Assembly: GCA_963827655.1 (NCBI GenBank)
Contig: CAWHCF010000044.1
Coordinates: 160,001-224,000 of the forward strand
Source: an uncultured Acidobacteriota bacterium
GTDB taxonomy: Bacteria; Acidobacteriota; UBA6911
Direction of reading: 5' to 3'
Length of the DNA stretch: 64,000 bases
Shown here: piece after piece, positions 1 through 64,000 of the stretch
Numbering within the stretch: the first letter of the stretch is position 1
Layout: the number at the start of each line of letters is the position of its first letter
Notes under the pieces: model-generated
The model's input: the letters and a program-made list of their open reading frames with translations, nothing else
Databases searched by the model: none
What the model was told of the DNA's origin: nothing
Program-made: the position numbers and the translations under genes

Positions 1-1416
1 CGCGGCAACGGAATGCGCCAGCGGCGCCTCGAAGTAGTCGCTTCACTTGGCTTCAGTTCCGAGCGCATTCGCCTTGTAGAACATCATACTGCCCACGCTG
101 CTTCTGCGTACTACGGTTGGGGAAAATTCGACGAGCCCATTCTGATCCTGACCAATGACGGCATGGGCGACAATATTTGCGCCAGCATCAGTATTGGTAA
201 GGAAGGTCGATTCGAACGTATCGCATCGGTCCCTTTCACGGAATCCGTAGGTGAAATATACGCCCTCACCACCTTCCTGCTGGGAATGGTTCCCCTTGAA
301 CACGAATACAAGCTCATGGGCATGGCGCCATATGCCTCGCCGCGCCGGGCCGAGACGCTGTCAAACCAGTTGAAGAATCTCGTCGAGTTCGATAACAACG
401 GCGGGCTCACCTGGCACCGAAGAACCGGCGTTCCTTCTTTCAGCTCGGCCCACCGCTATCTTGAAGAGTTATACCGACGTCAGCGGTTCGACTATGTTTG
501 TGGCGGCGTCCAGGATTTCCTGGAAAAGTTTCTCACCAAATGGGTCCGAAATGCGATCGCTGAGACCGGCATCCATAAGATTGCTCTTTCCGGCGGCGTC
601 TTCATGAATGTCAAAGCCAACAAGCTGCTATTGGAATTGGATGAAGTTGAAGACATCTTTGTCTTTCCCTCCTGCGGCGACGAAACCAACGCCCTGGGAG
701 CCGCTTACTGGGCCTACGCCGAGGAGTCCCGGAAGCGCGGAACTGAAGCAAAGGTTGAACCGATCTCGGACCTGTATTGGGGAAAGAATTTCAGCGACAC
801 TGAGATTGAGGAGGCTATTTCGAGCTTCCCTTTCTCGAACAAGATAAAAGTGGAAACCCCGGAGAACATAGAACGGCGTGTCGCCGGACTGCTGGCCGGG
901 GGCCACGTGGTTGCCCGCTGCAGCGGAAGAATGGAGTTCGGCGCCAGGGCTTTGGGAAATCGTTCAATTCTCGCGAATCCCTCCGACCCGCGGGTAATTA
1001 ATACGATCAACGAAATGATTAAGAAGCGCGATTTTTGGATGCCATTTGCTCCATCGGTTACAGCCGAGCGCTCGCACGATTACCTTCTCAATCCCAAGAA
1101 CGTAGCCGCGCCTTACATGGTCTTTGCCTTCGATAGTCGTCCGGAAAAGGTGCCCGCCTTTGCAGCCGGCGTTCATCCTTACGATCGGACCGCACGTCCA
1201 CATGAGGTACTGGAACAACACAACCCAAGCTACCATCGATTGATCCAGTACTTTGGTGAACTGACGGGCGAAGAGATCATTCTCAACACAAGCTTCAATC
1301 TACACGGACTTCCGAACGTCTATACCCCCGAGCAGGCGCTGACTACCCTGGACAACTCTGGCTTGCAGCACCTTGCTATTGGCAGTTTCCTGGTAAGCAA
1401 AACTAATGGGCAGTGA
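1..1416 (+). CDS. Carbamoyltransferase, NodU/CmcH family (5' part outside the window)
   Basis: Motifs EHHTAHAASAYY, DGMGD, EYKLMGMAPY, SGGVFMNVKAN, GRMEFGARALGNRSILA, KKRDFWMPFAP, LNTSFNLHG. Confidence 0.93.
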   Translation, partial: RGNGMRQRRLEVVASLGFSSERIRLVEHHTAHAASAYYGWGKFDEPILILTNDGMGDNICASISIGKEGRFERIASVPFTESVGEIYALTTFLLGMVPLEHEYKLMGMAPYASPRRAETLSNQLKNLVEFDNNGGLTWHRRTGVPSFSSAHRYLEELYRRQRFDYVCGGVQDFLEKFLTKWVRNAIAETGIHKIALSGGVFMNVKANKLLLELDEVEDIFVFPSCGDETNALGAAYWAYAEESRKRGTEAKVEPISDLYWGKNFSDTEIEEAISSFPFSNKIKVETPENIERRVAGLLAGGHVVARCSGRMEFGARALGNRSILANPSDPRVINTINEMIKKRDFWMPFAPSVTAERSHDYLLNPKNVAAPYMVFAFDSRPEKVPAFAAGVHPYDRTARPHEVLEQHNPSYHRLIQYFGELTGEEIILNTSFNLHGLPNVYTPEQALTTLDNSGLQHLAIGSFLVSKTNGQ

Positions 1417-1488
1417 AGGAGTCTCTCCAAGAATTTGTAACTGTGATCCGCCTTCTGCGCATTAGCGTAAAGATTAGACCTGGGTAAA

Positions 1489-2652
1489 ATGCGAGTCTGT
1501 CACATCTCAACAGTTCACCCTGTCGGCGATGCTCGAATTGCGTTTCGCATGTGCTCTGTCCTGGCCGAACGCGGCTTATCGGTTGTGCTGATCGCACGAG
1601 GCAAGGCACCCGTTGACGAGTCGTTAGTCCGGATGTCTCGTTGGAACGAGCGTATTGCGAAAGCCGGACGTATCCAGCGCATCGGATTGGCGCTCCAGGC
1701 CGCCTTGGCTGAAAATGCTGACATTAACCACTTCCACGACCTGGAATTGATTCCTATGGGCCTCGCTCTGAAGGCCCTCAGGCCGGGAAAGGCGGTAGTT
1801 TATGACGTGCACGAGGACTATCCAGCATTCATGAAGGAGAAATACTGGCTTCCCAAGCCGATACGACCCTTCGTCTCCTGGGCCGTTCGCTGCGCCAACT
1901 TTACTACCGGGCTGTGTGTAGACGGCATTGTGACTGCCGATCCAGGTGTACAGAAGGACTTTCAAACGTGCGCCAGCGGAAAGACCATGGTGTACTACAA
2001 TTTTCCGCTTCTCTCGATGTTCAAGTCGCCTGCTGTAAGCGACTCCGATGTGAAGACCGATCTTGTCTACGTAGGCGGAATGAGCGACCGCGCCGGCACC
2101 TTTGTATTACTTGATGCCTTATCGCTGCTGGCGAAAGAAGGTCGCAGGCCCTCAGTTAGACTGGCAGGTTACACAGACGGCGAAGAAGGACGGCGCGCCG
2201 TGCAGAATGGGATCGAGAATCGCGGCCTCCAGGCTCAGGTAGAATTCCGAGGACGTATTCCTTATTCTGAAGTGCCTGGTTGGATTCGCAGCGGTCGAAT
2301 CGGACTGGTCACACTCCAGCCGATCCCCAAGTTCATGAAAAACATCCCGTCTAAAATGTTTGAGTATTGGGCCTGCGGCCTGCCTGTAATCGCCAGCGAT
2401 TTACCCCCCATCCGGCCGTTTTTGTCTGACGGGAAGAACGGGCTCCTGTTTGATCCATCCAGCCCCGCCGCCCTGGCTCATGCCATACGCTCTCTCCTGC
2501 AAAAGCCGGCAGAGCTTAAAGCCATGGGTCAACGCGGCCAACAAATGATTTCCAATAGCTGGAACAACGACCACCAAATCGACGGCCTGATTCGCTTCTA
2601 TAATCAGATTCGCAACGGGACACTTCGCGATGGCTCTTCGGCTGATCGTTAA
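1489..2652 (+). CDS. Glycosyltransferase family 4
   Basis: HFHDLEL, VVYDVHED, PSKMFEYWACGLPVIASD, NGLLFDP (GT-B/GT4 signature). Confidence 0.92.
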   Translation: MRVCHISTVHPVGDARIAFRMCSVLAERGLSVVLIARGKAPVDESLVRMSRWNERIAKAGRIQRIGLALQAALAENADINHFHDLELIPMGLALKALRPGKAVVYDVHEDYPAFMKEKYWLPKPIRPFVSWAVRCANFTTGLCVDGIVTADPGVQKDFQTCASGKTMVYYNFPLLSMFKSPAVSDSDVKTDLVYVGGMSDRAGTFVLLDALSLLAKEGRRPSVRLAGYTDGEEGRRAVQNGIENRGLQAQVEFRGRIPYSEVPGWIRSGRIGLVTLQPIPKFMKNIPSKMFEYWACGLPVIASDLPPIRPFLSDGKNGLLFDPSSPAALAHAIRSLLQKPAELKAMGQRGQQMISNSWNNDHQIDGLIRFYNQIRNGTLRDGSSADR

Positions 2653-2698
2653 CGCCACTGAAATGGGCCTGAGTTAATCGACAGTAGATCTCCACAGC

Positions 2699-3515
2699 AT
2701 GACGAACGACCTTAAATCGAGAGCAGTAGAGTCTCTTCTAGAAGGAGCCACAATTCACAAGAGGTGGACCGATGACTATCGGACTCTTGAGAATCAGGGT
2801 TTTTTCGACGAGGCGTTCGCTTGTATCGCACGACTCATCGACGCCCCAGCGCGCTCAACTTTCCTGGACGCCGGTTGTGGGAGCGGCGCTCATTCCATAC
2901 GTCTGGCAACCCTGGGCTTTCTGGTTCATGCGCTTGACTTTTCAGAACCCGTCTTGACAAAAGCCAGACTCAATGTTTCAGCGAGCCAGTTGAATCAGCA
3001 AATCACGATTCACCGTGCCAACCTCCGCTCGCTGCCATTTAAAGACTCGACCTTTCGCTACGCACTATGTTGGGGAGTTCTGATGCACATTCCCGATCTC
3101 GGGCAAAGCGATATCCGAACTGGTCCGCGTCCTAGGACCAGGAGGAACACTGATTATTAGCGAGAACAACATGTATTCCCTTCAGGGGATGATTCGTTTT
3201 GTCCTCAAGAGGCTATTAGGAATCGGAAGAGCCTTGGTGAAGAAGACACCAGCAGGTCTTGAGTACTGGTACGGGAATGCTGACGACGCTCTTCTTACAA
3301 GACAAACGAATATACGCTGGCTAATTCATGAACTAGAAAACAATGGCTTCGTTGTAAGAGCACATTTCGCAGGTCAGTTTACTGATTTATATACTTCAGT
3401 ATACTCTCGATTAATGAAGAGACTGATTCACCGATTCAATAGTGTTTGGTTTAAATACATCAAGATTCCTTATCTAGCTACGGGAAACATACTCATCCTT
3501 CAAAAGGCAAATTGA
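2699..3515 (+). CDS. Class I SAM-dependent methyltransferase (frameshift near 3100)
   Basis: FLDAGCGSG, LPFKDSTF, WGVLMHIPD. The reading continues in another frame (ELVRVLGPGGTLIISENN) into ORF 3171..3515. Confidence 0.82.
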
Positions 3516-3577
3516 GACCGCTTCTTCTCCGCCGCCGAAAGTCAACCTTCGGATTAAATTTTTGGAGTGGTGTTACC

Positions 3578-4826
3578 ATGCTGGGCAGTTGGAAGGCTGC
3601 AGTGAAAAGAATGGCAATATCGGCTTTCGATCGTCGACCCTTAGTGATGCATCTGGCCCCGGGATACCGGGCCGTCGATCCCCGTCTTTACCACTTGCAA
3701 TGCGATGCTCTAGTCAAAGCTGGTTGCACGATCGAGCTCGTGGCCCATTCGTCTAGCCCATTAGAAGTTGATTCGCGCGTCAGGTTGCATTCGCTTGGCG
3801 AACACAGATCGACGCTGGCTTGGCGTCTGGTTGATCGCTTCCAGCGTGTCCGAAAGGCCTTTGAGACAGCTTTGCGTTCCAAAGCCGCTCTCTTTCACTA
3901 TCATGGCCTCGAGTTCACACTGTGGGGGAAACGGCTCCGGCGTGTGTCGGGACGACCAGTCATCTTTGACTGCCGTGAGGATTACGAGGGATATGCCCGG
4001 CAACGCCGCGGTATTCCCAAGATGCTCCGTCCTTTTCTTGCCCGCCTTGTCCGTGCCCAGTTGCGGAACGCCGCCCGCAGCGCTGACGCAACCGTCGTAG
4101 CAGACCAGGGAACCGCTGATTTACTGAGCCCCTATGCACGCCGTCTCGTGATCGTGCATAATTTTCCGCGAGTCGAACTGTTCGACAGGCGCGTGAGCGG
4201 GTCGAGGGTCTCTTCGCTCACCGGCAAGACGATCCGGCTGCGACGGCCAGCCTGCCCCCGCAGACAAGCCCTATGACATTGTCCTTCACGGCAGCCTGCC
4301 GAAGTATCATCTGGAAGTCTGTCTCTCCATTGACGCCGCTCTGATAGAACGGGGGTATCGAGTACACTGGTTGTTAATGGGGAAAACTCCCGAGATGAAG
4401 TGGCTGACCCAGGAACTTACGCGCCGAGGCATCACTGAAAGATTCCACCTGAAGGATTTCATTCCTCATCGTGAGGTGGCAGGTGAGTTGAGCAAGGCGA
4501 AAGTGGGTATTATCCCTCTCCCCAACTTGCCTAAATTCCAGAATAACATCCCCCAGAAGTTATTCGAATTCATGGCTCTCGGCATACCGGTCGTTTTGAG
4601 CGATCTGCCTCCAAGCCGCCCCTTTGTCGGTGACGGCAGATCCGCTATTATGGTGGCCCCAGGAGACCACGGTGCCTACGCCGATGCCCTAATTCGGCTG
4701 CTGAAAAGTCCTCGACTGCGCGACGAGATGGGAAGAGAGGGAAGGAAAAGGGTAATGGAGGAGTATAACTGGGAGAAAGAATCGCAGAAGTTACTCAGTC
4801 TCTATCGGGAGCTCTTACCCGCATGA
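3578..4826 (+). CDS. Glycosyltransferase family 4 (frameshift near 4200-4270)
   Basis: N-half FHYHGLE...IFDCREDY...HNFP; C-half PQKLFEFMALGIPVVLSD, EYNWEKE. Start codon approximate. Confidence 0.85.
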
Positions 4827-5692
4827 CCCGGAGATTGATCATCACCGCTGACGACTACGGGATGTGCGCCTCCGTGAACGACGCGATTGAAGCATGCCTC
4901 AGCGCCGGCACCGTCCGAGCTACCTGCGCCATGGTGAACATGCCGCTGTTCAATGCGACGGCATCTCTGCGACAAGAGTTCCCAGACTGCTCCGTCGGTA
5001 TTCACTGGACGCTGACCCAGGGAAAGCCCATTCTTACGGCGGCCCAACTCCCAACTCTGGTCGGTGCGAATGGGGAGTTTCATCCGGTCCTCGAGTTCCG
5101 GCGCCGTTGGCTACGCGGTCGAATAGACGCCGATGAGATCCGACGTGAACTCAGGGCGCAGTGTCAGCAATTCAGTCAAGTCGCTGGCGTCCCGGACTTC
5201 TGGAATACCCATCAGAATTCGCACGTTCTTCCCCGCTTGTTTGCTCTCTTTGTGCTCGCGGGGCGGGAACTTGGAATTCCGGCCATGCGTAGCCACCGGC
5301 GCCTGACGGTGCCGTGCAACATGTCGCCTCTGCGCCACAATCTGAGCCATCCCTTGTACTGGTTCAAGGGACGGGTCATTGCGCGATGGGCGGCGAAGGC
5401 GGAGGCTGGCGGAGTATTGATGCCTGACGGCCGGGTGTATACCCCCGGTTATGATGGCGGGGGAATCGCCTCGCTTCCGGAAATCGTAGAGCGCATTGAA
5501 TGGAGCGCCGTAAGAAGAGCCGTCGAACTGGTGGTCCATCCGGCAACCGCAGTCGACGAACGCCTGTTTGGCAGCATGACGCAGTCTCGCCTTCTCGAGT
5601 ACAATGTGCTGCGCGAGCCGGCGCTCAAAGAACGGCTCCGCCAGAGCGATGTTGAGTTAGCCAGTTTTGAGGCGCTTCGGGCAAGTCAGTAG
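4823..5692 (+). CDS. YdjC/ChbG-family carbohydrate deacetylase
   Basis: LIITADDYG, VGIHWTL, NTHQNSH, ELVVHP. ATGA overlap with the upstream GT4. Confidence 0.88.
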   Translation: MTRRLIITADDYGMCASVNDAIEACLSAGTVRATCAMVNMPLFNATASLRQEFPDCSVGIHWTLTQGKPILTAAQLPTLVGANGEFHPVLEFRRRWLRGRIDADEIRRELRAQCQQFSQVAGVPDFWNTHQNSHVLPRLFALFVLAGRELGIPAMRSHRRLTVPCNMSPLRHNLSHPLYWFKGRVIARWAAKAEAGGVLMPDGRVYTPGYDGGGIASLPEIVERIEWSAVRRAVELVVHPATAVDERLFGSMTQSRLLEYNVLREPALKERLRQSDVELASFEALRASQ

Positions 5693-5828
5693 TTTTGAAA
5701 GTATAGAGAGAAGGTAACAGGAATGATGTGGGTTTGAAGTATGTTGCCGCATTCTACTCAAAAGGGGAAGAGACCGACCTCCTGGGAGGTGGACGTCATC
5801 AAGACGTCATCAAGATGCTAAACTTCAA

Positions 5829-6779
5829 ATGGACCTTGGGAGGAATTGTATGAGCCGGGACGAACTGCGCCGCAAACCGGTTCAAGAAATTGAGGCTCAC
5901 GAAATCGACGCGTTCCTCAAGCGCCGCAAGCCATTCGTTGTCCGAGGATGGCTCCAGGATAAGCTGAAACAGGACGACCCTGTGTGGGAGAGGACTAAAG
6001 CCCGGGTGATTGTCATTCCTCCAGAGTCCAAAGCTGTCACGTCCGTTGCTCAGCGCGCGGCCGGGAAAGAGCTTGTGGAAATGACCTACCGGGAGGTGTT
6101 CGATAAGATCGCCTCTGAGCGCGAGGGCGTACGATACTACGTCTTTGGAGACTATAGTCCCGCGGAGATTTGGAAGGCTCTTCCCTGGCCGAAGCCTGTC
6201 CACGGGTCCACGATCTACGTAACTTCCGGAGACACTCTTTCAAAGGCCCATTTCGATTTTTGGAACGTGTTCCTGATCCAAATCGAAGGTAGGAAGAGTT
6301 GGAAACTGTTTTCCCCGTCGGATTATCCGTTCATGTATCCGGTTCACAACAGCGTCACAGGTGAAGTACAGCGATGCCTGGCGGACTTGGAGACTCCGGA
6401 CTTTAAAGCCTATCCCCTGCTGAGAAGGGTAACCTGCCATCACGTGACCGCCGGGGCAGGCGATCTTCTCTGGATGCCACCTCGGTGGTGGCATGAGGTG
6501 CGTACGGAGTCGTTTTCCGTAACGCTCAACGCCTCACTGTACCAATCGCGCGCGGAGTCCGCCAGAGAGATTTTCTCGTACTTCGGAAACAGCTTGCGAG
6601 CCCGCTTTGTGTACCGCAGCTCCCATCACATACCTCTGGTGACGTTGCTAACACCGGTGATACCGCCCAGGCTGGCTGCGAGAATTGAAGCTACTCTTGA
6701 TCGCTTTAACGACTGGCGGGCGCAGCGGCGAGCAACGAGTGTGCAAAAGGCCCCTACGCAAGATCGCACGGTTCATTGA
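5829..6779 (+). CDS. JmjC/cupin-like Fe(II)/2-oxoglutarate oxygenase
   Basis: AHFD...QIEGRKSWKLFSP...GDLLWMPPRWWHEV (HxD...H facial triad). Confidence 0.85.
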   Translation: MDLGRNCMSRDELRRKPVQEIEAHEIDAFLKRRKPFVVRGWLQDKLKQDDPVWERTKARVIVIPPESKAVTSVAQRAAGKELVEMTYREVFDKIASEREGVRYYVFGDYSPAEIWKALPWPKPVHGSTIYVTSGDTLSKAHFDFWNVFLIQIEGRKSWKLFSPSDYPFMYPVHNSVTGEVQRCLADLETPDFKAYPLLRRVTCHHVTAGAGDLLWMPPRWWHEVRTESFSVTLNASLYQSRAESAREIFSYFGNSLRARFVYRSSHHIPLVTLLTPVIPPRLAARIEATLDRFNDWRAQRRATSVQKAPTQDRTVH

Positions 6780-6836
6780 TAGACGTGCGGTCGTTCGGGA
6801 AAAGGTGCCGATGCAGGCCAGTGAACAGGATGTTCG

Positions 6837-6865
6837 TTGAAACCATCGCAAACTCGCGATATAAG
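6837..6865 (+). promoter_or_regulatory. Putative sigma70 promoter of carAB
   Basis: TTGAAA-17 bp-TATAAG about 50 bp upstream of carA. Confidence 0.4.
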
Positions 6866-6914
6866 TCTGTGAGTCGAGACATGCAATGAATCTAAAGAAA
6901 GAAGCAGTCAGCTA

Positions 6915-7958
6915 GTGCTTGAAGACGGGTCCCTGTTTGAGGGCCAGGCCTTCGGCTTCCCCTCAGCTATCGCCGGCGAAGTAGTCTTTAACACCGGCAT
7001 GGTGGGATATCCTGAAGCTTTTACCGACCCTTCCTACAAAGGTCAGATCCTGGTCCTCACCTATCCGCTCATCGGAAACTACGGTGTGGCCGGCGGCGCT
7101 GGAGGACACAACAGCCTCGAAGGGACTTTCGAATCCAGCAAGATGCAGATTTCTGGGCTGGTCGTCTCCGAGGTTTCGTCGAATCACAGCCACTGGAACG
7201 CCACCATGAGTTTGATCGAGTGGCTTCATCAGGAGAAGGTGCCCGCCTTGTCCGGAATCGACACGCGGGCCCTGACGAAGCACTTGCGTGAGCAAGGGAG
7301 CATGGGAGGCAAAATCGTTACCGGAAGCGACGACGTTGAATTCTACGACCCCAACCAGGATAATCTGGTTTCATTCGTAAGCGTCCCGGAACCCATCCTC
7401 TATCCCGGTGGCAAGAAGCGAATCGTCGTCGTCGACTGTGGCTGCAAGAGCAGTATTATTCGAAGCCTGCTGGCTCGAGACGTCACCGTGATCAGGGTTC
7501 CGTGGAATTACGATTTTCTCCGGGAAGAGTTTGACGGCGTGCTGATCTCAAACGGTCCCGGAGACCCGAAGATGTGCGTCGAGACTATCGCGAACGTGCG
7601 GCGGGCGATGGAACGGGAATACCCCATCCTCGGCGTATGCCTCGGTCACCAGGTCCTCGCCTTGGCGGCAGGGTGCGACACCTACAAGCTGAAGTTCGGA
7701 CATCGCAGCCAGAACCAGCCGTGCAAACAGGTGGGAACGAATCGCTGCTACATCACCTCTCAGAATCACGGTTATGCGGTCGACAGCGAGACGCTGCCGT
7801 CTGGTTGGGAGCCGTGGTTCACCAACGCCAATGACGGGACTAACGAGGGCATCCGCCATCGCTCCCGCCCGTTCATGAGTGTCCAGTTTCATCCTGAGGC
7901 AGCCCCCGGACCGGTTGATTCCAACTTTCTCTTCGATGAGTTCTTAGAGACGATATGA
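6915..7958 (+). CDS. carA: Carbamoyl-phosphate synthase small subunit
   Basis: GEVVFNTGMVGYPE..TDPSY, SNGPGDP, GVCLGHQ, SQNHGYAV, VQFHPEA. Confidence 0.97.
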   Translation: MLEDGSLFEGQAFGFPSAIAGEVVFNTGMVGYPEAFTDPSYKGQILVLTYPLIGNYGVAGGAGGHNSLEGTFESSKMQISGLVVSEVSSNHSHWNATMSLIEWLHQEKVPALSGIDTRALTKHLREQGSMGGKIVTGSDDVEFYDPNQDNLVSFVSVPEPILYPGGKKRIVVVDCGCKSSIIRSLLARDVTVIRVPWNYDFLREEFDGVLISNGPGDPKMCVETIANVRRAMEREYPILGVCLGHQVLALAAGCDTYKLKFGHRSQNQPCKQVGTNRCYITSQNHGYAVDSETLPSGWEPWFTNANDGTNEGIRHRSRPFMSVQFHPEAAPGPVDSNFLFDEFLETI

Positions 7959-10900
7959 TGAACGAGAAGCCCACGAAAGTTCTCGTGCTCGGCAGCGGAG
8001 CGCTGAAGATCGGCGAGGCAGGGGAATTTGACTATTCAGGCAGCCAGGCCATCAAGGCATTGAAGGATGAAGGAATCCGGACGATCCTGGTCAACCCGAA
8101 CATCGCCACGATCCAGACGTCGGATTACCTCGCAGACCAGATCTATTTTCTGCCCATCAATCGCTATTTCGTCGAGCGGGTCATCGAGAAGGAACGGCCA
8201 GACGGCATCATGCTCGGCTTCGGGGGCCAGACTGCCCTGAATTGCGGTCTGGACCTCGAGCGGAATGGCGTGCTCGACCGATATGGCGTCCGCATTCTGG
8301 GCACGCCTATCCAGGCTATCCGTGAGACCGAGGACCGCGATCTGTTTGTCAAGAAACTAGCCGAAATCTCGGTCAAGGTGCCCCGAAGCGCCGCCGCTAC
8401 TTCGGTCGAAGAGGCAGTCTCAATTGCCAGTGAGATCGGGTATCCCGTCATGCTCCGGGTTGCCTATGCTCTGGGCGGTCTCGGCTCAGGTCTTTGCGAA
8501 AGCGAGGACGAAGTGCATGACCGTGCCACCCGGGCTTTCGCTCACAGTCCCCAGGTGCTCATTGAGGAATACCTGACCGGCTGGAAGGAAGTGGAATACG
8601 AGGTGGTCCGCGACCGCTACGACAACTGCGTCACCGTGTGCAACATGGAAAACTTCGACCCCATGGGAATTCACACCGGCGAAAGCATTGTCGTGGCTCC
8701 GAGCCAGACGCTCACCAACAGCGAGTACCACCTTCTTCGACAGATCTCCATTCAGGTAGTGCGCCATCTCGGCATCGTGGGTGAATGCAACATTCAGTTC
8801 GCCCTTGACCCGAATTCCCAGGATTACCGCGTCATCGAAGTGAATGCCCGGTTATCGCGCAGCTCCGCTCTCGCCTCCAAGGCAACCGGCTACCCTCTGG
8901 CTCTCGTGGCCGCCAAGCTCGGGCTGGGCTATGGCCTCACCGAACTGCAGAATTCGATAACAAGCGTAACATCAGCCTGTTTCGAACCCGCCCTGGACTA
9001 TGTGGTTGTCAAGATTCCGCGCTGGGACTTGCAAAAGTTCCGACGGGTCTCGAAGCGCCTTGGATCCGGAATGAAATCCGTCGGCGAGGTCATGGCCATA
9101 GGCCGCAAGTTCGAGGAAGCCTTGCAAAAAGCGCTGCGCATGCTGGACATCGGGGTTGGTGGCCTGGTGGGAAATGACAGCTTCAGGTTTAGCGATCTGG
9201 AGCGAGAGCTTCACGAGCCGACCCACGAGCGGATATTCGCAATCCCTGAAGCCATCAAACAAGGTTATTCAATTGATCGCATCCACGAGCTTTCGCGCAT
9301 CGACAAATGGTTCCTACACAAGATTGAGAAGATCGTAGACATCGAGGGCAGAGTCCGCCAAAGCGCAGGCCGGCAATGTTCTCGGGAACTTCTCATGGAG
9401 GCGAAGCGCTCCGGTTTTGCCGATCAGCAGATCGCTCGATCAATGGGCTTCGAGGAAGCACAGATAAGAGAACTGCGGCATGAATATGGCATCGTTCCTT
9501 GCGTGAAGCAGATCGATACTTTGGCAGCGGAGTACCCTGCTCAGACCAACTACCTCTATCTCACCTATAACGGCCAGGAAGACGACGTCGCTTTCAATGG
9601 AAAAAACTCCGTCATCGTCCTGGGATCCGGGGCTTACCGCATCGGCAGTTCGGTCGAGTTTGACTGGTGTTGCGTCAATACCGTTTTGACGCTCAGGAAG
9701 CTCGGATACAGGACCATCATAATTAACTGCAACCCCGAGACAGTCAGCACCGACTACAACGAGTGCGACAAGCTCTACTTCGACCAGCTGAATCTCGAAA
9801 CCGTTCTGGATATATACAGGAAAGAGAACCCCATCGGCATCATCATCTCGGTGGGAGGTCAGATTCCCAACAACCTCGCTATGCGACTCCAGGAGGCCGG
9901 AGTCAACGTGCTGGGCACTTCACCCTCGAGTATCGACGCGGCCGAGGACAGGCACAAGTTCTCTCAATTGCTGGATCAGCTGGGAATCGAGCAGCCGGCG
10001 TGGAAGGAATTGGTCTCCATTGAGGAGGCGAAGGCGTTCGCCCAGAAGGTGGGTTATCCCGTATTGGTGCGCCCTTCGTATGTGCTCAGCGGCGCCGCCA
10101 TGAGCGTGGCCTCAAACGACGCCGAGTTGGCCAAGTTCCTGGAAAGAGCCACCGAAGTGTCCCCAATACATCCGATTGTGCTCAGCAAATTCGTGGAAAA
10201 CGCCAAGGAACTGGAAATCGACGCGGTAGCCCGCGATGGCGAACTGGTTGCCTCGGCGATCTCCGAGCATGTAGAGAACGCCGGGGTTCATTCGGGCGAC
10301 GCGACTCTCGTACTCCCGCCGCAGCGGACCTACCTCGAAACCATGCGCCGGATCAGAAAGATCACCAGGAGAATTGCCGAATCTCTCAAGATCAACGGAC
10401 CGTTCAACATCCAGTTCATTGCCAAGGGAAACGAGGTCAAGGTAATCGAATGCAACCTCCGAGCCTCCCGCAGCTTCCCCTTTGTCTCGAAGATCCTGAG
10501 GGTCAACTTTATCGATCTGGCAACGCGAGTGATCATGGGACATGCCGTGCCGAAACTGAACGGATCGCTGCTTGAGGTTGACTATGTTGGAGTGAAGGCG
10601 CCGCATTTCTCGTTCATGCGCCTTGACGGCGCAGATCCGACGCTCGGAGTCGAAATGGCTTCCACCGGCGAAGTCGCTTGCCTGGGAGACGATTTTGACG
10701 AGGCCTTCCTGAAGTCTTTGCTGTCGGTTGGGTATCGTTTGCCGGTCCGAAACGTCTTTCTTTCCACCGGTCCCATCGAGCACAAGGCGGCCTTTCTCGA
10801 AAGTACGCGTGTACTCAAAAACCTGGGAGTGAACATCTACGCCACCAAGGGGACCGCGGAGTTTCTCCGCAGCAATGACATCGAGACGACTACTCTCCCC

Positions 10901-11212
10901 TGGCCGTTGGAGGAGCAGGGCCACATCACTCTGGAGTATCTCAGCCAGGGGAAGATCGATCTCGTCATCAATATTCCGAAGAACTACCAGGAGGAGGAGC
11001 TGACCAACGACTATATCATTCGTCGCCGCGCCGCCGATTTTGGCGTCCCGTTGATCACAAATATACAACTGGCGGAGCGGTTCGTGGATGCCCTTTCCAG
11101 GAAACGACTCGATGATTTGGAGATCAAGAGCTGGAGCGAGTACGAAGGCCGGGTATCGGACCTCGATGTAAGTCCAATGAAGCCTGTCTTCTCGTACAAG
11201 GAAACTGCGTAG
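7955..11212 (+). CDS. carB: Carbamoyl-phosphate synthase large subunit
   Basis: IGEAGEFDYSGSQA, two ATP-grasp domains (GIHTGES, GVHSGDA), C-terminal MGS domain, 1085 aa. Confidence 0.97.
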   Translation: MMNEKPTKVLVLGSGALKIGEAGEFDYSGSQAIKALKDEGIRTILVNPNIATIQTSDYLADQIYFLPINRYFVERVIEKERPDGIMLGFGGQTALNCGLDLERNGVLDRYGVRILGTPIQAIRETEDRDLFVKKLAEISVKVPRSAAATSVEEAVSIASEIGYPVMLRVAYALGGLGSGLCESEDEVHDRATRAFAHSPQVLIEEYLTGWKEVEYEVVRDRYDNCVTVCNMENFDPMGIHTGESIVVAPSQTLTNSEYHLLRQISIQVVRHLGIVGECNIQFALDPNSQDYRVIEVNARLSRSSALASKATGYPLALVAAKLGLGYGLTELQNSITSVTSACFEPALDYVVVKIPRWDLQKFRRVSKRLGSGMKSVGEVMAIGRKFEEALQKALRMLDIGVGGLVGNDSFRFSDLERELHEPTHERIFAIPEAIKQGYSIDRIHELSRIDKWFLHKIEKIVDIEGRVRQSAGRQCSRELLMEAKRSGFADQQIARSMGFEEAQIRELRHEYGIVPCVKQIDTLAAEYPAQTNYLYLTYNGQEDDVAFNGKNSVIVLGSGAYRIGSSVEFDWCCVNTVLTLRKLGYRTIIINCNPETVSTDYNECDKLYFDQLNLETVLDIYRKENPIGIIISVGGQIPNNLAMRLQEAGVNVLGTSPSSIDAAEDRHKFSQLLDQLGIEQPAWKELVSIEEAKAFAQKVGYPVLVRPSYVLSGAAMSVASNDAELAKFLERATEVSPIHPIVLSKFVENAKELEIDAVARDGELVASAISEHVENAGVHSGDATLVLPPQRTYLETMRRIRKITRRIAESLKINGPFNIQFIAKGNEVKVIECNLRASRSFPFVSKILRVNFIDLATRVIMGHAVPKLNGSLLEVDYVGVKAPHFSFMRLDGADPTLGVEMASTGEVACLGDDFDEAFLKSLLSVGYRLPVRNVFLSTGPIEHKAAFLESTRVLKNLGVNIYATKGTAEFLRSNDIETTTLPWPLEEQGHITLEYLSQGKIDLVINIPKNYQEEELTNDYIIRRRAADFGVPLITNIQLAERFVDALSRKRLDDLEIKSWSEYEGRVSDLDVSPMKPVFSYKETA

Positions 11213-11413
11213 ATTGACCCCGTTGCATCCTCTTCGCGTTTACTTCCTACCGACTAGATCTACCGCCCGAATAATCACACCGTTCAGTCAAATCCCTAAC
11301 ATGAAACTTTCGCGACCCAAAACTATCAGTCAGATTCTCGTCCTTAGGCTTGGCGGTGGCGCTCTTTTTCGCCCTAACTGCTAAGAAACAAAGACGTAAA
11401 GAAAAGATAAAGT

Positions 11414-12103
11414 ATGAGTTTTGCGACCAAAGCCGTTCCTAGCACCATTCGTGTGTTCTTACTAGGCGAGCACGCGCTCATTCGCGCAGGCCTGAAAATG
11501 CTGATCGAAAGCCGTGCCGGATTGACGGTTGTGGGAGAGGCGGCAACCTACTCCGACGCCCGAGCCGCAGGGCTTCGACAAGCCGATATCATCGTTCTCG
11601 ATTCGGATCTTGACCGCGATACCAGCCTCGATTTTCTTAACGAGATGGTAGCAAGCGCCAAGCCGGCCCGCATTCTTGTTCTTACGGGAACCGCCGATCT
11701 CGAGTCTCACTACTGTGCGGTGCGTCTGGGCGCAATGGGTGTAGTGGTGAAAGAAAGACCCGCCGACGTGCTCGTGAAGGCTATCGAGAAGGTCCACGCA
11801 GGAGAGATCTGGTTAGACCGATCCGCGATTGCGCGCGTTCTGCGCGGATTGTCGAGCGGGAGCGGAGACTCATCCGGAGACATAGATGACGTCAGAATAG
11901 CAAGCCTCACCGAGCGGGAACGCAACGTCATTGCGGTTATCGGCGAAGGGCTCAAGAATCAGCAGATTGCCGAACGATTGTTCATCAGCGAGACCACGGT
12001 TCGCCACCATCTCAGCTCGATATTCGAAAAACTCGGGGTCTCGGACCGGCTCGAGCTACTGGTTTACGCATACCGCCATAAGCTCGCTAAACCTCCGATC
12101 TAG
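11414..12103 (+). CDS. NarL/FixJ-family response regulator (REC + LuxR HTH)
   Basis: HALIRAGLKMLI, DIIVLD, LTERERNV...GLKNQQIAERLFISETTVRHHLSSIFEKLGV. Confidence 0.93.
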   Translation: MSFATKAVPSTIRVFLLGEHALIRAGLKMLIESRAGLTVVGEAATYSDARAAGLRQADIIVLDSDLDRDTSLDFLNEMVASAKPARILVLTGTADLESHYCAVRLGAMGVVVKERPADVLVKAIEKVHAGEIWLDRSAIARVLRGLSSGSGDSSGDIDDVRIASLTERERNVIAVIGEGLKNQQIAERLFISETTVRHHLSSIFEKLGVSDRLELLVYAYRHKLAKPPI

Positions 12104-12273
12104 CGGGTTGGCCAGGCCGCCATGGGCGGGGCACTCTTGTGCCCCCCTGAATAGGCGCATACGCCCATGCGGGTCTGGTAAAAAATGGTCTAATTCGCCT
12201 AGTGAAAATGGTCGCTCGCACCGATGCGCCGTCTGTGCGAACCATCTAGAATATTCCACTTAGGGTACACGTT

Positions 12274-12603
12274 ATGTACAGCACCCAGAAGCCGGCCTGT
12301 AGAGAGAAGCCTCGCATCAAAGTTTCGTTTCCGGCGAGACTACGTACGGTCGGCACCACTAGCGAGGTTCTCGAAATGGATGGTCAGGTCGAGAATGTCA
12401 GCGGTGGAGGTCTGTACCTGCGGCTGCCCCATTCTCTCGGGCAGAACACTAAAGTGAACGTCGTATTCCGGTTCTCTCACGTGTCAGACGCAACTACGCC
12501 CGCTGCGCGGGTCGCCGTTCGCGGAGTCGTACTACGCGCAGATCCGCTGCCGGACGGTTCATGCGGAGTAGCGTTAGCGTTCAGGCGCTACCGGTTCTTT
12601 TAG
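12274..12603 (+). CDS. Stand-alone PilZ-domain protein
   Basis: RxxxR (REKPR) and NxSxxG (NVSGGG) motifs; C-terminal GVVLR...GVALAF. Confidence 0.82.
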   Translation: MYSTQKPACREKPRIKVSFPARLRTVGTTSEVLEMDGQVENVSGGGLYLRLPHSLGQNTKVNVVFRFSHVSDATTPAARVAVRGVVLRADPLPDGSCGVALAFRRYRFF

Positions 12604-12641
12604 ACGCTTCAACCTCGGGTGCCCTCAAAGGAGTCACTGGA

Positions 12642-12824
12642 GTGAAAATCGTAGCCCGAATCGAGAAGGTGGCAGCCGATCAGTACCTGCTGGACGGAAA
12701 ACAGTTTGATTCATTTCTCAACGCACGCCGGGAAATGGCCGAACGCATAAAGCGCCGCCGGCTCGAACGGCAGTCCCGAACCTCCCGCCAAGGGATGGCT
12801 TCGCTCAGGGCCACCGGTGCGTGA
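12642..12824 (+). CDS. Small basic hypothetical protein (60 aa)
   Basis: AAGGAG RBS at 12628-12633, then GTG; VKIVARIEKVAADQYLLDGKQFDSFLNARRE... Confidence 0.45.
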   Translation: MKIVARIEKVAADQYLLDGKQFDSFLNARREMAERIKRRRLERQSRTSRQGMASLRATGA

Positions 12825-12900
12825 TTCGCCGTGAAGGCGACAGGAAAGTACGATCGCAAGCGGCGCGCCGAACTGTCTGCGGTCAGTAACCAATATTAAC

Positions 12901-12960
12901 GGGATGGCGATTACTGGGCGCCTCGTAAAAGAGGCGCCTGGCTTCCCCTATCGTCATCCC
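12901..12960. other. 60-nt imperfect hairpin (terminator or RNA element)
   Basis: GGGATGGCGAT/ATCGTCATCCC outer stem; GGCGCCTC-GTAAAA-GAGGCGCC inner stem. Confidence 0.55.
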
Positions 12961-13761
12961 GACCAGATTCCAGGTAACATCAGAGACTAACAGGCGGTCT
13001 CACACAATCCCACCTTTCCTTCGTAACTAATCCTTTCTTAATACGCATGCGTGTCACCTTGTACGCGCATCGGTCTGCGCCGGCTCTCGTGTTAAGATTG
13101 GTCAGCTAAGCGGCTAAACTCCTGGAATCCTGCTATCTGCGTAACCTGGCTGGCATCCATTGATAGTGGTTCCACGTCCTAAAACGGCAGATTGACGTGG
13201 TCGAGGTGACGCGGCGGGCCAAGACGGTGGCGAAAGGTTAACTTGGATGGTGACTACCGGAAGGCTCCAACCGTCATAGGAGCCGTTTTGATTATGCGGT
13301 GGCGACTCTCAAGCGTCCCGATCCAAGGCTTGACCCTCTATATGGATCGATGCTCGAACAATTTGCTGAGGCCGGGCCGGAAGTAGTCAATCTGACGAAG
13401 CACATTTCACAACAAACGCCTCATCTCTAAGCCTCATCATCCACTGCATGCTGGAATGGTGTTATCCTCTTTGGTTCAGGAGGTTCAAATGATCCCAACT
13501 AATTGGAACCGCCGTTAAGAAACGCAAACCGTCAGCGTCCCGAGAGGAGCGGAGATCTCGCCGCAACTAACCAATTGCTAACACGCTTCACTGCCAACTC
13601 TCATTGGAAACGGGTTCCCGATCTACAGCAATCAGTCGCGTCTATGACGAATTGTTGCAGGCGAGCCTATCACGGGCTTCTTTCCAGGCAATGCTGAACT
13701 CTCGGCTCAGAAATTCATAGTTTTCGACGCCGGCTTCGAAGTTCCCGGTTCCGCTTGATTA

Positions 13762-15661
13762 CTACTGCGTGGTGCGGAGGTTCCTGGGCGGCCCGGGTTT
13801 GCCAGCCTGCGATCCCTGTAGCGCTCCCAGGTCTGGCTTGGACCCCGAGAAATAGCCTGCTGTCATCCCCGGCAAGGCCGGGTAGGTTATTCCGGCGATG
13901 GTAAAAGGTCTCGAGACGTCAATGCCGGAGCTTCGGGCGTCGCTTCCTGCGGGCAGCGCAAAATCCGGCAAGGTTGTGTCATTCCACACTTTCCTGTTCC
14001 AGGCAATAATATTGTTGCTTCCATACCATTTGCGAAAACCCATCGACGCCCCACCCAGCCAGTTATAGTCAAAAAGACCCATGTTCCTCTTTTCTTGGAG
14101 GGTAGTCTCCGTGTTATATACACAATCAGCTGAAATGATATTGTTTACAATATACGTTTTCGGCATTCCATAACCCGGACTAAACTCGGCCATCAAGAAC
14201 GCATCCCGTCCACCGGCGACGCTGTTATGATAAAAGTAGATTTCTGCCTCCGAATCCCTGTTCATCCAGGCCCAGGCATTAAAGAAGATATGATCTGCGG
14301 TACCGGGAGGGTTGTAAAACCGATTTCGATAGATGTCTAAGCGACGATACCCTTCCTGGAGGTTGAAAAGACGCATGTTATACTTATTGTCATAAACTAG
14401 ATTGTCGTATATTACTGCGCTTGCCCGGTAGATCTCGAATCCTTGGCCTGAATGGTTGTGAATAGTGTTGTTGTAGATCTTGTTTCCGGAGGTCTCATCC
14501 CAGAGTCTAATTCCGACTATTGACTCAAACAAATGATTTGAATAGACCTCGTTGTTATTTGCCTGGTCCCATATCCGGATATTGTGATCGTCTTCCGTGG
14601 TGCCTCCGACGAGAAACTTGTTTACGTGATAGAGATGATACGTAATCCAGCCCGCATAAGTATCGTCCCCGACGCCCGGCTTGAAACTGCCTAACCCGTT
14701 CATCTTCATTTCATTGTTACGAATGTGATTCGAAGACGCGCCACCGTAGAGAAAAACTCTCGTATTTCCATTGGTGAGATAGTTCTCTTCAATAATGTTA
14801 TTCCTGGCTGAAGCTCCACGTATCAATACCGCGTTTCTGGCGGCGCGAATCCAGAAACCCTTTATCTTGATGTTGCTCTTATCATAAATGGCGACTGCTG
14901 CGCTCTCAGGAGCGGAATATTCAGTTCGCGGGCCCGGCGATGATCGTATGTTCTTGCTGCTAGGATTATCGCCATTGCGAAAGCGGATGTAAGTAACGCC
15001 GTTCCGATAACCGAAAAGCGCCTCCACTCCATCCCAGTAATTGATGTTAGGAGAACCCGAATAACGGACAACAGCGTTCGCAGGCCTGGCCAGGGCATCG
15101 AATCCCGTGCCCGTCGGCATTCTCCACCAGCTTTCCGTTCATGGAACTCGAATTGATCCGCCAGATCGTTTTATCATCGACGGTCATGGCATACGGCTCA
15201 TATCCAATGCTGGTGGTTTTGTATACTCCAGAACCTACCTCCGGGGCCGGAGCCCATCCAGTCACGGGATTACCTCCATCAATGATGGTCAGCCACTCTC
15301 CCTTGGCCCCTCGCTCCCCTTGGAACGTAATGGGCTGCCCTGCCGTACCATTCACATTGATTTGAACCCGCTCGTAGTATGTTCCCGCTTTAACCATAAC
15401 GGTGTCACCGGCAGCGGCGGCATTTGCAGCTTTCTGGACAGTACGCCAGGGCTGGGCCGATGTCCCCGGATTGTTGTCGGATCCAGAGGGCAAAACGTAG
15501 TAGGTCGCAGCAACAGCGCTTGAGGTAAAGCTCGCGGCGAGAACGACAGTTATCATGATCGACACCATCCAATCAAGCCGGGCCTGACCGGAAGCCGCTT
15601 TGACATATGGACTTCGCTGGAGTTGGACTCGAGCTTTAGGGGGATTCTTAGTCATGTGCAT
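13762..15661 (-). CDS. Secreted right-handed beta-helix (pectin-lyase-fold/DUF1565-like) protein, paralog 1 (frameshift near 15117)
   Basis: Signal-like segment, then AATYYVLPSGSDNNPGTSAQPWRTVQKAA..AGDTVMVKAGTY; Asn-rich parallel beta-helix repeats; PDLGALQ near the C-terminus. Confidence 0.85.
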
Positions 15662-15679
15662 TCTCCTTTGAAGCCGCGG

Positions 15680-15688
15680 AATATATCA
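15680..15688 (-). promoter_or_regulatory. Extended -10 promoter of beta-helix paralog 1
   Basis: TGaTATATT on the minus strand; an equivalent motif lies upstream of paralogs 2 and 3. Confidence 0.5.
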
Positions 15689-15812
15689 CAAAAGAACATG
15701 CTATGGGCAAGCGTTCTCTTTCGGTAACCGACGGATTGACCAATTCTTCGACAAGGGTTAAAGCGATGTGACCCAGTTTGCGCAATCCTATCCACCGATT
15801 AGGACTGACTCA

Positions 15813-16690
15813 CTCGATGTTGGTCAAATAAGGTGCTGAGCCGAGGCGCTGGATCAAGAAGTCTGGACGCTCGCGATGAAATCGAATAGACTCTGCCCAG
15901 CGGGAGATTCACCCAACAGCGCACCTGTCAGCTTGGCATCGTACCAAGGCGAGACTACTCCGCGAACGTAGGGTGGCCGTGTGATACCAGGAGCTGTTTT
16001 CGGGACGGCAATCTGGTCGCCTTGGCTCAAGTGTAGGGGGCTCAGTGATGAGCGCGAGACCAGGACCATGCTGAGACGGCGATCGGGCGGGCCTGACCAT
16101 TGGCGCTGGGTCTCCAGCCCGAGATGGCTCGCCTTCGTTAAAGGGTGGACATCCACCGCCCAACGCATAATCGGGCCGTCAGGATCAGTCCTGAACTGCT
16201 CTGCGGCCGGTACAAAGCGGTGATGCGTAATTGTCCTTGGGTCACACACGAGCATAAATCGCAGGTTTGGGGCCGCGCCTGCCTGGGGAGTTGGGGCCCG
16301 GCAGGCGACACAGTGCCCCCATCCCACGGCAGCCGCGGACTATGACGACTTGGCTTTCACACACGCCGGCCTCAACGACACCGTTTCAAGGCCGCTCTCG
16401 CCGAACAACACCGGACGGCGCCGTGGTGACCTGCCCTCGCACTTGGTTAATGATTTGTCGGACCCAGTCGACACTGGTTTTTGTACCGCCGCCCGGAACC
16501 CTCGTCCTGGGGGCCAAAACAGAGGAATAAGATCGCAGCGCCCTATTGCCGAGATTCTGGTCACGACCGCACCGGAACGTGTGGCGGTGTCTTGACGCTC
16601 GAAGAGGTGCTTCATCCTCCCCGAACGGCAATATCGAACATTACGCCGAGGACTGGCCTCCCTCACGGACGAGCTCTGTAACTCGACGGA
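15813..16690 (-). pseudogene. Degenerate DDE transposase relic (IS701-like/DDE_5 type), copy A
   Basis: Frame-broken motifs KTSVDWVRQIINQVR, TVSL..ACVK, MLVCDP, HLGLETQRQWS, WYH, LALVRC; aligns by eye with 18460-19035. Confidence 0.72.
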
Positions 16691-16700
16691 CCGTCGCTTC

Positions 16701-18469
16701 ATGCTCAGAACAATATCTCGATTCGCTTTCCAACTCAGCAACGGCAACGTTTCTGTATTTGCTACGTTTATGGGCGTTGCCGTTTTGATCGTCATTCTAA
16801 GGTCGCTCGCCTCCTATGAGATACTCATCGACGATATGGGTGTACAGATAGAAGCAGGTTACCGGCTGGTATCAGGCTTCGGGCTCACACATAGTTCATT
16901 TGACCTTTGGGGATCATTGAGAGATCTCACTAAGCCTGTTCAGCGCAAATATCTGACAGCGTTTCCGCCATTTTTATCTCTCTATGTCGCAGGTGCTCTG
17001 TCCCTCGGCCTATCGCTCGTTACCTCCCTGAAGTTATTATTCAGTTTTGTTACGCTTGCTGGTTGGCTTGGATGGGCATGATTGGTAGTCTGATAATGAG
17101 CCGCCGACTTGACTTGAAGCATGTAAAAGCTCCTGCGCATATTCTAATTGCCTGCCTCCTACCCCTTCTTTTTACGCCGCCATGGCAAGGAACCGATATT
17201 ATTCTATGGGCGGGTACTCCATTTGTAATTCTCTTGCTGCTGTATTCACTGGAAGATGATTCGCAGTGGAGATATATCGCGGCGGCAGGATTGTTGTCCG
17301 GCTTTCTATACTCAGTGCGCTACGCCAGTGCCTATCTTGCCGTCGCGGCGTTCCTCATTATTGCGTAATTTCATCACCGGCAGATCAAGAACCTCGTCCG
17401 CGTATATGGCTCTTTCTGGCTGCATCAATGGTCTTTATTCTACCGACTGCGCTGTATGGAAAATATGCCAAGGCGCAAACCGCAGGAATCACAGAACATG
17501 TTCGTCTTGACTCAAGTCTCGCCCTAGACAATCTCAAAAACGTCATATACGCTCTGACCCACGGTCTCACGCCATATATATTTTGGATTCCGCAAAGCGT
17601 TCGTCTCACACTCTTCCGAGTTAATAACAACCCCTCATTGCAACTTGCTTGTGGCGTCTTAACCGTGCTCCGTACTGCTTCTCGCACCATTTTTCATTCT
17701 TCGCTATGCTGACAGAAAGCAAGATGAGAAGGGGGTTGCCAGACGACACCTTGCGGTAGCTCTTGGTCTGATTATACTGTCTTTATTATTGTTCTTGGCG
17801 CTTGCATCGGTTTTCATGGCAAAGGAAGCCTCCCAGATGGATACCAGTTTGTATTAGACTCGCGGTATTACATTGCTTCCGGCGGTGCCTCTGTCTTTAT
17901 TTTTTACTACCTTTGCACTCAGAACAACCGAGAAGAGGTGGTCGGTTGTGCCCAAGAGAATCTTTACCCTTATTATAATTGGGTTTATTGGTTACTGTGT
18001 TGCCTTGCCGACCTTGGCATTTGTGGCGCCTAGCAACAACATTTCGCATCTGATTAAACATTTCCTGCCGTCACGCGTTGCCGGTACGACACTCGATAGA
18101 GCGTACCCGAGTAATGAGCTGATTCGTCCGAAAAAGACAATACGGGTTGTCCAACAACTCAGCGCGGAGGAACCGCAAGCAATATTTTTTATGACTGCTT
18201 ATTACAATATACTCTTTGATAATTTCAACCCGCAGCTTCGATATTTCTGGACACGAGCCGCCAAAGTTGTATTGACCGGAGCATATGTTTCGAAAAGCAC
18301 TAAAGTCTATTTTGTACTGGGAGAATACGCGGCATCAGATCAGGACTTCTCAACCATCCTGGGCAAATCGGGTTTTCAGGAGTTCATGTCTATTCCTGAG
18401 GATGGAACAACAATTTTCGCTGCACAGTTGCCGGCGGGATTTTCTTTTGACTCCGCGCTGGCCAATTAA
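16701..18469 (+). CDS. Multi-pass membrane protein, GT-C/ArnT-like (several frameshifts)
   Basis: Consecutive hydrophobic ORF fragments (16701, 17063, 17266, 17873). DD motif after the first TM, FPP.LS and VRYAS motifs; more AT-rich than the flanks. Confidence 0.6.
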
Positions 18470-19035
18470 GATGTTCAGCGGGAGGCGCTGGATCACGAGA
18501 TCGAGACCCTCGGGACGAATTGCATAAACTCTGCTTCGAGAGTAGAGTTCACCAAATAGCGCGCGTGTCAGAGATGGCATCGTACCGATGCCAGACAGTC
18601 CGCGAACGTCGGGTAGCCGTGTGACATCAGGGCTGTACCGGAATCGGGCCGGTTCCTCGGGTCACGCACGAGCTCAAATGGCGGGTTTGCGGCTGCGCCT
18701 GCCTGGGGAGTCGGGTCACCGGCAGGCAATGGGGTGCCCGCATCCCACCGCAGCGGCGAGACTATGGCGACTTGGCTTTTCACACACGCCAGCACCAGCG
18801 ACACCGTCGCGAAGCCGCCGCCGAACAACAGCAGGCGGCGCCGTGGTGACCAGCAGCGCACCTGGTTAATCATTTGTCGGACCCAGTCGAAGATGGTTTG
18901 GTGCCGTCGCTGGGAACTCTTCTCCCGAGGCCAGCACCGTACCCTGAGGTACGGCAACGCCGGTCGTGCCCTCGGCGCAGGGACCAAGAGCATCATCGAG
19001 ACTCGCTTCAAGCCAAAGCAAAAGGAGGCCTTCAC
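18460..19035 (-). pseudogene. Degenerate DDE transposase relic (IS701-like/DDE_5 type), copy B
   Basis: CFGLKRVSMMLLVP..ALPYL..RRHQTIFDWVRQMINQVRCW..GGFATVSLVLACVK..LRWDA..LVRDP..PTFADCLASVRCHL. Confidence 0.78.
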
Positions 19036-19716
19036 GTGGGCAATAAGCACGTTGTCATCGTTATCCCGGCATACAATGAAGAACGGACCATCCTCGGGGT
19101 GATTCGCGGGTTAAAGCAACACGGATTCGAGAGGCTCATCGTGGTGGACGACGGGAGCACTGACCGAACCAGTGAACTAGCCTGTCAAGAGGGCGTCATT
19201 CTTCTACGCCACGTCCTTAACCGTGGCCTGGGAGGCGCGTTGGGGACAGGAATCAGCGCGGCTTTGCGTCTCGGCGCGGAGCGCATTGTGACTTTCGATG
19301 CCGACGGCCAGCATGATCCCGATGACATCCCACGGATGCTAGAACCCATTGAAAAAGGGGAAGCGGATGTGGTGATTGGAAGCCGGATGTTGGATCCGAC
19401 TGGCATGCCCTATTCGCGCCGATTGGCGAACTGGATCGCCAATGTTGCAACCTTATTTCTCTTCCGAGGTTGGACGACCGACTCCCAGTCGGGCCTGCGC
19501 GCTTTTTCTGGTCAGGCGGCGACCCGCATGCGGATCATGACCAGCGGCATGGAGGTCAGCTCGGAGATCATCGCCGAGACCGTAAAGAACTCTTTGAAAT
19601 GTAAGGAAGTACGGGTGAAAGCCATTTATACCGATTATTCCCTTTCCAAAGGTCAAAACTTCAAGCTCGGCGTGCAAACGCTGATAAAACTCATCTTGGC
19701 CAAACTACGGAGGTGA
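19036..19716 (+). CDS. GT2 polyprenol-phosphate glycosyltransferase (DPM1-like)
   Basis: AAGGAGG RBS plus GTG at 19036; IPAYNEE, VVDDGSTD, NRGLG, TFDADGQH, TDSQSGLRA. Confidence 0.9.
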   Translation: MGNKHVVIVIPAYNEERTILGVIRGLKQHGFERLIVVDDGSTDRTSELACQEGVILLRHVLNRGLGGALGTGISAALRLGAERIVTFDADGQHDPDDIPRMLEPIEKGEADVVIGSRMLDPTGMPYSRRLANWIANVATLFLFRGWTTDSQSGLRAFSGQAATRMRIMTSGMEVSSEIIAETVKNSLKCKEVRVKAIYTDYSLSKGQNFKLGVQTLIKLILAKLRR

Positions 19717-19720
19717 CGCT

Positions 19721-20080
19721 GTGAGACCCATCCAGTTTTTCCTGCTGGCCTTTGTCGTGGCCGCCTTGGCAAAAGCGATCTACTCCTACAAACAACGGGG
19801 CATTCGAACGCCAAGCTTCCTGTTTTGGACCGTGGTGTGGATGGGAACCGCTTCCATTATCATTTTCCCTGACGCCACATCGGTTCTGGCCCGTCTTCTT
19901 GGGATCGGTCGAGGCGCCGATCTGATCATCTACGCTAGCTTGGTCGCTAGCTTTTATCTGATCTTCCGGATTCATCTGATGCTTGCGCGCCTTGAGCAAG
20001 AGATTACCGAACTGGTCAGGGCTATTGCACTAGAGCGACTGACGTCGCAGGGTCATTCTACCGCAGGGGAGGGGGACTAA
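19721..20080 (+). CDS. DUF2304-family small membrane protein
   Basis: Three TMs; FPD...LARLLGIGRGADL; C-terminal ITELVRAIAL; usual position downstream of a GT2. Confidence 0.82.
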   Translation: MRPIQFFLLAFVVAALAKAIYSYKQRGIRTPSFLFWTVVWMGTASIIIFPDATSVLARLLGIGRGADLIIYASLVASFYLIFRIHLMLARLEQEITELVRAIALERLTSQGHSTAGEGD

Positions 20081-20334
20081 CGATCGGTCACAGAAGGTTC
20101 GTCGTGCACAGATGGCAAAAAGGGGCGAGTAGCGGGCATCTACACCATCCCGTCGCGTGACAGTCCAGGGCCAGCATGACTGAACTCCGCGCCACAGTCT
20201 GTAGGGAAACGGTCTTGCGCCGTTCAAGCCGAAAATGATCCTTTGAGGGCGAGCGGGCCCTTCTATCCCGCTGTGTAACTGACAACGCCAAAGGCGATGC
20301 CTGGGAGTGTACGGAGTCCCGTTGCTGTCACGCA

Positions 20335-21885
20335 GTGCAGGTTGATGACAATGATTGCTTTGTACGCACTTTGCACACGCAAGCGGGCAGAACGATCGTG
20401 AGGCATACGGTGGGCGGAGTGTTGGTACTCTTTGGTCTGATAAGTATTCTACTCCTGATTCAACAGATCTCTTATCTGTTCCTGCTCGATGAGGTGGGTT
20501 ACGGGGACAGCTACATTCTGTATGACGTCCTGAGCTTCCAGAAGACCGGTGTCATCTATCGGGACCTCTCGCAGGAACCGTATCTGCCGGCACAGTACAG
20601 CCCGATGACGTACCTGACCCTTGCTCTTCCCGGCCGGACTACCACTCCGGAGAACCCATTTCTAGGACCGCGCCTGGTGGTGCTGACGGCGTTTCTGCTT
20701 TGCATCGCAATCGTAATCTCTACCGTCCGGACGCTCATTCCAGCGCGGCTTGCGTGGATCTGGGGCGCCCTATTGGCGTGCGCTGTAAGCAGCATGTGGG
20801 AGTGGGTTCTCCAGATCCGCGGCGATTTTCCGGGAATTTGTTTCAGTTTGCTAGCAATTCGTCTGTTGCTATCACGGTCCCGGTGGGCGGTGGCTCTCGC
20901 TGGAATCTCCGCCGGCTTGGCAACCCAGTTCAAGATAACGTTTGTTGCGGCGCTTGCAACCGGAGTCTTGTGGCTGCTGATCCAGCGGAGGTGGACGGAC
21001 CTGGCTCGCTTTGCGGTCCTGGGCACAATGTGTTCCGCGGGTCTGTATCTTCTCTACTCAGTCCGCGAACCCCGCATGCTCTCGCAGATGCTGGCGCTGA
21101 GCCCTGGCGTTCTGGACGTTCACGGCGGGCTGCGATTGATATATCAGGCCGCTAACGAACCGGTCGTCCTGCTATCCCTGCTGGGCTTGCCACGGGTTAA
21201 GTTCGACAAGTGGCCGCGCTGGGCTCTGGTACTCGTTTTTGCCACGACGTCCTTCGTATTTGCCGGGATCGCCGATCTTCAAGCGGGTGGCAATATCAAT
21301 TACTTTTTCGAAGGGCTTTTCGCCCTGATTCCGGTAGCGGTTCTTGGCATCCTACGCATGACGGCCCTGGCACGTCAACGGGTGACGGTGGGGCTCTTCG
21401 TGGCAGCTCTATTTGCCGTTCACTTCCTGGTGCCCAGAGCGAAGGAACTCCGCAATCAGCTCGTGAACCCTCCTGTCTCGGTGGAGTCCCGAAATGAAGC
21501 ATTTCGCATGATCGAGCGCGCCCTGAGCGGACAGCGGATCCTCTCGACTGTTCCGCGCCTCGCACTCATTGACCCGAGACCCCCACTAACGGAACCGTAC
21601 CTCCTCGCATACCAGCAGCGCCTCGGAAAGTTTGATCCACAACCTATTCTAGAAAGGATCCGACAAAGCGAATTCGACGTTGTTATCACCTCCGCACGCC
21701 CCCAAAGTTGGCGGGGAATAGATCTCATTGGACCCGACCTTCGCAATGCGATAGTGGCCTCGTACAGACCTCAATGCATCCTGCTCGAATCCCTAGTTCA
21801 TTTGCCCCGCAACCCACACTCTGTCGGCAGCCCTTTGGCCCTGGACCTGGCAAACGTCGGCTGTGCGCCAATTCCACGGGACTAA
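20335..21885 (+). CDS. Multi-pass membrane protein, GT-C-like
   Basis: About 10 hydrophobic segments; YGD, YSPMTY, RGD and K motifs in loops; soluble C-terminal domain. Confidence 0.65.
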   Translation: MQVDDNDCFVRTLHTQAGRTIVRHTVGGVLVLFGLISILLLIQQISYLFLLDEVGYGDSYILYDVLSFQKTGVIYRDLSQEPYLPAQYSPMTYLTLALPGRTTTPENPFLGPRLVVLTAFLLCIAIVISTVRTLIPARLAWIWGALLACAVSSMWEWVLQIRGDFPGICFSLLAIRLLLSRSRWAVALAGISAGLATQFKITFVAALATGVLWLLIQRRWTDLARFAVLGTMCSAGLYLLYSVREPRMLSQMLALSPGVLDVHGGLRLIYQAANEPVVLLSLLGLPRVKFDKWPRWALVLVFATTSFVFAGIADLQAGGNINYFFEGLFALIPVAVLGILRMTALARQRVTVGLFVAALFAVHFLVPRAKELRNQLVNPPVSVESRNEAFRMIERALSGQRILSTVPRLALIDPRPPLTEPYLLAYQQRLGKFDPQPILERIRQSEFDVVITSARPQSWRGIDLIGPDLRNAIVASYRPQCILLESLVHLPRNPHSVGSPLALDLANVGCAPIPRD

Positions 21886-22056
21886 GAGGCTCGGGCAGAA
21901 ACAACTTCACATTCTGGCGTCAGAGTAAGTGGGCTATTAGCTGCGCAGTTAGGCACCCTCCGGACCGCGCCCCTTCGGACTGGCAAAAACTCGCTCCGGG
22001 GGTTTTTCGTCGCAAACTCATAGGGGTCCAGGAAATGGGCCGGCGCGACTCTCCCC

Positions 22057-23775
22057 CTATCTCGACAAGATATACGCATAATAGTCTGTATTCCCGATTC
22101 TTTCCCAGCCACTTGTAGACGCGGAATCAGGTACCTTTGTCGTCACAATGGCTTTTGCCCCAGCTCCCGCAAACGTTTTGATAACTTCGGACTTAACCAT
22201 CTGGTCCGCCGCCCAAAAGTCATCCACGTCTCCCTCAGGTATCTCGGCAACGATTCGAACCCGCGCCAATCGGGCCCAGTAGGGGTCAAAGGGGTCTCCC
22301 ATAAATGCCACACTATCTCCCGGTTGAACTCCCATTCGGTTCAAGCCGTCAGCAGCCTGCCATTGTACATGAGCATCTTGCTTCCTCACCAGGTCGCGAG
22401 CCGCAGCGTAAGCCTTTTCCGCCGTCGATGTGCTGATTAGAATGATCATCACCAATAGCAAGGCAATGCTCACACACGCCGTAAGTCTTCTCGATTCGCG
22501 GGAGTCCGGCAGGCGCAGACCGGAAAAGACTCCCATCCACAAGAGAACAACAAATGGGCCAATGTATCTCAGTTCTACGTGCACCAGTGAATACATACCC
22601 AATGCTGAAATTGCCGGGATAAGCAGACTCCAGTTTTCCCATATATCCTTCACGCACAACCATCGTCTGCCACCCATAAAACAAAGGATCAGAAAGCCAA
22701 CAATCAATCCACTCTGGAGATGGTAGAATACATTGAAGTAAACTTTGGCGTTCGTTACCAAGGCTCTTATCTGCTCGCCCAGGTCAAAGTGGAGTACAAC
22801 ACCTTCATACCAATAAGATGGATCGTACCATGCCGGATATGTGCCCCCAATCGGGCTTCCGAATTCGTAGATCTCAGGCATATCGAAAAGCCTTCTCGTC
22901 GGATGGCTGGGTCTGCCGCTGCCAGACGGTTCACCTTGCCAATGAACGAACCTCGTGACTCCATTGACATGCCATGCGTAATTCAATTCTGCGCTGGCGC
23001 CGAACGTCAAGCGATTTTTGGCTCTGGAAAGTGCAGCGATAAATGGGCCTCCTAACAAGAGAAATGTGGCCAATGCAACTAACACACGCGGCACTGCTCT
23101 TCTGAGCTTGGCGACCGAGAACATGCTGACCCCTAGAAAGACGAACGCCAGCGGCAGCATAGCCGCCTTCGCCAGATAACTGAATCCAAGAATCACACCC
23201 AGAAGGACAAATGTTAGCCAACTCGCGGATCCCGTGCGGATACGTAGTGTGATGCCAGCAGCCAAATAAACAAATGCCGCAACACACATGTCAGGGGTTA
23301 CTACCCAGATGGTTATCAAATCCAGCGAAGACCAAATGAACAGGGTATACCCGAGCCCCATCAAAGCCCATTCGGACAAACTCAGGCATCCATTTTGGGA
23401 CAACCCGGTCATCCGCCTCCTATGGTAATGAATTAGTCCGCGCAAGAAGAAATGAAAACAGCCTAACGCGCACAAGTAAATGGCGAAGTTTACAAGATGA
23501 ACGATGGAGAATTCCCAATATGGCAAGGGTTTTAGGACAAGAATGGCCAGACCTAATAGCCAGGAATAGAATGGACTCCAATAGCTATTAATGGCCATGT
23601 TCCAGTCACCCCGCAAATACGCATCCCCCATATCGAGATACATGATCCCATCCGGATTCATGGTATGACGGTCAGTCCAGGCATGAAGAAGACCCAGCAT
23701 CACAGCTACAAGCCATAAGATTAAGATAACTATCGACGGCAAGGGTCGATAGCTTCTATCAAGTGGATGCCACAC
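22057..23775 (-). CDS. Multi-pass membrane protein, GT-C-like
   Basis: NPDGIMYLD, YWSPFYS, TPD, YLAK and RY motifs; many TMs. Confidence 0.68.
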   Translation of the reverse strand: MWHPLDRSYRPLPSIVILILWLVAVMLGLLHAWTDRHTMNPDGIMYLDMGDAYLRGDWNMAINSYWSPFYSWLLGLAILVLKPLPYWEFSIVHLVNFAIYLCALGCFHFFLRGLIHYHRRRMTGLSQNGCLSLSEWALMGLGYTLFIWSSLDLITIWVVTPDMCVAAFVYLAAGITLRIRTGSASWLTFVLLGVILGFSYLAKAAMLPLAFVFLGVSMFSVAKLRRAVPRVLVALATFLLLGGPFIAALSRAKNRLTFGASAELNYAWHVNGVTRFVHWQGEPSGSGRPSHPTRRLFDMPEIYEFGSPIGGTYPAWYDPSYWYEGVVLHFDLGEQIRALVTNAKVYFNVFYHLQSGLIVGFLILCFMGGRRWLCVKDIWENWSLLIPAISALGMYSLVHVELRYIGPFVVLLWMGVFSGLRLPDSRESRRLTACVSIALLLVMIILISTSTAEKAYAAARDLVRKQDAHVQWQAADGLNRMGVQPGDSVAFMGDPFDPYWARLARVRIVAEIPEGDVDDFWAADQMVKSEVIKTFAGAGAKAIVTTKVPDSASTSGWERIGNTDYYAYILSR

Positions 23776-24116
23776 AGTCGTTTTCTCTCGGCTGGCTAGA
23801 ATCTAAGCTGTTAGGCGAATATTTCCAGATGGATCGTTTGAGAAGAGCCCTGAAAAACGTAGGCGCTGAGTTTCAATCCAATATCTTGTTCAAGTCTAAT
23901 TACCTATTCTTCTGTTTTTACGATGGCGCCGACCACGACAGAAAAGCGTGAGAAAGACTTAGCTCCGGCTTCAATTAAAGCACCAAACATCTTGTCAGAC
24001 CGTGCCAGCTCGAGCACCAGGTCCGAAATTTCTCTAGCAGCCCTTCATTTAAAGGGTCGCAGGCGCCCAGCGGTCACCATTCTGGAAAACATGGTGATCG
24101 CATCATCAAATGAACT

Positions 24117-24797
24117 CTAGTTCTTTTTCACACCCACCGCCAACGCCGAAATTCCGATGCCGGGTAAAGAAAACGGAATGGCACGGAACAGAGGTAGCCA
24201 AGCCACCGGCATGCGGTTCGGAAAAACGCAGCCTACGGTCGCGGTATGCAGGGTTTGCAAGCCCGCGGAACTTGCCAGTTCCTGCACTGCGCGCCTTGAG
24301 AATTGCAACGTTCCCCGTTCCGAGGGTACCAGAAGACCGAACAAAAACTGTGCGGGATTATATCGGTTCGGTTCAAACAAAATCACATAACGTCGACTGA
24401 CGCGTACAAACTCCTGAACTGCAGAAAGCGGGCGTTCGATATGGTGCAGAATTTCCCATGCGAACACGCAGTCAAACCTGTTGTCCTCAAAAGGCAACCG
24501 CTCCACGTGGGCTTGAACAAACTGCGCGGCGTCCTTGGGACAACGCGAAAGCATCGCAAAGGATCCGTCGATGCCCACACGCAAACGCGTGCGATCCTTG
24601 ACATAATTCATGGTGATGCCATAGCCGCACCCAACATCGAGAAAATCTTGGACCTTGCTCCAATCCACGAAGCGACTTAGATACTGCAAGCGCTGGCGTA
24701 CAAAAAACTCCATGACCGGATGGTCCCAAGGACGACCATGGGCGTGAACCTCCCAATACTGTTTTTGGTAAGTGTCACGGACGTTTTGATGACTCAT
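24117..24797 (-). CDS. Class I SAM-dependent methyltransferase (type 11)
   Basis: LDVGCGYG, LPFEDNRFD, LHHI, EFVRVSR..FEPN. Confidence 0.9.
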   Translation of the reverse strand: MSHQNVRDTYQKQYWEVHAHGRPWDHPVMEFFVRQRLQYLSRFVDWSKVQDFLDVGCGYGITMNYVKDRTRLRVGIDGSFAMLSRCPKDAAQFVQAHVERLPFEDNRFDCVFAWEILHHIERPLSAVQEFVRVSRRYVILFEPNRYNPAQFLFGLLVPSERGTLQFSRRAVQELASSAGLQTLHTATVGCVFPNRMPVAWLPLFRAIPFSLPGIGISALAVGVKKN

Positions 24798-25317
24798 CAG
24801 CCTCTATCAAGGCAAAGTGGCGCAATCTGTCCGTAATTTTGCTTCTAATTCGCGGTTTTGCACGTTAAGAAAAACGAAAGCACGACGTAAAAGGGAGGTG
24901 AACATAAGCCGCCTTTGGAATCCCAACTCCCGCCAAACTTCCGACGTAGTTCTATGTCGACTCCACTGGCTGTTCCGGATTCAAGTGGAGTTTACGCCGT
25001 GGCAAGGCCACAGCTGTGAAACTTCGTCGAAGTATCCGGCGCGCCGTCCTATCGCCACGGCGTTACAAAAAACTCCGGGTGCGATGCATTCTCTTCCTCT
25101 ACTGCTGGGGGCGATCAGCGGCGCCTCAACGGTCCAGGCCAAGACAAACCATCCTGGCCCCCGACTGCCACTCTATCTGCGTTTCGATAAAGGCACATAG
25201 TTAGGACAAGATGAGCCGAAGGCAAACGTCATGCGCAGATAGCGCTTCCTCGAAGAAGATGGAATCCAGCACGCCATGCATGCCCAGGCACAAATGATGC
25301 GCACGGCCCGTGACTCT

Positions 25318-27213
25318 TCACTGCGTGGTGCGGACGTTCGATGGTGCCCCGGATTTGCCTGCCTGCGACTGCAGGGCCCCGAGGTCCGGCTTCGACCCGG
25401 AGAAGTAACCCGCGGTCATGCCCGGCAAGGGGGCGTAGGTTACTCCGGCGATGGTAAAAGGTTTCGAGAGGTCAATGCCGGCGCTTCGGGCGTCGCTTCC
25501 TGAGGGCAGCGCAAAATCCGGCAGCGTCGCGTCGTTCCACATTTTCCTGTTCCAGGCAATAATATTGTTGCTGCCATACCATTTGCGATAACCCATGGAC
25601 GCTCCACCGAGCCAGTTATAGTCGAAAAGACCCATGTCTCTTTTGGCTTCCAAGGTGTTCTCTGTGTTATACACACAATCAGCTGAAATGATATTGTTTA
25701 CGATATACGTCTTCGGCATTCCATAACCCGGATTAAAATCGGCCATCAAGAATGCATCCCGTCCACCCGCGATGCTGTTATGGTAAAAGTATATTTCTGC
25801 CTCCGAATCCTTATTAATCCAGTTCCAGGCATTAAAGAACACGTGGTCGGCGATACCCGGAGGGTTGTGAAACCGATTTCGATAGATATCCAAGCGGCGA
25901 TAACCGTCCTGAAGATTGAACAGTCGCATGTTGTACTTGTTGTCATAAACTAAGTTGTCGTATATTACGGCACTTGCTCGATAGATCTCGAATCCCTGAC
26001 CTGAATGATTGTGAATCTTGTTGTTGTAGATCTTGTTTCCAGCTTGTCTCATCCCAGAGTCTGATCCCTACTATTCCCTCCCACATATGGTTTGAGTAGA
26101 CTTCGTTGTTATTTGCACGATCCCAAATCGTGATATTGTGATCGTCTTCCGATGGTGGCTCCGACGATAAACTTGTTTTCGTGATAGAGATGATACGTGA
26201 TCCAGCCCGCATAGCTATCTGCCCCAGCACCTGGTTGGAAATTACTTAAGCCGTTCATCTTCATTTCATTATTGCGAATGTGATTATAAGACGCCCCACC
26301 ATAGAGACAGACCCTCGCATTCCCATTGGTAAGATAGTTCTCTTCAATAATGTTATTCCTGGCGGAGGCTCCCGATATCAATACCGCATTCCTGGCAGCG
26401 CGAATCCAAAAACCCTTTATCTTGATGTTGCTCTTATCATGAATGTGCGACTCCCGCGCCGGCGGGAGAGGAATACTCAGTCTCTGGCCCAGGCGATGAT
26501 CGTATGTTCTTCGCAGCAGGATTATCGCCGTTGCGAAAACGGATGTAAGTAACACCGTTCCGATAACCAAAGAGCGCCTCCACTCCATCCCAGTAACTGA
26601 TATCGGGAGAACCCGAATAACGAACTATAGCGTTCGCTGGCCTGGCCAGGGCATCGAATCCGGTGCCCCGAGCATTCTCCACCACCTTTCCGTTCATGGA
26701 ATTTGTGTTGATCCGCCAGATCGTTTTATCATCGACGGTCATAGCATAAGGCTCATATCCAATGCTGGTGGTTTTGTATACTCCAGAACCTACCTCCGGA
26801 GCTAAAACCCATCCAGTCACGGGATTGCCTCCATCAATGATGGTTAGCCACTCTCCCTTAGTCCCTCGCTCTCCCTGGAACGTAATGGGCTGACTCGCCG
26901 TACCATTCACATTGATTTGAACTCGCTCGTAGTATGTACCAGCTTTAACCATGACGGTGTCGCCAGCAGCGGCGGCATTGGCAGCTTTCTGGACGGTACG
27001 CCAAGGCTGGGCCGACGTCCCTGGATTGCTGTCAGATCCGGACGGGGAGACATGGTAGGTCGCGGCGGCAGCATTTGAGTTGAATCTTGCGACGAGGACG
27101 ACCGTCATGACTATGATCAACCTTATCAAAAGCCGGGCCTGACCATAAGTCGCTCTGACGTAAGGAGTTAGCTGCAGTTGAACTCCATTGGGGGTATTCT
27201 CAGTCATGTGCAT
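25318..27213 (-). CDS. Secreted beta-helix protein, paralog 2 (frameshifts near 26440, 26150, 26040)
   Basis: Colinear with and closely similar to 13762-15661 at DNA and protein level. Confidence 0.85.
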
Positions 27214-27392
27214 TCTCCTGGAAGTCGGGCCGAATATAACACAAGAGGACGAGGCTAAGAGCAACAACCTTTCTTGCTTGTCCTTGCATTACTGATCCGC
27301 CCCACTACGGCGGACAAGGCTCAAGCCAGTGATGGTCGCGTCAATCCTGCGCACCAAACTGACAAGGACTGGCTGACCGCAAGAAACTCTAT

Positions 27393-29345
27393 CTATCTGT
27401 GCTGAAAAGCTCCAATATCTGGTCTGGAGCCAGAGAAATACGCCGGGCGTCATACCAGGCAAGGGATCATAGGTTCTTCCGTCAATCGTAAATGGCCTGG
27501 AGAGATCGATGCCGGCATTTCGGGAACTGCTGTCGGAGGGTAGCAGGAAGTCAGGCATGGTAGCGTCATTCCATTGCTTCTGGGGCCACGCAAGAATATT
27601 ATTACTACCGAACCAGCCCCGGAGACCTACAAATTCCCCGCCTACCCAGTTGTAGTCAAAGACCTGAACGTCTCGTTTCTCGGTAAGCGTGGTTTCCGAG
27701 TTATACGCATAAGGAGTGGAAAGAATGTTATTCAGAATATACGTTCTCCGCATGCCATAACCGCGGTTGAAACCAGCCATCAAGAATGCGTTTCGCCCGC
27801 CGGCGATACTGTTGTGGTAAAAGTAGATTTCGGCGTTTGAATCAACATAGGAGTTCGACCAGGCATTAAAGAAGATGTGATCTCCAAAACCTGGAGGATT
27901 GTAGAATCGATTTCCATAAATATGCAGGCGCCGCTGCCCATCCTGCACGCTAAAAAGCCGCATGCTGTACTTGTTGTCGTAGATCATGTTCCCGTAGATG
28001 TCGGCGTTTGCGTCCGGATAGAGCTCAAATGCCTGAGCCGAATGGTTGTGGATCTCATTGTAGGCGATCTTTGTTCCGGACGTGTCATACCAGAGGCTGA
28101 TTCCGGTGATGGCGTCATAGATATGGTTTGCATAAATCAGGTTGTTGTTGGCGCGGTTCCAGACCCTGATATTGTGATCATCCTCGGCTGTACGCCCGAC
28201 TAGAAACTTATTCTCGTAATAGAGATGATACGTGATCCAGCCGGCATAGCTGTCCGCCGCGGCGCCGGGCCGGAAAGTACTGGAACGATTCATCTTCAAT
28301 TCATTACTGCGAATGTGATTGCCCGAGGCGCCACCGTAAAGATAGATCCTGGTGTTCCCATTGGTCAGATAGTTCTCTTCAATGATGTTGTTCGTAGCAG
28401 CCGGATCCCGATATCAAAACCGCGTTTCGGGCGGCGCGGATCCAAAAACCCTTCACATATGATGAAACTCTTGTCTGAAATGAGCACGCCTGCGCCTTCA
28501 GGGCGATCACTTTCCTTTCTAGGTCCAGGAGAAGATCTTAGGTTCTTTCCATTGGGATCGTCGCCATTCCGAAAACGAATGTAGGTAACGCCATCGCGGT
28601 AACCGAACAACGCTTCCATACCATCCCAGTACTTTATGTCAGGGGAGTCCGGATAGTTCACAATGGCGTTCGCCGGCGTGGCAAGCGCCTCGAAACCCGT
28701 GCCCCGAGTCCCCTCAACAACAATCCCGTTCATAGAGTCGGTGTTGATGCGCCAGATCGTCGTGTCGTCAACGGTCATGGCCCATGGTTCGTATCCGATG
28801 CTGGTGGTCTTATAAACTCCAGCGCCCACTTCCGGCGCCGGCACCCATCCGCTGACGGGATCGCCGCCATCAATGATGCTCAACCACTCTCCACTCGGCC
28901 CTCTTTCTCCCTGGAACGTGATCGGCTGGCCAGGCGAACCATTCACGTTGATTTCAACCCGTTCGCGGTAGGTACCGGCTCTAACAATTACCGTATCGCC
29001 GGGCGCGAGCGAGTTCGCCGCCCTCTGAATGGTACGCCAGGGTTGATCGGAGCTGCCGAAACTATCATCAGAACCGGCTGGAGAGACGTAATATACATTT
29101 CCGTCGGCACTTACCTGCAAGTTCAGGCTAGTCAGGAGAAACAGGGTGGTCACTACCATCGAGACAAGCAACCGAGTTTGACCACCAGTCACCAATCGCT
29201 TGAAGGCTTTGGACAGTCCGCGACGAACCCCCGGGAAGGACCGAAGTCCGGATCTGTGGTGATTTTGTTCGCGCGGGGTCTCGGAAAAGCTCGTTCGCGT
29301 TTCGGGAGAAGGCCCCTCAGTTGAGTAGGCCTCACGGGTTACCAT
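27393..29345 (-). CDS. Secreted beta-helix protein, paralog 3 (frameshifts near 28400 and 27440)
   Basis: Same architecture (YYVSPAGSDD..PWRTIQRAA..PGDTVIVRAGTY); the corrected C-terminus is PDIGAFQHR* at 27393. Confidence 0.82.
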
Positions 29346-29846
29346 TCATGCGCTCCTTATAAAGCCGAGAAAAAGTATATAGCACAGACGAGTCGACGGA
29401 AAGGGTTCTGCAAATTTTTGTTGCCGGCAGGCTATCGTGCTTGTACCGTGTCCGTTGCGAAACTCTTCCTCCTTAGTCACTTAGTCTGAGCCTGAGGTCT
29501 GATGCGCCGCCAGAGAAAAAGGTTCAGTTATCGAGTCGATCGAAAGTCCCAGTTGCCTCGGGTCCCCTCCTTAACTCTAGACGCCTTCGGACACAAAAAT
29601 TAGGCATGCCGGTCTACGCCCTCTTCGGCAATTCGCTCTTCGGCGTTTTCGTCGCTCACTCCAACAAAGGAGTACGCAGCTAAAATGATGAAGATCTTGG
29701 GAGATCCCTGACGAGACATCGACAGAAGTCTTCGAAATCGGTAAAATCGGTGACAGGCCCTATCCCGAATTTGGTGAACGAGGGCGGTCAGCCTCAGGTA
29801 CCGGGCGAAATTAGGGAAGGGACGTTTGCTACCAGAGGTATCGCGA

Positions 29847-31068
29847 ATGAATCAGAACTCTTTCATTCCATTCAATCTTCCGTCTATCGGGGACGAGGAG
29901 ATCAACGAAGTAGTGGCCGCGCTGCGCTCGGGCTGGTTGACGACCGGACCCCGAACAGCTCAGTTTGAGGAGGAATTCCGGCGCTACGTCAGTTCTTCCT
30001 TTGCCCTGGCGGTGAATTCGGCAACGGCCGGGTTGCATCTCGCGCTGGCCGCCTCGGGAATCGGGCCCGGCGACGAAGTCATCACCACTCCCATCACCTT
30101 CTGCTCCACCGTGAATACGATCCTGCACGTGGGGGCAACCCCTGTTTTGGCAGATGTTGGAGCCGATGGCAATATCGATCCCGACTCGGTTGCTGAACGC
30201 ATCACGCCGCGCACACGCGCGATCGTTCCGGTACACATTGGCGGCTTGCCCTGCGATATGGCCGCCCTCTGGTCCCTGGCTAAACGCCACAGTCTGTTTG
30301 TCATCGAGGATGCCGCCCACGCCATTGGTTCGCGATATCGGGGCGCGGCTGATCGGGGCCGACGGTTCAGCCGACGACCCGGCGAGTGATGCCGTGGCGT
30401 TCAGTTTTTATGCCACAAAGAACCTGACCACGGGCGAAGGCGGGATGGTTACGACACGCCACGCCTGGCTGCAGGACGCCATGCGCATCCTCTGTCTGCA
30501 CGGCATCAGTAAAGACGCATGGAACCGCTATTCAGAGCAGGGAAACTGGTTTTACCAGGTCGTGCGCTGCGGCTTCAAATACAATCTCAGCGATATCCAG
30601 TCCGCTATCGGCATTCATCAGTTGCGAAAACAGGAAGCTTTCATCAGCACTCGCACGCAATATGCCAGGCTCTATAATCAAGCCCTTTCCGACGTTCCCG
30701 AACTCGAGCTCCCCCCCGATCACGAATCCTGCCGCCACTCGTGGCACCTTTATGCCCTGCGCCTGAACCTCGACCGGCTGACCATTGATCGCGAGGAGTT
30801 TATTCGTCAGCTCAGAAACAAGAACGTCGGAGCCAGCGTTCACTTCATACCCATACCGCTTCACCCCTATTTCGCTCCCTATGCCGATCTGCCTCAAAAC
30901 CGATGCCCTCGAGCGCTTGAATTGTACCCAAGGCTGGTATCGTTGCCGCTTTATCCAGCCATGAGCGAGGCGCAGGTGGAGTATGTAGCGACTACTGTCA
31001 AGGAGATTGTGCGGAGTGCCAGAAGAACGAAGGCGGCCCATCTCGCCACCAGATCCGACGATCCGTGA
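29847..31068 (+). CDS. DegT/DnrJ/EryC1/StrS PLP aminotransferase (frameshift near 30345)
   Basis: [53 protein letters not shown]. Confidence 0.92.
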
Positions 31069-31153
31069 ACTTTTTCTGCGGCTTTCTCCCAGGGCTCCAA
31101 GGTCTCCCCCTTCGATTTACATTTGGTAGAATCTGCTGTTAACATTCGGCGCC

Positions 31154-31807
31154 ATGGAAAAAGCGCGGGCTCGCCGCTCGAAGCATGAGCCCATCCAACC
31201 TCGGGGACATCGCACACGGAACAAGGTCCTGCTGGCGGCACGGAAGATTCTGGTGCTGAGAGGGTACCAGCCGGCCCGCGTCGAGGAAATCACCCGGGTG
31301 GCACAGGTCGGCTACGGGACGTTTTACAAGTACTTCCGGAACAAACAGGACGTCCTGGAAGCTGTGATGGAAGAAGTATACGCGCAGCTCACCCAGGCGG
31401 GGTTTCCCGACCGTGTGGAGGCCTCACACCTGGAAGACCAGATCCGAACCGGCATCACCAACTATCTGAGAGTGTACTGGAAAAACCGGCAGATCCTTCT
31501 GGCGCTCCAACCCGCGAGCCTGATGAGTCCTCGCATCCGTCGTTTCATTGGCGAAATGCGGGAAAGAGATGTCCAGTGGATGGTTCGTGAATTGAACAAT
31601 CTCAGCCTGCAGGGATGGAAGATCAAGGGCAATCCGGAGGTCCTGTCACTGGCGATGCTCCACACGGTCGATGGGGTGGCCCAGGACTGGATCACGCGCC
31701 GCCAGCACCTCCCGCTGGAGCGCGTGGCCGAGACGCTCTCTGAGATCTGGTTCAGGACCATTTTACCTTCCCGTCCAATGCGAGCGTCCCGGACACGAGG
31801 GAATTGA
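31154..31807 (+). CDS. TetR/AcrR-family regulator (probably leaderless)
   Basis: N-terminal HTH VEEIT..AQVGYGTFYKYFRNK; TGtTAACAT ends 8 nt before the ATG. Confidence 0.9.
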   Translation: MEKARARRSKHEPIQPRGHRTRNKVLLAARKILVLRGYQPARVEEITRVAQVGYGTFYKYFRNKQDVLEAVMEEVYAQLTQAGFPDRVEASHLEDQIRTGITNYLRVYWKNRQILLALQPASLMSPRIRRFIGEMRERDVQWMVRELNNLSLQGWKIKGNPEVLSLAMLHTVDGVAQDWITRRQHLPLERVAETLSEIWFRTILPSRPMRASRTRGN

Positions 31808-31842
31808 CCTGGCAAGCTGGCTGGGATATAGCGTGACGAGTT

Positions 31843-32169
31843 ATGGGTCAAGGTAAACTGACGCTTGAAGAACTCGAGCGATTTTTGCCGGAAAAGATGG
31901 CGAAGATCGATCTCTTTCAGAGCGCGCGATTGCTTGTGGGTCTCAACTGCCTTGAACCGGGTCAGTCCCAGCCGGCGCATTCACACGAAGGTGCGGACAA
32001 GTTCTACTTCGTTGTGCGCGGCCACGCGGAATTCACGGTCGGCGACTCAACCGTGCAGGCAAGGACCGGCGAACTGGTGCTCTGTCCCGCCGGGACGCCG
32101 CACGGGATCAAACGAGCGCTCGTCCGGACGACGATTCTCGTGGGGATTGCCCCGTGGCAGGCGAAGTAA
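31843..32169 (+). CDS. Cupin-domain protein
   Basis: PGQSQPAHSH...YFVVRG...PAGTPHG. Confidence 0.87.
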   Translation: MGQGKLTLEELERFLPEKMAKIDLFQSARLLVGLNCLEPGQSQPAHSHEGADKFYFVVRGHAEFTVGDSTVQARTGELVLCPAGTPHGIKRALVRTTILVGIAPWQAK

Positions 32170-32234
32170 GCGCTGCGAAACAACTACCGCCAGGACACGA
32201 AGAAACACCAAGAATTTTTCCAAATCAGCATCGT

Positions 32235-32598
32235 CTAACGGCTCTTCTCGACCAGTATGACCTGCCCGTCGCGGAGCTCCACAGGAAGGGGCTCGAGCGC
32301 CTCGCCATAACAAGGTCCCGAGAAACAGATTCCGCTTTCGGGAGAGTACACGGCGCCGTGGGTCTTGCAAATCAGGGCACGGTAGATCAATGGTAAAGAA
32401 GTCATTGTCCTCGAGGTCGAGCGTGAGCGCCATGTGGGCGCAGCGGTTCTTATAGGCGTAGTACCGGCCGGAAAACCTGATAAGAAAGGCTTCAATGGCG
32501 CGTCCTTCCTCGAGGATCCGAAACTTCAACGAAGTGCTGTCCGATAGCTCCTCTATCGGGCAAATCGGATCGCCCGGCTGAATCAATCGTAGCTCCAT
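32235..32598 (-). CDS. Rieske [2Fe-2S] ferredoxin-like protein (frameshift near 32385)
   Basis: NRCAHM and ICKTHGAVY...GPC in adjacent frames. Confidence 0.85.
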
Positions 32599-32809
32599 AG
32601 TCAATGCCGCCTGCACGACTCGCCGAGGGCTTCCGGCTTGAAGTATCCATCTGAATCAACTCATATGGAAGCCACCGGTTATTGTAGAATTCTATCCCAG
32701 CATGTCTTCGGAATTGATCCCTCTCCGCGTACGTCAAGAACGAGGATCGAGAGGCGATCTGGTCTGAAACAAACCATCAATTCCGCTTTCCACGAGGAGG
32801 AGACGAATC

Positions 32810-33241
32810 ATGATCATGGCACCTAGACTTACTCTAAGCGATGCAAAGACAGTCGTGCAAGGGGCGGAGGCGAAAGCGGCGGAGATCGGGGTCGACATGG
32901 ACATCGCTGTCGTCGATGACGGAGGCCATTTGCTGGCTTTCGTGCGCATGGACCAGGCGCGAGTGACCAGCATCGACGTAGCCATCAATAAAGCTTTCAC
33001 CGCAGCCTGTGCCCGCAAAGCCACCCATGAATACGCGAAGGTCGCCGGAGCCGGAGGTCCGGCGTTCGGAATACAGTCCTCTAACCAGGGGCGCTTCATG
33101 ATCGTGGGGGGCGGCCTGCCGATCTTCATCAAGGGGACCATCGCGGGTGGGGTCGGCTGCAGCTCCGGATCTCCCGAGCAGGATCGCGAGGTCGCCCAGG
33201 CCGGCATCGATCGGTTGATGACCACGCTGGGAGAGCCGTAA
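32810..33241 (+). CDS. GlcG/HbpS-family heme-binding protein
   Basis: IAVVDDGGHL..FVRMD, AINKAFTA, GGGLPI..GGVGCSSG..QD; GAGGAG RBS. Confidence 0.9.
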   Translation: MIMAPRLTLSDAKTVVQGAEAKAAEIGVDMDIAVVDDGGHLLAFVRMDQARVTSIDVAINKAFTAACARKATHEYAKVAGAGGPAFGIQSSNQGRFMIVGGGLPIFIKGTIAGGVGCSSGSPEQDREVAQAGIDRLMTTLGEP

Positions 33242-33364
33242 GACCCGCGCACTACGACAAGAACCACCCGCCAACGCCAGGAAAACAGCGACCGAATACA
33301 AATCCGGCGTGTCATCGCTTGATTAACCATTCTTGACCAAGTATTCTTTGCGAGTACAGGACTC

Positions 33365-34323
33365 GTGCCCGAAATCGTAAAGCCCCAAACCACTATGCGA
33401 CCTTCGTTGTTAAACCTGCTGGTTTCCCCTGATGCCGGAGCCCCGTTCACACTGGTAGATCCTATCTATCAGGACGATGAGATCTTTGAAGGGTTTCTGC
33501 TCGCCGACAGAACTGGGCAGAAATTCCCGATCAAGAACGGAGTACCCTACTTTGCGCCCCAGGCAGTCAATTTCAATCCTACCGCGCAGCGCTTCGGCTA
33601 CCAGTGGAAACGTCAGGCAACCGGCGCGTTTGAGAAAGAGACGATCTATGGGCAATCCGCCACTCAAGAGTTGGAGGGTTTTCTGCAGGCAACGCGTCTT
33701 TCGATAAAAGACCTTCCTGGTTTGCGAATAGCAGATATTGGGTGCGGCAGTGGCAGATTGTCAAGCAACCTGGCGGAAGCCGGCGCCGAGGTCGTCGCCA
33801 TCGACATCAGCGCCGCGGTCGAAGTGGTCCGGGCAGAAAGAGGTCATCTTCGCAATCTGCATGTAGTTCAGGCGGATTTGTTTCACCTGCCGTTCCGCGA
33901 CCGCTCGTTCGATGTTATCTGGTCGGATGGCGTGATCCACCACACGCCGAACCCTGCAGTAGCAGTCTCGGCGCTGGCGTCAAAGGTGGCAATGGGTGGC
34001 CGGCTCGCCATCTATGTTTACCCTCACGAAACGTCGATTTACAAGCTCGTTCGACGTTGGACGCCAGGGGTTAATCGCTGGCCAATTCCCATAGTGTCGG
34101 CCTACAGCGCGGTAACGGCCCCGTTCATCTATTTTCTCCGCATCCTGCCGGTAAGCGACAGCCATATCGCCAAGTCAAGTTTCACCTCTTCGACACGCTT
34201 GCCTGTCCCTACCTGTCAATGCACTCTCCGGCTGAAGTGACAAACTGGTTTGAGAGCAACCAGTTTTACAACATAACTATGATGCAGCCCCCGATAACTG
34301 CGCTCGGCATCAAACGAGGGTGA
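33365..34323 (+). CDS. Trm112-like + class I methyltransferase fusion (frameshift near 34145)
   Basis: LLVSP..FPIKNGVP, FGYQW, DIGCGSG, GVIHHTP; the C-terminus FDTLACPY..SPAEVTNWF lies in a shifted frame ending at 34323. Confidence 0.8.
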
Positions 34324-34451
34324 CGGATCCCCCGCTTGTACCGCCGATCTTGTCGCTTTCACCGCGAAATACTTGGTAGTCGCCGAATTTTAATCACCTG
34401 ATAAGACGCAGACGAGGATCGCGCCAGTCAGACCAGACGTAGTGAGCAATC

Positions 34452-34847
34452 GTGCATTCTCGAAGCGACCTCACAGAAGCGCTTCTCAATCTCATTCGAG
34501 GCAGCGGAGTCAGGCGCGGTTCACATCAGCTGCTCCTCGACGAGACTGACGCCACTCCCCTTTTCATCGAGTTATTGCTTGAAGAGAAATTTGAGCTTGC
34601 GCGAATCGAGGAAATCGCGATCGAGCCCGGAGAGAGGGTTCCGGCTTTCTACCTGGAAAAGGGCACCGCTCACTTCGGATGGGTCTTTTGGGAAGCGTTC
34701 TTTCCCGGGCGGATGCGGAAGATCTTCGGATCCGTTCATCGAAACGAGAAGGGAGATTGGACAATCATGTTAGGTCGAAAACAACAGGTCTATGCGAACC
34801 TGATTCTCAAGGAAGCGATGGACCTCGATCATCCCTCCGAGTTCTAA
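34452..34847 (+). CDS. Hypothetical protein (131 aa)
   Basis: Clean ORF with globular composition; no family recognised. Confidence 0.6.
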   Translation: MHSRSDLTEALLNLIRGSGVRRGSHQLLLDETDATPLFIELLLEEKFELARIEEIAIEPGERVPAFYLEKGTAHFGWVFWEAFFPGRMRKIFGSVHRNEKGDWTIMLGRKQQVYANLILKEAMDLDHPSEF

Positions 34848-35324
34848 CCCGTAGCTACCTGCCGCTTTGTTCTTCCGTCGGTGCGGCTTGAGCCTTTTTA
34901 GCAGACAGGTGCCTAATAGCCTATAATTGATCGCTGCATTCAACAACAGCATGTAGCTTCCACTGGTTTCCATGCGCCAGAAGGGATTGTTGGTACAAGG
35001 GAAATTTGTCCTCGTATCCGTAAAGTAACCGGGCTCGTCCTGTCAGCGACCACCGAGTTCAAGATGCTCCCTCGAACCTGCAGCTGGCGCGTCTGAGTAA
35101 TGGAAAGCCCCGAGACCAGGCCATAGTCAAGGGGAATGGCACTGACTCCCGCCAAAGACTCCGTGGTTCGTAAATTGAATCGTTCCTTCCTCAGCGCCCA
35201 AAACGTCTTCGCAGCCGCGGGTCTGATCGCCACACCACATACCAGAACTGGACCCGAGCTTGATTTGATTTCACCGTGTTTCTATATTCTAATCATCAAC
35301 CGCCTTGGAACAGGGAGACCAGGG

Positions 35325-35723
35325 ATGCCTCTTCGGATCAATAATGAATCTTTTTGGGAGATTTCGGCAGCCTTTTTGCTCGATAGCCGCTTCCGCTTCG
35401 GCGACCGCCCAGCCGTCACCAAATTCGTATATCTCCCAACGGATGACGTGCTGGTCCTCGGAAGCGGGCGCGAAACCCCCAGCCACAAGGCATTGATGTC
35501 CTCTTACAAGGCCAAAGAGCTGACCGATACCACTCACTGGGTTCGAGGCATTGTTCTGAGGGACAAAAGAATCATCTACTATCGCCAGGGAGTCCAGGAT
35601 CTTGACTGGTACGCTCAGACAACCGAGATGTTAAAGCGAAACGGTCTGCCCGACAGCTATTCGATAGCCTGGGGACCCGATGCCAAGCAAAAGTTCAAGG
35701 ATGAACTAGCCGGATTTCCCTAG
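35325..35723 (+). CDS. Hypothetical protein (about 132 aa)
   Basis: GGGAG RBS then ATG at 35325; no family recognised. Confidence 0.55.
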   Translation: MPLRINNESFWEISAAFLLDSRFRFGDRPAVTKFVYLPTDDVLVLGSGRETPSHKALMSSYKAKELTDTTHWVRGIVLRDKRIIYYRQGVQDLDWYAQTTEMLKRNGLPDSYSIAWGPDAKQKFKDELAGFP

Positions 35724-36124
35724 GATCGATCTTCGCGCCTTCGCCCTAGATGTGGTTTGCCCAGAATCTCAGGAAGATTGGCAGAGAATTTCGACCTTGG
35801 CACCACGTGATCACACCCGGCTTGAAGGGCCGCCTGCTCCAGTTCTACCTGGACGTGGGAGAAGAAGCCGAGGACCGGGGTATCCCTGAACTTCGGATCT
35901 GACTTGATCCGCCGGATCGCGTCCAGGGGCGAACAGGCTCGGCTGTTAAGATCCAGGATGATGAGTTCAGGAGTGGACGCTGCGAGTTTTTCCGACAGCT
36001 GCCCCGCATCGAGAGCCTGAATCAGTCGCACGCCTACCCTTTTCGCGACCTCCTCAATCTTGGCCGAGAAAAAGATATCGTCTACGGCTGCAAGGACAAT
36101 ACGATCAGTAGTCGGCTGGCTCAT
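35720..36124 (-). CDS. Single-domain response regulator receiver (atypical)
   Basis: AVDD..., PELIILDL, TPVLGFFSH, AGCD.VVPRS; TATAAT ends 7 nt before the ATG. Confidence 0.8.
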   Translation of the reverse strand: MSQPTTDRIVLAAVDDIFFSAKIEEVAKRVGVRLIQALDAGQLSEKLAASTPELIILDLNSRACSPLDAIRRIKSDPKFRDTPVLGFFSHVQVELEQAALQAGCDHVVPRSKFSANLPEILGKPHLGRRREDRS

Positions 36125-36241
36125 GATTCGCATTATAGCGCACAAGCAAAAGCAGCGAGACTCAGGATCCGCCAAATGAATTGCAGCTTGCCGCCTCGTG
36201 AAGCGGCTGATATAAGTAATACCCTTTCCAGTTCGAGACGA

Positions 36242-36937
36242 ATGCTGCGAGCCATTATCTTCGACTTCAACGGAATAATCTTGAATGACGAACCGCTGCA
36301 TTTCAGCTCCATGCGCGACGTCGTCGCCGCCTTCGGAATCACGCTTTCGGCGGAGGATTACTGGAATCGCTACCTTCCCTTCAACGACGAACACTGCCTC
36401 AAAGCCGTTTGCCAGGACCGCGGCCTCGAGCTGACCAGTCTCCAGCGCGACCAGGCTCTGAAAGAAAAATCGCGGCTTTACCACGAGCGGCTTCAGAATC
36501 GGTATCCACTCTTTCCCGGGGCAGCCGACTTTGTCCGGGCCGCGTCGCAACAATACCCGCTGGCTATTGCATCCGGCGCGCAAAAGGCCGACATCGAAGA
36601 GACCTTGCGGGTGACCAACCTCCGAGATTGCTTCCGCTGCGTCGTCGCCGCCGAAGACTTCAAGCTGGGCAAGCCGCATCCGGAAAGCTTCCTCACGACG
36701 CTCGAGCGGCTCAACATTCACCTCGATGGACTTGTCTCTCCCATCCAGCCGCGCGAGTGCCTGGTCATCGAGGATGCCGTGGCAGGTGTCCAGGGAGCCC
36801 GCGCCGCGGGAATGGTATGTCTCGCGGTAAGTAACAGCTACTCACGCGAGCGTTTGTCTCAAGCTGATCGCGTGGTGCCTTCTCTGGAGGAACTCGATCT
36901 GGCTAGCCTGCAAATTCTTTTCGAGGATAAGAAGTGA
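36242..36937 (+). CDS. HAD-family phosphatase (beta-PGM-like)
   Basis: IFDFNG (DxN variant), IASGA, GKPHPE, VIEDA..GVQGARAAGM. Confidence 0.88.
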   Translation: MLRAIIFDFNGIILNDEPLHFSSMRDVVAAFGITLSAEDYWNRYLPFNDEHCLKAVCQDRGLELTSLQRDQALKEKSRLYHERLQNRYPLFPGAADFVRAASQQYPLAIASGAQKADIEETLRVTNLRDCFRCVVAAEDFKLGKPHPESFLTTLERLNIHLDGLVSPIQPRECLVIEDAVAGVQGARAAGMVCLAVSNSYSRERLSQADRVVPSLEELDLASLQILFEDKK

Positions 36938-37776
36938 TTGCATCCGCCCTGCGCGCAAGGCAGACCTTTGCGGACCTCGCTTCTCTCGAGGAAAGCGTGT
37001 TCCCGCTGGACCGGGTAGCGCTGGCCATCGCGCTCGGAGAGTACCCGGACCTGGATTTCGAACATTACTTGCGCCATCTGGATACCCTTGCGGCGCGAGC
37101 GGAGGTCCTGTTCGGTGAGGACCGCACGGCCATCAATGTGGTGGAGAGTTTGAACGAAGTGCTTTTCGTTCAGGAGGGTCTCCACGGCAACACTCAAGAT
37201 TACTATGATCCGCAAAACAGCTTTCTAAACCGCGTCCTGGATTCCAAGAATGGGATCCCGATCTCGCTGTCCGTGATCTACATGGAAGTGGCGCGGCGTA
37301 TCGATTTCCCCATCGAAGGCGTGGGCCTTCCGGGCCACTTCATCGTGAAACACACAGACAGGGAACGCGTCATCCTGCTGGACCCCTTCAACCAGGGACG
37401 TATCCTCACAATGGATAATTGTCAGGAGCTTCTCGACCGTGTCTATGGCGGTTCCGTGACTATGAATCCGACGCACCTTCACGCTATCACCAAGAAGGGA
37501 ATCGTCTCGCGCATGCTCTTCAATTTGAAAGGCATCTACTACCAGAAAGAGGAGTATCACAAAGCGCTGGACACCGTGGAACGCATCCTGCTGCTCAATC
37601 CGGGAACCCTCTCGGAGATACGCGACCGGGGCTTGCTCTTCATGCAAACGAGTCTCTTTTCCAAGGCTCTGGCCGATCTCGAGTATTACATGGCGCACGC
37701 CAGCGCGCCTGAGGACGGCACCTACATCGAAGGACATATCAAGACGCTGCGCGCCATCGTCTCCTCGAGCAATTGA
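36934..37776 (+). CDS. SirB1-family transglutaminase-like + TPR protein
   Basis: GNTQDYYDPQNSFLNRVL..GIPISL, GVGLPGHF, DPF, EIRDRGL. Confidence 0.9.
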   Translation: MIASALRARQTFADLASLEESVFPLDRVALAIALGEYPDLDFEHYLRHLDTLAARAEVLFGEDRTAINVVESLNEVLFVQEGLHGNTQDYYDPQNSFLNRVLDSKNGIPISLSVIYMEVARRIDFPIEGVGLPGHFIVKHTDRERVILLDPFNQGRILTMDNCQELLDRVYGGSVTMNPTHLHAITKKGIVSRMLFNLKGIYYQKEEYHKALDTVERILLLNPGTLSEIRDRGLLFMQTSLFSKALADLEYYMAHASAPEDGTYIEGHIKTLRAIVSSSN

Positions 37777-37799
37777 GCGGAGCCGCGTGTAACTGAAAG

Positions 37800-38807
37800 T
37801 TACTTCAGCGGAAGCGCCACAACTTCACCCGGGCGCGTTGCGTCACCATAAGCCACTTCTACAGGAGTACCGGGCTTGAGGAATTCCGTCTTCACTACCG
37901 CGAGCGCCAGCGGCTGCTGCAACCTTGGAGAAGCGATGGCGGAAGTAATCGCTCCGATTTTGCTGCCGCCTGAAAAAACCTCGGCGCCTCCGGCCGGGAT
38001 GTCCTGATGCCTGATTGTGATCGCTCCTAACCTGCGGTCGAGATGCCCGCGATGCGTGATCCGGGCGACGATTTCCTGGCCGCGATAACATCCCTTGGTC
38101 ATGCTGATGGCATGATCGAGACCCATCTCCATGGGAAGCGTCTTCTCGTCCATGTCAACTCCGTACCATGGGATTCCCGCCTCCGTCCTGAGCCAATTCA
38201 GTGCCTGGAGTCCCACGGGAGGAATCCTGCCGCTTTCAAGCCAGCGAGGCCATAAATCCGAGACCTCACCGGCCGGAACCCAAAGATCATATCCGTCGCA
38301 ACCCGTGCGATCACGGCGGACCACGACCCAATCACCTGACGAACGGGGGATCGTCCGATGCTCGAGAGTCGAAAGCGATGCCAGCGATATGCCGGCGACC
38401 TCCTCCATCCTTTCTCTCGCTCGTGGTCCCTGCAGGGAGAGAACGCCGAGTTTCTCCGTCCAGTCCTCAACCGTGACAATGTCGGAAACGATGTACTTTG
38501 TCAGAGTCTGGAACAGGCGGTCCTTGCCTGCAAGCGATGATTCCAACCACAGCTCTTCAGCAAAAGCGAGCGCGTATGCATCCGCTTCCATTCGGCCCTG
38601 GTGGGTCAAAAGAGCGGCGTAACAACCCTGCCCCTCTCCAAGTCCCTTGATGTCGTTGGACAGCATGTTGTGAAGATAGCGGACGCGATCCCGCCCCGAA
38701 ACACGCAGCTTTCCGAGGTGGCCCAAGTCCAGTCCCCCGACATCTTCTTTGACCGCACGGTACTCCTTCAGCGGGTCTTCTCCGTATTGCTCCACGACCG
38801 GCCGCAT
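37800..38807 (-). CDS. ygfZ: Folate-binding YgfZ/GcvT-family protein
   Basis: Signature KGCYRGQEIVAR; GRDRVRYLHNMLSND. Confidence 0.85.
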   Translation of the reverse strand: MRPVVEQYGEDPLKEYRAVKEDVGGLDLGHLGKLRVSGRDRVRYLHNMLSNDIKGLGEGQGCYAALLTHQGRMEADAYALAFAEELWLESSLAGKDRLFQTLTKYIVSDIVTVEDWTEKLGVLSLQGPRARERMEEVAGISLASLSTLEHRTIPRSSGDWVVVRRDRTGCDGYDLWVPAGEVSDLWPRWLESGRIPPVGLQALNWLRTEAGIPWYGVDMDEKTLPMEMGLDHAISMTKGCYRGQEIVARITHRGHLDRRLGAITIRHQDIPAGGAEVFSGGSKIGAITSAIASPRLQQPLALAVVKTEFLKPGTPVEVAYGDATRPGEVVALPLK

Positions 38808-38820
38808 GATTTTCCCCCTC

Positions 38821-38906
38821 GAGAATCAGGGACGTCCCCCTGGTCCTGGTTTCCTCGACATTAGCTTGAGCAAAACAGGGAAACTAGGGGGACGTCCCTG
38901 ATTTTC
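38821..38906. repeat. 24-bp inverted repeat (REP-like) between divergent genes
   Basis: GAGAATCAGGGACGTCCCCCTGGT / ACTAGGGGGACGTCCCTGATTTTC, 22 of 24 complementary. Confidence 0.8.
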
Positions 38907-38908
38907 CC

Positions 38909-38917
38909 TGCTATAAT
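38909..38917 (+). promoter_or_regulatory. Extended -10 promoter of the ferredoxin gene
   Basis: Perfect TGcTATAAT. Confidence 0.6.
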
Positions 38918-38939
38918 TTTGCGCTTGGAGTTCACGAAA

Positions 38940-39305
38940 ATGGGACCTTTTCAAAAACATGTTTTCGTCTGCACCAGCGGCGCCACCTGTCCCGTAGAGG
39001 GCAACTCCCAGAGCGTACATGCCCGGCTCAAGGAGCTGGTAAAAAATGCGGGCCTGAAAACAACCATCCGCGTCAATAACTCCGGGTGCATGGATCAGTG
39101 CGGGAACGGCCCCATGATCGTGGTTTATCCCGAAAACGTCTGGTACTGTCATGTGCGGGTCGAGGACGCCGATGCGATCTTCGAGGAACATCTGGTAGGG
39201 GGCCGGCCGGTCGAAAGATTGATATACCGTCCTCTGAAGCCAGGCGCCAACAAGATCTGCAAAGAAGAACCTCCGACCTCCGACAGTTCAAACCGGCAGC
39301 CTTGA
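38940..39305 (+). CDS. Thioredoxin-like [2Fe-2S] ferredoxin
   Basis: HVFVC...C...SGCMDQCGNGPMIVVYPENVWY...EEHLVGG.PVERL. Confidence 0.92.
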   Translation: MGPFQKHVFVCTSGATCPVEGNSQSVHARLKELVKNAGLKTTIRVNNSGCMDQCGNGPMIVVYPENVWYCHVRVEDADAIFEEHLVGGRPVERLIYRPLKPGANKICKEEPPTSDSSNRQP

Positions 39306-39449
39306 GGCTGCAACCAGACGAGATCTTCTTCGTGTCTTCGCGTCTTAGATCCTATGTAGGGCGGCAGCTCGCAGGGTCGAAAGAGCGGGCCGTTCTTGGT
39401 AAGCTCCTTTTGGGTTTAGTTGTCTAATCCAAAACAAAAAGGAGAAACT

Positions 39450-40605
39450 ATGACCAAGACGACCCGCAACCAACAGTATAGCGATATTCGACCGACATTG
39501 TTTATGGCATTTGAGCTAGGGATGTCGGAATGGAAACTGGGGTTCACGATTGGGCTGGGGCAGAAGGCGCGAAGGCGCACGGTAACAGCCGGCAACCTTG
39601 AAAAAGTACAGAGGGAGATCGTGGCCGCCAAGAAACGGTTCCAACTTCCGGAGACGGCCGAGGTGGTGAGCTGCTACGAAGCAGGGCGGGATGGGTTTTG
39701 GCTGCATCGATACTTGACGCAGTCTGGGATCGGGAACCTGGTGGTGGACTCAGCGAGCATTGAAGTGAACCGGAGAAAGCGGCGAGCTAAGACGGATCGC
39801 ATGGACGTGGAGAAGTTGCTGACCATGCTGATTCGGTATCAGTACGGAGAGCACAGGGTCTGGAGCGTGGTGCGAGTACCTTCGCCCGAAGAGGAAGATA
39901 ACCGGCAGTTGAATCGAGAGCTGCGCAGCCTGAAGAAGGAGAAGACGCGGACCACCAATCGCATCAAGGGACTACTGGCGAGCCAGGGGGTCAGGCTTGA
40001 GCCTGGGAAGGAGCTGTCGGACAAGAAACTGGACTCGATCAGGTTATGGGATGGCTCGCCATTGCAGCCGGGGTTAAAAGGCCGCCTGCAGCACGAGTGT
40101 GCGCATGTGGTGTTTTTGAAGCGACAGATCCTGTCGCTGGAGGGGGACCGCAGGCGCGAACTCAGAGAGGGAGAGAACCCGGACCTGGACCAGGTTCGCC
40201 AGCTTGCGTCTTTGCGCGGCATTGGTGTCAACGGCGGTTGGGTGCTGGTGCGAGAGTTCTTCGCCTGGAGGGAAGTTTAACAACCGGCGCGAAGTGGGGT
40301 CGCTGGCGGGCCTGACGCCGACCCCCTATCAGAGCGGGGAATCGAGGCGGGAGCAAGGGATTAGCAAAGCCGGCAACCGTCACGTCCGGGGGGTAATGAT
40401 TGAGCTGGCCTGGTCTTGGGTGCGCTTCCAGCCCAAGAGCAAGCTTACTCAGTGGTTCGAGGAGCGTTTCGGCGGTGCGGGCAAGCGCGTCCGTAGGGTT
40501 GGAATAGTGGCTGTGGCACGACGCCTGCTGATCGATATGTGGAAGTTCCTCGAGACCGGAGCTCTGCCCGAGGGCGCGCAACTGAAAAAAGTAGTAGTCG
40601 CTTAG
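39450..40605 (+). CDS. IS110 recombinase/transposase (frameshift near 40270)
   Basis: AFELG, CYEAG, RAKTDRMD (RuvC-like), GIG, AGLTPTPYQSG (catalytic Ser), GISKAGN, VAVARRL. Confidence 0.93.
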
Positions 40606-41000
40606 ACGGAGAGAAACCAGAACGTGAGAACGTTCGAGACCTAAACAGCCTATGAAACCTCAGGTGTTGTTTTCCTCTTGCGGCCATTGTGCTCCGGCCG
40701 GCCCCAGCGGCGTCAAGGCTAAACCCTTTGGGCGCGCTGTGCGCGGCCTTGACCCCGCGGGCCGACCGGAATTTTTGGCCGCTAAGAGGAAAACAACGGA
40801 GAGTAAACCAACTTCTCGGCATGGTGGGACTGCCCGAAAATACCACTGGTATCCGTTTTGGAACCGGTTCCTAGATGGGGCGTCCCGAAAGCGCTCGCAC
40901 ATTTTTCGCCACCGCGCGAATACAGGATTGGGTGTCCGATCACTACACGATCGGCACGGATAGAAGTTTCATTCGGGGTCTATCCCCGAATCAGACACCG
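40606..41000 (+). ncRNA. Predicted bridge/seek RNA of the IS110 element
   Basis: Target-binding loop 40826-40886 and donor-binding loop at about 40917-40975, with guide segments matching the element's flanks and ends. Transcript boundaries are inferred. Confidence 0.75.
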
Positions 41001-41102
41001 AGCCACCAGCTGCAGACGTAACCAAGGAGGTCAACCGAAGGAGCTTGACACCCAAGACTACATAGAAGTGGTATTTGTTCCGCAAGCAAGCTTGCGCCAG
41101 TC

Positions 41103-42119
41103 CTACGTTTGAATCCGAACCTTGCGCTTCGCCCTGGCATCCGCAGTTCTGGAGCCGATTTCCAAATGCGCTCGCCCCACCGACCGGAAGATGTTGGGAG
41201 GTTGCCGGGGAGCGCGAAAACGGACGCTGCAATCGGCGCGATCTGTATGATGGCAGTAGACCGCGCGTCCCGATGGCTCTTCGTACTTCGCAAGCACCAT
41301 CTCGGCCCACGGGAGCGTCAGAGCGACAACGACCTCTTCTTCTCCGAGACTCCCTTTCCACTCCCAGGGACTCTCCCACCGCTGTCCCCATGACGTCTCA
41401 GGCCGAAGCTGAAGATGTTTTTCCTTCCAGACCAGATGACCGAAACTCAAGCGATTCATTAGAAAATTCCCGACCAGATGCGGCTGGGCGATCAGTCCGG
41501 TGACGTAGGCCGCCAGGGGATCGCTTCCCTGCTCGAGAAACGAGCTGCAGTGAAACCAGACCCACTCGGCGGGATACCGCCTTCCCCAGGCGTGAATCTG
41601 CTGCCCGGTATCATTGTTGAGGATGAATGAATGATCGCGGATCTGGATCTTCCCCCCGATCGACATGAAGGGATGAGGTGTCAGCACTTTTGAACCAATC
41701 ATGCCCGTCTTGTAGAAAACCTCGGGCAAATAGTGCAGCGGATCAGTCACCGGTTCATAGACCAGGTCCCAGGTTACAGGCGTGCCATTGGCCTCGATCA
41801 TACCGGTCATGCGTCCTGATTGGAGGCTGCAGGGACCCATTTTCAACAGAAAAGGGTAGGGCTCCGCAAAGAACTGGTTCGCAGGGTATATCTGAGCCAC
41901 GGCCACATTCGCATCTCCTAAATCCGGAACATACGACGTAAACAAAACCTGGACGCTGATCTCTTCCCGGCGAGGCACCAGCAGCGAGTACTGAATCCAA
42001 AAGCCTGCTCCCGAGGTCAGCTGGTTCATGGTCGTAGACCAGGTCTCGAAATGAGAACGAGTATGGCCGTCCCAGCGCAGCCGTTTTAGCGGATCCAGTC
42101 GGGTGGCATCATCTTCCAT
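41103..42119 (-). CDS. Hypothetical protein, tocopherol-cyclase/AttH-like beta fold
   Basis: FETW..GFWIQYS, VTWDL, GQQIHAWGRRY..WVWFHC, YEEPSG..YCHHT. Confidence 0.55.
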   Translation of the reverse strand: MEDDATRLDPLKRLRWDGHTRSHFETWSTTMNQLTSGAGFWIQYSLLVPRREEISVQVLFTSYVPDLGDANVAVAQIYPANQFFAEPYPFLLKMGPCSLQSGRMTGMIEANGTPVTWDLVYEPVTDPLHYLPEVFYKTGMIGSKVLTPHPFMSIGGKIQIRDHSFILNNDTGQQIHAWGRRYPAEWVWFHCSSFLEQGSDPLAAYVTGLIAQPHLVGNFLMNRLSFGHLVWKEKHLQLRPETSWGQRWESPWEWKGSLGEEEVVVALTLPWAEMVLAKYEEPSGRAVYCHHTDRADCSVRFRAPRQPPNIFRSVGRAHLEIGSRTADARAKRKVRIQT

Positions 42120-42189
42120 GCTCGTAGAATCGTCCGTCCTGTATTTCTTTCTTAGCGGTGGCTTCTTTGCCGGAGCGAGAATGGTCTGC

Positions 42190-43917
42190 TCAGTCGATTC
42201 TGCTGTACGATTGGATGGCAACCAGACGTAACCCGAGCCCCACCGCAGCCACTCCCAACAAGACCCCCGTCGGGGAAAACATTCCGGTGCCGCTTGCCAG
42301 AATTGCGTACCATACGACCCTCCATCCCAATTCCAGTCGCGCCGCGCACCAGATAACAAAAGTGTAAAAGACCATGCCGGAAGCCCCAATCCAGATGCGG
42401 TTTCCGACTCGCCCTCCGGAACCCTTGCCAAGTCCAGTCAAACCCCAAATCCATGCCGGCAGTGCTAGAAAAGTCACCGTCCAGTAACGGTTGTGCCCAA
42501 GCCCAACGACGATTACTCCCAACAAGACGGTCATCAGGAGTAATTTCGATACAAAGAAATCGGGCCGGGCCAGATTTCGGGTTAAGGGTTTCCCGGCAAA
42601 ATAAAGGACCACGGCGCTCACGATCGCCACTCCCAGAATTCCGCTTACCACTCCCCAGGCCGGATTCTGCAGAACCGGATCTTTGACCGGGGCCGGATAG
42701 AGAGTGTAGCGAGGGATGAGACGCAGAATTCGGAAGAGCGCAATCGAGAAGTATGCCAGCGCGAATGGAAGCGTAGCTGCCAATAACGCAAGCGCTTCTC
42801 GCGCGACGCGCGCCAGATTCAAGTATTTCCGATGGTTTGCAAAATGAAACCAGAGCATCGCAAGAAACGGAACAAAGCTGGCATATTGCAGGCCGGCGAT
42901 CCACGACGGCGCAAGATAACGATCACTTCGCACCCTGAACCATTCCATCGATTCTTGCTCAACCGACGAGAGTGCATCGATCGTTCTCAATATTCCTTCT
43001 GCAGTCTGGCCGAATGTCCTGATACTCCCAACGTTCATGTTTTCGATCAGGTCGCTCTCGGAATGATAAACGGCGCGCTCGCGCCAGCGGTCCTGCGACC
43101 CGCTCCCGAGGTTGATGGCAGGAGTTCCCTCTCGGAGGAAAGGACCCTGGTCGTTCCAGGAGATGAGAAGCGCCCGCTCCAGGTGCTCCCTGAAGCTGGA
43201 CGGTTCTCGCACAGCAAGACCACTCTGACCGGCTGCGCGCCGGGCGATATCCCGCAACCAGGGAGGCGCGTAGCCTCCCATCTGCCCTACGGTGTTAAGG
43301 CGAAGCTCGGCGATTTCGCCCACAGCGACGTAATCAAGCGATATTACTGCCACAATGCGGCCCCGTTCCGAGTAGCTGCGAGCTATGTCCAGCGCGCCCA
43401 GCATCCCCCATTCCGCACCATCCGACGCGACCAGCAGAAGGGTGCGCCGGGGAATCTCGGTCGAAAAAGCGCGCGCCAACTCCAAGAGCGCGCCGATACT
43501 CGAACCATTGTCCATGGCTCCCTGCCTGGTAGTGGGGGCGGTATCGTAATGGGCCATCGCAGCTAGAATCTCGTGGCTTCGCCCCTCTTTGATGGCCAGG
43601 ACATTCCTCCCTACCTGGCGCCGGCTCGCAATAATGGCATCAAAATGTGTATAGCCGACCTCGTAGCCCAATGACTCAAACTGCTGCTTGAGGTATCCCG
43701 TCGATTGCCGGGATTCGATCGAACCAAGCACCCGGCGCGGAAACCTGGTAACGAATTCCCGCGCAAAGCCAAGGGCTTGCGCAGCGTCGAACCGCGCAGG
43801 AGATTGAACAAGTGGAAGAGGGTCTGCCCTGGATTGCACAAACAGGATGCTTGCCAGCCAGCTCAAAAAAACGGCGGCCATCAGGACCATAATGACTCGG
43901 GTTTGTTGTCGATCCAT
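42190..43917 (-). CDS. M28-family metallopeptidase with C-terminal multi-TM domain
   Basis: AHYDT, GAMDNGSS, DGAEWGMLG, SLD, YHSESD; about 7 C-terminal TMs. Confidence 0.83.
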   Translation of the reverse strand: MDRQQTRVIMVLMAAVFLSWLASILFVQSRADPLPLVQSPARFDAAQALGFAREFVTRFPRRVLGSIESRQSTGYLKQQFESLGYEVGYTHFDAIIASRRQVGRNVLAIKEGRSHEILAAMAHYDTAPTTRQGAMDNGSSIGALLELARAFSTEIPRRTLLLVASDGAEWGMLGALDIARSYSERGRIVAVISLDYVAVGEIAELRLNTVGQMGGYAPPWLRDIARRAAGQSGLAVREPSSFREHLERALLISWNDQGPFLREGTPAINLGSGSQDRWRERAVYHSESDLIENMNVGSIRTFGQTAEGILRTIDALSSVEQESMEWFRVRSDRYLAPSWIAGLQYASFVPFLAMLWFHFANHRKYLNLARVAREALALLAATLPFALAYFSIALFRILRLIPRYTLYPAPVKDPVLQNPAWGVVSGILGVAIVSAVVLYFAGKPLTRNLARPDFFVSKLLLMTVLLGVIVVGLGHNRYWTVTFLALPAWIWGLTGLGKGSGGRVGNRIWIGASGMVFYTFVIWCAARLELGWRVVWYAILASGTGMFSPTGVLLGVAAVGLGLRLVAIQSYSRID

Positions 43918-44088
43918 GAGGACTTTGCGTGTCTTCGCGCCTTCGTGGTGATGCTCGTCAAGGCGCGCTACCAACGGACGCCGAGGAAAGCCGGAAGCGA
44001 CGGGCCGCCAGAGTCTAACACAGGATGCTCATGTGCTATCATCCTTCAGCATTAAACACATTTATCCTGGCGTCCTGGAGTCTTCGCG

Positions 44089-45828
44089 GTGAGTAAAACC
44101 GATCCATTCCACAGGGGAAAGAAGCAGGTAGCCGAAATCCTGGAAGAGATCGCCGCTCTGCTTCAAATCAAAGGAGAGAATCCATTCAAAAGCCGTGCCT
44201 ACACCAACGCGGCGCGTGCGATCCGAACGACCCAGGAGGATCTAACCGAACTGGTAACCTCGGGCCGGCTTCAAGAAATCAAGGGAGTTGGCGGCGCGCT
44301 CGAAGAAAAGATAGCCGAAATCGTAACCACCGGGCAGTGCAAGTATCACCAGGAACTGCGAGCTCCCTATCCGCCGGGCTTCATGGAGATGTTGAAGATA
44401 CCGGGATTAGGAACCGGCAAAATGAGGGTGCTCTGGGAAAAACTTGGAATCAGCACGATCGGTGAACTGGAATATGCCTGCAACGAGAACCGGCTTGCGC
44501 TGCTGGAAGGCTTCGGCGAAAAAACCCAGCAGAAAATTCTGAAGGGAATCGACTACATCAAGCGGCATCGCGGCCAGTATCTCTCAAACTTCGCGCTCAG
44601 GGAGGCGACTGCTCTGCTCGAATCTCTGGGCGAGTCGCCTGACGCCCGACAAGTGAGCCTGGCCGGCAGCTTGCGCAGACGCAACGAAATCGTCAAAGAC
44701 ATTAATATCATCGCGAGCTCCCCTGACCCCCGAGCTCTGGTCACGCATTTCGTCGCGCTCCCTCAGATCGAAGCCATCGTGGAGCAGGACGAGACCAGGG
44801 CCACCGTTACCCTGATTTCGGGGATCAAGTCCGACTTGCAAGTGGTGAGTGAGAAAGAATTCCCTTACGCGCTGCGCTATTTCACGGGATCGAAAGAGCA
44901 CAATGCCGCCATGCGCAGGCGTGCTGAATCAATGGGTTTGAAGCTGGATGAGCGCGGCCTGTTTCGCGGAGACGATCTCGTGGCCTGCAGAGACGAGGAC
45001 GAGCTCTTCGCCAGGCTTGGCTTAGCCGATATCCCTCCCGAACTGCGCGAAGATATGGGTGAGATCGAGGCGGCCGAGAAGAACTCGCTCCCCGGCCTTG
45101 TCACGGAAGATGAGCTTCAGGGAATTCTGCATGTCCATTCAACCTATAGCGACGGCACCGGCACGCTGGAAGAGATGATCGTGGCCGCTGTTCGATTGGG
45201 ATACAAGTACATTGGTATTTCAGACCACAGCAAATCCGCCTTTTACGCCCGCGGACTGAGCGAATCGGACATCGCCCGCCAGCAGGAAGAAATCGCGGGA
45301 ATTCAGAAGAGGTTTCCGGAGATCAGGATTTTCAAGGGGATTGAATCCGATATACTGGCCGATGGTTCTCTGGACTATGATCGATCGACCCTCGCGGCCT
45401 TCGACTTCGTGATCGGCTCCATTCACAGCCGTTTCAACATGACGGAACCGGAGATGACTGCGCGCGTCATTCGGGCGATTGAAAATCCTTTCCTTACGGT
45501 ATTGGGTCACCCCACGGGCCGGCTTCTTCTGTCTCGCGACAGCTACCCGCTGGACGTGCGTAAGGTCATCGACGCGGCCGCTGCCAACCACGCCGCCGTC
45601 GAGATAAACGCGCACCCGCACCGCCTCGAGCTCGATTGGCGTTTCGGCAGGTACGCCGCTGAAAAGGGGGCCATGTTGTCGGTGAACCCGGACGCCCACA
45701 ATCCGGCAGCGCTTTCGGACGTGAATTACGGAATAGGAATTGCTCGAAAATCGTGGCTCGGGCGCGCCCAGATCCTGAACTGCCGGGATGCCGACGGCTT
45801 CCTGCAGTTCAGTCTCTCCCGCCGCTAG
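44089..45828 (+). CDS. polX: DNA polymerase X / PHP 3'-5' exonuclease
   Basis: GENPFK..AY, GSLRR, FTGSKEHN, IPPELRE, HVHSTYSDG, SDHS, GHPTGR, NPDAH. Confidence 0.95.
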   Translation: MSKTDPFHRGKKQVAEILEEIAALLQIKGENPFKSRAYTNAARAIRTTQEDLTELVTSGRLQEIKGVGGALEEKIAEIVTTGQCKYHQELRAPYPPGFMEMLKIPGLGTGKMRVLWEKLGISTIGELEYACNENRLALLEGFGEKTQQKILKGIDYIKRHRGQYLSNFALREATALLESLGESPDARQVSLAGSLRRRNEIVKDINIIASSPDPRALVTHFVALPQIEAIVEQDETRATVTLISGIKSDLQVVSEKEFPYALRYFTGSKEHNAAMRRRAESMGLKLDERGLFRGDDLVACRDEDELFARLGLADIPPELREDMGEIEAAEKNSLPGLVTEDELQGILHVHSTYSDGTGTLEEMIVAAVRLGYKYIGISDHSKSAFYARGLSESDIARQQEEIAGIQKRFPEIRIFKGIESDILADGSLDYDRSTLAAFDFVIGSIHSRFNMTEPEMTARVIRAIENPFLTVLGHPTGRLLLSRDSYPLDVRKVIDAAAANHAAVEINAHPHRLELDWRFGRYAAEKGAMLSVNPDAHNPAALSDVNYGIGIARKSWLGRAQILNCRDADGFLQFSLSRR

Positions 45829-45854
45829 ACCTGGCGTCTCTTTCGTGGTTAAGA

Positions 45855-47193
45855 ATGAAAGACCTTGAAGCAAACCGCTTCCGTCAGCAGGCGGAGGATG
45901 GTTGGTGGTCGCGTGAGCGGGTGCTGGTCCTCGCTCTTTTCATCGCCACGGCGCTCGCCTTTTATCTCTGCTATCTCCTGGCCTACCCATTTCTGCCGGC
46001 GCTCGCCTGGGCCCTGACGCTTGCTGTCGTTGCTCATCCGCTTCACGACTGGATTGCGCGCCGGATTTTTCGTCCCAACCTGGCGGCCGTGCTGGCGGTT
46101 CTCCTGGTTGCGACAACCGTCGTGGCTCCCGGGCTCTTTGTCACGCAGCGTCTGGTGCGCGAGAGCATGAAAGTCGTGGAGACAATCGAGACCGAGGCTG
46201 TGAGCGGGCGGTGGCAGGCTATTATCCAGCGCAACCCTCAGCTCGCTCCGATACTGAAACGGATCGAAGCCCAGATGGACCTGCGCAATGCCGTTGAGGG
46301 CGCCGCTAACCTGGTCACAGAGCGCTTTTCATCTTTCGTGGGAGGATCGGTCTGGTTTGTGGGGGAGTTGCTCATTACCTTTTTCTTTCTTATTCTATTT
46401 CTTGCGCGACCGCAGGCTGGCGCTTAACGCTCTCAAATCAATCATCCCTCTCTCAGACGCCGAGAACGAGCAAGTTTTCCAGCGCGTTGCCGAGACGATT
46501 TACGCGACTGTCTACGGGACACTCGCGGTTGCTTTGGTCCAAGGTTTTTTGGGGGGCATGGTCTTCTGGTGGCTGGGGATAGCCACGCCGTTCCTCTGGG
46601 GTGTCGTGATGGCGCTGCTGGCTGTCGTCCCAATGCTCGGCGCCTTCGTCGTCTGGTTGCCGGTCGCCGGTTTTCTTGCCCTGGAGGGAAGTTGGGGCAA
46701 AGCCTTGTTTCTGATAGCCTGGGGTGGAATCGTGATCGCCCTGGTTGACAATCTGCTCTATCCCGTCCTGGTCGGGAAGCGGCTGCGGTTGCATACGCTC
46801 CCTGTTTTCGTCGCGATGCTGGGAGGTCTGGTGGTATTTGGAGCCTCGGGAATTATCCTGGGCCCGGTCGTTCTGGCCATCACGGCCGCGCTGATTGAGG
46901 TCTGGCGGCGACGCACCGCCGGCGGTCGCGCCGCCGAGGGTGGTATCAAGGACTTCTTTAGGCGCTTAGCGAAACGTTCAAACCAACATGTTGTCGTTCC
47001 GAAGGGGCCTTTCGTTCGGGGCGAAGTCCCCGGACGAACCTTGGAGTCTTCCGAGTCTTCGCGGTTAGTGAGACGGACGGGATTGCGAGTCACTTCAACT
47101 CTGTCACCACAAGCTGGAACGCCATCCCCTTGCTGTCGTGTGACGTCGGTCCCGCGCCTACCGGGCAATAGACTTTGTATGTTCCCGGCTTGA
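45855..47193 (+). CDS. AI-2E family transporter (frameshift near 46385; 3' end uncertain)
   Basis: PFLPALAWA, FYFLRD, VDNLLYPVLVG, GGLVVFGASGIILGP. Confidence 0.88.
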
Positions 47194-47563
47194 GGTCAAC
47201 CTGAAGCTCGCCGGTTTCCCCCGGTTTCAGATTCTTGCTCAACGCTTTCTCAAGACCCTGCCCCTGGATTTTCAGGTTGTGAGTTTCCGTGCCGCTGTTT
47301 GTGATCTTGAGAGTCCTCGCTCCGGCTTGGAGGGAAGTCGGCATCTCGATCTTCCATTCTGTCAGATTGACAGTCACAGGTTGTCCGGCTGCCACGCTGC
47401 TCGAAGAAGCAGGCTCAACCCGGTTTTGAAGCGAAGCAGTGGTGGGAGGAGTAGCGATATGTTGATCCATCGCGGCGCATGCGCAAATCAGCAACAGGAC
47501 GCCGGCGCTCAGCGAGGCTCTCAGAACCGGGAGCGTCAGTGCCTTAGATCGATAGAAATACAT
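47090..47563 (-). CDS. Cupredoxin (type-1 copper) putative lipoprotein
   Basis: Lipobox-like ICAC; HNL...YCPV....H...GM ligand set. Confidence 0.82.
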   Translation of the reverse strand: MYFYRSKALTLPVLRASLSAGVLLLICACAAMDQHIATPPTTASLQNRVEPASSSSVAAGQPVTVNLTEWKIEMPTSLQAGARTLKITNSGTETHNLKIQGQGLEKALSKNLKPGETGELQVDLKPGTYKVYCPVGAGPTSHDSKGMAFQLVVTELK

Positions 47564-47954
47564 AATCCCTCCTTGACACGTCCAGTAAGCCGGCTTGCTG
47601 GTGATTTGGGCGTTGCGAGCCGGGCGGTGAAGCCGGATCCTTTTACGAAGGATCTTCCATGGTAAGGCAATTTGTTAGCCACAATCGCCGTGCGGAAACT
47701 CTCAGCTGGCAGTCGAATCGGGTTTCCAGCTGGATTGCAACAAATAGAAGGCTTCCTGACGGGAGCTAACAAACAGTGACGACGTAGTAAGTAAGGACCC
47801 CTCGGCAGGGAAAAACACCCTCTTGAGAAGTGAGAAGTCCTCGAGATATTTCAATATTTTCGTTTCTTCAAGGCCGCGACGCCAGTCATCATGTCAGGGG
47901 CGGGGATTCTTTGGAGTGCGCCAGTACTCCAAAATAGGTCACCGTAATTGTGAA

Positions 47955-49669
47955 ATGCGCTACTTAGTTTTTGCGCTGATCTCAATCTCCTTTGCGTCCT
48001 TGTGTCCTGGCGGTTTATTGATCGACTGCAGCTGCCCAATCTTCGGATGGAATCCGTTTCACCAACGTAACGGCCCAAACCGGCATCACCTTCAAGCACG
48101 TATCCTCTCCGGAGAAAAAATTCATCATTGAGTCGATGAGCGGAGGGGCCGCTCTCTTCGACTACGACAACGACGGTCTGCTCGATATCTATTTGATCAA
48201 CTCCCCCACTGTCGCCACAGCCGCGAATCCTCGCAGCGCCCGCAGCGAGCTGTGGCGCAACAAAGGGAACGGCACGTTCGCCGACGTAACCGAAAAATCG
48301 GGGCTGGGATATCCGGGGTGGGGAATGGGCGTTTGCACCGGCGACTTCAATAATGACGGCCGGGAAGACGTCTATGTCGCATGTTTCGGGCCCGATCATC
48401 TCTACCAGAACAACGGCGACGGAACTTTCACCGACGTGACCGAAAGAGCCAAGGTGAACGACTCTCGCTGGTCCACAGCCGCGGCCTTCGCTGACTATGA
48501 CAATGACGGCTGGCTCGACCTGTTCGTGGCAAACTATGTCGATTTCAAGCTCGACAATCTTCCGGAGTTCGGAAAAGGACCAACCTGCCAGTACCGCGGA
48601 ATCGCGGTTCAGTGCGGACCGCGAGGCCTCCCTGGCGCCGGAGACGCCCTCTATCGCAACAACCGGGATGGGACCTTCAGCGAAGTCTCCGGGGCAGCCG
48701 GAGTATCGGATCCGGCCGGACATTACGGTTTAGCAGTTCAGTGGTGCGATTTCAACGAAGATGGCTACGTCGACTTGTATGTCGCAAACGACAACCGGCC
48801 CAATTATCTCTACCGGAACAACGGTAACGGAACGTTTAGCGACATCTCGTTCCAATCCGGTGCGGCACTCACCGAAAACGGGTCGGAGCAAGCCAGCATG
48901 GGGGTGACAATCGGAGACTACGACCATCGCGGCCGCTGGAGTATCTTCGTCACCAATTTCTCCGGCGAGTACGACACGTTGTATCGCCATGAGAAGGATT
49001 TTCGCTTCACCGATGTCTCCCTGGCTTCGGGGACGGCGCTGTCCAATTTCCCCTTCGTAGGTTGGGGAACAAAATTCTTCGATTACGACAACGATGGATG
49101 GCTGGACCTTCTGGTCGTCAACGGCCACATTTATCCCCAGATGGAGAACGCGAATCTCGGAACCACCTATCTGCAACGCAAGCTGCTTTACAGGAACAAC
49201 CGCAACGGCACTTTCGCTGAAATCGGCGAGAGCCTGGGACCGGCGCTGACCGAAAGGACGTCGAGCCGGGGAGCCGCCTTCGGCGATCTTCGACAATGAC
49301 GGAGATATCGATGTCGTGGTGAACAACATCGATGGGGCTCCGACCGTTCTGCGCAACGACGGCGGAAAGAACAATTTCGTGACGATCCGGCTGATCGGCA
49401 GCGAGGGAAATCGTAATGCTTTCGGCGCCCGCGTGAAGGTCGTCTCGGGAGACCTGGCACAGATCGACGAGTGCCGCAGCGGCGGCAGTTACATCTCTCA
49501 GAACGACACGCGCCTGCACTTCGGCCTGGAGGGGAGACCGAATATCGACCGGATCACAATCCACTGGCCTGGTGGAAAGATCGAGAACGTAACCGGTGTT
49601 CCGGCGAATCGCTTCGTGACTATCACGCAAGGGCGCGGCATCACGGCAATCAGGCGCGCCAACAGGTAA
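47955..49669 (+). CDS. CRTAC1-family (FG-GAP/VCBS + ASPIC/UnbV) secreted protein A (frameshifts near 48000-48050 and 49290)
   Basis: Repeated DYDNDGWLD and [10 protein letters not shown]; C-terminal [22 protein letters not shown]. Confidence 0.9.
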
Positions 49670-49677
49670 CAGGCTTT

Positions 49678-49709
49678 AGAAGCCAGAAGTCAGAAGCCAG
49701 AAGTCAGGA
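49678..49709. repeat. Heptamer tandem repeat (AGAAGYC)x4
   Basis: AGAAGCC AGAAGTC AGAAGCC AGAAGTC AGGA. Confidence 0.8.
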
Positions 49710-49757
49710 TCAAGAATATCATTGAGACAGGCCCGGAGTGTGGCCAATTCGCAGGTT

Positions 49758-50020
49758 GCGGCAGCAAGCTGCCGCCTGGAATTTGGACATTTCGCAGGCT
49801 CGGCGGCGCGCGTGCGGTTACCAGGGCCGAAGGCCCGGCAGTGGATAGCCCCGCCCGCTAGGGCGGGGACTTGCACGACCTCGAGTCCGAGGTCCGAAGG
49901 ACCGGCACTCCGACTGTGTCGCACCTTCGGCGCTCGTTTTAAACCTGAACTCTTTTCCCCGGCCTTACGGCCGGGCCTACGCACTGCCCGCCCTTCGGGC
50001 CTTGCGGCAGCTTGCTTCGC
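49758..50020. repeat. Multi-hairpin MITE/REPIN-like element (49823-50002) flanked by a REP-like palindrome pair
   Basis: Ends AGGGCCGAAGGCCC..GGCAGTG / CACTGCC..GCCCTTCGGGCCT; internal hairpins CCCCGCCC-GCTA-GGGCGGGG and CCCGGCC-TTAC-GGCCGGG; outer GCGGCAGCAAGCTGCCGC and GCGGCAGCTTGCTTCGC. Confidence 0.72.
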
Positions 50021-50048
50021 GGAGCAGCCTACTCGGCGGCGATAACCG

Positions 50049-50935
50049 TCACCGAGACTTCAGTAACTCCTGCGCGATCTTGAACTCGCGTTCGGCGTCA
50101 TCCGCTCGCCCCAGACTCTGGTAGGTTTGGCCAAGCATATAGTGGGCGTTCGAATTCCTGGGATCGAGTTTGATCGCCTGTTCCAGCATCTGGGCTGCCA
50201 GGTTGTGAACCCCTTTGGTCTTGAGTATCTTCCCGAGCAGGAGATAAGGTCCGGTGAAATTAGAGTTGAGCCAGATCGACCGCTGCAACGCGGCCACAGC
50301 CTCGTCTAACTTCTGCAAACGTTCCAGCGCCTCCCCCAATCTAAAATGTGCCAGCCACAAGCCGGGGTTGATCGCAATCTCGGCCTGATACTGTGTGACC
50401 GCCTGCTCGAAATTACTCTTGCCCATGGCGGCCTCCGCCAGAACCAGGTGTCCCTGGGGAATACGCGCATCGGCCTCGAGGCTGCGCTTTGCTTCTCCCT
50501 CCGCGTGGTTCCATATTCCCTGCCGCAGAAACATCTGCGCATTGATCAGGAACCCTCGGGCGGAATTCGGCTCCACGCCGAATATCTTGCCGAACAGGAT
50601 TCTTGCCTTTTCCACAGCCGAAGTCTGGATGTAGGAAAGGCCGAGGATGTTTTGATAATTGACGTTGTCGGGGAACCACTGCACACTTTGCTCGAGATAC
50701 GGTATCGCCTCGGAGAGTCTTCCCATGAAGTAATGGGAGAGCCCGGTGAGCTGGACAGCCTGCTTGTCCTCAGGATTTTCTTGAAGCACAGGCCGGAGCG
50801 TTTCGAGTACCTGAGCGTACTCGCGCGCATCATACAGCCGCGACGCTTGCTTGATGCGGTCTTCTTGGTCTGAGGGGCGGCCAGAACCAGCCCGGCGCAC
50901 AGACCGAGTGGCAGCAGGCACGCTAAGATTCTCAC
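50049..50935 (-). CDS. Secreted TPR protein (frameshift near 50870)
   Basis: Signal peptide VRILACLLPLGLCAGLVLA in one frame, about 7 TPR-like repeats in the next. Confidence 0.85.
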
Positions 50936-50936
50936 A

Positions 50937-52403
50937 ATGCCGTTACTATACACAGCCGCAAATCTGATTGTCACCGTCCTCCTGAGCTTTCTTCACGCTC
51001 CAGCCGAAAACGGCTATGCAGGTTCTGAAGCCTGCGCGACCTGCCATGACGCGATATTCAAGGTTCAATCCGATAGCCGCCATGCCCATTCGTGGAGGGC
51101 TCCGGGCAAAGAATTTCCGGCTGACTACCAGGTCGAGCTCGAAGGCAACGAATCACTGTCCGTTCCGGTCGGGGCCATACTTGGAGGAGACCGATTCGGG
51201 TTCAGTTTTATTCTGGAGTTGGACAAACTTGGAGGAGTCTCGCTTCCACGAAAGACTCTGATCGAGGGACGTTACTTGCACAGTGTCCGAACCGGAAAAC
51301 GAGCCCTCTCACCCGGCCTCCCCGCGGAAACCCCTGATTCATATGGTACGGCTGCCGGCCGGGTTTTGAGTCCGGCCTTTGCAAAGAAATGCCTGGGATG
51401 CCACGGCTCCCCCTCCGAGACTACTCCAGATACCGGGGTCCGCTGCGAGCGCTGTCACGGTCCGGGACGACAGCACATCGGCGCCGTGGGCGCGAAGTCA
51501 AAGGAGCTTGCAATCGTGCACCCGGGAAAGCTTCCGGCTGGAAAGCTGCTCGAAATCTGTGGGGAGTGCCATTCCGGCTTCTTCCCTCTTCAAGAGCCAC
51601 GTCCGGAGGATCTGCTGATTTCGAACCAGGTGACGGCGCTCAAGAATTCAGCCTGCTATACCAGGAGCAACGAGGGCATCACCTGCCTGACCTGCCACAA
51701 TCCGCATACCAACGCGCAGCATGAGGATCCGGCTTACGAGCGCGCGTGTCTCTCGTGTCATGCGCGCGAGGCTGCGCCGCCCAGGGGTCGGCGCCCTGCG
51801 GCCAGGGCCCAGAAACCGAACGAGACACTCGGGCCCCCGAAGACAAAGCCTTGTTCCGCTCACAAGACTACGGGATGTGTGACCTGCCATATGCCGGTCA
51901 CGAAACGCACCGACGCTTTTCCGCTGGTGGATCACTGGATTCGAGTGGTCGAGCGTCCGATGCCTGAGAATATTCGCGGGAAGATCACGCGCGCGGTTTC
52001 TCTGGCCGAACGGGGAAACAAGAATGACGCCATCCGATCGCTCGAGGCGCTCCTTGCAGACGGCGCCGGCGAACCCTCATTGCATTACAACCTGGGACTC
52101 GCCTACGAGGAGAGCAACCGGTTGGAGGATGCCCTGAAGTCATATCAGGAGGCGATAAAGTTGGAGCCCGATATGGTGGCCGCGCATATTAATCTCGGTT
52201 CCCTGCTTCTCTCGCAGGCGAAAGTCGACGAGGCGATCGCAGTTTTCCAGAAGGCGGCGCAGATCAATCCGCTGGAGGTCACGGCTCATTACAACCTGGC
52301 CATCGCCTACCAGCATAAAGGGGATGACCAACGGATGCAGCGCGAGCTTCAGCTCGTGGTTGCCATCAACCCGAGGATGAAGAAAGTATTGACGCCGCGC
52401 TGA
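50937..52403 (+). CDS. Multiheme cytochrome c (7 CxxCH) fused to TPR repeats
   Basis: CATCH, CLGCH, CERCH, CGECH, CLTCH, CLSCH, CVTCH; YAGS motif, DHWIR; C-terminal TPRs. Confidence 0.9.
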   Translation: MPLLYTAANLIVTVLLSFLHAPAENGYAGSEACATCHDAIFKVQSDSRHAHSWRAPGKEFPADYQVELEGNESLSVPVGAILGGDRFGFSFILELDKLGGVSLPRKTLIEGRYLHSVRTGKRALSPGLPAETPDSYGTAAGRVLSPAFAKKCLGCHGSPSETTPDTGVRCERCHGPGRQHIGAVGAKSKELAIVHPGKLPAGKLLEICGECHSGFFPLQEPRPEDLLISNQVTALKNSACYTRSNEGITCLTCHNPHTNAQHEDPAYERACLSCHAREAAPPRGRRPAARAQKPNETLGPPKTKPCSAHKTTGCVTCHMPVTKRTDAFPLVDHWIRVVERPMPENIRGKITRAVSLAERGNKNDAIRSLEALLADGAGEPSLHYNLGLAYEESNRLEDALKSYQEAIKLEPDMVAAHINLGSLLLSQAKVDEAIAVFQKAAQINPLEVTAHYNLAIAYQHKGDDQRMQRELQLVVAINPRMKKVLTPR

Positions 52404-52475
52404 GCGGCTGCGCCCTTTCGGGTCCACCGCAATGACGCGAAGACGCTTATAACTTGATGTTGGGGCAGGAGGGAT

Positions 52476-52698
52476 ATGAAATACCTTGGCAGGGTGAAAC
52501 GACAAGGCAGCGATCTGAAGATGCCTGATTCCTTTCGGGAAGTGGCAAAAACGGAAGTTTATGAGGCCATCAGTCGTCGAGGGCGACATTCTACTTCTTG
52601 CAACTCCACTCGATCGCGAGCGGGTGAAACAAATTCAGGATCTGACAGATCGCTCAATACAAGAGCACCGGCGCACACTTGAGGGACTGGCCCGGTGA
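52476..52698 (+). CDS. AbrB/MazE-like antitoxin (frameshift near 52570)
   Basis: MKYLGRVKRQGSDLKMP..., continuing in a shifted frame as VVEGDILLL...IQEHRRTLEGLAR*, with GTGA overlap onto doc. Confidence 0.65.
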
Positions 52699-53084
52699 AC
52701 TGGCTGACTCTTCGTGAGCTTCTGATCATTCACGAACGAGTAATCGCCGAAACCGGAGGTTTAGCCGGTGTCTCGAATCCTGCGGGCCTCGATTCGGCCC
52801 TGTCGCGGCCTTTCACTGCTTTCGGCGGTGTTGAACTCTTTCCAGATATTGTTACGAAAGTCTCGGCGCTGATCCACAGTATCATTTCATTTCACCCCTT
52901 TGTCGACGGGAACAAACGCGTCGCTTTGGTCGCCGCCGATGTAACGCTTCGCCTGAATGGCTCTCGCCTTGTCCCGTCGATGGAGATCGAACCCTTCTTT
53001 TGGTCAATAGCGAGGGGCGAAAGGGACGTTGAGGCCATTGCGGAATGGCTGAAGCATCAGATCGAGCCTTGGCATCAGTCTTAG
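52695..53084 (+). CDS. doc: Death-on-curing (Doc/Fic) toxin
   Basis: HPFVDGNKR Doc motif; LDSALSRP; 129 aa. Confidence 0.9.
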   Translation: MNWLTLRELLIIHERVIAETGGLAGVSNPAGLDSALSRPFTAFGGVELFPDIVTKVSALIHSIISFHPFVDGNKRVALVAADVTLRLNGSRLVPSMEIEPFFWSIARGERDVEAIAEWLKHQIEPWHQS

Positions 53085-53213
53085 CCCACTCGTCACTTCG
53101 CTGCGTTATCCGCGTCTGAAAGCATCCGCGACACGTTTCGATTGTCTCGGTTAGCGGAGCTTGGCGTCTTCGGGTCTTGGTGGTAAAAACGGGGTCTAGC
53201 CCATCTGTAACCG

Positions 53214-53242
53214 AGGGGCGGAGGTTTCGGCTCTCCGCCCCT
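53214..53242 (-). terminator. GC hairpin after the TonB receptor gene
   Basis: AGGGGCGGAG / CTCCGCCCCT 10-bp stem about 12 bp past the stop codon; no strong U-tract. Confidence 0.55.
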
Positions 53243-53253
53243 TTCGTCGGGCT

Positions 53254-56200
53254 CTAGAACACAAACCGTAGAGCCCACTGGATGCGCCGCATCGGCAGGA
53301 AAATTCCCGTGATCTGTCCGGCCGTCGGGCTGTCCACGGTCCCGTTGGGATTGGAGAGGTTGGCGCTGTTGAAGAGGTTGAAGAACTCGGCCCGGAATCT
53401 GAAGCCTGGCTGATTCCGACATATCGAAGTTCTTGAAAAACGAAAGATCCAGCGTCGCGACCCCAGGACCTCGCAGCGAGTTGCGCGCGGCGTTGCCGAA
53501 GAGCAGCGGCGCCGGAATGCCCCAGACCGTCCCGATGGTCGAGGGTCCCGCATTGAACCATTTGTCACGAGTCGGATCCTCGAGTTCAGGATCCCCCAAT
53601 ATATCGGGCCGGTATGCAAGGTCCGGCGTATTCAAGGGGGCGCGGCTCGACAGTCCCGGCGAAAAGGGCAGCCCCGATTCGAGGGTCAAGACATTGTTGA
53701 TGGACCACCCTCCCAGTAACTGCGAAGCCACCCCTTCAGTCAGCATCTTCTTTCCCCGGCCCAAGGGTAACTCCCAAATCCCATTCAAAACAAAAACGTG
53801 CGTCCGATCGAAATCGGTAGCGGCGTACTCGAGCCGGCGGTTATAGATGTTGCCGGTGCCATTGAGACCGGTGTCTAATCCCTTCGCCCATGTGTAATGG
53901 CCCAGGAACCAGAAATCATTTGCGAACCGCTTCTCGAGCTTGGTCTGCAGCGAGTGGTAGTTCGAAGAAGCGCAATTGCACTGGCGGGACTCGATTCCTT
54001 GAGTCCAGCCGAACTTGTTGAAAAATGGGCGGCGCGGGTTTACGGGGCCAGGTCCCACCCTCGGAAGATTGAAGTTGAGATAGGCAACGCGATGGACTCC
54101 CTGATTACCGACATAAGCAATATCAGCCGCCAATGTTGGTGTGAGCTGATGTTGAATGCTCAAATTCCAGTTTTCGGCAAACGGAAGTTTTAGACGTGGT
54201 TCGATGTAGAACATCCGGATTCCATCAGGGAGTTTGAAACGCCATTGGAGTCGGGTGTGGGAAATACCGGCGCGGGGGGCCCGGACGCAAGATTGAAGAC
54301 GGAGCTGAACGGACTTGGCGGAGCCAGGTCCTGGCTGGCCAACACCGGCAAATTCTGGGTTACCGTGTGGCCGAAGGCAGCCCCAAAAGTGCCGATGTCG
54401 TAGCTCCTTCCGTAGCCCATTCGCAACACGGTCTTTTCCGAGAGCTGGTATGCGACGCCCAACCGAGGCGCAAAATTATCCAGGCTTCCCTCGATTCCGC
54501 CATCGAGCGGCACCGGCCCGACGCCATAAACGACAACTTCTCCCGTATTGATATCAACGTTCGCGCCCTTGCCAGGGCCGCTCACCGTTTCCGGCGCGTA
54601 GTATTCCCAGCGCAACCCCAAACTCAGGGTGAGCTTCTGGGTCACGCGCCAGGTATCCTGGCCATAGAGGAAGTATCGATTCTGTCTCTCGCCGGCGTCC
54701 AGACTCTCGCTGACGTAGCGGCGGAAATCCGAAACGTCGCCAAGCAGGAACGACGCGAGCCCCAGCCCGGAGTTGGCGACGCCCGCCCCGGCGGTGTACT
54801 CGGGATTAAAAGAAAGTTGGCCGGATCTATGCTGGTCGCTGGGCACGCGCAGGTTGATCGCACGCCGATAATCCACACCAAATTTCAAAGAGTGGTTCCG
54901 GACTATTTTGGTCCAGTTGTTCACGAACTGATATTGATCCTCGGTCTGGTCCAGTGGGCAGTTGCACTGGTTGACGCCAAGCGAGTAACCGAAACGGAAG
55001 GTACCAACGCCGTTGATCGTAAACGCCGGCATGTCCGCAGTGAAATCGTCGACGTTGAGGCCCGGAATTCCAGCGTCACGGGCCGGGGTCTTCCCTTGCT
55101 CTCCGGGACGCACCCGCACCAGGTATCGGAAATAGCCGAAGCGAAAATCTGTCAGAAACGACGGGTTCAGGGTGTAGTCAAAGCCGGTTGCCACACTCTG
55201 ATTCCGAACGTGCGATCTCCCGGCGAAATTGATGAAGTTCAAAGCGGGGCCACCCACCCCCTCCCCAAATGCGCCGGGAGCGAATTTATTGAAGTTGGCA
55301 AAGCTGTACCGGCCAAAAAGATGGAAGTTTTGCGTCACATAGACATCACCGCGGCCTCCTACCTGGTCCGAATCGAGTTTCTCCGTCCCCCCGGCAGCGT
55401 AATTGTTCTCGATGGCGCCGGCGGCTCCCGTATTCGAAAACGGTATCAGTTTCAGAAGGTTCTGGGCTTGAGAACTCAATTGGTTTGCCGGAATGATGCC
55501 CCCCGAAAACTGAGTTCGACCTGAGCCGTCGGTGCTCCCGGTCCTGGGATTGAAGATAGGCCGGCCGTAGGCTGAAAGATCTCCTGCACGCGCCGCGGCA
55601 GTCGGCACGGTGGTAAGGACGGACGAGCCATTGCGCTGCCGCGTGCCTTCGTAGTAGCCGAAGAAGAACGCTTTGTTCTCAACAATGGGTCCCCCGGCAG
55701 TCGCTCCAAACTGGTTCCAGCGAGCCGACGGGATACGCTTTCCCCCCAATGTTTCCGGCGACTCCGAGAACGGGTTGCGGGCGTTGGTCGCGCTGTTGCG
55801 GTGAAACTCGTACACGCTGCCGTGCAGTTCGTTTGTTCCGGACCGGGTTTGCGACGTGATAACGGCCGACTGAGCGTTGCCGAACTCGGCATCGAAGTTC
55901 ACGGTCGTCATCTTGAACTCCTGCACCGAGTCAAGCACAGGGTTAATCACAATGATCCCCAGAATCGGATCTCGATTGTCGGTGCCGTCCAGCAGGAAGC
56001 CGGTTCCGAAGAAGGGCTGCCCGTTGACCATGATCTGGGTGCTCCCCTGCGGATTCTCGCTCGAGGCATGCTGCCAGGTCTGCTTCGAGGTTCCGGGCGC
56101 AAGCAACTGCAGTTCGGTGAAGTTGCGGTTTAGCAGCGGCAGCTCGGTCACGGCTTTGTTCTCGAAAACCGTGCTGACGTCGGCCCGGTCGGACTTCAGG

Positions 56201-56586
56201 AGCGGAGCTTCGGCCGTGATTACGACCTGTTCGCTGAGCTGGCCCACTTCGAGCGCCGCGTCGACGCGAGCCGCTTCGTCCGCGCGCACGATAACGTCGT
56301 CCTGCACGAAGCTCTTGAATCCGGTGAGCCCGATCTTTACCTGATACCTTCCCGGAACCAGCCGAGTTTTCGTGTAATTCCCGGACTCGTTGGTGATGAC
56401 GGTAAAGATCGTTCCTTTGTCGAGGTCTGTGATGGTCACTTCGGCCCCCGGCACTGCGCCGCCGGAGGAATCTCTCACAGTTCCAAATATCTGACCGTAA
56501 ACCGCCTGTGCCAGACTTCCCTGGGGAAACGCAAGCAGAACAGTCAAAGCCACGGACAACGATAATATGAGGCGCCCATCTGACAT
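53254..56586 (-). CDS. TonB-dependent receptor, Oar-like with N-terminal CarboxypepD_reg domain (frameshifts near 54230 and 53395)
   Basis: IFGTVRDSSGGAVPGAEVT, ELPLLNRNF, DSVQEF, RSGTNELHGS, QDTWRVT..LSLGLRWEY, FRAEFFNLFN, RRIQWALRFVF*. Confidence 0.92.
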
Positions 56587-56613
56587 AAACACTCCTCCGA
56601 ACCGCAAGGCTGC

Positions 56614-56680
56614 TTCGTGTCTTCGTGGTTAGAGCTGCCTAACAAATACCGCTAAGACTCAAAGAAGGAACACCAAGAAT
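56614..56680. repeat. Composite palindromic repeat, reverse-complement twin of 63326-63400
   Basis: CTTCGTGTCTTCGTGGTTAGAGC..AACAAATACCGCTAAGACTCAAAG..AACACCAAGAAT. Confidence 0.8.
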
Positions 56681-56865
56681 CTTTGCCAAAAAAGCAAGAA
56701 GCTACGACTAGTAATAAACGTTCTTACGGCGGGGGAGACCCGGGAAGGTACGAGAGGTTCTCAGGAAGGAAGGGGGAACCCGAGTGGCGCCTAGTGCCCG
56801 AGACTCACTAACGCGCCGGACCTCCTTCTGTTTGCGGTCCCTGGCGCAACAACTAGCACCATGGA

Positions 56866-56893
56866 TTGACAAAGTCAAACCAATTGTTAAAGT
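56866..56893 (+). promoter_or_regulatory. Sigma70 promoter with a palindromic operator over the -35
   Basis: TTGACA-16-TAAAGT with extended TG; TTGAC-AAA-GTCAA palindrome. Confidence 0.55.
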
Positions 56894-56932
56894 TCACTCG
56901 CTGCAAAGGCGCAAAGGCGCGAAGGAAATCTC

Positions 56933-58609
56933 TTGATTCGCTTTGCGATTGGCTTGTTGCTCCTGGCCGCCGCGATGCAAGCATCCGCATCGCTAGACCA
57001 GTCCACGCCCGCTGGGTTCTCACTGACCAACATCTCCGCCTCAGCCGGCCTCAACGCCATCACTGTGTACGGCGGCGAAAAACAGAATCGTTACCTGCTG
57101 GAAACTACGGGATGCGGCGTCGCCCTCCTCGACTTCGACGGCGACGGCTGGCTCGATATCTATCAGGTCAACGGCTCGCGCTTCGAGTCCCTTCCCGCTC
57201 CCAAGCCCCAGTCCCATCTCTATCGCAACAACAAGAACGGGACTTTCACCGACGTGACCGCTCGCGCCGGCGTTGGCAAATCCGATTGGGGTCAGGCCGT
57301 CTGCGCCGGAGACTATGACAATGATGGGTTTCCGGACCTGTTCGTGACGTACTGGGGAAACAATGTCCTGTATCGCAATCTTGGCAACGGCACTTTCGCG
57401 GATGTGACCCGCAAGGCAGGCCTGGTTCAGCCGGCGCGCCGCTGGAATTCAGGCTGCGCCTTCCTCGACTTCGACCGGGATGGAGATCTCGACCTCTTCG
57501 TGGCGAACTACATCGACTTCGAACCCGAGACGACGCCGACCCCTGACTCCGGCCTCTGTCTCTACAAAGGCGTTCGCGTCGCATGCGGCCCTCCCGGACT
57601 CACGGGCGGCAAAAACCTTCTGTACCAGAACAACGGAAACGGCACTTTTACCGACATCTCCCAGGCCTCGGGCATTACCAAGGCGCACGGAACCTACGGA
57701 CTTGGCGTCCTGGTGTCCGACTTCGACAATGATGCCTGGCCCGACATCTATGTGGCCAACGACTCCAATCCGAGCGCGCTTTATCGCAACAACCACGACG
57801 GCACGTTTACAGACATTGGAATTCTCGCCGGCTGCGCCTACAGCGCGGACGGAAAGCCGCAAGCCGGAATGGGAGTCTCCGCGGGCGATTTCAACCACGA
57901 TGGTTGGATGGACATTTTCAAGACCAACTTCGCCGGAGACACTTCGAACCTGTACCAGAATAACGGCAGGGGTGGTTTTGAAGAGAGCACGTTCGCCGCC
58001 GGAATCGGGCTCAACACGCGATTTCTCGGTTGGGGGTGCGGATTCGTCGACCTGAATCACGATGGCTGGATCGATATTCTGCAGGTCAACGGCCACGTCT
58101 ATCCGGAAGTCAATCAACTCAAGACTGAAGCTCAGTATCGCCAGCGAAAGATTCTCTACCTTAATCGGGAAGGCAAACGGTTTGACGATGTCACCGAGCA
58201 GGTCGGCGGCCCGCTGCTCGAACTCCGCGCCGGCCGCGGCTGTGCGTTCGGTGACGTGGATAACGACGGCGACATCGATATGGTCGTGAATAACGTCAAC
58301 CAGACGATGGATCTCTACCGGCAGGATCGAAACAATGACAACCACTGGACCACGATCCAGCTTGCAGCCGGCCACTGCAATCGCAGTGCAATCGGAGCCC
58401 GCGTCCGCATCGTGGCGGGCGGCATCACCCAGATCGATGAGGTAAGAAGCGGCGGCAGCTACTATTCTCAAAGCGATTTCCGGATTCACTTCGGCCTGGG
58501 GAAGGAAAGCAAGATCGATCTTCTGGAGGTGCGGTGGCCCGACGGGAAGACGGACACACACCGCGATCTCGCGGTCGATCGCATGCTCAAGATCGAGGAA
58601 TCCAAGTGA
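56933..58609 (+). CDS. CRTAC1-family (FG-GAP/VCBS + ASPIC/UnbV) secreted protein B
   Basis: Signal peptide, DFDGDGWLD repeats, AIGARVRI..SGGSYYSQ..HFGLG..RWPDG. Confidence 0.92.
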   Translation: MIRFAIGLLLLAAAMQASASLDQSTPAGFSLTNISASAGLNAITVYGGEKQNRYLLETTGCGVALLDFDGDGWLDIYQVNGSRFESLPAPKPQSHLYRNNKNGTFTDVTARAGVGKSDWGQAVCAGDYDNDGFPDLFVTYWGNNVLYRNLGNGTFADVTRKAGLVQPARRWNSGCAFLDFDRDGDLDLFVANYIDFEPETTPTPDSGLCLYKGVRVACGPPGLTGGKNLLYQNNGNGTFTDISQASGITKAHGTYGLGVLVSDFDNDAWPDIYVANDSNPSALYRNNHDGTFTDIGILAGCAYSADGKPQAGMGVSAGDFNHDGWMDIFKTNFAGDTSNLYQNNGRGGFEESTFAAGIGLNTRFLGWGCGFVDLNHDGWIDILQVNGHVYPEVNQLKTEAQYRQRKILYLNREGKRFDDVTEQVGGPLLELRAGRGCAFGDVDNDGDIDMVVNNVNQTMDLYRQDRNNDNHWTTIQLAAGHCNRSAIGARVRIVAGGITQIDEVRSGGSYYSQSDFRIHFGLGKESKIDLLEVRWPDGKTDTHRDLAVDRMLKIEESK

Positions 58610-59970
58610 CAATTCACCACCAGGACGCGAAGACGCAAAGTATTCTTTTGTTCCTGGCTTCCTGGTGCCTTTGCGTCTTTGCGGTGAGGGCGCAATCGGT
58701 CGAGGAACATCTGCGGCGAGGATTCGAATTCGGCCGCGCGGCTCAATATGCCGAGGCGATTCGCGAGTTCGAAGCCGCCGTCCGCCTGAACCCTTCGTCT
58801 CCAGAAGCGCACTACAGCCTGGGCGTGGCCCGCTGGTGGACCAAGGACCTGGATGCCGGAATCACCTCTCTAGACACGGCGCTCAAGCTGAAGCCCGACA
58901 TGGCAGAAGCTCACTACTTTCTTGGCCTCGCATTGCAACAGAAGGGAGAGCTGAAACGCGCTCTGACCGAGGTGGAATCATCCATCCGGCTGAGACCGAA
59001 ATTCGCCCAGGGTTACAACAGCCTCGGACTGATCCGGCAACAAATCGGCGATCGCGACGCCGCCACTTCTTCCTTTCGAACGGCGGTCGAGTCGGAACCC
59101 GATTTCCTCGAGGCGCGTAACAACCTGGGTCTCGCCCTGATGCAAGCCTCGGATGCGGACGGCGCGGCAGAGCAGTTTCGAGCGATCATTCAGCGTAAGC
59201 CCGGCAACATCGATGCGCGCAACAATCTCGGGCTGGCATTAATGCAGAAGGGGGATCTGCAGTCGGCCGTCGAAGTTCTGCGCGAGCTCTTGCAGCTGGC
59301 GCCGGATCATCCGGAAGGAAGATACAATCTGGGAGTGGCTCTCAAGCAGAAGGACGATTTTGCCGGCGCTACCACCGAGCTGCGTCACGCCATCAAGATA
59401 AAACCCGACTTTCCCGACGCCTACTACACCCTCGGCATCACTCTCTGGCAGCAGGGAGAGATCGACCCTGCCGTCGAGGCCATGAGAAACGCCCTGCGCT
59501 ATCGACCGGAGTACGCGGAGGCCAGCTTTGCGCTCGGGACTCTGCTTAAAGAAAAGGGAGAGCTCGAAGCGGCCAAGGAGGCGTTACAGAACTCGCTTCG
59601 CGTCAAACCCGAATACCCGGAGGCACACTATGCGCTGGCTTCGATCTTCAAGCAGCAGGGGAAACTGGGCGAGGCGGCGGCTGAACTGGAACGCGCTGAA
59701 GCCCAGCGCCGGTTGAAGCAAAGCCGGGAAACGGCAACCTTCGCTACACACACCGCCCTCGAGCTGGCGCGCAAAGGGGACCTCGATCAGGCCATGCGCC
59801 GGCTGCGCTCGGCCATTCAGACAGCCCCGGACTACGCGCCGGCTCACTATCACCTCAGCCTCCTGCTCCGAAAAACCGGCCGGACCACGGAATCGGAAGC
59901 AGCTCTGAAACGGGCTCTCGAGCTTGATCCGCAAGTCGAGAGCGCGTCATTGCGGCCCGTGGTCCGTTAG
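58606..59970 (+). CDS. Secreted multi-TPR protein
   Basis: GTGA overlap with the CRTAC1-B stop; signal peptide ending VRA-Q; more than 10 TPR repeats (P..AEAHY.LG). Confidence 0.88.
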   Translation: MTIHHQDAKTQSILLFLASWCLCVFAVRAQSVEEHLRRGFEFGRAAQYAEAIREFEAAVRLNPSSPEAHYSLGVARWWTKDLDAGITSLDTALKLKPDMAEAHYFLGLALQQKGELKRALTEVESSIRLRPKFAQGYNSLGLIRQQIGDRDAATSSFRTAVESEPDFLEARNNLGLALMQASDADGAAEQFRAIIQRKPGNIDARNNLGLALMQKGDLQSAVEVLRELLQLAPDHPEGRYNLGVALKQKDDFAGATTELRHAIKIKPDFPDAYYTLGITLWQQGEIDPAVEAMRNALRYRPEYAEASFALGTLLKEKGELEAAKEALQNSLRVKPEYPEAHYALASIFKQQGKLGEAAAELERAEAQRRLKQSRETATFATHTALELARKGDLDQAMRRLRSAIQTAPDYAPAHYHLSLLLRKTGRTTESEAALKRALELDPQVESASLRPVVR

Positions 59971-60092
59971 AACAAAATCAACCACGAAGCCGCTAAGGCG
60001 CGAAAAAACGTCTAAGAATCTGAAGCGCGCCGTGTTACGCCCTTGCACCGGTTGAAATCTTTCGCCGAACAGGTTAGCCTTCTCCTGCGTCT

Positions 60093-60620
60093 ATGAAGAA
60101 CGCACGGACCATTCCTGAAAACCACCCGCTCAAGTCGCTTTTTCGCACCCTTGCAGAAAGGGGTCTCAATCAAGCCAACCTCCGCGATCGAGATATTCTC
60201 CTCTATCTCGCCGATCTTCTCGTCGAATTCATGTTCATCGAGAATCTTTACCGGCTGAGAGACGCCGAGGGAAAACGCCTGGAATACCTGGTCGACATGC
60301 TGGGCCAGGCGGTGGAAACCGATATGCCCGATAAGAAGGAATTCTACAGGCATATCGGTGACTACAGCCTGTTCATGCTGGGTATGTTTCCCGAGTTTCT
60401 CGTCCGGCGCAGAAGCAGACTTTCACCGTCGTATTATGCCGATACAGGCCGCATCGGATATCAGGTCGCGGGAGAACTGGAAAGCGATTGGTGGCAAATC
60501 ATGGTCTTTCGCAAGCTCGCGGACAAATTCGAGCATTGCGTGATCTCGCTGAACTGCGTGCGGGAGTACACTTCCGATCCGTTTTACCAGTTCATGTTTC
60601 GTGAATTCGACATTACTTGA
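60093..60620 (+). CDS. Conserved-looking hypothetical protein (175 aa, helical)
   Basis: YLADLL, YRHIGDYSLFMLGMFPE, YYADTGR..Y, FRKLADKF; function not recognised. Confidence 0.75.
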   Translation: MKNARTIPENHPLKSLFRTLAERGLNQANLRDRDILLYLADLLVEFMFIENLYRLRDAEGKRLEYLVDMLGQAVETDMPDKKEFYRHIGDYSLFMLGMFPEFLVRRRSRLSPSYYADTGRIGYQVAGELESDWWQIMVFRKLADKFEHCVISLNCVREYTSDPFYQFMFREFDIT

Positions 60621-60637
60621 TGAAAGAAGGAGGCCCT

Positions 60638-61045
60638 ATGGTTCGCAACTCGCGAAGATTACTGGTTGCATTCATGATTATCGCTATCGGTCCCCTGCTT
60701 GTGCCCGCTCAGGTTCAGGCGGCCGAAGACCACATTGTCAAGCCCGTCGAACTTCACAACGCCATCGTGGCGGCTTCAGAGGCAAGGCAAAACGACATAG
60801 CCAAGATCCGCACACTCCTTTCGTCCGACGCCGGGAAAAAGGCTCTCGGCTCGGTGAAAGTCGATTCGCGAAAAATCGAAACCGCGGTCACACTCCTGAA
60901 TGACGAAGAATTGGCCCGGCTGGCAGCGCGAGCTGAAAAAATTCAGGGCGACTTTTCCGCGGGAGCTTTGAGTAACCAGGAGCTTACTTACATCGTGATT
61001 GCGCTCGCAACCGCGGTCATCATCCTCGTCATTGTCGTGGCGTAG
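60638..61045 (+). CDS. PA2779-like protein (signal peptide, helical core, C-terminal TM)
   Basis: AAGGAGG RBS; AVTLLNDEELARLA...FSAGA, then a hydrophobic tail; adjacent to a C39 peptidase. Confidence 0.7.
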   Translation: MVRNSRRLLVAFMIIAIGPLLVPAQVQAAEDHIVKPVELHNAIVAASEARQNDIAKIRTLLSSDAGKKALGSVKVDSRKIETAVTLLNDEELARLAARAEKIQGDFSAGALSNQELTYIVIALATAVIILVIVVA

Positions 61046-61094
61046 CGAAGAGAAGATCCAGGGCGAAAACGCTGCGTCATCGAGGAAAAAACCG

Positions 61095-61628
61095 GTGATA
61101 TCCCACACTCTCGCAATCCTTCTTTGGATGGTGGCCCTTTCGGGCCCAGCGGACGGGACCCGGATCTGGCTCGACGTTCCATTCGTTGCGCAAACAGGAA
61201 ACGGCTGCGGCGCTGCTTGCGTGTCGATGGTGATGCGTTACTGGGCCCATCAACCAACCACCTCAGCGCCCGCCGGCGCCGATCCCGGCACGGTCATGTC
61301 CAACCTGTATTCCACCACGGGCGGCGGCATTCTCGCCTCGCAGATGAAGGAGTACTTCGAGAATCAAGGTTTCCGCACCTATGTCTTTGCCGCTGAGTGG
61401 AGTGACTTGAATCACCATCTGGCCAGAGGCCGTCCGGTTATTGTTTGCCTCAAAGAAGACACCCTCCACTACGTGGTCGTGGTCGGCATCGACCCGCACA
61501 ACGATACAGTGATTGTTAACGACCCAGCCAGACGAAAACTTACCCAGATCGATCGGCCGAGCTTTGAGAAGAGCTGGAATACCTGCAAAAACTGGACGCT
61601 TTTGGCCCTTCCGCCCTCGCGGGAGTAA
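61095..61628 (+). CDS. Secreted C39-like cysteine peptidase
   Basis: LDVPFVAQ..GCGAACVSMVMRYW, GRPVIV, HYVVVVG, VNDP, FEKSW. Confidence 0.85.
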   Translation: MISHTLAILLWMVALSGPADGTRIWLDVPFVAQTGNGCGAACVSMVMRYWAHQPTTSAPAGADPGTVMSNLYSTTGGGILASQMKEYFENQGFRTYVFAAEWSDLNHHLARGRPVIVCLKEDTLHYVVVVGIDPHNDTVIVNDPARRKLTQIDRPSFEKSWNTCKNWTLLALPPSRE

Positions 61629-61629
61629 C

Positions 61630-63316
61630 GGCGCTCGATTACTCCTCGGGTTTTTCACCGTTTCCTTCCATGCCTGGGACGGCCGGTCCCAGGACGCACG
61701 TCCCGGCACCGCCAATCCCTCTGAAAAAATAAGAATTCTCTTTGTCGAGAAAAAATGGGACGCCCTCCTTCAACTGGCGCCCGAAGGGGAGCATTATCCC
61801 CCCGACCTTGACTACTATCGAGGGATGGCGCTGGCTTCCCTGGAGCAATGGCAGGAAGCTGAACGATCCTTTCGGAAAGGCCAGATCAAGGCGCCCCACG
61901 ATAAGAGGTTTCCCCTCGAATTGGCCGGTATCGCTTTCAGGCAGGGAAACCGTTCGGAGGCGCGAACACTTGTGCAGGCAAGCCCTGCGCCTGGACCCAG
62001 ACGATTCTTATGCAAACGACTTCCTGGCCACGCTCTACTTCCTGTCGGGCAATGTGGAAGCCGCCCTCAAATACTGGAACCGGATTGGAAAACCTAACAT
62101 CGAAGAAATCCGCAGCGATCCGCATCCGCGCGTCAACCCGGTACTCCTCGATCGAGCCTTCGCGGCGGCGCCTGCAAGCCTCTTGCAATTGGATGATTTC
62201 CTTCGAACCAGGGACCGAATCGGCTCCCTCGAGATCTTCTCGCCCTATCGCCTCGAACTCGATCCCCGCCGGGATGGGAAGTTTGATCTGGTTTTTCGGC
62301 CTCATGAGAGAAATGGCTGGGGCTCAACCAGTACCGAAAGAATGCTCCACCTCGCGCGAGGAATACCGTATCAGACCCTGCATCTCGAGGTCTTCAATCT
62401 GAAGAGGTCTGCGGTTAATTCTATTTCTCTGATTCGCTGGGACGCGGAAAAGCGGCGGGCTTTTACTTCCCTGTCGGGACCTCTCGAAGGAGATCCAAAG
62501 TGGCGCTTTCGAATCCACCTCGATGGCAGAAGAGAGAATTGGGATTTATCCCAAAACATTCGGGAAGTGACTTTGCCGGCCACGGAATTCAATCTCCAGA
62601 AGCTGGAAGCCGGCGCCGAGCTTGGCTCCAGGACTAACGGGCGATGGGAATGGAGCAGCGCGGCTGAAGTATCCCACCGGCAGTTCATGAATCCTCCGGA
62701 GCAATCTACGCTGTTCACCGAGGGATTGGCATTGAAGTACCGGTTTCAGGTAAATGGCCGGATACTCGCGACTCCCGAGCGCCGGTTGACAATCGCACCC
62801 TTTGCCACCGCGGAGATGGCAAAAATCTTTGCCGCGTCCGGCAACACCTATTCCAAAATACAAGGCGGTCTCGGCTGGCGCTGGCACGCGCGTGCTCAGG
62901 GTGACGACTATCTCATGACCGGTCAATTTCGCGCCGGTAAGACTGCGGGCGAGCCCCCCTTCGATGAACTCTTCAACCTGGGTCTGGATCGTGACCAGGA
63001 GTTCTGGTTCCGTGGCCACCCAGGAACACACAACGGCAAGAAAGGGAGCGGACCGCTCGGGCGCGACTACCTGCTCGTGAATTTCGAGTTCGACAAAGAG
63101 ATTTACAACAATGGAATATGGAGACTCAGTTCAGGTCCCTTTCTCGACGCCGGGAAGGTCTATGATCGGCGCACAAGTTTTGGGTTCGAGAAATGGCTCT
63201 GCGATGCAGGGATTCAAGCGAAGATTCGTATACTGGGCGCTCTGACTGTCGTCTTCCTCTATGGAAAAGATCTTCGTTCCGGTGGAAATACCTTCTATTT
63301 CGATACCGCTCGATGA
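61630..63316 (+). CDS. TPR + POTRA-like + beta-barrel outer-membrane protein (frameshift near 61970; start uncertain)
   Basis: N-terminal TPRs; POTRA-like segment IEEI..LLDR..RIGSLEIF..DGKFDLVF..ER; amphipathic strands, FRG loop, PFLDAG, terminal FYF. Confidence 0.62.
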
Positions 63317-63325
63317 TTCATGAGA

Positions 63326-63410
63326 AAATTCTTGGTGTTTCTGGGTGTCTTCGAGTCTTCGTGGTATTTGTTTGACGGCTCTAACCACAAAGATACGAAG
63401 AAACACTGAG
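63326..63410. repeat. Composite palindromic repeat (intact relative of the IS110 target)
   Basis: GTGTCTTCGAGTCTTCGTGGTATTTGTT..CTAACCACAAAGATACGAAG. Confidence 0.8.
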
Positions 63411-63468
63411 AGCACTTCTTTCGCCAGTTCCAGCTCAGCTGTTACACTCCAGCTGTCGCCGAGGAAAC

Positions 63469-64000
63469 ATGCCTACGTCATGCACCGCCGTTGTTGCCGG
63501 GCACATCTGTCTGGATATTATCCCGACCCTGGCCAGTGACCGTTTCGCCTTTTCACCGGGCCAGCTTCTGGAGGTAGGTCCGGCGATTCTAAGCACCGGC
63601 GGTCCTGTCTCCAACACCGGTCTTGCTTTGCATAAGCTGGGCATCCCGACACGATTGATGGGTAAAGTAGGGGATGACTTCTTTGGCCGGACCATTCAAA
63701 GAATCATTGAAAAGTACGGCGTCAACCTGACCGAAGGAATGATTGAAGTTCAGGGAGAAACCAGCTCTTACTCCATCATCCTGAGCTCTTCAGACGCAGA
63801 CCGCATGTTACTGCATTGCCCGGGTTGTAACGATACCTTCGGGTCGGACGACATAGACTACGAATCGGTGTCAGCAGCGCGGCTCTTTCACTTCGGCTAT
63901 CCGCCCGTGATGAAGCGGACCATCGAGAGCAACGGCGCCGAGTTGATCGAACTCTTCAGAAGGGCCAAAGCCACGGGAGTTACAACTTCGCTCGATATGT
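63469..64000 (+). CDS. PfkB-family carbohydrate kinase (3' truncated by the window)
   Basis: Hand translation MPTSCTAVVAGHICLDIIP...TGGPVSNTGLALHKLG...GKVGDDFFG...HFGYPP...TTSLDM; GAGGA RBS. Confidence 0.88.
   Translation, partial: MPTSCTAVVAGHICLDIIPTLASDRFAFSPGQLLEVGPAILSTGGPVSNTGLALHKLGIPTRLMGKVGDDFFGRTIQRIIEKYGVNLTEGMIEVQGETSSYSIILSSSDADRMLLHCPGCNDTFGSDDIDYESVSAARLFHFGYPPVMKRTIESNGAELIELFRRAKATGVTTSLDM

Follow-up and report, generated by a model that had tools for sequence, protein, structure and literature searches.

Organization of the Element and Its Copies

The window, by which we mean the whole 64-kb stretch of DNA that was analyzed, contains an insertion sequence with a recombinase gene split between two frames, a long imperfect palindrome, and a structured RNA in the 3′ non-coding end, all read from the plus strand (Table 1). 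The source genome, an assembly of 53 contigs that is 90% complete, has five copies of the element, the window copy and four paralogues (L002-L005), and homology among the five ends at 41070 on the right and at ~39337-39345 on the left. They form two sublineages, A (the window copy and L002) and B (L003-L005), and a single scan of species-representative genomes provided 562 relatives. The ends fit the motifs of the family (AG followed by AT..TATG on the left, CATAGA followed by AG on the right). The subterminal inverted repeats, 8 bp long and inset by three bases on the left and one on the right, fall inside the range of 7-17 bp given for the IS1111 group (PMC11208160). With a left end of 101 nt (39349-39449), a right end of 463 nt (40606-41068), and the RNA placed 3′ of the gene, the element has the short/long layout of that group.

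Insertion has taken place inside a REP-like repeat of ~739 copies. AG is found at both junctions in all full copies and a single AG in unoccupied copies of the repeat, which bears out the CT core (AG on the plus strand) put forward in the preliminary description of this DNA, all of whose strings and coordinates were verified in the sequence. The left flanks of the other copies read GCCTAG, TCTTAG, and CTTTAG. The identity indicated there, an IS110-family, IS1111-type insertion sequence, is supported. The palindrome between gene and RNA is missing from most homologues, in which the RNA begins 30-100 nt past the gene. We considered it, taken as 40660-40805, as a separate mobile element and rejected this for the source genome, where whole-genome BLAST places it only within the five copies of the insertion sequence.

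Table 1. Features of the insertion sequence and its flanks, in window coordinates
Feature	Position	Strand	Remarks
Left target half-site TCTT + core AG	39343-39348	+	Within REP-like repeat
Insertion sequence	39349-41068	+	1720 bp, one AG core counted at right end; same span in the five copies of the source genome
Left subterminal inverted repeat CTATGTAG	39352-39359	+	Reverse complement of 41058-41065
N-terminal part of recombinase gene (putative RuvC-like domain, coiled coil)	39450-40280	+	Stops at premature TAA; PF01548, 28.1 bits
Frameshifting extra G	40275	+	Window copy only; not in L002-L005
Recombinase gene, C-terminal part (Tnp domain, GL-P----SG serine motif)	40276-40605	+	Other frame; PF02371, 58.2 bits
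Long imperfect palindrome, 135 nt	40666-40800	+	From folding; between stop codon and RNA
Bridge/seekRNA	40821-41010	+	Covariance-model match R1: 198.5 bits, E 2e-58
Target loop outer stem, 5′ strand GGGACTGCCC	40826-40835	+	Pairs with 40877-40886
5′ target guide AAATACCACT (AAATACCA + CT opposite core)	40838-40847	+	Pairs with plus strand of right flank
Target loop inner hairpin	40848-40865	+	Helix 3, 71% paired
3′ target guide TCCT + core AG + AT	40869-40876	+	AT is handshake position, equals first two left-end bases
Target loop outer stem, 3′ strand GGGGCGTCCC	40877-40886	+	Fold and pair covariation
Donor loop outer stem, 5′ strand GCTCG	40893-40897	+	Pairs with CGAGC at 40999-41003
Donor loop extra hairpin A	40905-40920	+	Helix 5
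5′ donor guide TACAGGATT	40921-40929	+	Imperfect complement of plus-strand core + left end AGATCCTATG
Donor loop inner hairpin	40932-40957	+	Helices 6 and 7, 99% and 83% paired
3′ donor guide ATAGA + core AG + T	40960-40967	+	T is handshake base, equals first right-flank base
Donor loop extra hairpin B	40971-40991	+	Helix 8, both-side changes in 8/8 pairs
Donor loop outer stem, 3′ strand CGAGC	40999-41003	+	Helix 4
Outward-facing TTGACA, −35 half of putative junction promoter	41045-41050	+	Would be completed at circle junction: 17 nt, then G + ATCCT
Right subterminal inverted repeat CTACATAG	41058-41065	+	Reverse complement of 39352-39359
Core AG + right target half-site TGGTATTT	41067-41076	+	Right flank

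The Recombinase

A single-base insertion breaks the recombinase gene of the window copy, and the four paralogues are intact, encoding proteins of 385-394 residues compared with the 330-350 quoted for IS1111-family proteins (Siddiquee et al., 2024; PMC11187229). Because its own gene is frameshifted, the window copy could move only with recombinase supplied in trans by a paralogue; the intact copy on contig C37 has exactly the same RNA sequence. The PF01548 score of the N-terminal part (E 2e-6) is just below the cut-off of 29 bits, and its alignment starts at profile position 33, so that the first acidic motif is outside it, while the PF02371 score of the C-terminal part is far above its cut-off of 21.3 bits. 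The profile NF033542 (“IS110 family RNA-guided transposase”) gives 173 bits against a cut-off of 140, with the match beginning at profile position 43. E78, D117, and D120 show no variation across 40 family members, and strand 1 ends not in an aspartate but in E23 (motif FELG), which is at least 90% conserved. From the position of these motifs, E23, E78, D117, and D120 would constitute the catalytic tetrad. Within the C-terminal domain G288, L289, P293, and S296 are invariant and G297 is almost so in the 40 sequences, which places the conserved serine of the Tnp domain within the G--P----SG motif described for IS110-family proteins (PMC11187229).

Sequence searches of the PDB align the C-terminal domain with the same region of the ISCro4 and IS621 recombinases, the best match among solved structures being ISCro4 (PDB 9t56; residues 219-372 only, E 1.9e-8). 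The N-terminal 216 residues, searched by sequence against PDB chains at E ≤ 10, gave chance matches to seryl-tRNA ligase only, and the N-terminal domain is therefore tied to IS621 through the fold search, in which an AlphaFold model (pLDDT 82.6) matches the chains of the IS621 and ISCro4 synaptic complexes with an E-value of 5e-15.

A Conserved RNA in the 3′ Non-Coding End

The RNA, ~190 nt long, lies within the long 3′ non-coding end of the element. Its covariance model was searched against 87 sources, taken from the window and 111 loci after removal of duplicate places (L001, L006-L012, L018, L019, L021-L031, L053-L055, and L058), and it matches 82 of them, always on the strand of the recombinase gene and immediately 3′ of it. 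The source genome contains exactly five matches, one for each copy of the element. The homologous locus L088 is full-length and gave no RNA match even with the filters off, and the match at L073 is partial (88 nt). The conserved fold is paired in 84.1% of cells, compared with 72.0% in shuffled alignments (none of 500 as high) and 38-46% with the partners slid, and double-sided changes occur in 39 of 46 base pairs together with numerous G-U pairs. By itself the minimum free energy fold of 40810-41000 has a z-score of −2.0, with 7 of 200 shuffles equally stable, and it reproduces the outer stem, internal loop, and inner hairpin that had been drawn for the target loop. That outer stem comprises helices 1 and 2 (91% and 83% paired), with changes on both sides in 8 of 10 pairs; the donor outer stem, helix 4, is 90% paired with such changes in all five pairs. 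The donor loop, previously described as a simple internal loop, is instead multi-branched, the outer stem being followed by two extra hairpins (A and B in Table 1) that flank the guide strands and the inner hairpin.

Column variability along the RNA is highest in the target guides, at 1.91 bits (5′) and 1.67 bits (3′), and two segments, AGAT of the 3′ target guide (entropy 0.22 bits) and ATAGAAG of the 3′ donor guide, are almost fixed. No match was found in a scan of 39000-41500 against Rfam 15 at E ≤ 1, a collection that may or may not hold a bridge-RNA family. Between the modules of the RNA, at 40878-40905, a terminator-like hairpin carrying a T-run was dropped as a candidate, being at the level of shuffled sequence and missing from the homologues inspected.

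Target Guides Follow the Insertion Sites

The 5′ target guide AAATACCACT had been reported as the exact reverse complement of the right flank AGTGGTATTT, and it is. The 10-mer occurs exactly twice in the window, as the guide and as the opposite-strand flank; after dinucleotide shuffling the mean is 0.05 matches, and none of 100 shuffles reaches two. TCCTAG of the 3′ guide (40869-40874) is identical to the left flank TCTTAG at five of six positions, with the one mismatch already recorded. By our own arithmetic such a 5/6 match, and likewise the 6/8 match of the donor guide, is at chance level for a region of 460 nt, and the two gain significance only because of the comparative tests on flanks and ends.

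The two sublineages of the source genome differ by 3+1 bases in their two target guides, and their flanks differ correspondingly. Sublineage A has the guides AAATACCACT and TCCTAG, and sublineage B has AAGAAACACT and TCTTAG; the right flank of B is AGTGTTTCTT in three of three copies, matching its guide, and its left flank is TCTTAG. The exception is L002, which has the A guide but a right flank that matches it at only 4/8 bases. A homologue present in eight copies in genome G002 has the right flank CGATCAGC in 8/8, fitting its guide GCTGATCG, and the left flank TTTCAG, as in its guide, in 5/9 cases, the other four differing by one base. Among distinct elements the 5′ guide matches its own right flank at 5.79 of 8 positions on average and the flanks of other elements at 3.20 (53 unique pairs), and on the left the values are 4.89 of 6 and 1.80 (55 unique pairs); on neither side was any of 10,000 permutations as high (p ≤ 1e-4), although the loci are related, so that these p-values overstate independence. 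Identical pairs of guide and flank were counted once, and of 85 rows 28 were excluded on the right (no recognizable right-end motif within 450 nt, or an incomplete guide) and 22 on the left (no single left-end motif match, or no AG in the guide window). Covariation of guide and target in homologues, whose failure the preliminary description had named as grounds for refutation, was tested and is present between A and B, among the G002 copies, and across ~50 distinct elements of several phyla.

The 5′ guide is complementary to the plus strand and the 3′ guide identical to it, so that, within the RNA, the match to the top strand precedes the match to the bottom strand. This order, together with a 3′ RNA and subterminal repeats, is described for IS1111-type elements (PMC11208160; PMC11187229).

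Donor Guides and Handshake Bases

The sequence ATAGAAG at 40960-40966 repeats the right end with its core (41062-41068) exactly, as had been noted, and is the same in nearly all elements (entropy 0.09 bits). It is followed by a one-base handshake, which equals the first base of the flank in 45 of 49 unique rows. For the 5′ donor guide, ACAGGATT is found at 40922-40929 as stated, and the guide tracks the left end, its two variable positions doing so in 71 of 94 cells (p ≤ 1e-4), but it contains conserved mismatches and is never a perfect complement. In 34 of 47 elements one position of this arm places a C against an A. The notion of a perfect complement to the left end was rejected, the mismatches being conserved.

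Promoter and Transcript

A scan of 39300-41120 found no sigma-70-like promoter on the plus strand within the element. When their ends join, 44 of 46 unique elements are predicted, from sequence only, to form TTGACN, 17-18 nt, and GAT[AC][AC]T at the junction, and a circle-junction promoter is described for IS1111-type elements (PMC11187229). Three soil RNA libraries from two studies (three of four runs) yielded contigs that cover 40553-41075, a weak hint of transcription, since these contigs carry no information on strand, ends, or level and DNA carry-over is possible. The stretches of the recombinase gene that they leave uncovered carry no meaning, and run X18 consists of short pieces, partly with adaptor-like loose ends. 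We infer that the RNA is expressed and that its guides could be reprogrammed.

Proposed Mechanism and Alternatives

RNAs of the bridge/seekRNA kind have been known since 2024, and the comparisons confirm, at the level of conserved sequence and predicted fold, that the RNA in the 3′ end of this element is a genuine one, a new example within that kind. Sequence comparison shows it to be composed of two structured modules, with the target module preceding the donor module. The 5′ strand of the target module is complementary to the core and right flank on the plus strand, and its 3′ strand has the sequence of the left flank plus core and so pairs with the minus strand. In the donor module, the 5′ strand is an imperfect complement to the start of the left end, and the 3′ strand has the sequence with which the right end closes, core included. 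Past its guide each 3′ strand continues for one or two further bases, the handshake positions, which match the opposite DNA partner. The target is a site in the REP-like repeat, with the dinucleotide AG (CT on the other strand) for the crossover. By analogy with IS621, ISEc11, and ISCro4, we propose that the element excises as a circle in which the joined ends would form a TTGACA-N17-GATCCT promoter, from which the recombinase gene and the RNA would be produced as one transcript. The RNA would then bridge the circle junction and the target inside a recombinase tetramer, and the conserved serine (S296 of the intact paralogue) would cut at the core before strand exchange. We put the probability of this explanation of 39349-41068 as a whole at roughly 90%.

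Two other accounts of the flank matches have been weighed. The 3′ region might be a structured RNA or DNA with another role, in mRNA stability, transcript processing, or as a protein-binding site, with target recognition left to the recombinase protein alone and the flank matches arising as by-products. Such a role would suit the inferred status of the transcript and the ribonucleoprotein, the chance level of the short matches (5/6 and 6/8) taken by themselves, and the poor fit of the L002 flank to its own guide. We nevertheless regard it as very improbable: variability in this otherwise conserved RNA peaks in the guide columns, which change along with the flanks, the G-U pairs and double changes indicate that it is the plus-strand RNA that folds, and the fold of the protein resembles those of the IS621 and ISCro4 recombinases, both of which were solved with their RNA. 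It is also conceivable that the internal copies of the flanks arose at the DNA level, for example by target capture or nested insertion within one repeat, and are not selected guides, given how abundant the repeat is and that the elements adjoin further copies of it. However, the guide is split into halves that match opposite strands, keep a fixed register in a conserved stem-loop, and contain just 4-10 nt of the repeat, and the layout is the same in elements with unrelated targets in other phyla, which leaves hardly any room for an origin of this sort. Selected guides in a bridge/seekRNA are the reading that we adopt.

A separate matter is whether the window copy is disabled at all, or is autonomous and active, with the frameshift at 40275 being an assembly or sequencing error or being read through. 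The assembly is in 53 contigs and 90% complete, a multi-copy element is prone to consensus errors, and one RNA-library contig crosses 40275 without the extra G, although it could be derived from another copy or strain. Yet the extra base is outside any homopolymer run (GAA-G-TTT), and the window copy differs from L002 at two neighboring bases as well, so the two copies were resolved separately. An intact or read-through gene in the window copy is unlikely in our estimation, though its chance is appreciable, and we retain the view that the gene is broken.

Relation to Known Systems

Among the nearest known systems are the seekRNA elements ISEc11, ISPa11, and ISKpn4 of the IS1111 family, as described by Siddiquee et al. 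(2024; PMC11187229). These share with the present element the long non-coding region 3′ of the recombinase gene, the subterminal inverted repeats, the GL-P----SG protein motif, and an RNA segment for the top strand that lies 5′ of that for the bottom strand; ISPa11 likewise inserts into REP sequences, and in that account an internal promoter is not apparent and expression is ascribed to the circle-junction promoter. The element described here differs in its longer recombinase, in having a glutamate (FELG) and not an aspartate as the presumed first acidic residue of the RuvC motif, and in the 135-nt palindrome between gene and RNA in the present lineage. Those three have been characterized biochemically, whereas ours is known from its sequence alone.

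IS621, of the IS110 group, has the same arrangement of two loops, each of which reads both strands around a CT core, as well as handshake bases after the 3′ guides, non-canonical pairs in its natural guides, and a REP target, according to its published descriptions (Durrant et al., 2024, PMC11208160; Hiraizumi et al., 2024, PMC11208158; PDB 8wt6-8wt9). The match of the protein fold to IS621 is full-length (TM 0.61 on the target’s length), although protein identity is only ~20%. In contrast to IS621, where the RNA is 5′ of the gene, the present RNA is 3′ of it, and relative to the gene the top- and bottom-strand matches come in the opposite order. The present element also has longer subterminal repeats and a multi-branched donor loop with two extra hairpins, and the handshake of that loop covaries at one base only. 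ISPpu9 and ISPpu10 of Pseudomonas putida (IS1111 group) are likened to our element by description only: they are reported to insert in repetitive extragenic palindromes, to be present in several copies per genome, and to encode a small RNA downstream of their transposase, and they differ in host phylum, target sequence, and RNA sequence (PMC12288879). The ISCro4 bridge recombinase provides both a fold match and the best sequence match among solved structures, the latter confined to the C-terminal domain.

Implications

The known working of bridge/seekRNA systems is left unchanged by this locus. It is possible, and we suggest it only tentatively, that the element represents an uncatalogued IS1111-like bridge subfamily found in several phyla and mostly in soil. 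Such a group would be marked by a recombinase of ~385 residues with glutamate as the first catalytic acid (by motif position), a four-branch donor module, a conserved rC-opposite-dA position in the donor arm, and a one-base handshake that covaries with the target. The sole basis for considering the clade perhaps undescribed is that a literature search joining bridge RNA, IS110, and Acidobacteri returned no paper, and the supplements of PMC11208160 (Supplementary Table 5) and PMC11187229 might list it.

Bridge/seekRNA-guided recombinases are under development as programmable tools for DNA insertion, and their natural diversity reveals which features are essential. If the handshake rule and the tolerance of mismatches in the donor arm prove to be new for systems with a 3′ RNA (IS1111-type), the family would offer a ready comparative data set and new scaffolds for the design of bridge recombinases. 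It is a large family, from uncultured soil bacteria, in which the rules for guide, flank, donor, and handshake can be read by comparison. The two sublineages of the source genome amount to a natural experiment, in that the 3+1 guide bases distinguishing them are paralleled by matching differences between their insertion sites. This may be a case of natural retargeting within one genome, the element having shifted between two sites within one host repeat by way of four target-loop substitutions. For the source genome itself, the annotation gains a multi-copy element with a preference for the ~739-copy repeat, a recombinase pseudogene in the window copy, and a conserved non-coding RNA of 190 nt that gene callers would miss.

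The element and its recombinase

Alignment of the five copies of the element in the genome that holds the window (8.18 Mb, 53 contigs, 59% G+C) sets both ends and thus its span. The left end opens with ATCCTATGTAG directly after ..TTAG and the right end closes with ..CTACATAGA-AG, with subterminal inverted repeats of 8 bp and, in the window copy, a left end of 101 nt and a right end of 463 nt. The copies fall into two sublineages, A and B, that are ~97% identical.

Positions of the element's features in the window
Feature	Position	Detail
Element	39349-41068	ends from five aligned copies
REP-like repeat	39320-39348, 41067-41085	on both sides of the element
ORF	39450-40280	PF01548, 28.1 bits, just under the 29-bit cut-off
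ORF	40204-40605	PF02371, 58.2 bits
Palindrome	40666-40800	135 nt, imperfect; between recombinase stop codon and RNA
Target loop, outer stem	40826-35/40877-86	encloses internal loop and inner hairpin
Target loop, 5' guide	40838-47	AAATACCACT
Terminator-like hairpin and T-run	40878-40905	between target and donor modules

IS110-family transposases have two Pfam domains, PF01548 and PF02371, and the window has one on each ORF. An extra G at 40275, found in the window copy alone among the five, splits the gene; in the copies on contigs C37 and C10 the gene is intact, for proteins of 394 and 385 aa. Against NCBIfam NF033542, 'IS110 family RNA-guided transposase', the intact protein scores 173 bits (cut-off 140). 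It resembles the ISCro4 and IS621 recombinases in the sequence of its C-terminal domain, and an AlphaFold model built from 40 relatives (pLDDT 82.6) aligns with the synaptic-complex chains of both over ~365 columns (E 5e-15). The first 30-40 profile positions are left unaligned by both the Pfam and the NCBIfam profiles. Residue 23 of the protein encoded by a B copy (L003:1613-2767; window ~39513-39515) lies in FELG; of 40 sequences, at least 90% have glutamate here, which, judging from motif position, would stand in place of the usual first catalytic aspartate of IS110 transposases.

Two B-type copies, L003 (G000:C10:24129-25865) and L004 (27319-29056), lie in the same orientation ~1.45 kb apart. 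L005, on the minus strand of contig C20, is 5'-truncated. Its left flank, GCTCTTAG, is an ordinary left half of a B site with the AG core as its last two bases, and element interior equivalent to window ~39598 follows at once, so that the deletion begins exactly at the crossover point. The B-type RNA of this copy is intact and its right junction is normal. The palindrome contributes most of the right-end fold z-score of -5.8 and within this genome occurs only inside the five copies; homologues in two related genomes (G007 and G021) carry unrelated palindromic inserts at other right-end positions, which precede the RNA in locus L013 and follow it in L014.

Target guides and genomic flanks

The preliminary description had proposed a bridge RNA at 40826-40978, and all of its strings and coordinates proved correct when the window was re-checked. 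The 5' guide 10-mer is the reverse complement of 41067-76, and these are its only two occurrences in the 64-kb window; shuffles gave a mean of 0.05, and two were reached in 0/100. The shorter 5/6 and 6/8 matches cited beside it are present but, taken alone, lie at chance level by simple arithmetic.

Sublineage A (the window copy and L002) pairs the 5' guide AAATACCACT with the 3' guide TCCTAG, and sublineage B (L003, L004 and L005) pairs AAGAAACACT with TCTTAG; the differences within the proposed target loop are at 40840, 40841, 40843 and 40871, with a further one at 40856 in the hairpin loop. In all three B copies the right flank, AGTGTTTCTT, is fully complementary to the B guide, as the window's right flank, AGTGGTATTT, is to the A guide. 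On the left, the B copies L003 and L004 have TCTTAG and CTTTAG, and the A copies have TCTTAG (window) and GCCTAG (L002). The exception is L002, on contig C37, which has an intact recombinase gene, A-type guides and a normal left flank (a full repeat ending GCCTAG), yet its right flank AGTGTTTGAT agrees with the A guide at only 4/8 bases past the core. The expected GGTATTT is missing from this flank (AGTGTTTGATCGG), which means that the element inserted off target or that flank sequence was deleted afterwards.

Both A and B sites lie within one REP-like repeat, whose 17-nt core has ~739 copies in the genome at up to 2 mismatches. Perfect 14-nt sites number 11 for A and 57 for B; a shuffled 2-Mb sample held zero such sites at up to 1 mismatch. 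The repeat is intergenic, reads roughly (GA)TTCTTGGTGTTTCTTCGTGTCTTYGNGTCYTNGTGGTATTTGTTTCG and occurs genome-wide. AG is single in unoccupied repeat copies and present at both junctions in occupied ones, and therefore AG is the crossover core. Read on the other strand it is CT, the core proposed previously, and it is doubled at occupied repeats only.

Covariation of guides across the family

A protein search found the recombinase in 6 of 61 related genomes, the window's own included, and species-representative genomes, when scanned, gave 562 relatives; 80 loci (53-63% identity) were kept, from Acidobacteriota, Chloroflexota, Gemmatimonadota, Planctomycetota and others. Element ends were located without the guides, by conserved motifs (left AG-AT..TATG; right CTTGAC..CATAGA-AG). 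The preliminary description had named guide-flank covariation in homologues as a check, and guides do follow their own flanks on both sides. On the right, 5.79 of 8 non-core positions agree between the reverse-complemented 5' guide and its own flank, and 3.20 between the guide and others' flanks (53 unique pairs, offsets of +/-1 permitted equally), with at least 7/8 matching in 26% of own pairs versus 0.6% of others. On the left, the values are 4.89 of 6 versus 1.80 (55 unique pairs), with at least 5/6 matching in 78% versus 2.3%. On each side 0/10,000 permutations were as high, although these p-values are optimistic because the loci are related. The sublineages described here and the copies in the related genome G002 are independent checks: in G002 the right flank is CGATCAGC in 8/8 copies, matching that element's guide GCTGATCG, and the left flank is TTTCAG, as in the 3' guide, in 5/9, the remaining four being one base off. 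The target-guide columns are the most variable of the RNA (1.91 and 1.67 of 2 bits), and AGAT (0.22 bits) and ATAGAAG (0.09 bits) are near-fixed.

ATAGAAG belongs to the 3' donor strand, (GG)ATAGAAG, which equals the right end plus core in the window, as first read there, and in nearly every element. Two bases of the left end vary, and the 5' donor strand follows them in 71/94 cells (permutations as high, 0/10,000). This arm is never the perfect complement of the left end, and one position has C opposite A in 34/47 elements; non-canonical pairs are reported in the description of natural IS621 guides (PMC11208158). The base after ATAGAAG is the first right-flank base in 45/49 unique rows, with agreement at the second base in only 4/48, and the 3' target strand continues AG-AT in all, AT being the bases with which the left end begins. 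Such handshake bases, which match the other DNA partner, are arranged as described for IS621 (PMC11208158), with the difference that the present RNA is 3'.

Structure and possible expression of the RNA

The fold of 40810-41000 has the outer stem, internal loop and inner hairpin drawn earlier for the target loop. A covariance model made from five sequences matches 82 of 87 sources (E<=0.001), in each case in the orientation of the gene and close behind its 3' end, and in the window's genome finds exactly the five copies. With filters off, it gave only an 88-nt partial match in locus L073 and no credible match in the full-length locus L088 or in three truncated loci; L088 and L073 may be decayed elements or assembly problems. 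Paired cells reach 84.1% on 75 distinct rows versus 72.0% when shuffled (0/500 shuffles reach the observed value); fitting the alignment to the structure in the model favours that structure, a bias addressed by sliding partners 1-3 columns, whereupon the figure falls to 38-46%. Changes occur on both sides in 39/46 pairs, and the frequent G-U pairs fit an RNA from the plus strand. The donor guide strands and inner hairpin are present as drawn, but the simple loop gives way in the covariance model to a multi-branch module: outer stem, hairpin A, 5' guide strand, inner hairpin, 3' guide strand, hairpin B. Some loci have two RNA matches; those of L065 lie on opposite strands ~630 bp apart, in tail-to-tail elements, and in L035 and L036 the second match, upstream of the gene, belongs to neighbouring copies.

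A promoter scan found no internal plus-strand promoter inside the element. An outward TTGACA lies in the right end 17-18 nt before the core G in 44/46 unique elements, and with this spacing joined ends would give TTGACA-N17-GAT(A/C)(A/C)T; in the window the last six bases would be GATCCT. A promoter at the circle junction is described for IS1111-type elements (PMC11187229). Three soil RNA libraries, from two studies, gave contigs that cover 40553-41075 and break off at the right end of the element, which hints only weakly at transcription. The contig from run X15 has A>C at 40838, and those from X16 and X17 have an A-type 5' guide together with T at 40871, a combination with which both flanks of the window copy would be matched in full, as they are not by the window's RNA. 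The terminator-like hairpin could in principle yield a short RNA with the target module only, like the 82-nt ISEc11 seekRNA; the homologues in G007, G021 and G002 lack its T-run.

Relation to known systems

Subterminal repeats and unequal ends, the left one short and the right one long with the RNA in it, are described for the IS1111 group (PMC11208160), as is a top-strand match 5' of the bottom-strand match (PMC11187229). The present element has all of these, including the strand order, and would be placed in the group on these features. It differs in its protein of 385-394 aa (330-350 aa is quoted for the group), in a glutamate that, judged from motif position, probably replaces the first aspartate, in its branched donor module and in the lineage-specific palindrome of its right end.

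The bridge RNA observation of the preliminary description is confirmed and its interpretation supported. By sequence, the RNA is a bridge/seekRNA of a type known since 2024, here from a host group new for it, beside a recombinase gene that is broken in this copy. The element is of value as a natural example of retargeting, together with a large comparative set, and not for any new mechanism.
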